This document shows positions 1 to 64,000 of a DNA stretch of 64,000 nt, one piece after another. The translations under genes and the position numbers were made by a program. The stretch is from Gammaproteobacteria bacterium (GTDB taxonomy: Bacteria > Pseudomonadota > Gammaproteobacteria > GCA-001735895). Each line of letters opens with the position of its first letter. Position 1 is the first letter of the stretch. The notes under the pieces are model-generated. The model saw only the letters and a program-made list of their open reading frames with translations, had not been told where the DNA came from and did no database searches. The stretch spans positions 8,462-72,461 of the forward strand of contig JALSKD010000183.1 of assembly GCA_026989015.1 (NCBI GenBank), written 5' to 3'.

Positions 1-860
1 GGCAGTCCCATCTTCCAGGCATAGTAGCCGCCCAGTGCGTTGCCGAAATTGCCGCTCGGCACATCAAGGTAGACCTTTTCGCCGGGCGCCACCACGCCCT
101 GGCGCAGCAGCTCCAGATAGCTGTGGATGTGGTAGATGATCTGAAACAGGATGCGGCCGAAGTTGACCGAATTGGCGGCCGACAGGGCAATGCCCTGCTC
201 GTCCAGCTTGCGGCGAAAGGCCTCCGAGGCCAGCAGACGCTTGAGCGCGGCCTGCGCATCGTCGAAGTTGCCGTGTATGCCGATCACCTTCAGGTTCGGC
301 GCATCCTCGGTGACCATCTGCAGCCGCTGTACATCGGAGGTGCCGCCGTCCGGGTAGAGGCAGGCGACCCGCACGCCGTCCCGGTTCTTGAAGGTCTCCA
401 GTGCCGCCGGGCCGGTATCGCCACTGGTGGCGGCCAGGATCAGGTATTCCTCCCCGCGCTGCCGGGCCAGGGCGGACAGCACCACGCCGAAGGGCTGCAA
501 TGCCATGTCCTTGAAGGCGCGGGTGGGACCGTGCCACAGCTCACTGACGAAAAGCCCGTCCCCCACCGGCACCACCGGGCAGGGGTTGTCGGGGTCGTCG
601 AAGCGCCGATACAGGGCAAGTGCCTCGTCGATGACCGTCTGTTCGATATCGAGGCCGAAGCGGCGGATCAGATCGCGCGCCAGCTCGGCATAGCCGGACT
701 CCCGGTGCTGTTCGAAGAAGGCGTCGTCGAGTTGCGGCAGCTCGGCCGGGCTGTAGAGGCCTCCGAAGGACGCCATCGGGGTGAGAATGGCGTCGGAGAA
801 GCCGATGCGTTCGGCCCGCTGGCCGTCGTTGCCGCGGGTTTCGATGAAGGTCGTGGACAT
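1..860 (-). CDS. thrC: threonine synthase, N-terminal part (gene continues past the left window edge)
   Basis: Not in the ORF track because it has no in-window stop. My reverse-strand translation from ATG at 860 reads MSTTFIETRGNDGQRAERIGF...SELWHGPTRAFKDMALQPFG...ILAATSGDTGPAALE...SGNFGNALGGYYA. It carries the PLP-lysine AFKD and SGDTG motifs of threonine synthases. Track ORFs 64..537-, 123..1043+ and 541..1071- are other-frame shadows. Confidence 0.85.
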   Translation of the reverse strand, partial: MSTTFIETRGNDGQRAERIGFSDAILTPMASFGGLYSPAELPQLDDAFFEQHRESGYAELARDLIRRFGLDIEQTVIDEALALYRRFDDPDNPCPVVPVGDGLFVSELWHGPTRAFKDMALQPFGVVLSALARQRGEEYLILAATSGDTGPAALETFKNRDGVRVACLYPDGGTSDVQRLQMVTEDAPNLKVIGIHGNFDDAQAALKRLLASEAFRRKLDEQGIALSAANSVNFGRILFQIIYHIHSYLELLRQGVVAPGEKVYLDVPSGNFGNALGGYYAWKMGL

Positions 861-1093
861 GGGGCGTTGCCTGTTCCGGCTGAATACGGGGCCGCGTATT
901 ATAGCGACTCCGGTGGCCGGCTGTCGCCTGGCGACCTGATTGGCCATTGTCGGGGAACGATTCGCGCAAAAACGGTCCAATCGGCAACGAAAACCGCTCG
1001 ATTGGCCGCCGGATCGCTTCTGTTCGTGCCCAAAGGCGAGTAAAATCCCGCGTTTGCATTACCTTGCTCAATCCCGCTCATCCAGAGGTCAAC

Positions 1094-1525
1094 ATGAGTC
1101 TTGAACGAACCCTGTCCATCATCAAACCGGACGCCGTCGCGAAGAATGTCATCGGTGAAATCTACAGCCGCTTCGAGCAGGCTGGCCTGCGCATCGTTGC
1201 CGCGCGCATGATGCAACTCACCCGCGCCCAGGCCGAAGGCTTCTACGCGGTGCACCGCGAGCGCCCCTTTTTCAATGATCTGGTGGACTTCATGACCTCC
1301 GGACCGGTCATGGTGCAGGTGCTCGAAGGGGAGAACGCCATCGCCCGCAACCGCGAAGTGATGGGCGCCACCAATCCGCAGGAAGCCGCGCCGGGCACCA
1401 TCCGTGCCGACTTTGCCGAAAGCATCGATGAGAACGCGGTACACGGCTCGGACGCACCGGAAACCGCAGCCGTCGAGATCGCCTATTTCTTCAGCCAGCT
1501 CGATCTCTGCGAGCGGATCCGCTGA
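1094..1525 (+). CDS. ndk: nucleoside diphosphate kinase
   Basis: In-frame ATG at 1094 inside track ORF 947..1525. Sequence [39 protein letters not shown]...[20 protein letters not shown] is a typical Ndk. Confidence 0.95.
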
Positions 1526-1542
1526 GCCAGGACAACCGTATC

Positions 1543-2667
1543 GTGAGCGAAACGCGCACCAACCTGTTTGACCTTGACCGCACGGCGATGGAGGCGTTCT
1601 TCGTCGCCATCGGCGAGAAACCCTTCCGTGCCAAGCAGGTGCTGCAGTGGATACACCAGCGCGGGGTCACCGATTTCGACGCCATGACCGATCTTGCCAA
1701 GTCGCTGCGCGCGCGCCTGAAGGAACTGGCCACTGTCGATCTGCCCGAGGTGGCGATCGATCAGCGCTCCCGAGACGGCACCCGCAAATGGCTGCTGCAG
1801 ATGGACGGTGTCGAGAATGCCGTCGAATGCGTGCTGATCCCCGAGGACAAGCGCATGACCCTGTGCATCTCCTCGCAGGTCGGCTGCACCCTCAACTGCT
1901 CCTTTTGCTCCACCGCCAAGCAGGGCTTCAACCGCAACCTTTCCACTGCCGAAATCATCGGTCAGCTGTACCTCGCCCATCATGCGTTGCTGGCCGACGG
2001 TCGCGACGGCGGCATCACCAATGTGGTGATGATGGGCATGGGTGAGCCCCTGCTCAACTACGAAGCGGTGATGCGCGCGCTCAACATCATGTGCGACGAT
2101 TTCGCCTATGGCCTCAGCAAGCGCCGGGTGACCATCAGCACCGCCGGCGTGGTGCCGGCCATCCGCCGGCTGCACGAGGACACCGATGTCAGCTTGGCGG
2201 TCTCGCTGCACGCGCCCACCGACGAACTGCGCAACGAACTGGTGCCGCTCAACCGCAAATACCCGATTGCCGAACTGCTCGATGCCTGCCGCGATTATGT
2301 GCAGGAACACAACCGCCGGCGCATCACCTTCGAATATGTGATGCTCAAGGGCGTCAACGACAGCCTCGATCATGCCCGGCAACTGGTGAAACTGCTGCGC
2401 GGCATACCCAGCAAGCTGAACCTGATCCCGTTCAACCCCTATCCCCATGCGCTGTACGAATGCTCGGACCCGGCGACCATCGATCGCTTCCGGGACCATG
2501 TCGTCAGCAAGGGCATCGTCACCGTCACCCGCAAGACCCGGGGCGACGACATCGACGCCGCCTGTGGCCAGCTGGTGGGCCGGGTCAAGGACCGCAGCCG
2601 GCGCAGCCAGAAGCACCAGATCAGTATCCAGAACCTGACCGGAACGATACACCATGCAACACGCTAG
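1543..2667 (+). CDS. rlmN: 23S rRNA/tRNA m2A radical-SAM methyltransferase RlmN
   Basis: GTG start. Radical-SAM cluster [14 protein letters not shown] and [10 protein letters not shown]. Sits in the conserved ndk-rlmN neighbourhood. Confidence 0.92.
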
Positions 2668-3409
2668 ACTGCTGTTCCTATTTCTGCCCCTGTTTCTTGC
2701 CGCCTGTGTCACCGTGCAGAACGGACCGACCAAGAACGAGAAAGCGAGCAAGATCAATGTCCAGCTGGGCATCGGTTATTACCAGCAGGGCAACCTGGAA
2801 CAGGCCAGAGCCAAGCTGCTCAAGGCCCTGCGCCAGGATCCTGAAAACTCCCAAGCCCACTTCGCCTATGCCGTGCTGCTCACCCGGTTCACCGAATTCG
2901 ACAAGGCCGAGGAACATTTCCGCAAGGCGGTTGAACTGGATCCACAGAATTCCGAAGCGCTCAACAATTTCGGCGCCTTCCTCTGCAACCAGGGCCGAGT
3001 CGTCGAGGCAGAGAAGATGTTCATGCAGGCGGTGAAGAATCCGGTCTACAAGACCCCCGAAGTGGCCTACACCAATGCAGCGGTGTGTCTGCTGCAGAAA
3101 GGCGAGAACCGCGGCAAGATCGCCCAGGACTATCTGGTCAAGGCGCTGGCCTACCGCAGTACCTACGCACCGGCGCTGATCGAGATGGCCCAGCTGCAGT
3201 TCGACAAGGGGCAATACGAGTTGGCCCGGCTCTATCTCAATCGCCTCCACCTGCAAGGCAAGCCCACGCCGCGCAGCCTGTGGCTGGCGATCCGCACCGA
3301 GATCGCACTGGACAATCCGGAGAAGGCGCGCGAGCTGGGCCGCCTGCTCGAAGAGAGTTTCCCCGATGCGCCCGAAACCCAATCCTGGCGGGATCTGGGC
3401 CTCGACTGA
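2654..3409 (+). CDS. pilW: type IV pilus biogenesis/stability TPR lipoprotein PilW (PilF)
   Basis: Lipobox LFLAAC followed by TPR repeats. Conserved position between rlmN and rodZ. Confidence 0.8.
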
Positions 3410-4449
3410 TGAGTGAAACCGAAACGCCACGCGAAGACAGCGGCCGGGCGCCGACCTCCGGGCCGGGCGAGCGCCTGCAGGCGGCGCGCATCGCGCGTGG
3501 ACTGCCCCTGGAGGAACTGGCGCACCAGATGCACCTGTCGGTCGGCATCCTGCGCAGCCTGGAGGACAACCGTTTCGAAGACATTACCGCGCCGATCTTC
3601 GTCAAGGGCTATTTGCGTTCCTATGCGCGCATCGTCGAGCTCGACGAGCAGGATATTCTGGACCAGTATGTGCGCGAGTACATGGATGGCGATCCGCCGA
3701 TCGGATCCACCGGCAACGCAGTGGCCCAGCGCAGCCGCAGCCGTGGGCGCGGCCGCTGGAAAGGCTTGGTGATCCTGCTGCTGGTTACGCTGCTGCTGGG
3801 TGGATGGTGGTTCATGCGCAGCCAGCAGCCTTCAGAGACCCTGAGCCTGGATGCGGCCAGCGAAGCCGCGAATCCGGAGCCTGCAGCGGAGGCGGCGCCC
3901 GTTCCTCAGCCGGATGATGCACTCGCCGGAGAAGCCGCCCGCCGCCTCGAGGCGCTGACCCCGCTGAGCGAAGCGCCCGCAACGGCGGCGTTGCCGGAAG
4001 CCTCCACGGTACCGGACCGCGAAAGCGCGGCGGACACATCAGGTGCCATGAGCGCGCCCTCTCGGACCGAACAGGCCCCGGAGCAATCGCTTTCGGCCCC
4101 GGACATGGCGGCCACTGACGATGCCGAAAACGCAGGCTCAGGCGCCGCAGTCCAGCCTGCTGCACAGGCAACTGCAGAACCCGTTCCCGAACCGGCGCCG
4201 GCCGACGCCGGCAACAGCCTGCAACTGCGTGTTACCGCCGACACCTGGGCCGACATTCGCGACGCTCGCGGCAACAAGCGCGTCTATGACCTGCTGCGCG
4301 CCGGGCGACAGCTGAAGCTGGATGCCGAGCCGCCGCTCAGGCTGTTCTTCGGCAATGGCCATGGCGTCGAGTTGATCTGGCGCGGCCAGCCGATCGATCT
4401 CGAAAACCGCATTCGCGCCGACAACACCGTACGCATTACCCTGGAGTAG
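3409..4449 (+). CDS. rodZ: cytoskeleton/shape protein RodZ (HTH, TM, Pro/Ala-rich linker, C-terminal DUF4115-like domain)
   Basis: ATG at 3409 overlaps the pilW stop (TGATG), inside track ORF 3085..4449. N-terminal [36 protein letters not shown], one TM segment, and a C-terminal [18 protein letters not shown] block. Confidence 0.85.
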
Positions 4450-4459
4450 AGACAACAAC

Positions 4460-5728
4460 ATGGCCGAACAGATCAAGGTCATCCGCGGCATGCACGACAT
4501 TCTGCCGCAGCACATGCCCGCCTGGAACCGGCTCGAAGACCAGTGGCGCACCCTGGTGGAGGGTTACGGCTACCGTCAGATCCGCACCCCGGTGGTGGAG
4601 AAGACGGCCCTGTTCAAGCGCTCGGTGGGCGAAGCCACCGATATCGTCGAGAAAGAGATGTACAGCTTCGAGGACCGGGGTGGAGACAGCCTGAGCCTGC
4701 GTCCCGAAGGCACCGCCGGCGTGGTACGCGCCGGCATCGAGCATGGGCTGCTGGTCAACCAGCAACAGCGGCTGTGGTACAGCGGCGCCATGTTCCGCTA
4801 TGAACGCCCGCAGCGCGGTCGTTATCGGCAGTTTCACCAGATGGGCGCGGAATGTTTCGGCATGCCGGGCCCGGACATTGAGGCCGAGCTGATCGCGCTG
4901 GCGGCGCGGTTCTGGAAAAATCTGGGTCTCGAGGACATCGAACTTCAGGTCAACACCCTGGGTTCCACCGAATCCCGTGCCGCCTGGCGCGAACAGCTCG
5001 TCGCCTACTTCAGCGACCATCGGGACGCGCTGGACGAAGACAGCCAGCGAAGGCTGCAGAGCAACCCGCTGCGCATCCTCGACAGCAAGAACCCGGACAT
5101 GCAGGCGCTGATCGAAGCCGCGCCCCGGCTGCAGGAGCACCTGGATCCGGCCTCGGCCGATCATTTCCAAGGGCTGCTGGAACTGCTGGACGCCATGGGC
5201 CAATCCTATACCGTCAATCCGCGGCTGGTGCGCGGACTCGACTACTACTGTCATACCGTCTTCGAGTGGGTTACCGGATCGCTCGGAGCGCAGGGTACGG
5301 TCTGTGCCGGAGGACGCTATGACGGGCTGGTCGAACAGCTGGGCGGTCGCCCGACACCGGCCGCCGGCTTTGCCATGGGCATGGAGCGACTGGTGGCGAT
5401 GATGGAAGAACAGTCTCTGGTGGATCAAAAAGCCGATTGCGATGTCTACCTGCTGATGGTGGGCGATGCCGCCCAGCGCCAGGGCCTCCAGCTGTCCGAA
5501 TCGCTGCGCGATGCGCTGCCGGGCCTGCGGCTGATCTGCCACGCGGGCGGTGGCAGCTTCAAGAGCCAGATGAAAAAGGCGGACCGTTCCGGTGCCCGCA
5601 TCGCGTTGATCCTCGGCGAAGACGAGGTGGCGGGGCAAAGCGTTTCGATGAAATTCCTGCGCGAGGATCGGCCGCAGCAGAGCCTGCCGCAGAATGAACT
5701 GAACGAGCGCCTTAAGGCGGTGCTCTGA
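4460..5728 (+). CDS. hisS: histidine--tRNA ligase
   Basis: [16 protein letters not shown]...[12 protein letters not shown]...[16 protein letters not shown]... are class II HisRS motifs. Confidence 0.95.
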
Positions 5729-5754
5729 ATCCACGACAACGAGCGAAACACGAC

Positions 5755-6390
5755 ATGAACGATTATTTAACCGATGACGAACAGGTCGAGAAGATCAGGC
5801 AATGGTGGAAGGAGAACGGCAGCTCCGTGATCGCCGGTCTGGTGATTGGCGTTGGCGGCCTGTTCGGCTGGCGCTATTGGGTCGATTACCGCGACAACCA
5901 GGCCGCTCAGGCCTCGGAGCATTTCGAGCGCATGGTACAGGCCATCGAACAGGGTCAGGATGCCCAGGCCATCGATGAAGCCAGGGCCATACTCGACGAG
6001 TATGGCAGCACCGCCTATGCCGCCATGGCGCGTCTGGCGCTGGCCCGTGCGCAGGCTGACCAGGGTCAGTATGAAGAGGCCGCCAGCGCCCTGCAGGCAC
6101 TGATCGATGAGCGACCCGACCGGGCCATCGAGATGCTGGCGCGCAAGCGTCTGGCCGCGGTGCAGTTGCAGCTGCAGCAACTGGATCAGGCGCTGGCCAC
6201 GCTCGGCGTCGAATTTCCTGCGGCCTATGCGGCCGGCTTCGAAGAGCTGCGTGGGGATGTGCTCCTTGCCAAGGGCGATGCCGCAGCGGCCCGTGAAGCC
6301 TATACCCGCGCGCGCCTGGCGCAGCCGCCGAGCGCGGATCCGCGCTTGCTGCAGCAGAAAATCGACGCCCTGGGCAGCGCAGCCGGATGA
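5755..6390 (+). CDS. YfgM-like membrane-anchored TPR protein (UPF0070)
   Basis: N-terminal DDEQVEKIRQWWKENG, one TM segment and a TPR-like tail. Conserved hisS-yfgM-bamB-der order. Confidence 0.75.
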   Translation: MNDYLTDDEQVEKIRQWWKENGSSVIAGLVIGVGGLFGWRYWVDYRDNQAAQASEHFERMVQAIEQGQDAQAIDEARAILDEYGSTAYAAMARLALARAQADQGQYEEAASALQALIDERPDRAIEMLARKRLAAVQLQLQQLDQALATLGVEFPAAYAAGFEELRGDVLLAKGDAAAAREAYTRARLAQPPSADPRLLQQKIDALGSAAG

Positions 6391-7550
6391 CGATGAACCC
6401 GTCGAGACTGCTGGTCGCTCTGGCCACACTGTGGCTGCTGGCCGCCTGTTCCACCGCCGACAACAGCCGACCGCCGGCGGAGCTGAAACCCATAGCGGAT
6501 GCGTTGCCCGTGACCCGTCTGTGGGAGCGCGATACCGGCGAGGGAACACACCAACGCTACCTCAACCGGATGCAGCCTCTGCTGATGGAAGGTCGCCTCT
6601 ACACGGTCGACACGGCCGGTCAGGTGCAGGCCTTCGATCCCATCAGCGGCAAGCGTCTGTGGCGTCAGGACAGCGGCCTGCAGGCTCTGGCCGGTCCGGG
6701 CGGCGATGCCGGCCGGCTGGTGCTGGCCTCCCGCGAAGGCGAGGTGGCCCTGCTGAAGCTGCGCAAGGGCGGCTTCGACGAACAGTGGCGGGTGCAGGTG
6801 GCCAGCGAGATTCGCAGCCCGGCGGTGATCGACGGTGATCAGGTCTTCCTGCGCAGTGTCGACGGCAAGCTGCACGCCCTCGACGCCACCAGCGGCCAGC
6901 GGCTGTGGAGCGCCTCCCGGCGCGTGCCGCCCCTGTCGCTGACCGGTACCAGCGCGCCATTGGTGACGGCTGAGCGGGTCATCAGCGGCTTCGACAATGG
7001 CAAGCTGGTGGCCTACAACCGCAGCGATGGCAGCGTGGACTGGGAGCTGACTGTCAGCGTGCCGCGCGGCCGTTCCGAGATCGAGCGGCTGGTCGATCTC
7101 GATGGCCAGTTTGTGCTGCGCGATGGCGTGATCTATGTCAGCGCCTACCAGGGCGACCTGACCGCGGTCACCGAAGCCGGCGGACAGGTGCTGTGGACAC
7201 GCAAGTTCTCCAGCTATCAGGCCGTCGAAATCGATGACGAGGCGCTGTATCTGGTCGACGACAATAGCCATGTGTGGTCGATCGACCGGCGCAGTGGCAG
7301 CGCTTTCTGGAAGCAGGATGCGCTGGATGCGCGCAAGCTGACCGCCCCCAGAAAAGTCGGCAAATACCTGGTCGTCGGCGATCTCGAAGGCTGGGTTCAC
7401 TGGATCGACACAAGCGATGGCCGCATCGTCGCCCGCAGTCGGCCGGATGTGAAGCGTTACCTGGCGCAGCCACTGGCCTGGGGCGATCAGCAGGCGATTC
7501 TGCTCGACGCCACCGCCCAGCTGTTTGCCCTGCAGCTCGCCGGACAATGA
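6387..7550 (+). CDS. bamB: outer membrane protein assembly factor BamB (PQQ-like beta-propeller lipoprotein)
   Basis: Lipobox WLLAAC and repeated propeller blades. ATGA overlap with the upstream gene. Conserved position before der. Confidence 0.88.
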   Translation: MTMNPSRLLVALATLWLLAACSTADNSRPPAELKPIADALPVTRLWERDTGEGTHQRYLNRMQPLLMEGRLYTVDTAGQVQAFDPISGKRLWRQDSGLQALAGPGGDAGRLVLASREGEVALLKLRKGGFDEQWRVQVASEIRSPAVIDGDQVFLRSVDGKLHALDATSGQRLWSASRRVPPLSLTGTSAPLVTAERVISGFDNGKLVAYNRSDGSVDWELTVSVPRGRSEIERLVDLDGQFVLRDGVIYVSAYQGDLTAVTEAGGQVLWTRKFSSYQAVEIDDEALYLVDDNSHVWSIDRRSGSAFWKQDALDARKLTAPRKVGKYLVVGDLEGWVHWIDTSDGRIVARSRPDVKRYLAQPLAWGDQQAILLDATAQLFALQLAGQ

Positions 7551-8941
7551 TTCCTGTCGTTGCCCTTATCGGCCGACCCAATGTCGGCAAGTCCACGCTG
7601 TTCAATGTGCTCACGCGCTCGCGTGACGCCATTGTCGCCGATGAACCGGGACTTACCCGTGACCGTCAGTACGGCATGGGCAGGATCGGCCCGAAGAAAT
7701 TCATTGTCGTTGACACCGGCGGCCTCAGTGGAGAACAGCAGAGCCTTGACGAGCTGATGGCGAAACAGACGCTATTGGCTCTGGAAGAGGCCGACATCCT
7801 GCTGTTCATGGTGGACGCCCGGGCCGGGCTCACCGCTGGTGACGAAGTCATTGCCGACATGGTGCGGCGTTCCGGCAAGCCGGTCACGGTGGTCGTCAAC
7901 AAAATCGACGGGGTCAGTCCGGAACAGGCGGAAGCGGAATTCTACGCGCTGGGTTTTTCCGATCTGGCGCTGGTGGCGGCCTCCCAACGCAAGGGCGTCA
8001 ACGCCCTGGTGGAACAGGTACTGAGGGATTACCCGCAGCAGGAAGAGACGGCTCAGGAGTCGGAGCAGGGGCCGCAGATCGCCATCATCGGCCGCCCCAA
8101 TGTGGGCAAGTCCACGCTGATCAACCGATTGGTCGGTGAGGAACGGGTGGTGGCCTACGACCAGCCGGGCACCACCCGGGATTCGATTCCGGTACCCTTC
8201 GAGCGCCACGGCAAGCACTACACACTGATCGACACCGCCGGCGTACGGCGTCGTGGCAAGGTGCACGAGACCATCGAGAAGTTCAGCGTCATCAAGACCC
8301 TGGAAGCCATCGACCGCGCCAATGTGGTGGTGCTGGTGGTGGATGCGCGCGACGGCATCACCGACCAGGACCTGACCCTGCTCGGCTATGTGCTCGACGC
8401 CGGCCGTGCGCTGGTGATCGCGGTCAACAAGTGGGACGGGCTGGAAGCGGAACAGCGCGACTACAACAAGCGGGAGCTGCAGCGAAGGCTTTCCTTCGCC
8501 GGTTTTGCCAATGTGCATTTCATCTCGGCGTTGCACGGCACCGGGGTCGGGGATGTGATGAAATCCATCGATCAGGCCTATGCCTCGGCATTCCGCCAGT
8601 TCCCCACCCGGCAGCTCACCGATTTGCTGGAAGAGGCCGTCTTCCGCCACAGCCCGCCCATGCATCACGGGCGGCGCATCAAGCTGCGCTATGCCCACCA
8701 GGGCGGGCGCAATCCGCCGATCATCGTCATCCACGGCAGCCAGACCGAGCACCTCAACAAGGCCTATCAGCGCTATCTGATGAGCTTTTTCATCGACCGC
8801 CTCAAGCTCAAGGGCACGCCGGTGCGCATCGAGTTCAAGAAAGGCGAGAACCCCTATGCCGGCAAGCGCAACACGCTGAACCGGCGTCAGCGCGCGAAGA
8901 AGCAGCGGATGATGAAATTCGTCCGCAACAAACGAAAATGA
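7547..8941 (+). CDS. der: ribosome-associated GTPase Der (EngA), two GTPase domains
   Basis: ATG at 7547 inside track ORF 7274..8941. Two P-loops, GRPNVGKSTLFN and GRPNVGKSTLIN, plus a basic KH-like C-terminus. Confidence 0.95.
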   Translation: MIPVVALIGRPNVGKSTLFNVLTRSRDAIVADEPGLTRDRQYGMGRIGPKKFIVVDTGGLSGEQQSLDELMAKQTLLALEEADILLFMVDARAGLTAGDEVIADMVRRSGKPVTVVVNKIDGVSPEQAEAEFYALGFSDLALVAASQRKGVNALVEQVLRDYPQQEETAQESEQGPQIAIIGRPNVGKSTLINRLVGEERVVAYDQPGTTRDSIPVPFERHGKHYTLIDTAGVRRRGKVHETIEKFSVIKTLEAIDRANVVVLVVDARDGITDQDLTLLGYVLDAGRALVIAVNKWDGLEAEQRDYNKRELQRRLSFAGFANVHFISALHGTGVGDVMKSIDQAYASAFRQFPTRQLTDLLEEAVFRHSPPMHHGRRIKLRYAHQGGRNPPIIVIHGSQTEHLNKAYQRYLMSFFIDRLKLKGTPVRIEFKKGENPYAGKRNTLNRRQRAKKQRMMKFVRNKRK

Positions 8942-8954
8942 AGGCTCCGGCGCA

Positions 8955-9644
8955 TCAGTTCTGGTGCGCCATCATCCCCATGCCGGCGCCACCGAAGATC
9001 TGCATCAGGCCGTAGGCGACCAGCAGTCCACCCAGCAGGTAACGCAACCAGCGCTGTTGAAGCCACAGCCGCAGCTGTTGCGAGAAATGGCCGATCAGCA
9101 TCAGCGTCGGCAGGGTGCCGAGACCAAAGGCGAGCATGGTCAGTGCGGCCGCGGGCGCGGAAGTCTGGGTGACCGCCAGTGCCAGCGCGGAATACACCAG
9201 ACCGCAGGGCAGCCAGCCCCAGATCAGGCCCAGCTTCCAGGCGGCCAGCGGATCGCGGGCGGGCAGGTACTTGCGGCCAAGGGGCTCGATGTGCTTCCAC
9301 AGGTGGCTACCGGCGCGTTCAAGAAAGCCGAGGCTGTTGAATACCTGGCTGATGTAGATGCCCAGCAGGATGAAGAATACGCCGGAGATTTTCATCGATA
9401 CCGCATGAGGGTCCGGCAGCCGGTTCATCAGCTGGCTGGTGAACAGGCCGGCGAGCAGGCCAATCGACGCGTAGGAAGTGATGCGGCCCAGGTTGTAACC
9501 GAGCTGGATGGCGAATGGGGATGCCGGCCGGCGTCCTGAGAAATCGGCATTCAGCGTACTGACGATGCCACCGCACATGCCGATGCAGTGCGTGGAGCCG
9601 ATCAACCCCATCAGCAGCGCCGAGAGCAGGGTGGCAGTGAGCAT
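8955..9644 (-). CDS. TauE/SafE- or DsbD_2-like integral membrane protein at the end of the cco accessory operon
   Basis: Multi-TM protein with the HCIGMCGG motif near the N-terminus. It directly follows the ccoH-like gene on the same strand. Confidence 0.6.
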   Translation of the reverse strand: MLTATLLSALLMGLIGSTHCIGMCGGIVSTLNADFSGRRPASPFAIQLGYNLGRITSYASIGLLAGLFTSQLMNRLPDPHAVSMKISGVFFILLGIYISQVFNSLGFLERAGSHLWKHIEPLGRKYLPARDPLAAWKLGLIWGWLPCGLVYSALALAVTQTSAPAAALTMLAFGLGTLPTLMLIGHFSQQLRLWLQQRWLRYLLGGLLVAYGLMQIFGGAGMGMMAHQN

Positions 9645-9647
9645 GGT

Positions 9648-10175
9648 TCAGCGTGGGCTGAGTTCGATCTCGATCAGTGGCTGGTCGGCGCCGGTGATGA
9701 AGCTCTGCTTGAGCCGCCAGTCCTGCCCGGCCTGCAGTTGCAGGGTCCAGCGGCCTTCACCGATCGGCGGACGCAGGTAGCCGGCAAAGGTCAGCGGATC
9801 CTGTGCAGAACGGCTCAGCGTGGTTTCCTGGTCCCGGCCGGGGATGGTGCGGTGCATCAGACGCAGGGCCAGTTCCGCGTTGTCCGGCAGGGGGCGTTCG
9901 GACGACAGGCGTACCTGGACCTCGCCGCTGCCGGCATCGACACGCACCTGGGCCAACAGACCCAGCTCTCCGGCGCGGCGGTCGCGGTCGATCACCCGGT
10001 TGATCTGCAATCCCTGCTTGTAGTAGTCATCCTCGACCAGCCCATCGCTGGTGGATGCGGCGATGTATACCGTGGTCAGGCCGGCCACCACGGCGACTGC
10101 GGGGAAGAAGATGACCATCCACACCATCGGGTTGCGGTACCAGCGGTCGTCTTTTCCGTTCATCGCTCCGGCCAT
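9648..10175 (-). CDS. ccoH: FixH/CcoH family cbb3 oxidase assembly protein
   Basis: N-terminal RWYRNPMVWMVIFFPAVAVVAGL membrane anchor. Position immediately after ccoG. Confidence 0.8.
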   Translation of the reverse strand: MAGAMNGKDDRWYRNPMVWMVIFFPAVAVVAGLTTVYIAASTSDGLVEDDYYKQGLQINRVIDRDRRAGELGLLAQVRVDAGSGEVQVRLSSERPLPDNAELALRLMHRTIPGRDQETTLSRSAQDPLTFAGYLRPPIGEGRWTLQLQAGQDWRLKQSFITGADQPLIEIELSPR

Positions 10176-10177
10176 GA

Positions 10178-11596
10178 TCAGCGCCCCGGTACCGGGCCGA
10201 GGAAGCGGGCTTCCTCGACGGTTTCGAGCTCAGGATCATCGGTGGCCTGCAGCTTGAAGTACACCGGCGAGGTGCGCTGTTCCAGCTTGTCCGGGTCCAC
10301 TTCGATGCTCACCGGAACCTCGACCACCGAGCCGGGCTCGGCGTAGAGGCGGCGCTCCGGCATGTTGAGCTTGATGCCCGGCAGGCCCTCGGCACTGAGT
10401 TCGAATTCGTGAGGCTTGATGTCCTTGTTGATGATCTTGATGGTATAGACATTCTCCACATTGCCCATGCCGGTTTCACGGAACAGGGAATTGCGGTCGC
10501 GGATGACATCCATCTCCAGGATCGGTTTGTTGGCGATGGCGTAGAGGGTGCCGAGGGTGATCGCCAGCAGGATCAGTCCATAGACGATGATGCGCGGGCG
10601 CAGGATATGGGTTTCCTTGCCGGCCAGCCGGTTTTCGGTGGTGTAGCGGATCAGGCCCTTGGGGTAGCCCATCTTTTCCATGACATCGTCGCAGGCGTCG
10701 ATACAGGCGGCACAGCCGATGCACTGGTACTGCAGGCCATCACGGATGTCGATGCCGGTGGGACAGACTTGAACGCAGAGCGTGCAGTCCACGCAGTCGC
10801 CGAGCCCGAGCTCCTTGGGGTCTGCGTTCTTCTTGCGCGGTCCGCGCGGCTCGCCACGGGCGGGGTCGTAGGAGATGATCATCGTGTCCTGATCGAACAT
10901 GGCGCTCTGGAAGCGCGCATAGGGACACATGTACAGACAGACCTGCTCGCGCATCCAGCCTGCGTTGCCGTAGGTGGCGAAGCCGTAGAAGAAGATCCAG
11001 AACAGCTCCCAGGGGCCGAAGTCGAAGGTCGGGATGGAAGCGGCAAGCTCACGGATCGGCGTGAAATAGCCGACGAAGGTGAAGCCGGTGTACAGCGACA
11101 GTGCCAGCCACAGGAAATGCTTGAGGAACTTCTTCGGAAATTTCTTCTTGAACGGAAGCTTGTCCAGCTTCATCTGCTGGTTTCGGTTGCCTTCGATGCG
11201 GTGCTCGATCCACATGAACAGCTCGGTCCACACCGTCTGTGGACAGGCAAAGCCGCACCACAGACGGCCGGCCAGGGCGGTGAAAAAGAACAGGGACAGC
11301 GCCGCGATGACCAGCAGCAGGGTCAGGTAGATGAAATCCTGCGGCCAGAACACCATGCCGAAGATGTAGAACTTGCGCGCCGGCAGGTCGAACAGTACGG
11401 CCTGGTGTCCGTCATAGTTGATCCAGGGAAGAATATAGAAGAGACCCAGAAGCACGGCCACGCCGAGCAGTCGCAGCGAGGCGAACAGGCCGTGCACCTC
11501 GCGCGGGTAGATCTTCTTGCGCTTCTGATAGAGTTCCTGCTCGATACTGTCCTGGGCCTTGCTGTCGGCCACTGTGGTCTTGCCGGTGTCGCTCAT
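10178..11596 (-). CDS. ccoG: cbb3 oxidase accessory 4Fe-4S protein CcoG/FixG
   Basis: Cysteine clusters CVDCTLCVQVCP and CIGCAACIDAC plus several TM segments. I prefer ATG 11596 (MSDTGKTT...) over the track's GTG at 11644. Confidence 0.9.
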   Translation of the reverse strand: MSDTGKTTVADSKAQDSIEQELYQKRKKIYPREVHGLFASLRLLGVAVLLGLFYILPWINYDGHQAVLFDLPARKFYIFGMVFWPQDFIYLTLLLVIAALSLFFFTALAGRLWCGFACPQTVWTELFMWIEHRIEGNRNQQMKLDKLPFKKKFPKKFLKHFLWLALSLYTGFTFVGYFTPIRELAASIPTFDFGPWELFWIFFYGFATYGNAGWMREQVCLYMCPYARFQSAMFDQDTMIISYDPARGEPRGPRKKNADPKELGLGDCVDCTLCVQVCPTGIDIRDGLQYQCIGCAACIDACDDVMEKMGYPKGLIRYTTENRLAGKETHILRPRIIVYGLILLAITLGTLYAIANKPILEMDVIRDRNSLFRETGMGNVENVYTIKIINKDIKPHEFELSAEGLPGIKLNMPERRLYAEPGSVVEVPVSIEVDPDKLEQRTSPVYFKLQATDDPELETVEEARFLGPVPGR

Positions 11597-11715
11597 GATG
11601 ATTCCCTGCCAGAAAAGTTGAAAAGGTTGATATGAATCTGGCACCTGCGAAGGTGACGGATTGATAGCAACCGGGAGTATTCCTTGCGGAAGAGGAGGAC
11701 TTCCGGCACGGCAGC

Positions 11716-11739
11716 GGGAGTGGCCCCCTGGCCACTCCC
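11716..11739 (-). terminator. perfect 10-bp GC-rich hairpin between ccoP and ccoG (attenuator or mRNA-stabilising stem; no clear U-tract)
   Basis: GGGAGTGGCC-CCCT-GGCCACTCCC, 12 nt downstream of the ccoP stop. Confidence 0.4.
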
Positions 11740-11750
11740 GTTGACCGGTA

Positions 11751-12659
11751 CTACTGCTGCCTGTGGCTCAGGCTGTAGACATAGGCGGCCAGGATATGGA
11801 CCTTGTCCTCGCCCAACCGGTCCTTGTGCGCCGGCATCTTGCCCTTGCGTCCGTGCGCAATGGTTTGTTCCACGGTCTTGCGGTTGCCTCCATAGAGCCA
11901 GATGGTGTCGGTCAGGTTGGGCGCGCCGAGGGCCTGATTGCCCTTGGCGTCCATGCCGTGACAACCGGCACAGGTGGTCTCGAAGATTTTTTTGCCGGCG
12001 GCAATCTCTTCGGCGGGCGCTTCGCGACCGGACAGGCTGAGCACATAGGACGCCACATTGCGCACGCCGTCGGCACCGATCACCGGCAGCCAGGCCGGCA
12101 TGTTGCCGTTGCGGCCATTGAGGATCGTGGTCTTGATCTGCTCGGGCTTGCCGCCATACAGCCAGTCGTTGTCGGTCAGGTTGGGGAAGCCCCGGTTGCC
12201 ACGGGCATCGGAGCCGTGGCAGACCGCGCAATTGTTGACGAAGAAGCGGTTGCCGGTGCGCAGCGCGGCCTCGTTTTTGGCCAGTTCGGCGATCGGCATG
12301 CTGGCGTACTTCTTGTACAGCGGGTCGTACTTGGCCTTGGCTTCCTGCACTTCCAGTTCATGGTTGCCGGCGCTGCTCCAGCCCAGCACGCCCTTGGCGA
12401 CGCCCAGCCCCGGGTACAGTACCAGGTAGCCGAGGGCAAACACGATGGTGAGGTAGAACATCCACACCCACCAGTTGGGCAGGGGGTTGTTCAGTTCCTC
12501 GATGCCGTCCCACTCGTGTCCGGTGGACTTGGCGGTTTCGCCCGGCTGCAGCTTGACCTTGCGGCCGGAAACGAGCAGATAAACCATCCAGAAAATGCCG
12601 CCCAGTGTGCCGAGTGAAATGAAGAGGGTCCAGAAGACCGGTTGAAAGAAATCTGCCAT
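11751..12659 (-). CDS. ccoP: cytochrome c oxidase cbb3-type subunit III (dihaem c)
   Basis: Two CxxCH motifs (CAVCHG, CAGCHG) and N-terminal TM/NPLPNWW motifs. Confidence 0.93.
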   Translation of the reverse strand: MADFFQPVFWTLFISLGTLGGIFWMVYLLVSGRKVKLQPGETAKSTGHEWDGIEELNNPLPNWWVWMFYLTIVFALGYLVLYPGLGVAKGVLGWSSAGNHELEVQEAKAKYDPLYKKYASMPIAELAKNEAALRTGNRFFVNNCAVCHGSDARGNRGFPNLTDNDWLYGGKPEQIKTTILNGRNGNMPAWLPVIGADGVRNVASYVLSLSGREAPAEEIAAGKKIFETTCAGCHGMDAKGNQALGAPNLTDTIWLYGGNRKTVEQTIAHGRKGKMPAHKDRLGEDKVHILAAYVYSLSHRQQ

Positions 12660-12664
12660 CAGAG

Positions 12665-12835
12665 TTACTCCTCTGTCTTGTTTTGGGGTTGTTGCGGGTG
12701 GTCGCTGTCATCCAGCGCCAGACGCGCCGCCTCGTCGAAGTCCTTTTTGCGGCGGCCGCTGTAGGCCCACCAGACGATTCCGATGAAGGTGACGAACACG
12801 ACCACCGTCCAGATGGATTGCACCAGGGGGGACAT
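12665..12835 (-). CDS. ccoQ: cytochrome c oxidase cbb3-type subunit IV (CcoQ), 56 aa
   Basis: Below the ORF-track size cut-off. My translation is MSPLVQSIWTVVVFVTFIGIVWWAYSGRRKKDFDEAARLALDDSDHPQQPQNKTEE. Single TM segment, exactly in the ccoO-ccoP gap. Confidence 0.8.
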   Translation of the reverse strand: MSPLVQSIWTVVVFVTFIGIVWWAYSGRRKKDFDEAARLALDDSDHPQQPQNKTEE

Positions 12836-12837
12836 GA

Positions 12838-13446
12838 TTACATCCCCTTGAGCGCGGTGCCGAGGGATTGCAGGTAGGCGATCACGGCATCGATCTCCTT
12901 CTTGCCTTCAAGTTCCTTGGGCGCATTGGCGATTTGCTCGTCGGTATAGGGATGACCGAGGTAGCGCAGGCCTTTCATCTTGGCCTGGATGTCGCTGTTG
13001 TCCAGATCATTCTCCGCCAGCCACCAGTAGGACGGCATGATCGATTCGGGCACTACATCGCGCGGGTTGATCAGGTGCGCACGGTGCCAGTCGTCGGAGT
13101 AACGGCCACCGACACGGTGCAGGTCCGGTCCGGTACGCTTGGAACCCCACAGGAACGGGCGATCATAGATGTACTCGCCCGCGGTGGAATAATGGCCATA
13201 ACGCTCGGTTTCGGCACGGAACGGACGGATCATCTGCGAATGGCAGCCGACGCAGCCCTCGCGGATGTAGATGTCACGACCGGCCAGCTGCAGCGGGGTA
13301 TAGGGCTTGAGGCCCTCCACCGGCAGCGTGGTGCTTTTCTGGAAGAACAGCGGAACGATCTGCACCAGGCCACCCACGCTGATAACCGCAATGGTCAGGA
13401 TGATCAGCAGACCGAGGTTCTTTTCAACTTTTTCTTGAACAGACAT
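12838..13446 (-). CDS. ccoO: cytochrome c oxidase cbb3-type subunit II (monohaem c)
   Basis: CVGCHS haem motif and a typical CcoO N-terminal anchor. Confidence 0.95.
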
Positions 13447-13459
13447 GAATCATTCTCTC

Positions 13460-14887
13460 CTAGTGGGCAGCGGGCACGGGAACCTGGGCGGTCGCCGGAG
13501 TGGCGCCCTTGACGGTCTTCCAGATGTTGTAGGCCATGATGCACATGCCGGTCACGAAGAAGACGCCGCCCATGAAGCGGATGACATAAAACGGATGGGA
13601 GGCTTGAACGGATTCCACGAAGCTGTAGGTCAGCGTGCCGTCATCGTTGACCGCGCGCCACATCAGGCCCTGCATGACGCCGGAGATCCACATGGAGGTG
13701 ATGTACAGCACGACACCGATGGTGGCGATCCAGAAGTGGGTCTCGATCAGCCGGGTGCTGTAGATCTCGCGGTTGTAGAGGCGCGGAATCAGGTAATACA
13801 GCGAGCCGATGGAGATGAAGGCCACCCAGCCCAATGCGCCGGAGTGCACATGTCCGATGGTCCAGTCAGTGAAATGTGACAGCGCGTTGACGGTCTTGAT
13901 CGCCATCATTGGACCTTCGAAGGTGGACATGCCGTAGAAGGAGACGGCGACGATGAGGAACTTGAGGATCGGGTCTTCACGCAGCTTTTCCCAGGCGCCG
14001 GAGAGGGTCATGATGCCGTTGATCATGCCGCCCCAGGACGGTGCCAGCAGGATCAGGGACATCACCATGCCTAGTGACTGGGTCCAGTCGGGCAGCGCGG
14101 TGTAGTGCAGATGGTGCGGTCCGGCCCAGATGTAGGTGAAGGACAGGGCCCAGAAGTGCACCACCGACAGGCGGTAGGAATAGACCGGGCGGTTGGCCTG
14201 CTTGGGGATGAAGTAGTACATCATGCCGAGGAAGCCGGCGGTGAGGAAGAAGCCGACCGCGTTGTGGCCGTACCACCACTGGATCATCGCGTCCTGAACG
14301 CCGGAATACATGGAGTAGGCCTTCAGCGGGCCGACCGGCAACGCCATGTTGTTGAAGATGTGCAGCACCGCGATGGTGATGATGAAACCGCCGTAGAACC
14401 AGTTGGCAACATAGATGTGCTTGACCTTGCGCTTGGCGATGGTGCCGAAGAACACGACCGCGTAGGACACCCAGACCACGCCGATCAGCAGATCAATGGG
14501 CCACTCCAGTTCGGCGTATTCCTTTGATGAGGTGTAGCCCATGGGAAGGGTGATGACCGCGGCGAGGATGACGGCCTGCCAGCCCCAGAAGGTGAAGGAA
14601 GCCAGCCTGGGCGAGAACAGCGAGGTGTAGCAGGTGCGCTGCACCACATAGTAGGAGGTCGCGAACAGCGCCGATCCGCCGAAGGCGAAGATGACGGCGT
14701 TGGTGTGCAGCGGGCGCAGGCGTCCGAAGGACAGCCAGGGCGTATCGAAGTTCATGGCGGGCCAGGCCAGCTGCGAGGCGATCAGCACGCCGAGCGACAT
14801 GCCGACGATCCCCCAGATCACGGTCATGATGGCGAACTGCCGTACCACCTTGTAGTTGTATTCTTCTGTAGCTATGTGTTGAGACAT
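13460..14887 (-). CDS. ccoN: cytochrome c oxidase cbb3-type subunit I
   Basis: 475-aa polytopic haem-copper oxidase subunit, followed by ccoOQP. Confidence 0.95.
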
Positions 14888-14935
14888 ATTCAGCTTCCCG
14901 AGATAGACGAAATAGACAATAATTTAGCAAATACT

Positions 14936-14947
14936 AATATGCATATT
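14936..14947. promoter_or_regulatory. perfect 12-bp AT palindrome in the ccoN/ccoI divergent control region
   Basis: AATATGCATATT, about 50 nt upstream of the ccoN ATG, in the only AT-rich stretch of this locus. It does not match the TTGAT-N4-ATCAA FNR/Anr consensus. Confidence 0.25.
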
Positions 14948-15107
14948 TTCAATGCAGATCGGCTGAAAAGCAAAGAAATATCGCTAACCTGGATTAACCC
15001 CTCGAGCAGGAAACCGGACACTGTCTGTCGAAGCAACAGATACATCACGGAACTTAAGGAGCCGGGCCGGGTCGGCAACGGCGAATTGTAGCCGGATCGG
15101 CCCCGGA

Positions 15108-15137
15108 TTGACAGGCCAACCCGACCTCCCGTATGGG
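15108..15137 (+). promoter_or_regulatory. candidate sigma-70 promoter for ccoI
   Basis: TTGACA-N18-TATGGG, about 75 nt upstream of the ccoI ATG. Confidence 0.3.
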
Positions 15138-15211
15138 ATAGAACGGCTTTTGCGCCAATTGGTGTAGAGTAGCCGCCCAGAGCCGATCACTGACCCGGAG
15201 CGCCAGCGCGC

Positions 15212-17650
15212 ATGCCTGAAACCCCCCCATCGAATCACGAAGCGGACTGCTATCACTGCGGCTTGCCGCTGGCCGGAAGCCGACTGACGGTGGAGATCGA
15301 TGGTGAGGCGCGGCCAATGTGCTGCGCCGGCTGCGCGGCGGTGGCCGAGGCCATCGTCGCCTCCGGCAACAGCGATTATTACCGCTTCCGCGAGGAGAAA
15401 GCGCCCACCGGCCGCGACCTGGTGCCCGATTTTCTCGAAAAGATCCGCGTCTATGACCATCCGGCGGTACAACAGCAGTTCGTGCACCAAACCGCGGGTG
15501 ATGATGGGCAGGGTGATGTGCGCGAGGTTTCGCTGATCATCGAGGGCATCGTCTGCGCCGCCTGTCTGTGGCTCAACGAGCAGTACCTGCACAAACTGCC
15601 GGGCGTGATCGAAGTCTCCATCAACTATTCGACCCACCGCGCCCGGGTGCGCTGGGACAACGACCGTATCAAGCTCAGCCAGATTCTCGAGGCGGTCTCG
15701 CAGATCGGCTACCTGGCCCACCCCTACGACCCGGAGACCCAGCAGAAGCTGTTCGAGGAACAGCGCAAGTCGCTGATCCGCCGCATCGGCATCGCCGGAC
15801 TCTTCGGCATGCAGGTGATGATGTTCGCGCTGGTGCTCTATACCGGCGAATGGTGGGGCATCAGTGACCGCTTCCGTGAATTCTTCCGCTGGCTGTCCTG
15901 GCTGCTGGCCTCGCCGATTCTGTTCTATTCGGCCCAGCCCTTTTTCCGCGGCGCCTGGCAGGATCTGAAATTGCGCCGCGCCGGCATGGATGTGCCGGTG
16001 GCGCTGGGCATGGGGCTGGCCTATGCCGCCAGCGCCTGGCATGTGTGGACCGGCGAGGGCCATGTCTATTTCGACTCCATCGCCATGTTCACCTTTTTCC
16101 TGCTGTCGGTGCGGCTGTTCGAATTGTCGGCACGCAAGAAGGCCGCGGAGAAGATCGAGGAGCTGACCGACCTGACCCCGACCCTGTCCAACCGTCTGGG
16201 AGAGGACGGCGGCATCGAGGTCGTGCCTACCGTTGAGTTGCAGGTGGACGACCGGGTACTGGTACGCCCCGGCGAGGTCGTGCCCACCGACGGCCACCTG
16301 CTCAGTGCCCATGCGCTGGTCGATGAAGCCCTGCTCACCGGTGAACAGCACCCGGTGCGCAAGCAGCGTGGCGACACCCTGATCGGTGGCAGCTACAACC
16401 TGGACCAGCCGATCGAGCTGCAGGTTTCCCATCTGGGGCAGGACACGGTGCTTTCCGGTATCCGCCGGCTGATCGAACAGGCCCAGAGCTACAAGCCCGA
16501 CATTGCACGGCTGGCCGACCGCGTCGCCACCGTCTTCGTGCTGGTCTTGCTGGCACTGGTGGCTGCGGCCTCCCTATGGTGGTGGCAGCATGACCCCTCG
16601 CGGCTGCTGGCGGTGGTCGTGGCGACCCTGGTGGTGACCTGCCCCTGCGCCCTGTCGCTGGCGACACCCGCCTCGCTCAGTGCCGCCATCGGATCACTGA
16701 CCCGACGCGGCATGCTGGTGGCCCAGTCACGAGCGCTGGAAGCCATGCCGAAGGTGGATACCGTGGTGTTCGACAAGACCGGCACCCTGACCGGCGGTGA
16801 ATTGACGCTGGAACGGCAGGTGGATGCGGATGTGGCCGAGCGCGAGCGCAACCGGCGCATTGCCCACAGCCTGGAGATGCATTCCGAGCATCCGGTGGCG
16901 CGAGCCCTGGTGGACGAGACGCTGGCCCCGCTTGAAGTGTGGCAGCGGGTCAACCACCCCGGCCGCGGGGTCGAGGGCATCATCGATGGCGCGACCTGCT
17001 ACATCGGCAATGCCGCCTTCATTGCCGAGCATGCCGAGCTGCCCGCCGGGCTGACGCTGCCCGACGATCGGCAGGTGGTGCATCTGGCCCGTGACGGGCA
17101 GTGGCTGGCGGCCTTCAGTTTCACCGATCCGCTGAAGCCGGATGCCCGCGAAACGGTCGAAGCGCTGCGCGCAATGGGACTGGATGTGCGCATTCTCAGC
17201 GGTGACCGTGCCGCCCATGTGGCGGCCATTGCCGGCCAGCTGGGCATCGAGCACTGGGTGGCGGAACAATTGCCGGAGCAAAAGCTGTTGCGGGTCAAGC
17301 AGTGGCAGTCGGAAGGCCGCCGGGTGGCGATGATTGGCGACGGCATCAATGACGCGCCGGTGCTGGCGGCGGCGGACCTGTCGGTCTCATTGTCTTTCGG
17401 TGCCGATCTGGCGCGGGCGGCGGCCGATCTGATCATCAACGGCGGCCGCCTGCAACCGTTGGTCGATGCCTTCCGCATCACCCGCAAGACCCTGCGCGTG
17501 ATCCGGCAGAACTTTGCCTGGGCGGTGGGGTACAATATCGTCGCCGTGCCCTTCGCAATGGCGGGGCTGGTGCCGCCCTGGCTGGCGGCCATCGGCATGT
17601 CGCTGAGTTCGCTGGTGGTGGTGCTCAACGCCCTGCGGCTGCGCAACTGA
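15212..17650 (+). CDS. ccoI: copper-translocating P1B-type ATPase CcoI/FixI
   Basis: N-terminal CYHCGLP and CCAGC metal sites, TM CPC motif (VTCPCAL), phosphorylation motif FDKTGTLT, and GDGINDAP. Confidence 0.93.
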   Translation: MPETPPSNHEADCYHCGLPLAGSRLTVEIDGEARPMCCAGCAAVAEAIVASGNSDYYRFREEKAPTGRDLVPDFLEKIRVYDHPAVQQQFVHQTAGDDGQGDVREVSLIIEGIVCAACLWLNEQYLHKLPGVIEVSINYSTHRARVRWDNDRIKLSQILEAVSQIGYLAHPYDPETQQKLFEEQRKSLIRRIGIAGLFGMQVMMFALVLYTGEWWGISDRFREFFRWLSWLLASPILFYSAQPFFRGAWQDLKLRRAGMDVPVALGMGLAYAASAWHVWTGEGHVYFDSIAMFTFFLLSVRLFELSARKKAAEKIEELTDLTPTLSNRLGEDGGIEVVPTVELQVDDRVLVRPGEVVPTDGHLLSAHALVDEALLTGEQHPVRKQRGDTLIGGSYNLDQPIELQVSHLGQDTVLSGIRRLIEQAQSYKPDIARLADRVATVFVLVLLALVAAASLWWWQHDPSRLLAVVVATLVVTCPCALSLATPASLSAAIGSLTRRGMLVAQSRALEAMPKVDTVVFDKTGTLTGGELTLERQVDADVAERERNRRIAHSLEMHSEHPVARALVDETLAPLEVWQRVNHPGRGVEGIIDGATCYIGNAAFIAEHAELPAGLTLPDDRQVVHLARDGQWLAAFSFTDPLKPDARETVEALRAMGLDVRILSGDRAAHVAAIAGQLGIEHWVAEQLPEQKLLRVKQWQSEGRRVAMIGDGINDAPVLAAADLSVSLSFGADLARAAADLIINGGRLQPLVDAFRITRKTLRVIRQNFAWAVGYNIVAVPFAMAGLVPPWLAAIGMSLSSLVVVLNALRLRN

Positions 17651-17667
17651 TTGTTGGAGAAAACACC

Positions 17668-17862
17668 TTGGATATCCTCTACCTGCTGATACCGCTGGCC
17701 ATCCTCCTGCTGCTGGTGATCGCCGGCTTTTTTTTCTGGTCGGTCAAGTCCGGGCAGATGGACGACCTGGAAGGGCCGGCCTACCGCATTCTGATGGATG
17801 ACGATGCGGCACAGATCCCGGACGATGCGCGCAAGCCCGGCAATGGAAACACGGACACCTGA
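17668..17862 (+). CDS. ccoS: cbb3 oxidase maturation protein CcoS/FixS
   Basis: TTG start. MDILYLLIPLAILLLLVIAGFFFWSVKSGQMDDLEGPAYRIL is a typical CcoS. Directly follows ccoI. Confidence 0.88.
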   Translation: MDILYLLIPLAILLLLVIAGFFFWSVKSGQMDDLEGPAYRILMDDDAAQIPDDARKPGNGNTDT

Positions 17863-17892
17863 CCGGCGTTTGGTGAGGATGGCTGGCGGTGA

Positions 17893-18747
17893 TCAGCCCG
17901 CAGTTTCTTCGGATGCGGCCGACGCCGATGTGCCGGTGGCCGGCGCATCCTGGCCGCTGCGCTTGAACCAGGCCTTCATGCCGCCCTTCATGAACCAGTA
18001 GTTCTTCACCCCGGCCTGTTGCAGTCGGTACTGCAGCCAGCGTACCTGCTTGCCGGCGGCATCATAGACCAGCAGTGGCTTGCCCGATGCCTTCACCCGC
18101 TTGAGGTAATCTTCGAGGCGCCGGGTATCGTCCAGCGCGATATTGGTCTGGCGGAACGGGAAGATCTCGATCAGCCCGCGCTGGGTGGCGTCGCGCACAT
18201 CCAGAATCTCCACATCGCCTTGCGCGCGTTCGGCGAACTCCTGGGGTGAGAGCAGATGTGCGTTCAGCTGTTCCTTGCTGATCAGTCGGTTCGGGTCAAG
18301 GGGCTTCTCGCCGAGCAGCACGGCCCGCTCCGGGTAGGCACGCGCCCAGTCGAACACCCCCGCGTCATAGGCCATCACCCGGTTCAGACCGGCCTGCAAC
18401 GCCTTGCGCGTGGCCTTGTAGGACTTGTAACAGCTGTGCCCGTTACAGTAGAAGACCACCGGCTTGCCGTTTTCCTGAAGCGTGCGGACCTTGTCCACGA
18501 AGCCCTTGCCGTTGAGCGGGATGTTGACCGCGCCATCGATGTGCAGCGTGTCGTATTCGTAGCGGGAACGGACATCGACGATAGTGACCTGGTCGAACTG
18601 TTGCGCCAGGCGGTCGGTCTCGATGACCGGCGCCTTGGGGTAGATGGTGCGCCCCGGAAACTCCTGGGCGAACAGGGCCGTAGACGCAATCATCAGCGGG
18701 AACAGCAGCAACAGCGCCAGAATGCCGTGGCGGGGGCGAGACTTCAT
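17893..18747 (-). CDS. secreted tandem rhodanese-domain protein
   Basis: Signal peptide. The first domain has an active-site loop YCNGHSCYKS. The second domain has no cysteine at the equivalent position (VYDAAGKQ). Confidence 0.7.
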   Translation of the reverse strand: MKSRPRHGILALLLLFPLMIASTALFAQEFPGRTIYPKAPVIETDRLAQQFDQVTIVDVRSRYEYDTLHIDGAVNIPLNGKGFVDKVRTLQENGKPVVFYCNGHSCYKSYKATRKALQAGLNRVMAYDAGVFDWARAYPERAVLLGEKPLDPNRLISKEQLNAHLLSPQEFAERAQGDVEILDVRDATQRGLIEIFPFRQTNIALDDTRRLEDYLKRVKASGKPLLVYDAAGKQVRWLQYRLQQAGVKNYWFMKGGMKAWFKRSGQDAPATGTSASAASEETAG

Positions 18748-18852
18748 GGCAGGACTCTCCGGTGGTTCCCCGAACCGGGGAATAATTATTGTCTATAACG
18801 CATCAGCTTAATCGGTCCTGGTGAAATTGCCAGGATTTCACCCACCCGCTTC

Positions 18853-18868
18853 TGGCACGATCCCTGCA
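18853..18868 (+). promoter_or_regulatory. sigma-54 (RpoN) promoter upstream of flgG
   Basis: TGGCAC-GATCC-CTGCA against consensus TGGCAC-N5-TTGCW, 44 nt upstream of the flgG ATG. Confidence 0.6.
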
Positions 18869-18911
18869 TCGAGTTTTGCATTCCAGGCAACACTCGATCA
18901 GGAGAACCCCG

Positions 18912-19697
18912 ATGAATCAGGCATTATGGGTGGCCAAGACCGGCCTCGACGCACAGCAGACCCGACTCGCGGTCATATCCAACAACCTCGCCAATGTCAG
19001 CACCACCGGCTTCAAGCAGTCACGGGCGGTATTCGAGGATCTGCTCTACCAGAATGTACGCCAGGTCGGTGGCCAGACCTCACAGGATACCCGCCTGCCG
19101 TCGGGGCTGATGCTGGGTACCGGTGTGCGTACCGTGGCCACCGAGAAACTGCACACCCAGGGTGGCATCCAGACCACCGGCAACGCACTGGACATCGCCA
19201 TCGACGGCAAGGGCTATTTCCCGATCCTGCTGCCGGATGGCAGCGAGGCCTATACCCGCGACGGCAGCTTCAAGATTTCCGATCAGGGGCAAATGGTGAC
19301 CGCCAGCGGCTATGTCTTGCAGCCCGGCATCAACATACCGGCCGATGTGCAGTCGATCACCATCGGTAATGACGGCGTGGTGTCGGTGGCCTTGCCGGGA
19401 CAGCCCACGCCGCAGATCGTCGGCAACATCCAGATCGCCAACTTCATCAACCCGACCGGCTTGCAGCCGATCGGCGAGAACCTGTACCTGGAATCGGCCG
19501 CCAGCGGTACCGCCCAGGCCGGCACTCCCGGGCTGACCGGCCTTGGCAAGCTGCGTCAGGGTTCGCTGGAGAGCAGCAATGTCAATATCGTCGAGGAAAT
19601 GGTGGGCATGATCGAGACCCAGCGCGCCTACGAGATGAATTCGCGCATGATCTCCACCGCCGACGGCATGATGCAATTCCTCACCAACAATGTGTAA
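18912..19697 (+). CDS. flgG: flagellar distal rod protein FlgG
   Basis: ATG 18912 with a GGAGA RBS, inside track ORF 18876..19697. [35 protein letters not shown]...TNNV. Confidence 0.95.
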
Positions 19698-19709
19698 CGG
19701 AGGCTTGAA

Positions 19710-20399
19710 ATGACCCTCCCGCATTACCGCCTCTGGCTGCCCGCGCTGGCCCTGTTGCTGTTGCAGGCCTGCGCTGCCGGCCGCATCCAGGTGCAGCCGG
19801 ACCCGATGTATGCCCCGATCGACCTCAAGGCCGAGCGTTTCCGTCCGCTCAACAATGGCTCCATCTATCAGGACGGCCGTGCGGTGCGCCTGTTCGAGGA
19901 CAGCAAGGCCTTTCGTATCGGCGATCTGCTCAGCATCCAGCTGAGGGAATCCACCAATGCCTCCAAATCGGCGGCCACCAATACCGCCAAGGCCGACGAT
20001 GTCAAGCTGGGAGCCGGCTCGCTGTTCGGGGTGACCCCGACCTTCAACGGCCAGTCGGTGCTGGCCACCGAACTCAAGGGCGAGCGCGCCTTCAAGGGCA
20101 GTGGCGACAGCAAGCAGAGCAACAGCCTCAAGGGCGAGATCACGGTGATGGTTACCGACATCCTGCCCAACGGAACGCTGGTGGTGCGTGGCGAGAAGAT
20201 CCTCGGGCTCAATCAGGGGTCTGAGTTCATCCGCATCTCCGGTCTGGTACGGCCGCAGGATGTCAGCTCCGCCAACGAAGTGCTTTCCGGCAAGCTGGCC
20301 AATGCACGCATCTACTACGGCGGTGGCGGCACCATTGCCGAGGCCAATACCAAGGGCTGGCTGTCGCGCCTGTTCGACAGCCCCATGTTCCCCTTCTGA
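19710..20399 (+). CDS. flgH: flagellar L-ring lipoprotein FlgH
   Basis: Lipobox LLQAC and conserved [20 protein letters not shown]. Confidence 0.93.
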
Positions 20400-20409
20400 G
20401 GTGATCGAA

Positions 20410-21504
20410 ATGAGACTGCTGAGTATCTTTCTGCTGTTCCTGCTGCCACTGGCGGCGCAGGCCGAGCGCATCAAGGATCTGACCGAGATCCAGGGCGTGC
20501 GCAGCAACCAGCTGGTGGGCTATGGCCTGGTGGTCGGCCTGGACGGCACCGGTGACCAGACCGCCCAGACTCCGTTTACCGTGCAGAGCCTGAAAAGCAT
20601 GCTGGCCCAGTACGGCATCACCCTGCCAGCGAATGTGAACCCGCAGGTGAAGAATATCGCCGCGGTCAGCATTCATGCCGAGTTGCCACCGTTCGCCAAG
20701 ATCGGCCAGAAGATCGATGTCACCGTGTCCTCGCTGGGCAACGCCAAGAGCCTGCGCGGCGGCAGCCTGCTGATGACCCCGCTGAAGGGCGCCGACGGGC
20801 GCATCTATGCCATCGCCCAGGGCAACCTGGTGGTGGGTGGGCTCGGCGTGGAAGGGCAGGACGGCTCGCGGGTGACCATCAACATCCCCAGCGCCGGGCG
20901 CATCCCCAACGGTGCTACCGTGGAAAAGGAGGTGCAGAACCCCTTCGCGCTGGGGGACTACATCACCCTCAACCTGAAACGGCCGGATTTCACCACCGCC
21001 AAGCGCCTGAGCGACACCATCAACCGCGTGCTGGGCCCGGACAATGCCTTCGCCCAGGACAGCGTCACGGTGAAGATCCGCGCGCCGCAGGATGTATCCC
21101 AGCGAGTCGGTTTCATGTCCTTCGTCGAGAACCTGGAATTCCAGCCCGGCGAGGCGCCGGCGCGGGTGATCGTCAATTCGCGCACCGGCACCGTGGTCAT
21201 CGGCAACCGCGTGCGGGTCTATCCGGCGGCCGTATCCCACGGCAACATGACGGTGACCATTACCAACACCAATCAGGTCAGTCAGCCGGAACCCCTGTCC
21301 GGCGGCGAGACCGTGCAGACGGTGCAAAGCCAGGTGGAAGTGACCCAGGACAACAACCGCATGTTCCTGTTCAACGCCGGCGTGACCCTCGACGAGATCG
21401 TCCGCGCGGTCAACCAGGTCGGTGCCTCGCCGGGAGATCTGGTGGCGATTCTCGAATCGCTCAAGCAGGTTGGCGCGCTTTCTGCAGAGCTGATCATCAT
21501 CTGA
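20410..21504 (+). CDS. flgI: flagellar P-ring protein FlgI
   Basis: ATG 20410 inside track ORF 20188..21504. Signal peptide then [31 protein letters not shown]. Confidence 0.95.
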
Positions 21505-21519
21505 TCAGGAACACAGGCC

Positions 21520-22554
21520 ATGCTCAATACCGACACCGCCAGGCTCTACCTCGACATGGGCCAGTTCACCGCCCTCAAGCGCGGCGCGCGTGCGGGTGAG
21601 GGCGATGCCGCCCGTCAGGCCGCGCAGCAGTTCGAAGCCTTGTTCATCCAGCAGATGCTCAAGGACATGCGCAGCGCGGCCCGCTTCGACGACAGCCAGC
21701 ACAGCAGCGACATGGAGTTCTATACCGAGATGTACGACAAGCAGCTGGCCCTGAACCTGTCACGCCAGGGCGGCATCGGTCTGGCGGCACTGCTGCAGCG
21801 GCAGCTCGGAGGCGACCCGTCGCAGACGGAGCATGCGCCCGTCGCGGGGCAAGGGCTTGCCGCCGATACGGGCAAGGGCTTGCCGCTGTACCGGCCTGCG
21901 CGCCCCGCCGCGATGGCGGCGCTGGCGCCGGAAGCCATGACCTATCGAGCCGAAAACCCGCGTGTGCGCACCCATGCGCTGGATGCGCCGGAAACACCTC
22001 GGTCCTCAGCCGGACTCGACAGCCAGACGCTCACGCCCTTCCAGGGCTGGAACAGCCGCGAACACTTCGTTCGCGACATCTGGCCCCATGCCGAACGCGC
22101 GGCGGCCCGGCTGGGCGTGTCCACCGAGTTGCTGGTGGCGCAGTCGGCCCTGGAGACGGGCTGGGGCCGCTATACGATGCGCCGCGAAGACGGCTCGGTG
22201 GTGTACAACCTGTTCGGCATCAAGGCCGGCAGTGACTGGAGCGGCGCCAGCATCAACCGAGGCACGCTGGAGTACCGTTCCGGGGCGATGCAGCGCGAAC
22301 AGGCCCGATTCCGCGCCTACGACAGCCTGGATGAAGCCTTCGATGACTATGTCGGCTTTCTGCAGACCCGCGCCCATTACCGTGGGGCACTGCAGCACGG
22401 CGGCAGCGACGAGCGCTACATCCGCGGCCTGCAACAGGCCGGCTATGCCACCGATCCCCGTTATGCCGACAAGGTGCTCGGCATCCTCCGCGGCCAGACC
22501 CTGCGCCAGACGCTGGCCCGCATCGACAGCCTGAAGGAGAACACCCATGTCTGA
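21520..22554 (+). CDS. flgJ: flagellar rod assembly protein / peptidoglycan hydrolase FlgJ
   Basis: N-terminal rod-binding AAQQFEALFIQQMLKDMR and C-terminal glucosaminidase VAQSALETGWGR...NLFGIK. Confidence 0.9.
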   Translation: MLNTDTARLYLDMGQFTALKRGARAGEGDAARQAAQQFEALFIQQMLKDMRSAARFDDSQHSSDMEFYTEMYDKQLALNLSRQGGIGLAALLQRQLGGDPSQTEHAPVAGQGLAADTGKGLPLYRPARPAAMAALAPEAMTYRAENPRVRTHALDAPETPRSSAGLDSQTLTPFQGWNSREHFVRDIWPHAERAAARLGVSTELLVAQSALETGWGRYTMRREDGSVVYNLFGIKAGSDWSGASINRGTLEYRSGAMQREQARFRAYDSLDEAFDDYVGFLQTRAHYRGALQHGGSDERYIRGLQQAGYATDPRYADKVLGILRGQTLRQTLARIDSLKENTHV

Positions 22555-24481
22555 CATGCTCAATACCGCCATCAGCGGGCTGATGACCTACCAGCGCGCG
22601 CTGGGCACGGTCAGCCACAACATCAGCAATGTCAACACGCCCGGCTACAGCCGGCAGACCGTCGACCTCAACACCCGCAATCCGCAGTACATCGGTGGCA
22701 ACTATTTGGGCAGCGGCGTCAACATCGAGGCGGTGTCGCGCTACTACGATCAGTTCATGACCGACAGCGTGCGTGATTCCAATTCCTCCTACTACCGGCT
22801 GGAACGCTTCTCGGCCCTGGCCAGCAGCATCGACGACATCCTCGCCGATCCGGTGGGCGGCATTTCACCGATTCTGCAGGATTTCTTTACCGCGGTGCAG
22901 GGCGTCTCCGACGACCCGGCATCGACCACTGCGCGCTTGCACATGATCAACACCGCCAATGCGCTGGCCAACCGCATGCAGACCTTCGATACCCGGCTGC
23001 AGCAGCTGGAAACCAACTCGGCCACCGACATCCGCACCACCGTCGAGGAGATCAACGATCTGGTCGAAGGCATCCGCCAGATCAATGTGACCATGGAGGA
23101 AATGGCGCGCGCCAACGGGGCGACCACTCAGGCGGCGGACCTGCTGGATCAGCGCGATGCACTGATCGATGAACTGTCGAAGAAGGTCAGCATCAGCGTG
23201 GTCAACGGTCAGAGCTCGAACGAGATCAGCATCATGATCGGCAACGGGCAGACCGTGCTCAACGGCCTCAACGCCTTCCGCCTGGTGGCGCAGCCCGATG
23301 CCGCCGACCCGCGCCGCGATGTAATCGTCTATGAGGGCGTCATCAATCAGCAGGACATCAGCGAACACCTGACCGGGGGCGAGCTGGGCGGCCTGCTGGA
23401 TTTCCGCTCCCAGGTACTGAATGTGGCACGCAACTCGCTGGGCCGCGTGGCCATCGGCCTGGCCGAGAGCTTCAATGCCCAGCACCGCCAGGGCATGGAC
23501 CTCAACGGCAATCTGGGCGGGGATTTCTTCGCCTACGCCGGGCCGGTGACAACACCCTATTCGACCAACAACGGCAGCGCCACCATCACCACTGCCATCA
23601 CCGATGTGACCCAGCTGACCCGTGAGGACTACACCCTCTACTATGACGGTGCCAACTGGCAACTGACATCGGGCAACGGCAGCAGCATCACCGTGGCCGA
23701 TGCCTCGCCGGCCAACACGGTGATCGCTTTCCAGGGGCTGGAAGTGCAGATCGACGGCGCCAGCGCGCCGGTGGCCGGCGACCGCTTCACCGTGCGCCCG
23801 ACGCTGGACGGCGCCCGTGAATTCCGCGTGCTGATCGACGACCCGAACCTCATCGCCGCCGCCGCCCCGATCCGCGCCCAATCCTCGCTGCAGAATCTCG
23901 GCGATGTGTCGATAACCCCGGGAGAGGTGGTGGACGCCACCGACCCGAACCTGCTGAACACGGTCAATCTGGTGTTCGACGATCCGGCCACCAGCTTCAC
24001 CGCCGATGCGGCCGTCACCGTGGGTGGCACCACCTATGCGGCCGGCACGGCGATACCCTGGAGCAATGACCTGACGGTGGAAGCCAACGGCTGGCGGGTG
24101 ACCCTGTCGGGGATTCCGCAGCCGGGCGACCGGTTCACGGTGGAACACAATCTGGGCGGTGACGGTGACAACCGCAATGCCCTGAAGCTGGCCGGGCTGC
24201 AGACCTCGGGCCTGTTCGACGGCGGGCGCGCCAGCTACCAGGAGGCCTATGCCGCCTTCGTCGGCGAGATCGGCACGCTGACCGCCACAGCCAATGTCGA
24301 GCGCGATGCCCAGCAGGCGCTGCTGACCCAGGCCGAGGACCGGCGCAGCAGCTTCGTCGGCGTCAATCTCGACGAGGAAGCGGCGGACATGATCCGCTAC
24401 CAGCAGGCCTACGAGGCCACCGCACGGGTGATCACCACGGCACAAACCCTGTTCGACACCCTGATCAGTTCATTGAGGTAA
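22547..24481 (+). CDS. flgK: flagellar hook-associated protein 1 FlgK
   Basis: MSDMLNTAISGLMTYQRALGTVSHNISNVNTPGYSRQ and the conserved C-terminal NLDEEAADMIRYQQAY. Confidence 0.93.
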   Translation: MSDMLNTAISGLMTYQRALGTVSHNISNVNTPGYSRQTVDLNTRNPQYIGGNYLGSGVNIEAVSRYYDQFMTDSVRDSNSSYYRLERFSALASSIDDILADPVGGISPILQDFFTAVQGVSDDPASTTARLHMINTANALANRMQTFDTRLQQLETNSATDIRTTVEEINDLVEGIRQINVTMEEMARANGATTQAADLLDQRDALIDELSKKVSISVVNGQSSNEISIMIGNGQTVLNGLNAFRLVAQPDAADPRRDVIVYEGVINQQDISEHLTGGELGGLLDFRSQVLNVARNSLGRVAIGLAESFNAQHRQGMDLNGNLGGDFFAYAGPVTTPYSTNNGSATITTAITDVTQLTREDYTLYYDGANWQLTSGNGSSITVADASPANTVIAFQGLEVQIDGASAPVAGDRFTVRPTLDGAREFRVLIDDPNLIAAAAPIRAQSSLQNLGDVSITPGEVVDATDPNLLNTVNLVFDDPATSFTADAAVTVGGTTYAAGTAIPWSNDLTVEANGWRVTLSGIPQPGDRFTVEHNLGGDGDNRNALKLAGLQTSGLFDGGRASYQEAYAAFVGEIGTLTATANVERDAQQALLTQAEDRRSSFVGVNLDEEAADMIRYQQAYEATARVITTAQTLFDTLISSLR

Positions 24482-24484
24482 GCC

Positions 24485-25684
24485 ATGCGCATCTCGACCA
24501 CGCAATTCTATCTGCAGGGCCTGCAGGCCTTCGGCAACCAGCAGGTCAAGCTGGCCAAGCTGCAGGAACAGATCTCCACCGGTGTACGCATCGCCAATCC
24601 GTCCGACGACCCGGCCGGCGCCGCACGGGTGCTGGAGCTGGAGCAGGAAATCAAGCTGCACGAGCAGTACCAGACCAACATCACCCTCGCCAACCAGCGC
24701 CTGAGCCTGCAGGATTCCACCTTGCAGGGTGCCGAGAACCTGCTGCAGCGGGTGCGCGAACTGGCCATCCACGCCAACAACGCGAGCCTCGATCAGGTGT
24801 CGCGCGACGCCATCGCCGATGAACTGGACCAGCGCCGGCAGGAACTGCTGTCGCTGGCCAATACCGTGGATTCCAATGGCGACTTCCTGTTTGCCGGCTT
24901 TCAGAACCAGCAGCGGCCCTTTGTCTTCGACAAGACCGGATCGGTGGATCATGTGCGCTTCAACGGAGACGAGGGAGAACGCTGGATCCAGATCAGCGGC
25001 TCCCGGCAGGTCAATACCGATACCAGTGGGCGCGGTCTGTTCATGGAGGTACGCAGCAGCGCGGCCCTCAACGAACGCGCCAATGCGGCCAATACCGGCA
25101 GCGGGGTGATCGCACCGGCGCGGGTGTTCGACAACTCGGTGTATGTGCCCGGCGACTACGAGATCGTCTTCACCGGCCCCAACACCTACGATGTGGTCGA
25201 TGTCGCCACCGCCACCAACATCGTCACCGGCGCAGCCTACAGCGACAGCCAGCCGATCGAGTTCCAGGGCATTCGCACCTCCATCACTGGCGCGCCCGCA
25301 GCCGGTGACCGATTCCGCGTTAGCCAGGGGCAGTACCAGGACATGTTCGAGATCATTTCCAATCTGTCCGACACGCTGCGCAGTTCCTCCACCGATGCCC
25401 AGCGCTCGGCCAACTACGCCCAGGCCCTGCTGGATCTGGATTCGGCCTACGAGAACCTGCTGGCCGGGCGCACCGGCATTGGCGGACGGATGAATGCGCT
25501 GGACGCTCAGAAGGACGACAACGAAGCCTTCATCGTCACCACCACCCAGACCGTTGGCGAGATCCGCGATACCGATCTGGCCGAGGCCATCAGCCAGCTC
25601 ACCCTCGAGCAAACCACGCTGGACGCGGCCCAGGCCGTGTTTGCGCGCATCACCAGTTCCAGTCTGTTCAATTTCCTGCGCTGA
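24485..25684 (+). CDS. flgL: flagellar hook-associated protein 3 FlgL
   Basis: MRISTTQFY...STGVRIANPSDDPAGAAR and a flagellin-like C-terminus. Confidence 0.9.
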   Translation: MRISTTQFYLQGLQAFGNQQVKLAKLQEQISTGVRIANPSDDPAGAARVLELEQEIKLHEQYQTNITLANQRLSLQDSTLQGAENLLQRVRELAIHANNASLDQVSRDAIADELDQRRQELLSLANTVDSNGDFLFAGFQNQQRPFVFDKTGSVDHVRFNGDEGERWIQISGSRQVNTDTSGRGLFMEVRSSAALNERANAANTGSGVIAPARVFDNSVYVPGDYEIVFTGPNTYDVVDVATATNIVTGAAYSDSQPIEFQGIRTSITGAPAAGDRFRVSQGQYQDMFEIISNLSDTLRSSSTDAQRSANYAQALLDLDSAYENLLAGRTGIGGRMNALDAQKDDNEAFIVTTTQTVGEIRDTDLAEAISQLTLEQTTLDAAQAVFARITSSSLFNFLR

Positions 25685-25744
25685 ACCGCCGATCCGGCAT
25701 CGCGGCACTTTCGTGCCCGATCGGCTACCGCTCGTCGGGTCGGC

Positions 25745-25771
25745 TCAAGCCACCGGCAGCTCCGCCGATAA
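25745..25771 (+). promoter_or_regulatory. weaker upstream sigma-28-like promoter copy
   Basis: TCAAGCCA-N11-GCCGATAA. The -10 is an exact consensus and the -35 matches 4/8. It shares GGCTCAAG...GCCG(A/T)TAACCC with the downstream promoter. Confidence 0.35.
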
Positions 25772-25809
25772 CCCTGTTGCGGGAAGGGTTGGCCCCGGCG
25801 AAAAAAGGC

Positions 25810-25836
25810 TCAAGTTTTTCATCGCCAGGCCGTTAA
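25810..25836 (+). promoter_or_regulatory. sigma-28 (FliA) promoter of fliC
   Basis: TCAAGTTT-N11-GCCGTTAA against consensus TAAAGTTT-N11-GCCGATAA, about 95 nt upstream of the fliC ATG. Confidence 0.7.
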
Positions 25837-25930
25837 CCCTCCTGAATGGGGAAGCCGGAAGTCGGATTTCCCGCGATTTAATCGGTATTCCGGCGCTGTA
25901 ACAGGCGCATTAGCTCAGGAGAAACCAACC

Positions 25931-27445
25931 ATGCCACAGTTCATCAACACCAATGCCTACTCGCTGAATGCGCAGAGGAACCTGAATACTTCCCAGAGTT
26001 CCCTGGCGACATCACTGCAGCGTCTGTCCTCCGGTCTTCGCATCAACTCCGCCCGCGACGACGCGGCCGGTCTGGCGATTTCCGACCGACTGACTTCCCA
26101 GATCCGCGGCCTCAACCAGGCCGTGCGCAACGCCAACGACGGCATTTCGCTGGCCCAGGTCGCGGAAGGCGCGTTGCAGGAATCCACCAACATCCTGCAA
26201 CGGATGCGCGAGCTGTCCATCCAGTCCGCCAACGGTTCCAACTCCGACTCGGACCGCCAGGCCCTGCAGGCCGAGGTTTCCCAGCTGCAGGCGGAGCTGA
26301 CCCGTATCGCCGACACCACCGCCTTCGGTGGACGCAAGCTGTTCGACGGCACCTTCGGCCAGGCCCAGTTCCAGGTCGGCGCCGAAGCCAATCAGACCAT
26401 CGCCTTCGCATTGAAGGACACCGACGCCACGCAGATCGGTGTTTATCGTGCGGATCTGGATTCCGCTACAGCAAACAGCGGTCTGGGCCGGGCCATTGCC
26501 GCAGCAGCGAACACTGCTGGTGCCAACTCCGTCGCTGCCGGTACTCTGGACATCACTGGAGAGGGCTCGGCCACGGTCAATGTCGCGGCCGCTTCTTCCG
26601 CTCGTGAAGTGGCTTCGCTGGTCAATGCGGAATCCTCCACCACCGGTGTGACGGCCGATGCGCGCACCGTCGCCCAGCTGGGCAATGTGACCACCGCCGG
26701 CAACCTCAGTTTCACGCTGACCGCGGATTCGGGCTCTACCACCAACTCGGTGACCATCAGCGCCACCGTTACTTCCACCAGTGACCTGACCGCGCTGGCC
26801 AATGCCATCAATGCCGAGTCCGGCAGCACCGGCATCCAGGCCACCATCGACAATTCCGGCGCCTCCATCTCGCTGATCAGCGAGGCGGGTGATGACATCC
26901 TGATTGAAGGTTTCGTCAACAGCGGTGGCGGAAACATGACGGTAACCAGTCGCAACTATGACAATACCACTTCGGGTGATGCCATTTTGCTGACTGGCGA
27001 CGGTGCAGCGGCTTCCACCGACTCCACCCGGGTGATTGGCGAGGTACAGCTCTCCAGCACCAATGCCTTCTCGGTGACCGCCAGTGATGCATCACTGAAC
27101 GATGTCACCACGGCCGAAACCGGTTCCCTGGCCAGCGCCGCCGACGTGGACATCTCCACCGTCGCCGGCTCCCAGTCCGCCATCGGCATCATCGACGGCG
27201 CGCTGAACCAGATCGACTCGCTGCGTGCCGATCTGGGTGCGGTGCAGAACCGTCTGGCCTCGACCATCTCCAACCTGCAGAACGTGGCCGAGAATGTATC
27301 CTCCGCCCGTTCGCAGATCCGCGACGCGGACTTCGCCAAGGAGACGGCCGAGCTGACCCGCAACCAGATTCTGCAGCAGGCCGGCATCGCGATGCTGTCG
27401 CAGGCCAACGCCCAGCCGCAGAATGTGCTCTCCCTGCTGCAGTAA
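25931..27445 (+). CDS. fliC: flagellin (504 aa)
   Basis: Conserved N-terminal [19 protein letters not shown] and C-terminal [37 protein letters not shown]. The central domain is Thr/Ser/Ala-rich. Confidence 0.96.
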
Positions 27446-27489
27446 GCCGCATGGAGTGAGCGACAGGGTTCCACTTGACGACCCGACCG

Positions 27490-27513
27490 CCCGGGGTGAC
27501 CTTTCACCCCGGG
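27490..27513 (+). terminator. 10-bp hairpin after fliC (partial terminator or attenuator, no U-tract)
   Basis: CCCGGGGTGA-CCTT-TCACCCCGGG, 45 nt downstream of the fliC stop. Confidence 0.45.
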
Positions 27514-27538
27514 CTTCCGGGGCTCCGAGGTAGCAATC

Positions 27539-27931
27539 ATGGTTAACGAACTTTCCAGCAATCTGTCGGCCTCCGCAGTGTCGGGAACGGCCAGCGAAGC
27601 CAGCCGGCAGACCCAGACCCGTCAGTCGGACACGCGGCCGGCGGTTTCCCAGGTCACCGTGGTGGAAGACACCACCGGACCCACCGAATCGGTACAGGCC
27701 ACGCCCAGCACCCAGGCATTGAACGAGACGGTCTCCCGCCTCAATGAAGCCGCCCAGGTGGTCAAGCGCGACCTGCAGTTCCGCGTCGACGACGACAGCG
27801 GGCGGACAGTAATTACCGTTCTCGACAGCGAGACGGAAGAAGTCATCCGCCAGATTCCGCCGGAACAGGTGCTGACTCTGGCGAAGAACATCGAATCCCT
27901 CAAGGGCATGCTGTTCAGCGCCGAGGCCTGA
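27539..27931 (+). CDS. flaG: flagellar protein FlaG
   Basis: C-terminal RDLQFRVDDDSGRTVITVLDSETEEVIRQIPPEQVL is typical of the FlaG family. Position is fliC-flaG-fliD. Confidence 0.85.
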   Translation: MVNELSSNLSASAVSGTASEASRQTQTRQSDTRPAVSQVTVVEDTTGPTESVQATPSTQALNETVSRLNEAAQVVKRDLQFRVDDDSGRTVITVLDSETEEVIRQIPPEQVLTLAKNIESLKGMLFSAEA

Positions 27932-27936
27932 GTTTC

Positions 27937-27952
27937 TGGCCCGCAAATTGCT
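27937..27952 (+). promoter_or_regulatory. sigma-54 promoter upstream of fliD
   Basis: TGGCCC-GCAAA-TTGCT, beginning 6 nt after the flaG stop and about 100 nt before the fliD ATG. Confidence 0.65.
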
Positions 27953-28055
27953 TTGAATGGCATCTGAGTCCGTTTTTCGACTCCTTGAGGCAGCGGCCCG
28001 CCCGGACGGGGCGGCCGTTATTACCGGCTTTTGACAACAGGATGGCACACGCGAC

Positions 28056-30083
28056 ATGGCAAGCATCTCGTCTCTGGGCATAGGCTCCGGCCTCGATCTG
28101 GCCAACCTGGTCACCGGGCTGCTGGCGGCCGAGCGCCGTCCGCTCGAAAACAGTCTCAACCGGCGTGAATCCACGCTGTCCACCCAACTCTCCGGCATCG
28201 GTCTGATGCGCAGTGCCATCGCGGATTTCCGCGCCAGCCTGTCCGGTCTGTCGAACGCCGACAGCTTCCAGACCCGGGCCATCAAGAATTCCAATGACAC
28301 GGCGATCACTGCCTCGGTCAGCAATGAGGCCGCCATCGGCAGCTACAGCATCGATGTCACCAATCTGGCCGAACGGCACAGCCTGGCCAGTACCGCCTAC
28401 AGCGATGTCAACCAGGTGATCGGCGAAGGCACGCTGACCGTCCGCTTCGGCACCATCACCGGTCCCGGCTTCGGCGGTTTTACCGTCAATCCGGACAAGG
28501 CCAGCCAGACCCTGACCATCGACAGCAGCAACAACACGCTGGCAGGGCTGCGCGACTACATCAATGAAAACGATTTCGGCTTCAGTGCCTCGATCATCAA
28601 CGACGGCACCGGCTACCGGCTGACCCTGACCTCGAGCAGCAGCGGCGCTGCCTCGGCGCTGGAAATCAGCGTTGCCGACAGCGACGGGAATGATACCGAC
28701 GCCCTGGGGTTGTCGAATCTGGCCTACAACGCCGGCGCCGCCAACCTGCTCGAAACCCAGGCCGCCGAGGATGCCCAGCTGACCGTCAACGGCCTGGCCG
28801 TGACCTCGCCGAGCAATGTGCTCAGCGACATGATCGACGGGCTGTCGCTGACCCTCAACGAAGAGACGGCGGGCACCCCGGTCAAGATTACCGTCAGCGA
28901 AACCAGCGAGGCGCTGAAGACTTCCATCGAAAGCCTGGTCGAAGATTTCAACACCATGATCGGCCAGCTCAAGGACCTGGGCAAGGCCAGCGAGAATCGG
29001 GAACAGGCGGGCATCCTCGCCGGTGATACCACGCTGCGCAATTTCGTCAACAGCGTGCGGCGCCAGATCACCTCGCCGGTCCCCGGCGTGTCCGGTGACC
29101 TCTCGGCGCTGGTGGACATTGGCATCACCACCCAGGCCGACGGCACGCTGAGCATCGACAGCGCAAAACTCAATCGCGCGCTCAGCGAGCACCCGACCCA
29201 GGTCAAGGCGCTGTTTGCGCCGGTGGGCGAAACCAGTGATTCACAGATCCGCTTCAAGGATAGCAGCGATGCCACCCGGCCCGGCACCTACACGGTGCAG
29301 ATCGATGCGCTGGCCAGTCACGGGCTGTACCAGGGCTCTGGGGGGCTGACCTTCCCGCTGACCATCGATGCCGCAAATGACGACCTGGCGGTCTCCATCG
29401 ATGGCACATCAAGCGGACCCTTGACCCTGACCCAGGGCAGCTATGCCGATGGCGATGCGCTGGCAGTGCAACTGCAATCCACGATCAACTCCAGCAGCCT
29501 GTTGTCCTCGGCCGGCATCAGCGTGACGGTCGCTTTCGACAGCGCCAGCGGCAGTCTCACCATCACCTCCGGCAGCTATGGTGCCGACTCCAGTGTCAGC
29601 ATCGACAGCATCGATACCAATACTGCAGCCACCCTGGGGCTTAATACGGGTGCCGGTACCGCGGGCAGCGATGTCGCCGGTCGCATCGGCGGACAGCTGG
29701 CGGAAGGCGATGGACAGACCCTCAAGGCCGTCACCGGCGACGCCGAAGGCCTGTCGCTGGACGTGCTCGGCGGACCCCTGGGCGCACGCGGCACCGTCAG
29801 TTTCAGCCGCGGGTTCATCCAGGGGCTGAACGATTTTCTCGGTGGCTACCTCGACAGCGAGGGTGTGCTCACCACCCGGGAGGAAGGACTCAACAAGTCA
29901 CTGGAGAAGATCCAGGACGAACGCGACCAGCTGGACCGGCGCATGGCGGCCACCGAAGCACGGTTGGTCGCACAGTTTTCCAAACTGGATACATTGCTTG
30001 CGCAGTTTCAGAGCACCAGCACCTATCTGGCCCAGCAACTGAACAACCTGCCCGGTTCCGGTCAGTTGCTGAACAAGAAATAA
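28056..30083 (+). CDS. fliD: flagellar filament cap protein FliD (675 aa)
   Basis: MASISSLGIGSGLDLANLVTGLLAAERRPL and a C-terminal coiled coil RLVAQFSKLDTLLAQFQSTSTYLAQQL. Confidence 0.93.
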   Translation: MASISSLGIGSGLDLANLVTGLLAAERRPLENSLNRRESTLSTQLSGIGLMRSAIADFRASLSGLSNADSFQTRAIKNSNDTAITASVSNEAAIGSYSIDVTNLAERHSLASTAYSDVNQVIGEGTLTVRFGTITGPGFGGFTVNPDKASQTLTIDSSNNTLAGLRDYINENDFGFSASIINDGTGYRLTLTSSSSGAASALEISVADSDGNDTDALGLSNLAYNAGAANLLETQAAEDAQLTVNGLAVTSPSNVLSDMIDGLSLTLNEETAGTPVKITVSETSEALKTSIESLVEDFNTMIGQLKDLGKASENREQAGILAGDTTLRNFVNSVRRQITSPVPGVSGDLSALVDIGITTQADGTLSIDSAKLNRALSEHPTQVKALFAPVGETSDSQIRFKDSSDATRPGTYTVQIDALASHGLYQGSGGLTFPLTIDAANDDLAVSIDGTSSGPLTLTQGSYADGDALAVQLQSTINSSSLLSSAGISVTVAFDSASGSLTITSGSYGADSSVSIDSIDTNTAATLGLNTGAGTAGSDVAGRIGGQLAEGDGQTLKAVTGDAEGLSLDVLGGPLGARGTVSFSRGFIQGLNDFLGGYLDSEGVLTTREEGLNKSLEKIQDERDQLDRRMAATEARLVAQFSKLDTLLAQFQSTSTYLAQQLNNLPGSGQLLNKK

Positions 30084-30101
30084 CCCAACCGAGGCACCCT
30101 C

Positions 30102-30542
30102 ATGAACATGAAGCAGGACCCCGCACGCGCCTACCAGAGCACCGATGCCTACAGCGGCGTGATGTACGCCGACCCCCATGCGCTGATCACCCAGATGTTC
30201 GATGGCGCGATGACCCGCATCGCCCAGGCCCGTGGCGCCATCGAACGCAAGGATGTGGCCGCCAAGGGAGAACTCATCTCCCACGCCATCAACATCATCG
30301 GCAGCCTCGAAGCCTGCCTCGACTACGAAAAGGGGGGTGACATCGCGCGCAACCTCGGCGGCCTCTATGAATACATGATCCTCACCCTGACTCGGGCCAA
30401 CATGGATGACGACCGCGACAGGCTCGACGAAGTCATCCGACTGCTGCTGGACATCAAAGCCGCCTGGACACAGATTGGTGAACAGAAGCAGGCCGCCTCC
30501 GCTGCGCAGCCTGCACAAAAACTGTCGCTGCAGGCGGGTTGA
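30102..30542 (+). CDS. fliS: flagellin-specific chaperone FliS
   Basis: AYQSTDAYSGVMYADPHALITQMFDGAMTRIAQARGAIERKD... Confidence 0.9.
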   Translation: MNMKQDPARAYQSTDAYSGVMYADPHALITQMFDGAMTRIAQARGAIERKDVAAKGELISHAINIIGSLEACLDYEKGGDIARNLGGLYEYMILTLTRANMDDDRDRLDEVIRLLLDIKAAWTQIGEQKQAASAAQPAQKLSLQAG

Positions 30543-30546
30543 ACTC

Positions 30547-30831
30547 ATGTCTGAACGCCTCGACGCCGCCATCCGCCTCAGCATGGAGATGCTGCAACAA
30601 TTGGAGCAGGGGGACTGGAGCCGGCTCGATGAACTGGACCGTCAGCGTCAGCCGCTGATCCACGCCTGCTTCGAGCGCGGCGAGGCGACCGCGGAGGGCG
30701 TGGCCGAGCTGAAGGCCATCAATGACCGCATCGTCGATTTGCTGGCGCAACAGCGGCAACAGACCCGAGACCGCCAGCTGCGCATGCACCAGGGCAACCA
30801 GGCCGTGCGCGCCTACCGGGACAATGAATAA
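30547..30831 (+). CDS. small helical protein in the FliT/FleP position (putative flagellar chaperone)
   Basis: ATG 30547 inside track ORF 30406..30831. 94 aa, helical, Q/R-rich. Called only from position after fliS and its composition. Confidence 0.5.
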   Translation: MSERLDAAIRLSMEMLQQLEQGDWSRLDELDRQRQPLIHACFERGEATAEGVAELKAINDRIVDLLAQQRQQTRDRQLRMHQGNQAVRAYRDNE

Positions 30832-30981
30832 TCAATTAAATACAAATAAATCAACAAGTTACAATTAAACTTAAAAAGTTCGCAAAAAATCGTCGAAAAA
30901 CCGTCATGCTGAACTACACTTAGGCCGAAATCGCCGCAAAGGCGGGTTGAACACGCGGTACACGCAACAACACGAGCCAGC

Positions 30982-32379
30982 ATGACCGACACGCAACATC
31001 CTCATCAGGAACGGGTACTGATCATCGATTCCGACCCGGATCGTTCCCGTCACTTCCAGACCCTGCTCGATTTTCTCGGCTACCGCTGCGAAGCCAGCGA
31101 CGCAGGCCAGGTGCAACGGCAGGACACGCTCGATCTCGATGCCTATGCGGCGATCTTCGTCGACAACGATGAGGCCCTGCGTCACCATTTTCTGGAACTC
31201 AACCAGAAACAGAAATGCCAGTACCCGCTGGTGGTGATGACGGACGATCCGGGCAACGGGGAAGTGGCGCATCTGCCGTATATCTCCGCCATTGGCAATC
31301 ACCCCGATTACCGCTCCCTGAACCGGGTGCTGGAGAAGCTGCGCCATCACAACCGCCGGGAGCGTCGGCGCAGCAACCGCGAGATACAGAACCTGATCGG
31401 CTGCAGCCCTGCCATCGCCGAGATCAACCGCATGATCGAGCAGGTGGCCAATACCAGCGCCTCGGTGCTGATCATGGGCGAATCGGGCACCGGCAAGGAA
31501 GTGATCGCCCGCAACATTCACGCCCATTCGGACCGCAGGGACAAGCCCTTCGTGCCCATCAACTGCGGGGCGATTCCCTCCGAGCTGCTCGAAAGCGAAT
31601 TGTTCGGCCATGAAAAGGGCGCGTTCACCGGCGCAATCAGCGCCCGCAAGGGCCGCTTCGAGCTGGCCGACGGCGGAGTCATCTTTCTCGACGAGATCGG
31701 CGACATGCCGCTGAACATGCAGGTCAAGCTGTTGCGCGTGCTGCAGGAGCGTACCTACGAAAAGGTCGGCAGCAACCACAGCAACAAGACCGATGTGCGG
31801 GTCATCGCTGCCACCCATCGCCCGCTGGAGGACATGATCGCCAAGGGCAGTTTCCGCGAAGACCTCTACTATCGGCTCAATGTGTTCCCGATCGAGGTGC
31901 CGCCGCTGCGCGAACGGCGCGAGGATGTGCCGCCGCTGATCGACGAACTGATCGCCCGCATCGAGCGCGAGAAACGCGGCACCGTGCGCCTGACTGCCCG
32001 AGCCAAGCAGATGCTGGCCCAGTACGACTGGCCGGGCAATGTGCGCGAACTGGCCAACCTGATCGAGCGGCTGGCGATCCTGCATCCCCACGATGTGGTC
32101 GATGTGCGCGACCTCCCGGCCCGTTACCTCAGCGAGGAAGCCTGCCAGCGGCTCAAGGAGGAAACCGAAGTGCTGCCGGCCGAGACGCCGGTGGCCGCGC
32201 CCCACAGCCTGCCTGGCGGCGGGCTCGACCTCAAACAGTATCTGGCCGACATCGAGGTGGCGATGATCGAACAGGCGCTGGACGAAACCGGCAATGTGGT
32301 CGCACGCGCTGCCAATCTGCTCGGGATGCGGCGCACCACCCTGGTCGAAAAAATGCGCAAATACGCCATCGAGCGGTGA
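30982..32379 (+). CDS. fleQ: sigma-54-dependent flagellar master regulator FleQ/FlrA
   Basis: Receiver-like FleQ N-domain without the phospho-acceptor context, AAA+ domain GESGTGKE...GAFTGA, and a C-terminal HTH. Preceded by a conspicuously AT-rich 150-bp leader. Confidence 0.88.
32342..32356 (+). promoter_or_regulatory. possible sigma-54 promoter for fleSR inside the fleQ 3' end
   Basis: TGGTCG-AAAAA-ATGC keeps the GG-N10-GC spacing, but the flanking match is weak. Confidence 0.3.
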
Positions 32380-32431
32380 AGGCCCAGCCGTCAAGAATCC
32401 GGCACCGACGCGCTCGGGGTTTTGCAAGTGA

Positions 32432-33562
32432 TTGAATTATCGTGCTTTTCGTTCGATGGATCGAAACCTGCTTTACCATCGTGTCGCCACTGTAAAACTC
32501 TGTTTCATGACCGCAATCCTGTTCCAGTCCAAAGCCCGGAGCCTTGCAAACGCAATGCCGGACCCCTTGCTTGATGCGATACCGGGCGCGGTCATCGTGC
32601 TCGACGCCAACGGTCGGGTGGCCCAGGCCAATGCCCAGGCCCGTGAACTGCTGGGCCCGGGACTCGAGGCCCGCCCCTGGCGCGAGATCGTGGCCGAAGC
32701 CTTTCTGCCCGAGCTGGATCAGGGTGAACTGCGCAGCCCCGACGGTCGTCAGTTCAACATCGCCACCCGTCCCCTCGGTTATGCACCGGGGCAGGTCCTG
32801 CTGTTGACCGAAGTGACCCAGACCCGGCAATTGCAGCGCGCCGCCCAGCAGAACCTGCATCTGATGACCCTTGGCAAGATGATGGCCAGCCTGGCCCACC
32901 AGATTCGCACGCCATTGACTTCAACGCTGCTCTATCTCTCCCAGGTTGCCGAGGGCGAATTGCCCGAGGACAAGCGGCAGCGCTTCTGTGGCAAGGCACT
33001 GGATCGGGTGCGGCATATCGAGGGCACCATCAACGACATGCTCAGCTTTGCCCACGGCGGCCAGTTTCACATGAGCGATTTCTCCATACAGGATCTGATT
33101 GCGGAATTGCAGGACCAGCTGCAACCCCAGTTGCCGCTGCGCAAGGCGCGCCTGGTACTGGACCTGTTGCCGCAGCCCGTTCTGATCAACGGCAACCGCA
33201 ATGCCTTGCTCGGCGCGCTTGCCAATCTGTGCATGAACGCACTGGATGCACGCCAACCCGACCGCGAGCTGCTGCTGAAGATCGAGCTCGGGTTGACAGC
33301 CCAGGGCGAAATCGCACTCAGCCTCTCGGACAACGGATGTGGGATGGACGAGACGACCTTGCAGCACCTTTTCGATCCCTTTTACACCACCAAGATGGAC
33401 GGTACCGGGCTGGGCCTCGCCGTGGTCCGTTCCGTCATCGAATCCCACCAGGGCCGCATCGAGGTGCGGTCCACGCCGGGGCAGGGCAGCCGTTTTGACA
33501 TCCACCTGCCCAGCCAGCAGGCCAGCACCACCCAACTCAGCGGAAAGGAACCACAGTCATGA
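32432..33562 (+). CDS. fleS: PAS-containing sensor histidine kinase FleS/FlrB (start uncertain)
   Basis: PAS segment LLDAIPGAVIVLDANGRV, H-box LAHQIRTPLT and an HATPase_c domain (DNGCGMD...GTGLGLAV). The track start is TTG 32432. In-frame ATGs at 32456, 32507 and 32555 are equally possible. Confidence 0.85.
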   Translation: MNYRAFRSMDRNLLYHRVATVKLCFMTAILFQSKARSLANAMPDPLLDAIPGAVIVLDANGRVAQANAQARELLGPGLEARPWREIVAEAFLPELDQGELRSPDGRQFNIATRPLGYAPGQVLLLTEVTQTRQLQRAAQQNLHLMTLGKMMASLAHQIRTPLTSTLLYLSQVAEGELPEDKRQRFCGKALDRVRHIEGTINDMLSFAHGGQFHMSDFSIQDLIAELQDQLQPQLPLRKARLVLDLLPQPVLINGNRNALLGALANLCMNALDARQPDRELLLKIELGLTAQGEIALSLSDNGCGMDETTLQHLFDPFYTTKMDGTGLGLAVVRSVIESHQGRIEVRSTPGQGSRFDIHLPSQQASTTQLSGKEPQS

Positions 33563-34908
33563 TCGACCTGTTGCTGGTTGAAGACGACGCCGATTTGCGT
33601 GAAGCCATCGGCGACATGCTGGAACTCAACGGCATCAGCTACATCGAGGCCGAAAACGGCCAGCAGGCCCAGCAGCTGCTGAGTGAACAGACGGTGGCGC
33701 TGGTGCTCAGCGATGTGCAAATGGCGCCCGGAAACGGCTATCAGCTGCTTGAGCACATCAATACCGAATACCCCGGTCTGCCGGTGATCCTGATGACCGC
33801 CTATGGATCGATTCCGCAGGCGGTGGACGCCATCCAGGCCGGCGCGGTCGATTATCTGGTCAAACCCTTCGAGGTGTCAGAACTGGTCAAGACCCTGCAA
33901 CAGCAACTCCTTCCCAGCGCCCGGCAGGCCGGTGAAACGCTGATTGCGGAGGACCCGCTGAGCCGTGAACTGGCCCAGCTGGCACGCCGTGTCGCCCAGT
34001 CCGACGCCACGGTGCTGCTCAACGGTGAAAGCGGGGTCGGCAAGGAAGTCCTGTCCCGGTACATTCACCGGCATTCGGCCCGGGCCGAAGGCCCCTTCGT
34101 GGCCATCAACTGTGCGGCGATACCGGAAAACATGCTCGAAGCCGTGTTGTTCGGTCACGAAAAAGGCGCCTTCACCGGCGCCATCAAGAGCAGCATGGGC
34201 AAGTTCGAACAGGCCCAGGGCGGCACTCTGTTGCTCGATGAAATCTCGGAAATGGATCTGGGCCTGCAGTCCAAGCTGCTGCGGGTGATTCAGGAACGGC
34301 AGGTGGAACGGCTCGGAGGCCAGACGCCGATCGATCTGGATGTACGGCTGATCGCCACCACCAACCGGGATCTGAAACAGGAAGTGGCCGAAAAACGCTT
34401 CCGCGAAGACCTCTATTACCGGCTCAATGTCTTTCCGCTGACGGTGCCGCCCCTGCGCCAGCGGCCGCTGGATATCATCCCCATCGCCGAGAAACTGCTC
34501 GCCACCTATCACCGCGCCGCCGGCGGTACCCTGACGCTCGACGAAAGCGCCCGCCAGCGCCTGCGCGCCCACGACTGGCCCGGCAATGTGCGCGAACTGG
34601 ACAATGTGATCCAGCGGGCGTTGATCCTCAAGCAGGGCAATGAAATAAGCGCCGATGACATCATGATCGAGACCGGCACTGCGCTCAATGCCATGCCGGG
34701 CGACGGTGTGGGTCACGAGGCGAATGAAGACGACAGTGGGTTGCTGCACAGCGACCTGCGTGACCGCGAGGCGCAGGTCATCATCGATACCCTCAAGCGT
34801 TTCAATGGCAGCCGCAAGAAGACCGCCGAGCAGCTGGGCATCAGCCCGCGCACGCTGCGCTACAAGCTGGCCCGGATGCGTGAGGCGGGCGCAGCCATTC
34901 CGGAGTAA
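33559..34908 (+). CDS. fleR: sigma-54-dependent response regulator FleR/FlrC
   Basis: Receiver (LVLSDVQM), AAA+ domain GESGVGKE...GAFTGA, and a Fis-type HTH. ATGA overlap with fleS. Confidence 0.9.
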
Positions 34909-34933
34909 GGGCTTGGGGAAGATGACGGGAATT

Positions 34934-34956
34934 CGCCCCCGGACAGTCCGGGGGCG
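34934..34956. terminator. GC hairpin between convergent fleR and the orphan gene (bidirectional terminator candidate)
   Basis: CGCCCCCGGA-CAG-TCCGGGGGCG. Confidence 0.5.
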
Positions 34957-34965
34957 GAGAGACCG

Positions 34966-35349
34966 TCAGAAACGGTGCTCAATGGTATTGCTCTTTGCGC
35001 TATGCCCCTTGGGAAGAAGCGGGGAGATTCGGACCTTGGCATATACTTCGTCGGTGGGGCGAGGGAAGCCGTCTTCATCGAGAATTTCCTCCCCGATGGT
35101 CACCGTTCGTGAACGCGATACCAGGCCATCGGCCTCCACATTGAAGGCACCGGTCGGGAAACGGAACAGGAAATCATCCGGATCCGGCGAGTCCTCCCCC
35201 CAGAGTTCGATGTTCTCGATGAATTTCAGGCACTTCATCCGCTTTTCGACGCAGGACAGATGTACCTTGTAGCTGACCTTGATCTTGGCCGTCTTCTTGC
35301 TGTGATCGTGCTTGATCAGTTTGAGCTTGAGGTTGGTGATGGAAGCCAT
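34966..35349 (-). CDS. hypothetical 127-aa protein; I recognise no family
   Basis: Strong RBS (AAGGAG 7 nt before the ATG). Visibly lower GC than the surroundings. No signal peptide or TM segment. Acidic motifs WGEDSPDPDDF and LDEDGFPRPTDE. Confidence 0.6.
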   Translation of the reverse strand: MASITNLKLKLIKHDHSKKTAKIKVSYKVHLSCVEKRMKCLKFIENIELWGEDSPDPDDFLFRFPTGAFNVEADGLVSRSRTVTIGEEILDEDGFPRPTDEVYAKVRISPLLPKGHSAKSNTIEHRF

Positions 35350-35600
35350 TTCGTTTCTCCTTAAACAATGGTAAATACTCCTGTCGCGGCCTTCTTTGGC
35401 CAGACAACTGCCGGGTTTCGGTTCATGCGAGGCGGGTCAGAACAGCCGTCGTGGAGCGCGGTGTCACCGAACTGCCTGCTGCGGACTGCAAGAATACAAG
35501 GGGGGATGGAATGACGCTGATCCTTCAGCCCGGATATCCTTGATTACAAGCATACGCCTGCCTCAAGGATCAGGTCAATAGATACGGGTATCAAACTTGT

Positions 35601-36779
35601 TTAGGGGGTGGCCGTATCTGCCTGCGCCGGCATTCGCCGCGGATCATGCGGCACCCGCTGGGCCAACAGCAGCGAGAGCAGGGCGATCCCTGCACCGCTG
35701 AGGAACACCCAGGCCGGGGAAATCATCCATACAAATCCCAGCGCGAATGGCAGCACCACGGCGGCAATGTGGTTGATGGAGAAGGCGACTCCGGCGGTGG
35801 AAGCAAAATCGGCCGGGTCGCCGATCTTCTTGAAGTAGCTTTTGAGCGCGATGGCCATGGCAAAGAACAGGTGATCGAGTACATACAGCACAGCGGCGAT
35901 CCATGCGGTTTCGACAAAGGCATAGGCGCTGAAGATGAGGATCAGCCCCAGGTATTCCAGCGTCAGCATGCGGCGCTCGCCGAGGCGGCCCACCAGCCGG
36001 CCGATCTTGGGCGCGAGCCAGATGTTCAGCACACCGTTGATCAGAAACAGTGCGGAGATATCGGCGGCGCTGTAGTGGAATTTCTCGACCATCAGGAATC
36101 CGGCGAAGACCACGAAGATCTGCCGTCGTGCGCCGGCCAGGAAGGTGAGCGCGTAATAGAGGCTGTAGTGTTTCCTCAGCACCAGATGCGTGTGTTGCTC
36201 GGCCTCGCCCCGGTAGTGGGGAAATCCTCGCCAGATCACCAGCGCCAGCGCCACGGTGGCCAGACCACCGCCGAGGTAGATCAGCGGGTAGTCCAGGTGC
36301 AGCCGATCCAGCAACAGCCAAAGAAGGGCGAACACGAACAGGCCGGTAAATGAACCCACGGCGATCTGGCGGCCCAGCACTTCCGGCATCTTCTCCTTCG
36401 AAATCAGCTGCATCGACAGGGATTGCTGCAGGGTTTCCGCATAGTGGAAGCCCAGTGACATCAGCACCGTGGTGAAATACAGGCCCATGACCGAGGGCAG
36501 GAAGCCGGTCACGGCGGTGCCGATGCCGAGCGCGATCAGCGACAGCACCACCAGTGTCTTTTCGCGCATCCAGGCCAGCAGGAAGACCGCGCCAAAGGCC
36601 AGGAAGCCCGGTACCTCGCGCAGGCTTTGCAGGGTACCCATGGCAATGCCGTCGAAGCCGGCTTCCTCGATGGCAAAATTGTTGAGCAGCGCCCGCCAGG
36701 TGGCGAAGGACAGCGGCACGGCCGCGGCCATCAGGTACAGCAGCATTTCAGGCGGCAGTTGGCGCAGTCGGTGGAGCAT
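35601..36779 (-). CDS. MFS transporter
   Basis: 392 aa with about 12 hydrophobic segments and no other recognisable motif. Confidence 0.75.
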   Translation of the reverse strand: MLHRLRQLPPEMLLYLMAAAVPLSFATWRALLNNFAIEEAGFDGIAMGTLQSLREVPGFLAFGAVFLLAWMREKTLVVLSLIALGIGTAVTGFLPSVMGLYFTTVLMSLGFHYAETLQQSLSMQLISKEKMPEVLGRQIAVGSFTGLFVFALLWLLLDRLHLDYPLIYLGGGLATVALALVIWRGFPHYRGEAEQHTHLVLRKHYSLYYALTFLAGARRQIFVVFAGFLMVEKFHYSAADISALFLINGVLNIWLAPKIGRLVGRLGERRMLTLEYLGLILIFSAYAFVETAWIAAVLYVLDHLFFAMAIALKSYFKKIGDPADFASTAGVAFSINHIAAVVLPFALGFVWMISPAWVFLSGAGIALLSLLLAQRVPHDPRRMPAQADTATP

Positions 36780-36894
36780 GAAGACCCGTCAGAGACGCTG
36801 TGGAGAGCGTCATTCTAGCAGATGGGGAAACAACCGGATGCCGAGCGGTCATAAGGGTATTGCCGCCCGATACCCCTGTCAGGAGAATGCTTCG

Positions 36895-37667
36895 ATGGTG
36901 ACCCTCGGTCAGTCCTTGCCGGTGCTGTTCATTGGCCACGGCTCGCCGGATATCCTGTTGCGGAGAGATCCGTTGCTGGAAGAGTGGGAACGGCAGGTCG
37001 CCGGCCTGCCCAGGCCGAGGCGCATCCTGGTTGTCTCCGCCCACTGGGAGAGCGACCGTTTCTCGGTGAGTGGCAACGGCCGCCGCGAAACGCTGTACGA
37101 TTTCAGCGGCTTCCCTCGGGCTCTCTACCGTTGCCAGTACCGGCCGCCGGCCGATGAAGCCGGTGCTGTCGAACTGTCACGCGCTCTGGACTGCCGGCTG
37201 GACAGTGAGCGGGGACTGGATCACGGTGCCTGGGTACCTCTGTCGGTGCTCTACCCGCAGCAGGACATACCGGTGATGCTGATGTCGGTGGCACCGTCAC
37301 TGGGTGCGGAAGCCCACTGGGCGATGGGCGAGCGGCTGGCCGGGCTGCGCAACGAGGGTGTGCTGATCGTCGCCAGCGGCGTGGTCGTGCACAACCTTTC
37401 GCGCTTGGGCGCCGACTGCCTGTCGCAACGGCCGCCGTCCTGGGCGCGGGCCTTCATGGATGCGGTGGGCCAGGCGGTGATGGAGGGTGACGCGGGGTCG
37501 TTGCAGGGCTACTCCAGGCTGCCGGGCGCGGCCGAATCCGTACCCACGCCGGAGCATTTTCTGCCGCTGCTGGTGGCCTGTGCCGCAGCGGGCGGCGATG
37601 CGCCGCGGATGTTCGCTGAGGCCTGGCGCTTCGACAGCCTTTCGCAGCACAGCTTCCGCTGGGGCGA

Positions 37668-37671
<4 letters not shown>
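36895..37671 (+). CDS. LigB-family class III extradiol dioxygenase (YgiD / 4,5-DOPA dioxygenase-like)
   Basis: ATG 36895 inside track ORF 36469..37671. LFIGHGSPD...ILVVSAHWE...DHGAWVPL. Confidence 0.75.
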
Positions 37672-40496
<2,825 letters not shown>

Positions 40497-40513
40497 GGGA
40501 ATCTCTCAAGCAA

Positions 40514-40533
40514 GACCCGCCGGAGGGCGGGTC
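40514..40533 (-). terminator. hairpin downstream of the 40580..41119 gene, lying in the ppc leader
   Basis: GACCCGCC-CTCC-GGCGGGTC followed by TTGCTT on the minus strand. Confidence 0.35.
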
Positions 40534-40579
40534 GGTGGGTGCAGCAGGGCGCCGGGGCAGGTCCGGCCGGATACCGGCT

Positions 40580-41119
40580 TCAGCGCTTGTCCTCGGGCTT
40601 TTCGACCGGTGGCGTGATCCGTTCCTGCTGGGCCTTGAAGCGTTTCAGGGCCTGTTCCAGTTCGCGGTCGATCCGTTCCAGCACCGCCTGGCGGTGGGCT
40701 TCGGCGCGCTTCATGATCTCGGCCAGCTGTTCGGACTGGTATTTCTGGTAACGGGCGAAGTCCTTGGCGTACTGTTCCGCGGCCTTGCGGTCACGCTCCA
40801 TCATTTCGCTGATGAATTGCTTGCGCTCCTCGAAACGCTTGCGGATCTGTTCCTCGGTCAGCGGCTCCGGCGGCACCAGCTGCTGCAGTTCCTCGGGCGT
40901 CGGGAAGCGAGGCATCATTGGCGGTGCATTGTCGATGCCGACCGGCGGTTCCGGCATCGCCGGGGGAGCGAAACGGCGTTTCATCGGGGGCGGAGGCGGG
41001 AAGGGCTGGCCATTGTCCATCATGCGCGGCATCGCGGCGCCGGGCGCGTTCTGGGCGCTGGCGCCACCGATGCCCAGCAGGGCGATCACGGCGGCCGGCA
41101 GAAGGTGTTTTCTGTTCAT
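40580..41119 (-). CDS. secreted proline-rich / coiled-coil protein with one LTXXQ-like motif (possible CpxP/Spy-like periplasmic protein)
   Basis: Signal peptide ending ASAQ, then PPPPPMKRRFAPPAMPEPP, then LTEEQIRKRFEERK and a long charged helix. The family call is tentative. Confidence 0.45.
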   Translation of the reverse strand: MNRKHLLPAAVIALLGIGGASAQNAPGAAMPRMMDNGQPFPPPPPMKRRFAPPAMPEPPVGIDNAPPMMPRFPTPEELQQLVPPEPLTEEQIRKRFEERKQFISEMMERDRKAAEQYAKDFARYQKYQSEQLAEIMKRAEAHRQAVLERIDRELEQALKRFKAQQERITPPVEKPEDKR

Positions 41120-41216
41120 CGCAGTCTCCTCTAGCGGTTTCCGACAGGCTGAAACAACGCGGCATTATGCCACAGACGGCCTGATGGCGCATCTGGCCGC
41201 CGGGGAGAACGGCGGG

Positions 41217-42497
41217 TTACCAGCGGAAGGCGTAGTTGACCTGGACGATCCAGGCCTCGACATCCGGGAACAGATCCTGGCTCCGCAACTGGCCCACGGC
41301 CTCCGTGGGGCTGCCGTCGCCGCTTTGCAGGTAGTATTCGAGGCGCACGGACCAGTCGTTGCCGAAAGGATCGGATTTGCCGTACTTGATGCCGACGGTG
41401 CGGGTGGACAGTTCACCCAGCCGGTAATCGGCCGATGCATGGCGCGGCAGCGGCTCGTCGCTGCGCAGGAAGTAGCGGTAAAAGTCCGCGGCCGTCTGCC
41501 GGTACAGGCGCAGGTGGGGCTGCAGGTAGTGGCCGCCGTCGAAGACCAGCCGGTAGCTCAGGTCCAGGGTCTGGGAGTCCACGCCCCAGTCGTCGGTCAT
41601 CCAGCGCAGTGAGGCGGTCAGCACGTCCTCGTTGGCGAAGGCCTTCTTGTATTTGCCGAAGATGCTTGTCTTGCTCCGTGTCGAAGGTCGGCTCTCGTAG
41701 AGGATGCGCACCGGATCGCCGGATACCGGATCGACCACCGACACGAACTTGTAGGGGTCGGTCATGTAGCCGTCGGCGGCGCTCAGCGACAGGTTGACCT
41801 GGAACAGGCTGCTGCGGTCGATAATCTGGGTGACACCGAGCAGCAGGTCGAGCACGGTTCGGCTCTTGTGTTCGCCGCCTTCCTCTTCATCGTCGTCATC
41901 GCCGCCATTGTCGTTGCTGGCATTGAGGTCCATCACGGTCAGCGGTTCGGGGGCGCCGCCGCTGGGGCTGATGGCGTCCAGTTCCAGGTTTGCGCCAATG
42001 TCGTAGCGGGTATTGCGCTGGTGGGTCTCGGTGCTCCAGCCGGCGTTGCCGGACAACGACAGGAAATCCTGTTCCACCGATACATTGGCGCCCAGCTTGA
42101 GCCGGTCGAAGCGGTCCAGTGCCTGATCCCAGGTGATGCCGTAGGAGGCGCGGGCATCGCGAAAGCTGGGATCCTTGGGCGTTTCGTTCGGGTCGACCGT
42201 GTAGGTGTCCTTGCCGGAGGGGCTGGTGAAGGTCTGCGGTTGAGAACTGGGCACGGCGCCATTGGCGGAAGCCCCGGTCAGTGCGTTGAGGGTCAGCTTC
42301 ATCGACAGAATGTCGGTGTCGTTGAGGTCCTTTTTGGCGCTGATCACCGGCTCTACGACGGAGACACGGTCGGTTTCCGAATACATCAGGACAGCGGTTT
42401 CCACATCCCAGGCCGATTCCGCCTGGGCATTGTGCGCGCCGAGCAGGCTGGCGGAGGCGGCCGACAGCAGGCCGGAGATTTTTCTGAATTCACTCAT
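41217..42497 (-). CDS. DUF3570-like outer-membrane beta-barrel protein
   Basis: Signal peptide. WDVETAVLMYSETDRVSVVEPVISAKKDL...LTLNALTGASANGA matches my memory of DUF3570. The C-terminal VNYAFRW is an OMP-type terminus. Confidence 0.7.
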   Translation of the reverse strand: MSEFRKISGLLSAASASLLGAHNAQAESAWDVETAVLMYSETDRVSVVEPVISAKKDLNDTDILSMKLTLNALTGASANGAVPSSQPQTFTSPSGKDTYTVDPNETPKDPSFRDARASYGITWDQALDRFDRLKLGANVSVEQDFLSLSGNAGWSTETHQRNTRYDIGANLELDAISPSGGAPEPLTVMDLNASNDNGGDDDDEEEGGEHKSRTVLDLLLGVTQIIDRSSLFQVNLSLSAADGYMTDPYKFVSVVDPVSGDPVRILYESRPSTRSKTSIFGKYKKAFANEDVLTASLRWMTDDWGVDSQTLDLSYRLVFDGGHYLQPHLRLYRQTAADFYRYFLRSDEPLPRHASADYRLGELSTRTVGIKYGKSDPFGNDWSVRLEYYLQSGDGSPTEAVGQLRSQDLFPDVEAWIVQVNYAFRW

Positions 42498-42512
42498 CGC
42501 TGTGCCTCCGTC

Positions 42513-42740
42513 CTAGTTGCAACCGCAGCCGCCGCCGGCAAAGCCCTGGCCACCGCTGGAAGCCTCCTTGCTGAAGTAGATGTGTTCGTCCAGCGACAGG
42601 TCCAGGGCGTCGGCGTCCATCGCCATCTCGGCGCGGGCCAGCTGGTCGCGTTCCCAGGGCTTGACGCCGAGGCTGGAGCAGCCGCCAAGCAGCAGCAGAG
42701 CGGCCAGCAGGGGGGTAAAGCGGAGTACGGAGCGGTTCAT
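42513..42740 (-). CDS. DUF4266-like small lipoprotein (75 aa) ending GGGCGCN
   Basis: Lipobox LLGGC. KPWERDQLARAEMAMD...HIYFSKEASSGGQGFAGGGCGCN. Confidence 0.7.
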   Translation of the reverse strand: MNRSVLRFTPLLAALLLLGGCSSLGVKPWERDQLARAEMAMDADALDLSLDEHIYFSKEASSGGQGFAGGGCGCN

Positions 42741-43201
42741 AGCAGTTCCTCGATTTCGGCTTCGATCTCGCCTGTCTTGTCGCTGTAGAACCCGACATGG
42801 CGCTTGACCGGTTTGCCATTGCGGTCGATCAGGTAGGAGGTGGGCATGCCCTGCAGCTTGAAGGATTCGGCAATGTGCCCGCTGGGATCATGGTAGATGG
42901 TGAAGTCGGCGGGCAATTTTTCGAGGAAGCGCATCATCGGTTCACGCTTGCGGTCGAGATTGATGGTCACCACCTCAAAGCGGTCGGACGGGTATTTCTT
43001 TTGCAGACGGTTCATCCACGGAAAGGATTTCTGGCAGGGCTTGCACCAGGACGCCCAGAAATCCAGGTACACGACCTTGCCGCGGTAGGTGTCGAGACTG
43101 AAGGTGCCGATGTCACGGATATCGGGTTCGGCGGCCAGGACTGCGGTGGAGAGCAGGGCCAGCAAGAGAAGCATAAACGGGCGGGAGGAGGTTCGGTTCA
43201 T
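42737..43201 (-). CDS. periplasmic TlpA/ResA-family thiol:disulfide oxidoreductase
   Basis: Signal peptide and thioredoxin fold with FWASWCKPC (CxxC). ATGA overlap with the DUF4266-like gene. Confidence 0.85.
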   Translation of the reverse strand: MNRTSSRPFMLLLLALLSTAVLAAEPDIRDIGTFSLDTYRGKVVYLDFWASWCKPCQKSFPWMNRLQKKYPSDRFEVVTINLDRKREPMMRFLEKLPADFTIYHDPSGHIAESFKLQGMPTSYLIDRNGKPVKRHVGFYSDKTGEIEAEIEELL

Positions 43202-43213
43202 GGCGGGTATGTG

Positions 43214-43269
43214 CAGGTTTTCAGTGGGTGTTGGGATCAGTCTAGCGGGCAGGTTGTAAATGCCAGGTT
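43214..43269. promoter_or_regulatory. three copies of the hexamer CAGGTT in the 100-bp gap upstream of the tlpA-like operon (candidate response-regulator sites)
   Basis: CAGGTT at 43214, 43250 and 43264 (AACCTG on the coding strand). The two distal copies are 14 bp apart. Confidence 0.3.
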
Positions 43270-43301
43270 AACATAAGGGAAAATAATACCAATTAAGGCG
43301 T

Positions 43302-44585
43302 TCAGGAGGAAATCTGCAGGCAGGCGAGGGTGCCGGGGTTGGCGTTGTCCAGTTCGAGACGCCAGCCCATGCGCTCGCAGATCAGTCGGACGATGTACAG
43401 GCCGAGGCCGTAGCCGGCCCGGCTGCCACGGCTGACACCGCGTTCGAACAGGTCTTCCAGGGCCGTTTCGTCGATGCCCGGACCGCGATCGCGGATGCAC
43501 AGTCGGCCGTCTTCCCAGAGGATGTCCACCGTGCTGCCATTGCTGTGGCGAATGGCGTTGTCGAGCAGGTTGCTGATGACCACCGACAGCAGTTCGCCCG
43601 GTGCCCGCACCCGAACGGAAGCATCCAGGGACCAGTGGATACCGATGCCGTGGCGGTCGATCTCGCGCTGCCGGTACGCCAGTTGCTCCTCGATCAGGGC
43701 GCGCAGGGCCACATCGTCCGCCGTGTCTTCGGGCGGCCGGTCCCGCGTGATGGCCAGCAGGGCGCGGATCATTGCTTCCATGTGGCTGCTGGCGCGCAGG
43801 ATCTGCCGGCTTTGTTGACGCAGGGCGGGCTGGTCGGCGAGGCTGTCGATGAGTTCCGCCGAGGTCTGCACTACGGTCAGTGGACTGCGCAGTTCATGGC
43901 TGGCCATGGCCGCGAAGGCATGCTGGCGTTCCACATATTCGTCCATCTTCTGCTGGTAGCGGTTGAAGGCTCGGGCCATGCGCTCGATCTCCGGGCTTGA
44001 ACTGCCGATGTCGAGGGTGATGCCCCGATCCGAGGGATCGATGCGGTCGATTTGTTCGGCAAAGCGGGCCACCGGTCGGATCAGGTGGCGGATGATCAGC
44101 CAGCTGAGGGCGATGATGGCGATCATCAGTACGATCCAGGAGCCTTGCAGAAAGGCGCCGATTTCCTCTTCGGCGTCTTCGATTTCCTCGCTCTCGCTCT
44201 CGATGATGATGCGGTGTCCGTCGGCATCGGCGACGGTCACGGAGTAACTTCGACCGTCTTGTTCGATTTCGTCCCTGAAGCCCGGTTTCAGCGCCCTCAA
44301 AGGCTCGGGCAGGTTACTGACCGGCGTATCGACCCAGATGCGCAGGCCGGGTACTTCGGGCGGTCGGTAATCGGGGTTGCGTTGCCATTCCGCCTTCAGG
44401 CGCGCCAGCTCTGCCTTGCCGCGTTCACGGGCAATGTCGCTTTCCAGTTCCTCGAATTCGTTTGCGGCAGCCAGCAGCAGCAGCGTGATCAACAGCCCCA
44501 TGCCGACGATCAGTGACAGAAACAGGCGGTAACTGGGCGACAGGCGTTGGGTGGCGGGCGCGTTCCTGACGGCGGATTCAGGCAT
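43302..44585 (-). CDS. two-TM sensor histidine kinase (HAMP-HisKA-HATPase)
   Basis: H-box MASHELRSPLT and G-boxes DRGPGID...GYGLGLYIV. Overlaps the upstream response regulator by 8 nt. Confidence 0.88.
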   Translation of the reverse strand: MPESAVRNAPATQRLSPSYRLFLSLIVGMGLLITLLLLAAANEFEELESDIARERGKAELARLKAEWQRNPDYRPPEVPGLRIWVDTPVSNLPEPLRALKPGFRDEIEQDGRSYSVTVADADGHRIIIESESEEIEDAEEEIGAFLQGSWIVLMIAIIALSWLIIRHLIRPVARFAEQIDRIDPSDRGITLDIGSSSPEIERMARAFNRYQQKMDEYVERQHAFAAMASHELRSPLTVVQTSAELIDSLADQPALRQQSRQILRASSHMEAMIRALLAITRDRPPEDTADDVALRALIEEQLAYRQREIDRHGIGIHWSLDASVRVRAPGELLSVVISNLLDNAIRHSNGSTVDILWEDGRLCIRDRGPGIDETALEDLFERGVSRGSRAGYGLGLYIVRLICERMGWRLELDNANPGTLACLQISS

Positions 44586-45252
44586 CTGGGTCGTGCAATC
44601 GGTAGCCGACGCCGTGACGGGTGTGCAGCAGCGGCTTGTCGAAGGGCTTGTCGATCTTCTGGCGGATGTTGTGGATGTGTACTCGCAGCGGATCGCCTTG
44701 AGGAGGATCGTCGCGCCAGATGCGTTCGATGATCTCCCGTTGAGGAACCACCCGCTGGTGGTTGCGCATCAGCAGTTCGAGAATGCGGAAATCGGTCGGC
44801 TTGAGGTGGATCGGCTGGCCGTCACGCGACAGCTTGTGGGCCTGCGGGTCCAGCTCAAGGTCGGCGACCCGCAGCACTTCGGACGGACTGTCGATGCCGC
44901 GCCGCGCCAGTGCCTGAATGCGGGCATCCAGCTCCAGCAGCGAGAAGGGCTTGACCAGGTAGTCATCGGCGCCGGCCTCGAAACCTTCGAGCGTGTCGTC
45001 GAGGGTGTCGCGGGCGGTCAGCATCAGCACCCGCTGGGCCGGTTTTCTCGCCTTCAGCTGCTGGCACAGCTGGATTCCGTCGAGTCCGGGCAACATCAGG
45101 TCGAGGATGACGATATCGAAATTCTGGTCGAGCGCCAGCTCCAGGCCGTGACGGCCGTTGTAGGCAAAGTCGACCGTATGGCCCTTGTTTTCGAAATACA
45201 GCCCGATGTTGGCGGCGATATCGGCGTGATCTTCAACGACGAGCAGATTCAT
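44578..45252 (-). CDS. OmpR/PhoB-family response regulator
   Basis: Receiver MNLLVVEDH...ILDLMLPGLDG and a winged-helix C-terminus LRVHIHNIRQKID...GVGYRL. Confidence 0.92.
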   Translation of the reverse strand: MNLLVVEDHADIAANIGLYFENKGHTVDFAYNGRHGLELALDQNFDIVILDLMLPGLDGIQLCQQLKARKPAQRVLMLTARDTLDDTLEGFEAGADDYLVKPFSLLELDARIQALARRGIDSPSEVLRVADLELDPQAHKLSRDGQPIHLKPTDFRILELLMRNHQRVVPQREIIERIWRDDPPQGDPLRVHIHNIRQKIDKPFDKPLLHTRHGVGYRLHDPDA

Positions 45253-45326
45253 GCCGCCATTCTAGCCGATTTCTGTAAACGGGCCGTTACCGGCGGTGAC
45301 TGCGGCACACGGGTTGGGGCATGGCT

Positions 45327-46484
45327 TCAGCCGTTGGGATTGTGGCACAGCACCGCGCTGTTGGTTTCGCCTTCCACCGCCATGCGGTCGAGCTGGTCGA
45401 GCACATCGGTGCTGGCCTGCTCCATCTTCGCCAACTCGCGCAACACGGCTTCGGTATCCCCGGCGGCATGCGCCTGCAGCGCGGCGTGGCCGGCGCGGTG
45501 GACCTCGATGTGGGGCGCTTCCACCTCGCGGTAGCCGCTCAGGCGCGAGAAGCAGTCCTTGCCGTCGCCCTCGTAATACCATTTGCCCAGGCGGCAGTCG
45601 GTGTGCCCGGCGAAATCGTCGATGGCCTTGTCCGAATGGCCCATCAGCACCCGGTAGATCTCGAACTTGTAGACCAGGTGGTCGATCTTGGCCAGTTCCA
45701 CGAAGCCGCGCAAGGCACTGGCGGCGATCGCGCCCTCGGTGCGTTTCGACAGATCGGCCGCGCCGAGGATGCTTTCGCTGGCCTTGCCGCCGACCTCGGC
45801 CAGTCTGCGGGACTGATCGGCCATCTCCGACATCTTGTCGGTGGTCTCCTTGGTGCCGGACTGGATCTGCTGCACCTCGTTGGTGATCTCCTCGGTGGCT
45901 TCCTGGGTGCGGCTGGAGAGGCCGCGCACCTCGTCGGCGACCACCGCGAAACCGCGCCCGTGTTCGCCGGCGCGGGCGGCTTCGATGGCGGCATTGAGGG
46001 CCAGCAGATTGGTCTGTTCCGAGATGCCCTTGATCAGCGTGACCACCTGATCGATGGCCGCCACGCGGTCGTTGAGCTGTTCGACATTGCTCACCGTCTG
46101 CTGAATGGTATCCACCACGCCATTGAGGCTGCTCACCAGTTGGCGGGTTCCCTGGTTGGCCTGGATCGATACATCGGCGGCTTCGATGGCGGTGTTCTTC
46201 TCCTGTTGCAGGAAGGTCGACAGCTTGGAAAAGGATTGCTGCATCTGCAGCAGGCTGGTGCCGAAGGCGTCGAAATTCTCGAACAGGCCGTCCTTCAGCC
46301 GGTTGCTCTGGCGCAGGCCGGCGATCTGCTGCTCGCAGTCCGCCAGTTGTTCATCGCGCTGGCGCAGCTGCTGTTGCAGCTGTTGAACCTGTTGCGCGAG
46401 TGTTTCGTTTTCCCTTTGTACAGCCTCCATCCGGTTCTTGTTCTTGAGAAAATCCAACATGTTACGGAGCCTTTTGTCTGTCAT
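45327..46484 (-). CDS. soluble methyl-accepting chemotaxis protein with C-terminal CZB (chemoreceptor zinc-binding) domain
   Basis: No TM segments. Signalling hairpin [35 protein letters not shown] motifs [11 protein letters not shown] and HIEVH. Neither ATG 46484 nor 46460 has a strong RBS; 46460 follows an AAAGG. Confidence 0.85.
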
Positions 46485-46503
46485 TCATGAAAGCAGGTAG
46501 CGT

Positions 46504-46788
46504 TATTAACCCGGCAGGCATCTCCATCGTGTTCAGCCCGCTCGCGCTTGTTCGCGGCAAGGCATCGGTGCGCCGCTGCAGTCATTCTGCAGCAAGTGCC
46601 GATAACGCCGTCCGCGAGCGAGCGCGTGCGGGCCTCGCTCTTTTGTTTCAACAGGTTAGGGGCTTCAAGAATGAACCGGCTCGGTGTTGCGGCGCTTGCC
46701 AAGGGAACGACCCTTGCCTGCGCACCGCGCCTTGATCCGGACCATTCTTGAAGCCCTGAACACGATGGAGATGCTTGCCGGGTTAATA
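46504..46788. repeat. 285-bp TA-flanked inverted-repeat element (MITE-like and/or structured RNA leader)
   Basis: 33-bp arms at 46504-46536 and 46756-46788 are complementary at 32/33 positions (G/T at 46517/46775), and each begins TA-TTAACCCGG. A second stem pairs 46660-46679 with 46737-46756 (14 bp, a 2x2 loop, then 4 bp). Internal hairpins lie at 46561-46609 (around CTGCAG-TCATT-CTGCAG), 46616-46640 followed by TTTTGTTT, and 46692-46723. Confidence 0.6.
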
Positions 46789-46790
46789 GT

Positions 46791-46817
46791 GTAACGGCTT
46801 GCGCGGTAATTTCTTGA
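46791..46817 (-). promoter_or_regulatory. sigma-28-type promoter reading toward the CZB chemoreceptor, abutting the inverted-repeat element
   Basis: The minus strand reads TCAAGAAA-N11-GCCGTTAC. The -10 matches consensus 6/8, and the TCAAG -35 start and GCCGTTA -10 match the fliC promoter of this window (TCAAGTTT-N11-GCCGTTAA). Confidence 0.5.
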
Positions 46818-46857
46818 ACTATTTTTTCATAGCCGGTAGGACGCAGGCATCATCGGC

Positions 46858-46886
46858 TCGGCCTGACCGATGGGGCAGGGTATAAT
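46858..46886 (+). promoter_or_regulatory. candidate sigma-70 promoter of ispF
   Basis: Perfect TATAAT at 46881-46886 with a weak -35 (TCGGCC) at 17-bp spacing. GGAGG RBS 5 nt before the ispF ATG. Confidence 0.4.
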
Positions 46887-46915
46887 GCCCGCCGCTAGAG
46901 TTCACGGAGGGCGCG

Positions 46916-47407
46916 ATGCCTCCTTCTTTCCGTATCGGTCACGGCTTCGATGTACATGCCTTCTGCCCCGGCGACGCGCTGGTGTTGGGCGGTGTGCGGA
47001 TCCCCTTCGATCGCGCCTTTGCCGCCCATTCCGATGGCGATGTGCTGATCCATGCGCTGGTCGATGCCCTGCTGGGGGCTCTTGCCGAAGGCGACATCGG
47101 GCAACTGTTTCCGGACAGTGATGAGCGGCACCGCAACCGCGACAGCCGCGAATTTCTGCGTGAGGCGGCGTCCCTGATGCGCCACCGGGGGTATCGGCTG
47201 GGCAATGCCGATGTCACGATCATCGCCCAGGCGCCGAAGATGGCGTCTCATCTGCCGGCGATGCGTGCCCACCTGGCCGAGGATCTGGCCTGTGAAACCG
47301 CCCGCATCAGCGTCAAGGCCACCACCACCGAGGGGCTGGGCTTCACCGGCCGTGGCGAGGGCATCGCGGTGCAGGCCGTGGTGCTGCTGGAGGTGTCCGG
47401 TGACTGA
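46916..47407 (+). CDS. ispF: 2-C-methyl-D-erythritol 2,4-cyclodiphosphate synthase
   Basis: [11 protein letters not shown]...[11 protein letters not shown]...[10 protein letters not shown]...[18 protein letters not shown]. Confidence 0.95.
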
Positions 47408-48497
47408 ACCCCTGCAACGGCCGCTGGGTCCGGTGATGGTTGACCTCGAAGGTACCGAACTCGGCGATGAGGAGCGGCGCCGACTGCTGCATCCCCAGTG
47501 CGGAGGGGTCATCCTGTTCGCCCGCAACTATGCCTCGCCGCAGCAACTGAAGGCGCTGGTCGACGCCATCCACGGTCTGCGCCATCCGCGGCTGATCGTG
47601 GCGGTGGATCAGGAGGGCGGCCGCGTGCAGCGCTTCCGCGAAGGCTTTCAGGCGCTGCCGCCGCTGGGCAAGCTGGGCGACCTGTACGACCACAATGCCA
47701 GTGATGCCCTCGATCTGGCGGAGACCCTGGGTTGGCTGATGGCGGCCGAACTGCGACAGTACGGCGTCGACATCAGCTTTGCGCCGGTGCTGGATCTGGG
47801 ACACCCCAACAGCAGCGTCATCGGAGACCGGGCCTTTCACCGCAGTCCCGACGCGATCGCCCGTCTGGGCAATGCCTGGATACGCGGCATGAGCCGCGCC
47901 GGCATGGAAGCGGTGGGCAAGCACTTTCCCGGTCATGGCTCGGTGCGCGGGGATTCGCACCACGAACTGCCCTTCGATCGCCGCAGCCTCGCGACCCTCG
48001 AACAGCATGATCTGGTGCCCTTCCGCCGCGTCATCCAGACCCATCTGGCCGGCATCATGATGGCCCATGTCATCTACGAACGGGTCGATCCGCTGCCCGC
48101 GGGGTATTCGAAGATCTGGATCGATCGCATCCTGCGCGGTCAACTGGGTTTCCAGGGCGCGGTATTCAGCGATGACCTCAGCATGAGCGGCGCGCACTCG
48201 GTGGGCGGTTATCCCGAGCGGGCGCGCGCCGCGCTGGATGCCGGTTGCGACATGCTGCTGGTATGCAACAATCCCGATGGCGCCGAAACGGTGCTGGAAT
48301 CGCTGGGCGATTACCTCGACCCGGTGGCCCAGCTGCGTCTGGTGCGCATGCACGGCCGCCCCGGACGGTTGCCGGACGACCTGTTTCAGAGTGCGGAATG
48401 GCTTCGGGCCGTGCAGCGTCTGGAGGCATTCCGCACGGCGATCGAAGGCGCCGACAGCGCCGACCTGTTCGACCCAACCACGGAGAAGCTGCAATGA
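47400..48497 (+). CDS. nagZ: beta-N-acetylhexosaminidase NagZ
   Basis: GTG 47400 (an alternative ATG is at 47436) inside track ORF 47205..48497. [12 protein letters not shown]...[10 protein letters not shown]...[10 protein letters not shown]...[14 protein letters not shown]. Confidence 0.9.
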
Positions 48498-49594
48498 ATG
48501 AAGTGCTCGCCTGGGCACAGAACATCCTGCCGCGCTGGCCCTGGGTCGGCTCGGTGTTCCTGGTGGTGCTGGCCACCGTGGTGGCCAATTTCATTGCCCG
48601 GCGGCTGCTGGTGCGGCTGGCGCGTCGCCTGGGGCAGACCCGGACCCACTGGGACGATGTGTTGATCGAGGCCGCGCGGCGGCCTCTGGGCTGGGCGATC
48701 TGGATCGTCGGCATCGGCTATGCCGCGGATGTGGTGCGCGATGCCACCGATGCCGCGCTGTTCGTCGGTGTCGATACCCTGCGCGAGATCGGGGTGCTGT
48801 TGATGCTGGTGTGGTTCGTGCTGCGCTTCATCCGCGGCGCGGAGCAGGAGATCATCGCCAGTGGCGGCGCCGGTGCGCTGGACCGCCATACCGCCGAGGC
48901 CATCGGCAAGCTGCTGCGGCTTTCCGTCATCATCACCGCGGTGCTGGTGGTCCTGCAGACGCTGGGCTACAGCATCACCGGGGTGCTGGCCTTCGGCGGC
49001 GTCGGCGGCATCGCCATCGGATTCGCCGCCAAGGATCTGCTGGCCAACTTCTTCGGCGCAATGATCATCTACCTCGACCGGCCGTTCCAGGTCGGTGACT
49101 GGATTCGCTCGCCGGACAAGCAGCTGGAGGGCACGGTGGAGAAGATCGGCTGGCGGGTGACGGTGATCCGCACCTTCGACAAGCGGCCGCTGTATGTGCC
49201 CAATGCGGTGTTCACCAGCATCATCGTCGAAAATCCGTCGCGCATGACCAACCGCCGCATCTACGAGACCATCGGCATCCGCTACGACGACATTTCGGTG
49301 ATGGACGATATCGTCGAAGCGGTCAAGGCCATGCTGCGCGAGGACCCCGAAATCGATACCTCTCAAACAATGATCGTCAACTTCAACAAGTTCAGCGACA
49401 GTTCGGTGGATTTCTTCGTCTATACCTTCACCCACACCACCAACTGGGTGCATTTCCACGAGGTCAAGCAATCGGTGCTGCTCAAGATCGCCGATATCAT
49501 CCGCGACCATGGCGCCGAGATTGCCTTCCCGACCACCACGGTGCTGCTGCAGCAGCTGGATGACGGCCCTGATGCCGCAGGAGCAGAAACATGA
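48494..49594 (+). CDS. MscS-family mechanosensitive channel
   Basis: ATG 48494 (ATGA overlap with nagZ). TM helices then DRPFQVGDWI...GTVEKIGWRVTVIRTFD. Confidence 0.85.
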   Translation: MNEVLAWAQNILPRWPWVGSVFLVVLATVVANFIARRLLVRLARRLGQTRTHWDDVLIEAARRPLGWAIWIVGIGYAADVVRDATDAALFVGVDTLREIGVLLMLVWFVLRFIRGAEQEIIASGGAGALDRHTAEAIGKLLRLSVIITAVLVVLQTLGYSITGVLAFGGVGGIAIGFAAKDLLANFFGAMIIYLDRPFQVGDWIRSPDKQLEGTVEKIGWRVTVIRTFDKRPLYVPNAVFTSIIVENPSRMTNRRIYETIGIRYDDISVMDDIVEAVKAMLREDPEIDTSQTMIVNFNKFSDSSVDFFVYTFTHTTNWVHFHEVKQSVLLKIADIIRDHGAEIAFPTTTVLLQQLDDGPDAAGAET

Positions 49595-50154
49595 ACATCG
49601 AACAGGCGCTGACACTGCACCGCGAATCGGCGGAGCGGATCTTCGATCAGGCCGAGGTCGATGCGGCCATTGCCGCCCTGGCCGCCCGCATCGCCCCGCG
49701 CTATGAAAACCGTTTTCCGGTAGTGCTGTGCGTCATGAACGGCGGTCTCTACATGACCGCGCAACTGATGCGCCACTGGGCCTTCCCGATGACCGTGGAC
49801 TATGTGCACGCCACCCGCTATCGGCTCGCCACCCTGGGCCGGGACGTCTTGTGGAAGGCCTACCCGCAAACCCCGTTGAAGGACCGTTTCGTCATCATCG
49901 TCGACGACATTTTCGACCAGGGCTATACCCTCAAGGAAGTCCGCGCCTGGTGCCTGAAACAGGGCGCCAGCGGCTGCGAAAGCGTGTTTCTGATCCGCAA
50001 ACAGCACCAGCGCCCCCGCGCCGATATCGAGGCCGACCATGTGGCCCTGCAATGCGACGACCGCTATGTGTACGGCTCGGGCATGGACTTCCACAGCCAT
50101 TTTCGCAACCTCCCCGGCGTGTTTGCCTTGCCGCCGGAACTATCGGGACGCTGA
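49591..50154 (+). CDS. hpt: hypoxanthine-guanine phosphoribosyltransferase-like PRTase
   Basis: PRPP-binding loop FVIIVDDIFDQGYTL. Confidence 0.8.
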   Translation: MNIEQALTLHRESAERIFDQAEVDAAIAALAARIAPRYENRFPVVLCVMNGGLYMTAQLMRHWAFPMTVDYVHATRYRLATLGRDVLWKAYPQTPLKDRFVIIVDDIFDQGYTLKEVRAWCLKQGASGCESVFLIRKQHQRPRADIEADHVALQCDDRYVYGSGMDFHSHFRNLPGVFALPPELSGR

Positions 50155-50155
50155 C

Positions 50156-50899
50156 ATGAACGCAAAAACCGCCATCATCGGGGGCACCGGCCTCTATGCC
50201 ATGCTGGGCAATTTCGAGACCACCGGACGCGAGATCGTCAACACGCCCTACGGTGAACCCTCGTCGCCGCTGGTGCATGTGGAAACGCCAAACGGCGAGG
50301 CGCTGTTCATCGCCCGCCACGGGTTCACCCACCGTCTGCCGCCGCACAGCATCAACTATCGCGCCAACATCTGGGCGCTGAAGAACGCCGGCGCCGGCCG
50401 CATACTCGCCGTCAACGCCGTCGGCTCGATGCGTGACGATTGTCCACCGGCCGCGCTGGCATTGCCGGAGCAACTGATCGACTACAGCTGGGGCCGCGCC
50501 CACAGCTTTTTCTGCGACGACCAGCAGCCGGTGGTCCATGTGGACTTCACCCGCCCTTACAGCGACGGCCTGCGAAAAACACTGGCCGAAGCAGGGGAAG
50601 CCTGCGGCATTTCCCTGATACAAGACGCTGTCTATGGCTGCACCCAAGGTCCACGGCTGGAAACGGCCGCCGAAATCCGCCGGCTGATGCGCGACGGCTG
50701 CGACCTGGTGGGCATGACCGGCATGCCCGAGGCCGCTCTGGCCCGCGAGCTGGAGATGGACTATGCCTCCATTGCCGTGGTCGCCAACTGGGCCGCCGGC
50801 TACCGCAGCGGCGAGATCACCATGGAGCAGATCCAGACCCATTTGCAGCAGGGCATGTCGCGAGTGGAAACGCTGCTGACCGAATTTCTGAACCGATAG
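50156..50899 (+). CDS. MTA/MTI (S-methyl-5'-thioadenosine or -thioinosine) phosphorylase family protein
   Basis: ATG 50156 inside track ORF 50039..50899. AIIGGTGLY...FIARHGFTHRLPPHSINYRANIWALK...VGMTGMPEA. Confidence 0.85.
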   Translation: MNAKTAIIGGTGLYAMLGNFETTGREIVNTPYGEPSSPLVHVETPNGEALFIARHGFTHRLPPHSINYRANIWALKNAGAGRILAVNAVGSMRDDCPPAALALPEQLIDYSWGRAHSFFCDDQQPVVHVDFTRPYSDGLRKTLAEAGEACGISLIQDAVYGCTQGPRLETAAEIRRLMRDGCDLVGMTGMPEAALARELEMDYASIAVVANWAAGYRSGEITMEQIQTHLQQGMSRVETLLTEFLNR

Positions 50900-50908
50900 A
50901 ACGATACG

Positions 50909-51658
50909 ATGTTGAACGCACTGATCTTCGATGTGGACGGCACCCTGGCCGACACCGAACGCGACGGCCACCGCGTGGCCTTCAATCTGGCCTTCGAGGA
51001 GGCGGGCCTCGACTGGCACTGGGACGAGGCCACCTACGGCGAATTGCTGGCCGTCACCGGCGGCAAGGAACGCATGAAGCACTTTCTGGAAACCCGTGAA
51101 CGGCCGGAACGCCACGACCCGGACATCGATGAACGGATCCGCGCGCTGCACGCGCAAAAGACCCGACATTATGTGGAACTGATGCGTCAGTCACGGGTGC
51201 CGCTGCGCCCTGGCGTACAACGCCTGCTGCAGGAAGCCCGCGATGCCGGGCTGCGTCTTGCCATCGCCACCACCACCACGCCGGAGAATGTCACCGCCTT
51301 GCTCTCCAACACCCTTGGCCCTGACAGCCTCGACTGGTTCGAGGTGATCGGCGCTGGCGATATCGTGCCGAAGAAAAAGCCGGGGCCGGATATCTATGAC
51401 CATGTTCTGCAGCGGATGAACCTGACATCGGATCAGTGTCTGGCCTTCGAGGATTCCCGCAACGGCATCCTCTCGGCGCAGGGCGCGGGCCTGAAGACGC
51501 TGATCACCTACAATGGCTACACCGCCGACGACGATTTCTCCGGCGCGGCGCTGGTCATCGATCATCTCGGCGATCCGGACAACCCGTCCAGGGAACTGCA
51601 GCGCCAGCACGGCCGTGATTTCGTCGATATCGATCTGCTGCGGGAGCTGCACGGGTGA
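50909..51658 (+). CDS. HAD-superfamily hydrolase, CbbY-like
   Basis: FDVDGTLADTE (DxDxT) and a CbbY-type cap region. Confidence 0.8.
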   Translation: MLNALIFDVDGTLADTERDGHRVAFNLAFEEAGLDWHWDEATYGELLAVTGGKERMKHFLETRERPERHDPDIDERIRALHAQKTRHYVELMRQSRVPLRPGVQRLLQEARDAGLRLAIATTTTPENVTALLSNTLGPDSLDWFEVIGAGDIVPKKKPGPDIYDHVLQRMNLTSDQCLAFEDSRNGILSAQGAGLKTLITYNGYTADDDFSGAALVIDHLGDPDNPSRELQRQHGRDFVDIDLLRELHG

Positions 51659-52227
51659 GCCGCATCCCGCAGAATTTCTGCAGCGCCTGCGGCGAGCCGC
51701 TGGTGCACCGCGTGCCCGAGGGCGACAACCGCGAACGGGCGGTCTGCGACCATTGCGGCATCGTCCACTACCGCAACCCCAACAATGTCTGCGGCGCCAT
51801 CCTCGAATGGGAAGGCCGGATCCTACTCTGCAAGCGCGCCATCGAACCGCGCCACGGCCTGTGGACCCTGCCCGCCGGCTTCATGGAGAACGGCGAAACC
51901 GTGGCCGAGGCCGCGGCCCGCGAATCGATGGAGGAGGCCAATGCCCGGACCCGCGATCTGAAGCTGTTCGGCGTGTTCAGCCTGCCGCACATCTCCCAGG
52001 TGTACATCATGTTCCGTGGCCAGCTGGCGTCGCCGGAGGTGGCACCGGGAATCGAAAGCCTGGAAACTGCGCTGGTCGAGCCGAAGGACATTCCCTGGCA
52101 GGAACTGGCCTTCCCGGTGGTGCGTCAGTCCCTCAAACTGCATCTGGAAAACCCCGAATTCGACGGCGTCCACAACGCCACCGCCATCCGCCACGAAGAC
52201 GGTCGCATCGAGTGGCTGCCACGCTGA
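51655..52227 (+). CDS. NUDIX hydrolase with N-terminal zinc ribbon
   Basis: CSACG...CDHCG zinc ribbon. Nudix box GFMENGETVAEAAARESMEEA. Confidence 0.85.
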   Translation: MSRIPQNFCSACGEPLVHRVPEGDNRERAVCDHCGIVHYRNPNNVCGAILEWEGRILLCKRAIEPRHGLWTLPAGFMENGETVAEAAARESMEEANARTRDLKLFGVFSLPHISQVYIMFRGQLASPEVAPGIESLETALVEPKDIPWQELAFPVVRQSLKLHLENPEFDGVHNATAIRHEDGRIEWLPR

Positions 52228-52333
52228 TCCGGCACCCCTGACTGCGACCGATTGACGCGCGACAATCGGTCACTTCCTCGCTGCCTGCGCATCACTACAC
52301 TGGCCCCGATTTCAAGCTGATTCGGAGTCTGAA

Positions 52334-54388
52334 GTGAAGAACCCCATCCTTCCGCTGAGCCTGGCGATGACCAGTCTGCTCAACCTGTCCCCTGTGTCGG
52401 CCGCCGATGTACCCGATGACGGCATCGAGACGATGGTGGTCACCGCCACCCGCGATGCGCAAAAGGCACTGGAGGTCGATGCCAGCATCGATGTCCATGG
52501 CGGCGAAGCGGTCGAACTCGACGATGCCGCGCTGCAGAAGGAATTGCTCAATGCCCTGTCCGGCGTACTGGTCACCCAGACCGGTTCTACCCTGGGGCAC
52601 ATGACGGCCATCCGCATGCCGATCAACACCGGACCCTATTATCTGTTTCTGCAGGACGGTATCCCGCTGCAGTCGTCCGGATTCTTCAACCATAATGGTC
52701 TGGCCTATGGCAATTTCACCACGGCCGGATCGGTGGAAGTGCTCAAGGGCGCGGGCACGGCGCTTTACGGATCCGACTCGGTGGCGGCGACCATCAACAT
52801 CCGCAGTCGGGCTGAAGAGGGGCGTCGCATGCGCATCGAGGGAGGCAGCGACGGGTTCCGACGTCTCGATCTCGGTCTGGGGGCCGATTTCGATGCCAGC
52901 AGTCTGGGACTCAATCTGTCGGTTCAGCGCAACGACGGCTGGCGTGACCATACCGAAAGCGAACGCGAGGAAGCGGGTCTCGTCCACAGGGTTGATCTCG
53001 ATTCGGGTGGGCAGGTGAAGACCGTGTTCACCGCCAACCGCACCGATGCGCAAATGGCCGGCAGTCTGATCGGGCTGGATGCCTTGGAGCAGGATCCGAC
53101 CTCGGTGGGCGACATCCAGTCGGCGCTGGATTCGGGGCTGGAGATCAACCGCAAGTTCGACTTCGCGCGCCTGAGCAGCGAATGGACTGCCGATGTCGGT
53201 GATTCGGTTTCGGCCAGCGTCATCGGCTATCTGCGCAGCACACGCAACCGCTATATCGCCACCTGGCAGAAAAACCTGCCCCATAACGACAGCCAGCAGG
53301 ACAGCTTCGGAATGCTGGCCAAGCTGAGGCTGGATCAGGACAGTCGGCGCTGGATCCTCGGTGCGGATGTGGAAATCACCCAGTCCTCCCTGGTCTATAC
53401 CCAGCTGTTCGACTATACGCCTTCCGGCTGGGGATCCCCGGTCCCGGCCGGGGAGATCTACAACTACGATGTCGACTACCTGGCGCTGGCCCCCTACCTG
53501 CGTGTGGAACAGCAGATCGGGGATGACCTGACGCTGACCGCGGGCCTGCGATACGACCGTAACAGCTTCGATTACACGAACAATCTGGCAGACGGCCAGT
53601 ATGCCGGTTCCAGTTATTCCCGTCCCGGCGACGATCTGGACCCGGACTTCGAGCACTGGAGTCCCAAGCTGAGTCTGGGCTGGCAGATCGACGAACGGCA
53701 GCGTCTGTATGCGCGTTATGCCAATGGTTTTCGCATTCCTCAGGCCAGCCGGCTGTATTCGCTGAAGACCGACAACATCGAATCGGATCTGGATCCGGAA
53801 GTGACCGACACGCTGGAAGTCGGCTACAAGCGCAGCGTGGATGGGTTCCACCTCGAACTGGCGCTGTACACGATGCGCATCGATGACAGCATTGTCCGCC
53901 GCGAAAACAGTAATGGCGATCGCTACTATGTCAATGGCGGCGAGACACGGCATCAGGGCATCGAGCTTACGGTGGGCAGGCAGTTGACGGATGAACTGGC
54001 GGTGCGACTGGCCGCCAGCCGATCGCGCCATGAATATGTCGATGACCCGGTCTACGGCGACAATGAGCAGGCTTCGGCACCCGAGAACCTGGCCAATCTC
54101 AGGCTGCTGTACCGCCCCGATTCACTGCCGGGGCTTACCTCGATGCTGGAATTCCAGCATGTAGGCGAATACTGGCTGGACGATGCCAACACCCGCAGCT
54201 ATGACGGCTATACGGTTGCCAACCTGAAGGCCCTGTACCGGGTCAGCGAACGGTTAAAGATCAACATCAAGATCAACAATCTGCAGGATGAGATCTACGC
54301 CGAGCGTGCCACCTACAGCTACGGCAAGGAGAAATATACCCCTGGCGCGCCGCGCCAGGTCTTCATCGGCCTCGAGTACCGGCTGTGA
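52334..54388 (+). CDS. TonB-dependent outer-membrane receptor
   Basis: GTG start with a GGAG RBS. Signal peptide, TonB box ETMVVTAT, plug domain and a long beta-barrel. Confidence 0.88.
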   Translation: MKNPILPLSLAMTSLLNLSPVSAADVPDDGIETMVVTATRDAQKALEVDASIDVHGGEAVELDDAALQKELLNALSGVLVTQTGSTLGHMTAIRMPINTGPYYLFLQDGIPLQSSGFFNHNGLAYGNFTTAGSVEVLKGAGTALYGSDSVAATINIRSRAEEGRRMRIEGGSDGFRRLDLGLGADFDASSLGLNLSVQRNDGWRDHTESEREEAGLVHRVDLDSGGQVKTVFTANRTDAQMAGSLIGLDALEQDPTSVGDIQSALDSGLEINRKFDFARLSSEWTADVGDSVSASVIGYLRSTRNRYIATWQKNLPHNDSQQDSFGMLAKLRLDQDSRRWILGADVEITQSSLVYTQLFDYTPSGWGSPVPAGEIYNYDVDYLALAPYLRVEQQIGDDLTLTAGLRYDRNSFDYTNNLADGQYAGSSYSRPGDDLDPDFEHWSPKLSLGWQIDERQRLYARYANGFRIPQASRLYSLKTDNIESDLDPEVTDTLEVGYKRSVDGFHLELALYTMRIDDSIVRRENSNGDRYYVNGGETRHQGIELTVGRQLTDELAVRLAASRSRHEYVDDPVYGDNEQASAPENLANLRLLYRPDSLPGLTSMLEFQHVGEYWLDDANTRSYDGYTVANLKALYRVSERLKINIKINNLQDEIYAERATYSYGKEKYTPGAPRQVFIGLEYRL

Positions 54389-55779
54389 GGCTCTATACCG
54401 TCGCCCGGATCCACCGCTATGCCGGGCTGGGTCTGGGCGGCATTCTGTTTCTGCTGGCGTTCACCGGATTTTTTCTCGATCACGAATCCTTCGATTTCCT
54501 GTCACGCTGGCGCATCGACCCGCGCCATCTGCCGGACGCGGTCATGGACAAGGCGCGTCAGGGCTTCGAGGCCTACAAGATCGATCCGGCCGATCCGGAA
54601 CACCGGATTGCCGCTTCCTGGCAGGGGTTGTGGCTGAGTCGCGATGGCGGCCGCAGCTGGATGCTCGCGCTGGAACGGCCGGTGCTGAGGGTGGAGCCAA
54701 GGCGCAGCGGTCCTGATGAAGACTATTCCGAACTCTTTGCCGCCTCGACCGATGGCGTCTGGCGCAGCCAGGACGGTGGTGCGCACTGGCAGCGGCTGAT
54801 GGCCACTGACGCAGCGGTCAATGACCTGTCCAGTTATCATCCCTGGCTGCTGGCGGTTGAAGACAAGCGCCATCTGTGGCGTATCGATACCCGTAGCGGA
54901 CAGGCGGAGCGGCTTGCCGTCACCCCTGTCCCCCGTCATCTGCTGCCATCGCACATTACCCTGGGGCGGCTGATGCGTGACTTGCATTATGGCCGCGGAC
55001 TCTTCAGTGGCGATCTCTCGCTATGGATCAACGACTTTTCGGCCCTGCTGCTGGTGTTTCTGTCGCTGAGTGGGTTGATCATCTATATGAAAACCCGCCG
55101 TATCAAAGGCGGGCAGTCCGATCAGCGGGGATCCCTGCTGCTCTGGCGGCGCTGGCATTCCAATGGCTGGGTATTGTTGGGCTTTGCGCCGGTGCTGTTG
55201 TTGTTCGTCAGTGGCGTGTTTCTCGATCATCCTCAGGGCTTGAGGGACATCATGAAACAGACCCATATTCCCTTGCGGTTCCTGCCCCCGGTCTACCGAG
55301 ATCTGTCCACCGACATCTGGAGTATCGACTTTGACGGTGAACGCTACCGCATCGGCAACCGGCTCGGGGTGTTCGTATCCACGGACTTGCGGCAGTGGCA
55401 GCGCGAATCGGAAGGCTTTGCCTGGCGCATGACCCGTCTCGGCGACAAGCTGTTCGTCAGCGGCATGGGCAGCATGAACCGTCTGCACGACGGAGAGGAA
55501 TGGTACATGCTGCCCGGTACGCCGCACATGCCGCGTGATGTGTACACTGCCGGGAAGGACTGGGGCCTGCTGACCCGCGATGCCCGTAATGAGCTGCCTC
55601 TGCCAGAACCGGATGCGGCCAGACTCTACGACCTGTTGCTGGCATTGCATGACGGCGAGTTTTTCCACCCGCTTTGGGTGTGGGTGAATGATATTTCGGT
55701 GCTTGCCGGGCTGGTACTGTTGTGGAGCGGCTGGATCAAATGGCGGCACCACCGCCGTCAACGCAGGCGTTACCGATAG
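54385..55779 (+). CDS. PepSY-associated-TM-type membrane protein with Asp-box (BNR) repeats in the large loop
   Basis: N-terminal RIHRYAGLGLGGILFLLAFTGFFLDH is PepSY_TM-like. Asp-boxes SRDGGRSW and SQDGGAHW. C-terminal TM segments. 4-nt overlap with the receptor gene. Confidence 0.65.
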   Translation: MRLYTVARIHRYAGLGLGGILFLLAFTGFFLDHESFDFLSRWRIDPRHLPDAVMDKARQGFEAYKIDPADPEHRIAASWQGLWLSRDGGRSWMLALERPVLRVEPRRSGPDEDYSELFAASTDGVWRSQDGGAHWQRLMATDAAVNDLSSYHPWLLAVEDKRHLWRIDTRSGQAERLAVTPVPRHLLPSHITLGRLMRDLHYGRGLFSGDLSLWINDFSALLLVFLSLSGLIIYMKTRRIKGGQSDQRGSLLLWRRWHSNGWVLLGFAPVLLLFVSGVFLDHPQGLRDIMKQTHIPLRFLPPVYRDLSTDIWSIDFDGERYRIGNRLGVFVSTDLRQWQRESEGFAWRMTRLGDKLFVSGMGSMNRLHDGEEWYMLPGTPHMPRDVYTAGKDWGLLTRDARNELPLPEPDAARLYDLLLALHDGEFFHPLWVWVNDISVLAGLVLLWSGWIKWRHHRRQRRRYR

Positions 55780-56234
55780 CGCTTTCCCTTGTGTTGCAAC
55801 CAGCCGTCAGGGTGTCGACCGGCGGGATCGTGGTGGGTCCAGTGCAGCACGCCGCCCCGGTCGTTCCATTCGTATTCGCCGTAGAACTCGATTCGATCCC
55901 CTGTTTGCAGATCGTCGATGCGCGGCGCCAGATCGATGTTGTGGGCGACCAGCAGGGTACCGCCAGACGGCAGCCGCAGGATGAATTTCTGGTGCCGGCT
56001 GCCCTCGTTGTCGTCGCGCAGCAGGCGGATCACGGTGCCACTGCCGCGCACCTGGACATCGCTCTGGCGCTCGCGGATGGCCTGTGCCAAGCGTTCCCTG
56101 CCGGCTTCGGGCTGGTGGACCGTCGGCGCCGGTTCGGGCCGGGCCGTTGCATCGGTGGGTCGCTGTTCCAGCCAGCCGAACACGGCGGCGACGACCAGAA
56201 TCAGCAGGGTCGCGTATCTGCGGTAGTGTTTCAT
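55770..56234 (-). CDS. DUF3465-like protein with N-terminal membrane anchor
   Basis: ATG 56234 inside track ORF 55770..56426. RGSGTVIRLLRDDNEGSRHQKFILRL...FYGEYEWNDRGGVLHWTHHDP. Confidence 0.7.
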   Translation of the reverse strand: MKHYRRYATLLILVVAAVFGWLEQRPTDATARPEPAPTVHQPEAGRERLAQAIRERQSDVQVRGSGTVIRLLRDDNEGSRHQKFILRLPSGGTLLVAHNIDLAPRIDDLQTGDRIEFYGEYEWNDRGGVLHWTHHDPAGRHPDGWLQHKGKRYR

Positions 56235-56244
56235 CGGGCTGTGC

Positions 56245-56604
56245 TCAGCGTCCGGTCGGTTCCACGAACGCGCGATAATAGCGTCTGGATCGCTCGCGTC
56301 CCAGTTCGAGTTGCGTGTGTGACATCTGCGGGCGCAGGCGCTGAAGGCAGCGCATGGCCTTGCGCGAGCCCTGGGCGGCTGCGATCTTGAGCCAGGCGTA
56401 GGCCTCCACCGGATCCCGTTCGACACCCAGTCCGCGGGCGTGCATCAATCCGGTCATGTACTGGGCGTCGCGAAATCCCTGGCGTGCGGAATGGGCGAAC
56501 CAGGCGGCGGCCTGTTGGTAATCCCTCTGCTCCGGCGGCGCCTTGCGAAACATCTGCCCGAGTTCGAATTGCGTGATGCTGCTGCGCTGTTCGGCATGGA
56601 TCAT
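56245..56604 (-). CDS. Sel1-repeat protein (119 aa)
   Basis: ATG 56604 with a GGAGGA RBS, inside track ORF 56245..56907. AAAWFAHSARQGFRDAQYMTGLMHARGLGVERDPVEAYAWLKIAAAQG. Confidence 0.7.
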   Translation of the reverse strand: MIHAEQRSSITQFELGQMFRKAPPEQRDYQQAAAWFAHSARQGFRDAQYMTGLMHARGLGVERDPVEAYAWLKIAAAQGSRKAMRCLQRLRPQMSHTQLELGRERSRRYYRAFVEPTGR

Positions 56605-56699
56605 GGCATCTCCTCCCTGTGGTGATGCGCGCAGTATAGAATTGCCACCTTGCCGCCGGCTGTGAAGTGGGCAACACTCTGCGGCAGATGGAGGCCGTG

Positions 56700-57188
56700 A
56701 TGGACGGATTTCAGATAGCACTCTCCGCGTTGTTGCTGGTGGCGGTACATGGCGCACCGATAATCGCACGCAAGCTGCTGGGCGCCTGCTGTGCGTGGCC
56801 GCTGGATTTCTCCTTGCGCCTGGCTGACGGTCAGCCCCTGCTCGGCCATTCCAAGACCTGGCGCGGAGTCGCCGCGGCCTTGCTCGCCGGGCTGCTGCTG
56901 GCGCCACTGACGGGGCTGACGCCCGGGGAAGGCCTGCAGTTTGCCGCCTGGGCCATGCTCGGCGACGCCGGTTCCAGCTTCATCAAGCGCCGTCTGGGGC
57001 TGGCGCCCAGCGCACGCTTCCGCGGACTGGATCAATGGCCGGAATCCCTGCTTCCGCTGTGGATGCTGCGCCAGCCGCTGGAGCTGGATGCCTTTGGTGT
57101 CCTGCTGGTCATAGCGCTGTTCACCCTGTTCGAATGGTGGGTCTCCCCTTGGCTGTATCGCCTGCATATTCGTAAACGGCCTTGGTAG
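56700..57188 (+). CDS. CarS-like (CDP-archaeol synthase / DUF46 family) integral membrane protein
   Basis: ATG 56700 preceded by GGAGG (the track start is GTG 56667). HGAPIIARKLLG...WPLDFSLRLADGQPLLGHSKTWRG resembles the PxD...G..KTWRG signature as I remember it for this family. Confidence 0.55.
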   Translation: MDGFQIALSALLLVAVHGAPIIARKLLGACCAWPLDFSLRLADGQPLLGHSKTWRGVAAALLAGLLLAPLTGLTPGEGLQFAAWAMLGDAGSSFIKRRLGLAPSARFRGLDQWPESLLPLWMLRQPLELDAFGVLLVIALFTLFEWWVSPWLYRLHIRKRPW

Positions 57189-57276
57189 AGACTGATTCTG
57201 CAACCGGAAGCACAATCTGATTGCCTGAGTGCTGTTGTCCGCCTATAGTGCGCCGGTACACAGCGCTCAGAACACA

Positions 57277-57939
57277 ATGAATAACAAGAATAAAAATCTG
57301 ACATTGGTCGCTGCCGATGACCACCGCCTGTTCCTGCAGGGGTTGACGGGCCTGTTGTCCACACTGAATGGTGTGCGGCTGGCCGCCGTATGTGGCGATG
57401 GTGATGCCCTGTTGCGTCTGGTGCTCCACCACCGTCCGGATCTGGTGCTGCTGGACATTTCGATGCCGGGGCCCCCTGCCGAAGAAACGCTGCAGCGGAT
57501 CGCGGCGGGTTCGCCGCGGACCCGCGTGGTGGTTCTGACCATGCACCTCGACAACGGTCTGTCTCGGCGCCTGTTTGAACTCGGTCTCTGGGCCTATGTG
57601 TCCAAGAGCGATGCCTTCGAAGAACTGTCCGGCGCCATCGAAGCCGTCCGCAAGGGACTGCGCTATGTATCTCCGGCGCTGCAGGCCCAGGCCAGGATTG
57701 AAGCCGGTCAGGACGCCAGATTGGGTAAAACGGCTGCGGTGTCCCTGAGCGGACGGGAGCTGGCGGTGCTGGAGTGGGCCGCCCGGGGGGAGACCCACCA
57801 GTCAATTGCCGATGCCTTGTGCATCACCGAGCGCACGGTGCGCTTCCACCTCGGAAAGTGCTGTGAAAAACTCGGTGCCAAAAGCAAGGCTCATGCCATA
57901 GCACTGGCCACGCAACGCCGACTGATCAGGGTGGACTGA
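57277..57939 (+). CDS. NarL/FixJ (LuxR-type HTH) response regulator
   Basis: ATG 57277 inside track ORF 57229..57939. Receiver LVAADDHRLF...LLDISMPG. HTH LSGRELAVLEWAARGETHQSIADALCITERTVRFHL. Confidence 0.9.
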   Translation: MNNKNKNLTLVAADDHRLFLQGLTGLLSTLNGVRLAAVCGDGDALLRLVLHHRPDLVLLDISMPGPPAEETLQRIAAGSPRTRVVVLTMHLDNGLSRRLFELGLWAYVSKSDAFEELSGAIEAVRKGLRYVSPALQAQARIEAGQDARLGKTAAVSLSGRELAVLEWAARGETHQSIADALCITERTVRFHLGKCCEKLGAKSKAHAIALATQRRLIRVD

Positions 57940-59790
57940 TCAGCGCCCCAAAGGCATGTGTACGGTGATCCGAGTCCCTTCCCCTGGGTGTGTGTCGATA
58001 GCGAACTGACCGCCCATCATCGCCGCGCGTTCGCGCAGACTTACCAGCCCGAGCCCCTGACTCTTCCTGTTCGTGCCCTGCTGAATACGGCCAAAACCCT
58101 GGCCATCGTCGTGTATTCGAAACTCCGCCTGGCTGCCCTCCTGTTTCAACGACACTGTAATGTGCCGGGCCTTGCCGTGGCGGATGGCGTTGTGCACGGC
58201 CTCCTGGAAGATCCGGAACAAGTGCAGTTCGGTTTCGCGGTCCAGTGTGCCGGCCGGGTCGACCTCCAGGGTGATGCACAGGCCGGGGTGCAAGGACTCA
58301 AGATGGGACGCTTCATCACGGAGTGCCGCATGCAGGCCGCGTTGATCCAGTTGCAGGGGATGCAGCCCGCCCAGGATCCGCCGAAAGTCGACGATGGCCT
58401 GATCGAGTTCATCGCGAATGGTGCTCAGTTGCCTGCTCGGTGTGGACTGGAGTGCCAGTTGGGTGCGCAACTTGATAGCGGAAAGACTCTGGCCGATACC
58501 GTCATGCAATTCACGTGAGAGCTTGGCATGGATTGCATCGGCCATGCCCACCACGCGGCGGGACAGCGCACGGTAATCGGTCTGCATCTGCTGCAGACGA
58601 AGGATATAGGCATAGAGCAGCGCATAACGGTAGAACAGGCTGCCGATCTGAATGTTGCGATGGCCGAAGTAGACTTCCGGCAACCATTGGGTGCGGATCG
58701 AAAGAATGTAAACCACGATCGCCAGCAGCTGAGGCCAAGCGGCGACTCTTTTCTGACGCACGCCTGAAACGGCGCAGGCCACAGCGTAAGCGAATGAAGC
58801 CAGAGCAATGCCGTTGAACAGGTACCAGGCCGCGGTCTTCAATCCATTGTCCGGCCATGGCAGCAACAGCGTCAGGCTGCTGATACCCCAGATCAAGGCC
58901 AGAGTGCGCAGCAGGGTGCGGGGAATGTTCCGGTGCTGCGCATGGAAATACAACGCGATGGATGGTGGGACGCCCAGCATGGCGACTGCCATCAGAAAGT
59001 TGGCGTGTATGTTCAGACCGGTCAGGTAAAACACATCATGTCCGGAAGCCCCAAGCAGCATCAGCAGACTGGTGATCAGCAACCATTTGAACTCCGGGAA
59101 TATCTGTTGACTGCGGCGCAACAAGAGAAGAATCAGCAGCACATCGACGATCCCAAGGGTTATGAACACGCTGTCCAGGATACTTCCGGTCAATTGGGTT
59201 TGCCGCTGTTTGGCGCTCAGGTCATCCAGAGGATCGATGCGGATATCTCCATCAATGATTCCGGCACCCCCGGGAAACAGTGCTCCCCAGGTCGGACCGA
59301 AGCCGGTGACGGTACGTATCAGCAACTCATTGTTTCGAGCGCGCAGCAGGCCGGGGGGAATCGGGTAGACGCGTTGTGCGGCCTGAGGGTTGGTGGCACT
59401 GAATTCCCAGGGAGCCTCGAAACGCCCTTCCGCGCCAATGCGTACACCATTGAGACGTGTGTCATCGGCATGGCGAAGCTGTTCAATGAGCAAGGCCTGA
59501 GGCGTCCTGTCGCCAGCGACAGAATCACGGTCGAAACGAAGCCGATACCAGCCGCTGATGGACTGTCCGTGTTGCTGGTTGAGCATTCCGGGAACGGCCA
59601 CATCATGCCAGCCCGGACTGTCACCGGGTGGAGGTTGTTTGCTGCCTGAGTTGTTTTCATGGAATTGCCAGCTGCCGGAGAGCCGTTGAGCCTCTGCAAC
59701 CGGAACAGTCGTGGCCATCGTGCACACCAAAAAAAGCAGCAATGTCTGGATGGCGGGGTGGGGCATGATGTGCATAGGGTAAAGCCTCAA
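57940..59790 (-). CDS. sensor histidine kinase: extracytoplasmic jelly-roll (7TMR-DISMED2 / sugar-binding-like) domain, about 7 TM segments, HisKA_3, HATPase
   Basis: Signal peptide and an N-terminal domain with GWYRLRF. Seven hydrophobic segments. H-box SRELHDGIGQSLSAIKL. HDDGQGF...GLGLVSLRERA. The track start is TTG 59790; ATGs at 59775 and 59766 are alternatives. Confidence 0.85.
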   Translation of the reverse strand: MRLYPMHIMPHPAIQTLLLFLVCTMATTVPVAEAQRLSGSWQFHENNSGSKQPPPGDSPGWHDVAVPGMLNQQHGQSISGWYRLRFDRDSVAGDRTPQALLIEQLRHADDTRLNGVRIGAEGRFEAPWEFSATNPQAAQRVYPIPPGLLRARNNELLIRTVTGFGPTWGALFPGGAGIIDGDIRIDPLDDLSAKQRQTQLTGSILDSVFITLGIVDVLLILLLLRRSQQIFPEFKWLLITSLLMLLGASGHDVFYLTGLNIHANFLMAVAMLGVPPSIALYFHAQHRNIPRTLLRTLALIWGISSLTLLLPWPDNGLKTAAWYLFNGIALASFAYAVACAVSGVRQKRVAAWPQLLAIVVYILSIRTQWLPEVYFGHRNIQIGSLFYRYALLYAYILRLQQMQTDYRALSRRVVGMADAIHAKLSRELHDGIGQSLSAIKLRTQLALQSTPSRQLSTIRDELDQAIVDFRRILGGLHPLQLDQRGLHAALRDEASHLESLHPGLCITLEVDPAGTLDRETELHLFRIFQEAVHNAIRHGKARHITVSLKQEGSQAEFRIHDDGQGFGRIQQGTNRKSQGLGLVSLRERAAMMGGQFAIDTHPGEGTRITVHMPLGR

Positions 59791-59865
59791 GCAAGCGCGA
59801 TCCAGCCGTCGCTGCAGGTTGCGGGTTGCGGGCGAACTGTGTCCCGGTTCACGCTGCCGTCAAAG

Positions 59866-59895
59866 ACTGTCGGAACCGACAGTTGTTGCTGTCGG
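59866..59895. promoter_or_regulatory. perfect palindrome ACTGTCGG-AA-CCGACAGT plus a third CTGTCGG half-site upstream of the large lipoprotein gene
   Basis: Palindrome at 59866-59883 and the extra half-site at 59889-59895. Abuts a possible -35 (TTGTTG 59883-59888), 70-95 nt before the ATG at 59963. Confidence 0.35.
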
Positions 59896-59962
59896 CGCAT
59901 CTACTAGCTTCAGCTATGGAAGTGCATAAAGCATGTCTTTTCACCAATCAGGTAACATAACA

Positions 59963-62704
59963 ATGAAAAAAATCATCATGACAAGCGCCGTGTTTTCGCT
60001 TGTGGCCGCGCTCTCGGCCTGTGGCGGCAACAAGGACAAGGTTGACGAGGATATCTCCTCCAGGATTCATATCAGCGTGGCCGATGCCACGGCAGGCTGG
60101 GTGAATGGCAATATCGAATTGTCGTTCCGGGGCGCGTCCGTTCTGGATGCCAATCAGCAACCGGTCAGTGAACTGATCGTAGCGGGGAACGAAGCGGCTG
60201 ATATCACCATTACTGCGGAGTATCCGGCGTCCGGTGATGGCTCACTGTCGATTCTGGCGCGTGCCGAGGGCTATCTGGACGGTGGAAAATCCCTGATACT
60301 CCCCTCCAGGGGTGGTGAGCAGAGCGTGTCCCTGCGGTTGACCCAAGATCGCCCCGGATCGGTAGCCGACGGTGTTTTCTCGACCCATCTGGACATCAGT
60401 GACAGCGTCGATTCAACGGGTACGGTGACTCAGGACATCGAGCTGTTGAGCCGCGAAAGCCCAACCGCCCCGGCACTCAAGGTCACCATTCCTGCGGGCA
60501 CCCAACTTCTCGACGAGGACGGGAACCCGGTCGTTGGCGGTGTGCTCAAGCTCACCAGTTTCGATCCCAGCAAACCGCGTGCCCTGCTTGCTTATCCCGG
60601 TGGGATGAACGTTCTGGCCAATGTTGATGGTTTCACCGGGATCGATGGCAGCCCGGCTACCGGCCAGCAACAGATCAATTTCAAGACGGCCGGGTTTGCT
60701 TCGATCGTCATTGAGGGGAATGACGGCCGGCGGGTGAAGCAGTTCAGTCAGGACATCGAAATTGCCATGCAGTTTGCCATCGGCACGACCGATGCCGACG
60801 GCAATGTGGTGCAGGTAGGTGATGCGGTGCCAATATGGAGTTTCGATGAAACCACCGGTGAATGGAGTTTCGAGGAGGACGGCACGGCAGCCGATCTCGA
60901 CAGCAGCGATGGCCTGCTCGATGTGGTGTACAACACCAATCACCTGACCGCATGGAACCTGGACTGGCATTACGGTGAAGTGTGTACCGCCAATATCAAT
61001 GTCATCGACAGTCTGGGTATCAACCAGCTCAGCCAGGTACACCACCTGATTGTGTCGATCGATACCTCTCCCGCCTTGTACCGCTACCTGTTGAACAACA
61101 ATCCATCCAATGGTGATTTCCTGCTCTACAACACCCCGCTGGGTTATTCCGCGACGGTCACGGCCTATGATGCCAATGGCGTGGAACTGGGCAGCCTGAC
61201 TTCCCCGGATCTCTGTGGCGGCAACGCCGGGCCGGGTGGATGGAGCAATGACATCAATAACGAAGTGGATCTGGTCATCGATGTCAATGCGCCTCCGGTC
61301 GATGTCAGCCTGACCGTTTCATGCCCCATCTCTGGCGTCAATGTGCCCGGCTCTAACAGCAGCCCGGCCCCTCTGCCGGTAGTACTCTCGCCGACCAATG
61401 GCGGCAGCAGCATCACCTTGCCCAATGGCAGTGGCCCCGTGGGCGCCGGTGATTACAGCCTGTCCGGCATTCCCGGTGGCAGTAGCCTGGTCAATGCCAT
61501 CGACTGGGGTAACAGCGGCAATCCGGCCAACAACCTGATCACCATCAGCGGCAATGGCTACGGACAGGATTTCGTGCTCAGTAATGCCTTCTGCTCACCC
61601 ACGGCCGGAAACATCGACAGTGCCGCCTGCGATGCCGTCACCACGGGCCAATACAGCACTGCCGCGCCATTCGATGTGGCCGAAGACAGCGAGGGCAACC
61701 TGTATATATCCACGGGCGCCGCGTCCGGCATCCTGAAGAAGGATACCAGTGGCAATATCACCACGCTCATCAGCCCGGGCAACAGCAACTACAGCAACTA
61801 CCCCAGCGCCAATCCGACGGCCAGCAACGATGAAGCCAGTGAGGTGACCGCGGCGAATGCCCTGGGGCTGGATATCTACTCCACGCCCAATGGCGACATC
61901 CTGCTCTACGCGGACCGCTGGGGCAACTGCATCAATGCGGTCAACCTGGGTACTGGTACGGTCGCAACCGTGGTCGGAAAATGTCAGCAACAGGGCGGTT
62001 TCACCTACAGCACCGATGTCAACAACCGGGTCACGGCCACCGATGGCCGTATCTGGCAGCCCACGGATGTGGCGGCCGATCCGGTGCACCAGGTGCTGTA
62101 CCTGACGGTGGCCGGGCGGGTGCTGATGGTCAGTGCCGACAACGACTTGTGGAGTGTTGCCGGCAGCGGCGCATGGACGGCCACAACCGACATCACCACG
62201 CCCGTCGATGCCCTGACGAACCCCATCCGACCCTACATGCTCGATGTCGACCCGCAGGGTCGCCCGGTATTCACGGAACCCTTCTCCCACCGTGTGTTGC
62301 GGGTTGACGGCATCACCCTTACCGGACTGGATCCTCTGGCTGCGCCAGTGACTCTGAGTGCGCTGGCCGGCAGCTATGCCCAGGCCGGGTTTGGCGGTGA
62401 CGGTTCAACGGCAAATGGGGCGATGCTCAACAGCCCGCGGGATATCGAGATCGACAGCCAGGGCAACATCCTCGTTGCCGATCACTTCAATAACCGCGTG
62501 CGCCGCATCGATGCATCCACCGGGGTGATCGATACCGTGGCGGGTACCGGTGGCACCGGATCGGATACCGTCAACGGATGTGGCATGGCGACCCAGACCG
62601 ATATCCGGGGGCCCAACGGTCTGTGGTTCCAACCCAATGCCGACTTCTATCTGACTCAGGGCGGCTCGGCCGCGCAGAGGATGGTACGGCATGTGACCTA
62701 CTGA
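59963..62704 (+). CDS. 913-aa surface/periplasmic lipoprotein with C-terminal NHL-type beta-propeller
   Basis: ATG 59963 inside track ORF 59933..62704. Lipobox LSAC-GG. The N-terminal roughly 500 aa are repetitive beta-rich sequence of no family I recognise. C-terminal NHL-like blades include NSPRDIEIDSQGNILVADHFNNRVRRIDASTGVIDTVAG. Confidence 0.75.
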   Translation: MKKIIMTSAVFSLVAALSACGGNKDKVDEDISSRIHISVADATAGWVNGNIELSFRGASVLDANQQPVSELIVAGNEAADITITAEYPASGDGSLSILARAEGYLDGGKSLILPSRGGEQSVSLRLTQDRPGSVADGVFSTHLDISDSVDSTGTVTQDIELLSRESPTAPALKVTIPAGTQLLDEDGNPVVGGVLKLTSFDPSKPRALLAYPGGMNVLANVDGFTGIDGSPATGQQQINFKTAGFASIVIEGNDGRRVKQFSQDIEIAMQFAIGTTDADGNVVQVGDAVPIWSFDETTGEWSFEEDGTAADLDSSDGLLDVVYNTNHLTAWNLDWHYGEVCTANINVIDSLGINQLSQVHHLIVSIDTSPALYRYLLNNNPSNGDFLLYNTPLGYSATVTAYDANGVELGSLTSPDLCGGNAGPGGWSNDINNEVDLVIDVNAPPVDVSLTVSCPISGVNVPGSNSSPAPLPVVLSPTNGGSSITLPNGSGPVGAGDYSLSGIPGGSSLVNAIDWGNSGNPANNLITISGNGYGQDFVLSNAFCSPTAGNIDSAACDAVTTGQYSTAAPFDVAEDSEGNLYISTGAASGILKKDTSGNITTLISPGNSNYSNYPSANPTASNDEASEVTAANALGLDIYSTPNGDILLYADRWGNCINAVNLGTGTVATVVGKCQQQGGFTYSTDVNNRVTATDGRIWQPTDVAADPVHQVLYLTVAGRVLMVSADNDLWSVAGSGAWTATTDITTPVDALTNPIRPYMLDVDPQGRPVFTEPFSHRVLRVDGITLTGLDPLAAPVTLSALAGSYAQAGFGGDGSTANGAMLNSPRDIEIDSQGNILVADHFNNRVRRIDASTGVIDTVAGTGGTGSDTVNGCGMATQTDIRGPNGLWFQPNADFYLTQGGSAAQRMVRHVTY

Positions 62705-62737
62705 TGATGTCCTGAAACGGATCATCATCCATGAAGC

Positions 62738-62772
62738 GGCCCGGGCGGAAGTGTTTCCGTCCGGGCTTTTTT
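62738..62772 (+). terminator. rho-independent terminator after the lipoprotein gene
   Basis: GGCCCGGGCGGA-AGTGTT-TCCGTCCGGGC followed by TTTTTT. Confidence 0.7.
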
Positions 62773-62810
62773 GTCGATGAAAGGAAAAGGCAGAAATCGT
62801 TGTCTGGGAC

Positions 62811-64000
62811 TCAGCCACCGGTCAGCGCAGCGATGGACTGAAGGCGTTCGATGATCTTCCGGTGAAGGCCGTCGATATCCTCCAGCACGATGCCGTGGCG
62901 GTTGCTGTCAATGAGGATTTTTTCCTTCAGGGGCGCCTCGATGTGGTCGCAGAGGATGTCCACGCTTTCGGCCTTGACCACCGGGTCCTGACTGGCCTGG
63001 AAACAGATGGCCGGGCAGTGGAAGCGGGCCGGTTGGTCGAGAAAGGTTTCGATCAGTTTCTGCAGTTGATAGACCGCGCGGATCGGAATGTGGGCATAGT
63101 TGATGTCCGGGTGCTCGGGCTGGTTGTCGCGAAACGGGGCGATGCCTCCGCTGCCGAGCAGGCGGGCGATGCGGTTGGCCTGGTGAAGCAGCGGCACCCA
63201 GCGGGTGTTGCGTTCGCGAAACAACACCGGGGCACTGATGCTGACGACCGAGGCCACCGGCAGGTCGGGCTGTTGCTGCACGCAGCGCAAGGCCATCAGC
63301 CCGCCGGCGGAAAACCCCAGCAGATGGACGCGGCTGCAAAAGGGTTGAAGCAGGCGGAAGCCGGTGATGACCGAATCGATCCATTCCGGCCAGTTGCGGT
63401 CACGCAGATCCCAGGGCGAGGTGCCGTGACCCTTGACGCGCACGCCGATGACATTGAATCCGGAAGCGTGCAGCCGATCGCCGAGTGGACGCATCTCCGC
63501 CGGAGATGCCAGCAGGCCGTGGACCAGTACCACGCCGGGCGCGGGCTCCCTGTGCAACAGGCGGAACCAGTTGGCGTCGGCGGTGGCGGTCTGGGCCGCG
63601 TTGATGTCCCGGTAGCGGGGCTTGTCGTAACGCCGGCGGTCGAATTCCAGGCTGCGCCGCTCATCGTCATAGGCCAGATCGGCCCAGTCGCGCGGGGTCA
63701 GGGTGTCGGCTTCCGCAGGGATGCGTTGCAGAAGCCGGCCGATGCCGGCCAGCGGAGCGATTTCATTGGCATAGACCGTGATCGGGTTTTCGCTGCGGAT
63801 GGCGTCGAAGTCGAAGTCCTCGCCGAGCTTGTCGAGCAATCGGTATTGCGTTTCTTCGATACGGATCAGTCCCAGCCGTTCGGATTGTTCGAGGAATTGT
63901 CGCAGCCGGTGGCTGTCGCCCTGCGGCAGGCGCGCGTATTCTTCGGGGTCGAGCAGGCTCACATGCAGGTGGTAGCGGGGCTCCGCCTGCAGGCGCTTGA
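62811..64000 (-). CDS. alpha/beta-hydrolase domain at the C-terminus of a larger protein (reading frame stays open to the window edge)
   Basis: Nucleophile elbow HLLGFSAGG. The frame continues upstream of the track's GTG at 63962 (..KRLQAEPRYHLHVSLLDPEE) with no stop before base 64000. Confidence 0.7.
   Translation of the reverse strand, partial: KRLQAEPRYHLHVSLLDPEEYARLPQGDSHRLRQFLEQSERLGLIRIEETQYRLLDKLGEDFDFDAIRSENPITVYANEIAPLAGIGRLLQRIPAEADTLTPRDWADLAYDDERRSLEFDRRRYDKPRYRDINAAQTATADANWFRLLHREPAPGVVLVHGLLASPAEMRPLGDRLHASGFNVIGVRVKGHGTSPWDLRDRNWPEWIDSVITGFRLLQPFCSRVHLLGFSAGGLMALRCVQQQPDLPVASVVSISAPVLFRERNTRWVPLLHQANRIARLLGSGGIAPFRDNQPEHPDINYAHIPIRAVYQLQKLIETFLDQPARFHCPAICFQASQDPVVKAESVDILCDHIEAPLKEKILIDSNRHGIVLEDIDGLHRKIIERLQSIAALTGG

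Follow-up and report, generated by a model that had tools for sequence, protein, structure and literature searches.

This locus raises the question of why a long structured non-coding segment stands exactly between a flagellar-type promoter and the zinc-sensing chemoreceptor gene behind it, and whether this segment is a mobile element or a regulatory leader of the chemoreceptor mRNA. We examined it within a window of 64,000 nucleotides (the whole stretch of DNA analysed here) and compared it with contigs of relatives and with genome, metagenome, plasmid and viral collections. The segment is very probably a non-autonomous transposon (MITE) of a previously undescribed family, which inserted at a TA dinucleotide just past a sigma-28 promoter. 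This reading is based on the terminal repeats, the TA duplication relative to empty sites, the lack of coding capacity and the copies present at unrelated loci. No description of the family was found in the searchable literature, ISfinder lying outside that search. The features concerned are the following, in window coordinates.

45327-46460, minus strand: chemoreceptor gene (MCPsignal and CZB domains), 377 aa, conserved ATG at 46460
46504-46536, no strand: left terminal inverted repeat, flanking TA at 46504-46505
46536-46633, no strand: internal hairpin 1, long and imperfect, with stems that covary between copies
46634-46659, no strand: T-rich single-stranded linker of 26 nt that joins hairpins 1 and 2
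46660-46755, no strand: internal hairpin 2, with a basal stem fully compensated between copies
46756-46788, no strand: right terminal inverted repeat, flanking TA at 46787-46788
46791-46817, minus strand: sigma-28 (FliA)-type promoter of the chemoreceptor gene, outside the element and intact
46916-47407, plus strand: ispF, divergent neighbour, to the right of the element

The TA-flanked inverted repeats described in the original prediction were recovered as stated there: two arms of 33 nt, complementary at 32/33 positions (97%) and with 219 nt between them, each start with TA-TTAACCCGG, and the arm sequence recurred in none of 100 dinucleotide-preserving shuffles. The terminal inverted repeats are thus 31 bp long, or 33 with the flanking TA, and the element measures 281 bp, or 285 bp with the TA counted on both sides. 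Their outer 15 nt, TATTAACCCGGCA[G/A]G, are kept in every copy of the window-type subfamily, the ends of which read TATTAACCCGGCA...TGCCGGGTTAATA; the outer ~15 bp are the conserved part of the repeats and the likely transposase site.

A single strand of the element folds into a three-way junction, composed of the terminal stem and two hairpins. The second long-range stem proposed earlier is present, at 46655-46682 with 46734-46761 (82% complementary); in place of the three local hairpins that had been placed inside the arms, the interior is better seen as a pair of long imperfect hairpins (46536-46633 and 46660-46755) with the T-rich linker. The loop of hairpin 1, GAATGAC, is kept in most copies, those of a sister subfamily (see below) included. 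The linker carries TTTCAACAGGTTA (46646-46658), which by eye agrees with 8/9 specified positions of the IHF consensus, and both full window-type copies have the IHF-consensus-like TTTCAA-N4-TTR in this linker; the sister subfamily does not have it. The apical 65 nt of hairpin 2 correspond to 46677-46741, and this apex is also recognisable in elements of Azotobacter, Pseudomonas and Halomonas.

The element has no coding capacity: its six-frame translation gave no match among 5.8 billion proteins, and between the two full copies there are two single-base indels, each cancelling the offset of the other, at which any shared reading frame would break. No transposase appeared in the top 25 families listed by a Pfam scan of the 76 ORFs of the window. 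Signals for transcription were also sought inside the element. An intrinsic terminator consists of a short GC-rich hairpin with a T run directly after it, and the hairpin at 46616-46640 is terminator-like. This hairpin competes with hairpin 1 and is not conserved in the second full copy, found in relative L018; the T run begins 7 nt past the long hairpin 1, and the terminator scan called no intrinsic terminator inside the element, all of which speaks against a terminator here. The promoter scan found no outward sigma-70 promoter in the window copy. Two other candidates in hairpin 2 were dropped, a sigma-54 promoter because its GG/GC spacing is wrong and it is unconserved, and a sigma-28 -35 box (TTCAAGAAT) because it is unconserved in L018. 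Elements of the type known as Tn3-derived TIMEs have 38-bp repeats beginning with GGGG and a 5-bp duplication; here the flanks have TA alone in common and no 5-bp direct repeat is present, which does not fit such an origin.

The sigma-28-like promoter that had been noticed just outside the right arm is equally real. On the minus strand, its -35 box TCAAGAAA (46817-46810) and its -10 box GCCGTTAC (46798-46791) are separated by an 11-nt spacer, and the pattern TCAAG-N14-GCCGWTA is matched three times in the window where 0.36 matches would be expected; the remaining two are upstream of the flagellin gene. The promoter is kept in all seven orthologous spacers between ispF and the chemoreceptor (MCP) gene, and in relative L018 a perfect-consensus sigma-28 promoter of the same form, TAAAGTAT-N11-GCCGATAA, lies upstream of flgM. 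In view of the flagellin-upstream matches and the perfect flgM promoter, the sigma-28 assignment of the chemoreceptor promoter is well founded. A gap of 2 nt separates the -10 box from the element on its downstream side, and the chemoreceptor coding sequence is intact. The distance from the left arm to the start codon is 43 nt and not the 20 nt first given, the start being the conserved ATG at 46460 (MLDFLK...); the first in-frame ATG upstream, at 46484, is unconserved in relatives, and the database protein has 377 aa and the orthologues 375-378 aa. The two matches near the flagellin gene (25931-27445) stand in tandem within 25745-25835, as TCAAG-N14-GCCGATA at 25745 and TCAAG-N14-GCCGTTA at 25810.

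To reconstruct the state of the site before the insertion, we compared the orthologous spacers in seven contigs of relatives (L004, L005, L006, L010, L011, L012 and L013), which have MCP identities of 78-85%. Between called genes, the ispF-MCP spacer is 135-203 bp long in these relatives, versus 455 bp in the window. The element is absent from 7/7 orthologous spacers, and one TA stands at the site: the closest relatives read GCCGTTACAC-TA-TCGC, while the window reads GCCGTTACAC-TA-[281 bp]-TA-ACGC. On this comparison, the pattern of filled and empty sites is that of an insertion at TA, in the target context Y-TA-R, with duplication of the TA; the insertion is recent and lineage-specific, in one lineage of an uncultured Thiohalobacter-like gammaproteobacterium. 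The original prediction had proposed a search for other copies and for empty sites in relatives, and both were found.

The element is present at the locus in three independent assemblies, namely the ENA source contig, a Logan contig with an ispF identical to that of the window, and a JGI contig with a chemoreceptor 98% identical. Contigs of five independent assemblies (L001, L003, L012, L017 and L020, each at position 1) stop inside copies of the element, 18-127 nt deep, which fits a repeat or palindrome that breaks assemblies, and copy number in metagenome bins is therefore probably underestimated. These contig ends mark the element as hard to assemble, and might be taken to mean that it is itself an artefact, for instance a chimeric palindrome produced by a metagenome assembler; this is vanishingly unlikely, given the identical sequence in the independent ENA, Logan and JGI assemblies and the homologues in complete plasmid records of cultured bacteria.

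The arm 23-mer had no exact match in 185,579 species-representative genomes, and an arm 20-mer gave in the JGI metagenomes three chance matches alone (L007-L009), all in one unrelated repeat. Comparison of the window copy with plasmids and phages by blastn returned no match, and a second copy was seen neither in the 64-kb window nor among ~265 kb of related DNA. A diverged copy, 10 kb distant, did turn up in L011 and L012 when the flanks of the relatives were searched locally by blastn, and a scan for a third locus with a degenerate pattern, derived from the window and diverged copies, identified L017, a Thiohalobacter sp. MAG contig that starts inside a partial copy with 96% identity over 127 nt and an unrelated flank. 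The full diverged copy, at 9432-9716 of L018 (GCA_054041015.1), is exactly 285 nt long with TA at both ends, has arms of 35 nt that are 94% complementary, and is 69% identical to the window copy. One of its sides abuts a Sel1-repeat gene without its first 27 codons (flanks 9366-9431 and 9717-10004), and the other lies upstream of the flgM sigma-28 promoter, with 7 nt between the element and the -35 box. The window and relative L023 have an intact Sel1 gene of 118-119 aa that adjoins a CarS-like gene, and the synteny of L018 with both stops exactly at the element. Since the Sel1 gene is intact in the window and in another relative and 5'-deleted in L018, the L018 copy is, on sequence grounds, the mark of a rearrangement breakpoint, which suggests recombination between copies or a transposase-mediated rearrangement. 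Copies are thus found at unrelated loci, three of them in three related genomes, besides at least six copies of the sister subfamily. Some matches were set aside as chance: those in Bacillales to the degenerate repeat pattern lie inside a conserved coding gene, and those of a hairpin-2 20-mer in viral contigs lie inside phage coding sequence. The 15-nt terminus had 44 matches in viral contigs, and the single one with a candidate inverted partner is inside a 637-aa ORF and is not an IS.

The sister subfamily came from a blastn comparison of the L018 copy with plasmids, in which the apex of hairpin 2 was matched in Azotobacter chroococcum pAcX50f, at a locus occupied by a 269-bp TA-flanked element of the same architecture. 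Similar TA-flanked elements of 267-269 bp are carried by Azotobacter, Pseudomonas and Halomonas plasmids or replicons, with copies in the P. aeruginosa PA83 megaplasmid, a Halomonas sp. PA16-9 replicon (two copies) and a second A. chroococcum plasmid (truncated). Their interiors align with the window element over its whole length, apart from a T-rich linker insertion of ~14-19 nt that they do not have, whereas the terminal repeats are unrelated, TA-GGGYCTGTTGACG... in the sister elements versus TA-TTAACCCGGCA... in the window. The flanks fit Y-TA...TA-R at 12/12 ends of the six full copies, and the single known end of L017 (TA then A) is compatible with this. The family spans Thiohalobacter-like, Azotobacter, Pseudomonas and Halomonas replicons, and its subfamilies have the interior structure in common and not the terminal repeats, the reverse of the usual MITE pattern, which merits a dedicated survey. 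The sister elements have no feature in the PLSDB gene tables, which cover protein-coding and resistance genes only; the Azotobacter element had no match in E. coli genomes, and a literature search with the sister terminus gave unrelated papers only. The PA83 copy (L027 1502-1770) fills the spacer between acyl-CoA dehydrogenase and CaiB/BaiF CoA-transferase genes of the same strand, and from this arrangement it is probably co-transcribed, in the orientation opposite to the window's. In A. chroococcum pAcX50e (L031 2504-2560) there is a remnant in which the terminal repeat is joined straight to the linker, hairpin 2 being deleted.

A scan of viral contigs with the sister terminus revealed a further MITE copy (L032) and an 862-bp IS (L038 7983-8844). 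The latter has sister-subfamily termini and C-TA...TA-G flanks, and encodes a 249-aa transposase with DUF4096 and DDE_Tnp_1 domains, of the IS4/IS5 type; in L037, a second transposase of the DUF4096/DDE_Tnp_1 type adjoins a sister terminus. Genome and metagenome scans for an autonomous element with TTAACCCGGCA termini gave none, returning known copies or chance matches only. In two A. chroococcum plasmids (L026 3212-4398; L029 324-1459) the sister MITE adjoins an element of ~1.19 kb with 28-nt inverted ends, the two having a CTAG in common. In strain HR1, this neighbour is annotated as an IS630-family transposase, and its termini differ from those of the MITE.

The enzyme that mobilises the window element has to be considered in the light of these findings. 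The original prediction had proposed an IS630/Tc1-type MITE, of which the MITE part is upheld, the element being absent at seven orthologous TA sites and having copies elsewhere, while the IS630/Tc1 assignment is not: as judged from the sequences at hand, IS630 is not established as the parent. Descent from IS630/Tc1-mariner, with an IS630-family transposase as the mobilising enzyme, would account for the TA flanks and the single TA at the empty sites. C-TA-G is the classical IS630 target, and two sister-subfamily copies are in C-TA-G; an annotated IS630-family transposase adjoins the A. chroococcum HR1 copy, and RUP provides the precedent of a TA-targeting MITE mobilised by IS630 (PMC2229807). 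We nevertheless consider this origin doubtful, since the neighbouring Azotobacter IS630-like element has different termini (TA-GTGTCTCAACAC vs TA-GGGTCTGTTGAC in the MITE), the element that does have the sister termini encodes an IS5-family DUF4096/DDE_Tnp_1 transposase, and the collections searched contained no IS of any family with window-type termini. In addition, an IS427-group (IS5-family) element of Pseudomonas is reported to duplicate TA (PMC4133298). As the IS427 group of IS5 also duplicates TA, and the sole partner element identified is of the IS5 family, TA duplication does not identify IS630 here, which corrects the assumption that it points to this family. By analogy with the sister subfamily, an IS5-family enzyme (IS427-like, TA-duplicating) is more likely than IS630 to mobilise the window element.

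We then considered the fold of the element. The plus-strand region 46500-46792 has a predicted energy of -196.7 kcal/mol (z = -16 vs shuffles), and the minus-strand region 46440-46800 one of -185.4 kcal/mol (z = -11 vs shuffles). It had been seen as a complication that G-U pairs favoured plus-strand RNA, the strand opposite to the chemoreceptor mRNA, but the folds of the window copy have 8 G-U pairs on the plus strand and 7 on the minus strand, and the second copy favours the other strand, so that the complication carries no weight. In the window orientation, the energies are -193.5 kcal/mol for the window copy and -178.6 kcal/mol for the L018 copy, and in the opposite orientation -176.4 and -192.8 kcal/mol, respectively, so that the plus strand is favoured by 17 kcal/mol in the window and the other strand by 14 kcal/mol in L018. 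This reversal of the favoured strand from one copy to the other gives no support to strand-specific RNA selection, and a palindrome at the DNA level explains the data no less well than an RNA does.

Identity between the window and L018 copies is unevenly distributed: it is 93-100% in the outer 15 nt of the arms, 61% in their inner part, 56% in hairpin 1, 63% in the linker and 43-47% in the basal stem of hairpin 2, versus 94% in the apical 65 nt of this hairpin. A covariation test, which had also been proposed, did find compensatory changes. When the structure of the window copy is applied to L018, 95/117 pairs are canonical, and of the 26 pairs changed on both sides 21 are still paired; in controls with the 3' partner slid by 1-3 columns, 37-58 pairs form and 0-12 doubly changed pairs are kept. 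RNAalifold on the two full copies gave 24/94 compensated pairs, and the consensus structure of six copies, drawn from four genera, comprises 98 pairs, 53 of them with both-sided changes. Template switching, which corrects quasi-palindromes, can maintain pairing in DNA palindromes in the absence of selection, and such palindrome maintenance may also have produced this covariation, which comes from six sequences. The search of Rfam 15, likewise proposed, matched no family: the window copy had no match at E<=1, the sister copies had none at E<=0.1, and the L018 copy gave far-sub-threshold hairpin matches only (19-27 bits vs thresholds of 100-197).

These results bear on the alternative in which the interior is a functional structured module, be it a platform of folded single-stranded DNA or RNA, or a site for protein binding, captured by different repeats, with the element as a selected regulator of the chemoreceptor mRNA. 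Several observations argue for it, and all of them concern the interior: the three-helix architecture is maintained in the six copies of four genera through the both-sided changes in more than half of the pairs, the doubly changed pairs of the Thiohalobacter-type copies retain their pairing far above the slid controls, and the apex of hairpin 2, by far better conserved than the 43-63% of the rest, is recognisable in elements with unrelated terminal repeats. Moreover, 2/3 of the Thiohalobacter-type loci are <=10 nt from sigma-28 promoters, but both promoter-adjacent cases came from a flagellar-region query, which is an ascertainment bias. Against a functional module also stand the flip of the favoured strand, the opposite co-transcription orientations in the window and in the P. 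aeruginosa plasmid, the copy located at a break in coding sequence, the lack of an Rfam family, the lack of a promoter in the window copy and of a conserved terminator-like hairpin in the second one, and the capacity of template switching to keep pairing without selection. We therefore judge this alternative quite improbable. The selected cis-regulatory leader or small RNA of the original prediction is disfavoured in particular by the lineage-specific insertion, by the other contexts and orientations found elsewhere, and by a predicted fold that does not touch the ribosome-binding site (see below).

A small chance can also be given to a broader version, in which the two-hairpin interior is a conserved portable module, acquired by unrelated repeats and movable by unrelated transposases, that is kept as an aid to transposition or as a host leader. 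Its location beside the chemoreceptor and flgM promoters would then point to a possible co-option into the sigma-28 flagellar regulon of the Thiohalobacter-like lineage. If this were true, the fold might draw the two ends close to each other, or serve as a single-strand substrate or a platform for host factors, or might alternatively give host genes a stabilising or processing leader. The preferred reading remains that of a MITE. Against it count the missing second copy in the window and in the ~265 kb of related DNA, the lack of an autonomous partner with window-type termini in the scans and, unusual for a passive MITE, repeats that have diverged further between subfamilies than the interior.

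Among known systems, the closest functional parallel may be that of the Correia elements (CREE/NEMIS) of Neisseria. These are small non-coding elements with terminal inverted repeats, often located between promoter and gene and co-transcribed, in which the paired repeats are a substrate of RNase III and a central IHF site is present (PMC2649163; PMC2229807); forms of 107 and 155 bp are described (PMC2229807). The window element similarly has a long terminal stem and, from its sequence, a candidate IHF-consensus-like site in the central linker, and its geometry would allow co-transcription with the downstream gene. In contrast to the Correia elements, it has, at 285 bp, about double their length, contains two additional internal hairpins, has no sequence similarity to them, is low-copy as far as seen, and has no outward promoter found by the scan. 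With RUP of Streptococcus pneumoniae and other TA-targeting MITEs of bacteria the element has in common the insertion at TA and repeats that are presumably recognised in trans by a transposase encoded elsewhere (PMC2229807), but the RUP repeats are common to IS630-Spn1, whereas those of the sister subfamily are common to an IS5-family element. IS5-family elements of the IS427 group, such as ISPsp10, likewise duplicate TA (PMC4133298), and the L038 IS has the termini and the Y-TA...TA-R flanks of the sister MITEs; the window element differs from this IS in being non-coding, in its termini (TTAACCCGGCA... vs GGGTCTGTTGACG...) and in an unrelated interior. Its nearest likeness is to the 267-269-bp sister elements, with a homologous two-hairpin interior, the three-way junction, TA flanks and a similar length, from which it is set apart by the terminal repeats and the linker insertion.

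The insertion is a clean natural case of a MITE that landed right on the predicted start of transcription of a chemoreceptor gene in the flagellar regulon, and its consequences for the transcript can be predicted. In sigma-28 promoters, transcription starts ~7-8 nt past the -10 box. From this geometry, transcription from the intact promoter would start at ~46783-46784, ~5 nt inside the right repeat, and the leader would be ~325 nt long instead of ~45 nt; the original prediction of a sigma-28 transcript that carries nearly the whole element as its leader is geometrically sound. The element portion of this leader is expected to fold by itself, with the interior as two hairpins and the 5' end of the mRNA paired with the left repeat in a ~28-bp helix. 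The claim that this would clamp the 5' end beside the ribosome-binding site overstated their proximity: the Shine-Dalgarno/AUG region, 43 nt further on, would be as accessible as before, the -16 to +5 region around the AUG having a predicted mean unpaired probability of 0.49 with and without the element. In the model, the element thus behaves as a self-contained module that leaves translation initiation unoccluded. Since the predicted accessibility is unchanged, an effect, if there is one, is expected to concern the stability or processing of the mRNA and not the initiation of translation, either through a protected, paired 5' end or through RNase III cleavage of the long duplex, as proposed for Correia elements. 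The transcription start, the processing of the leader and any effect on expression are predictions of this model. With both promoter and coding sequence intact and a leader ~7x longer, the locus offers a ready test of a large self-folding leader on a sigma-28 transcript.

Independently of the element, leaders in this clade differ in length: those of the closest relatives, L004 and L005, contain ~20-45 nt past the -10 box an extra stretch of ~20 nt that includes a small hairpin (ATGCC-CCGAGA-GGCAT), and this stretch is missing in the window, L010 and L013. On the other side of the element, a TATAAT box at 46881-46886, which precedes ispF by ~30 nt, is also kept in the orthologous spacers of the relatives; it is a likely promoter of ispF and, at ~95 nt from the element, would be unaffected by the insertion.
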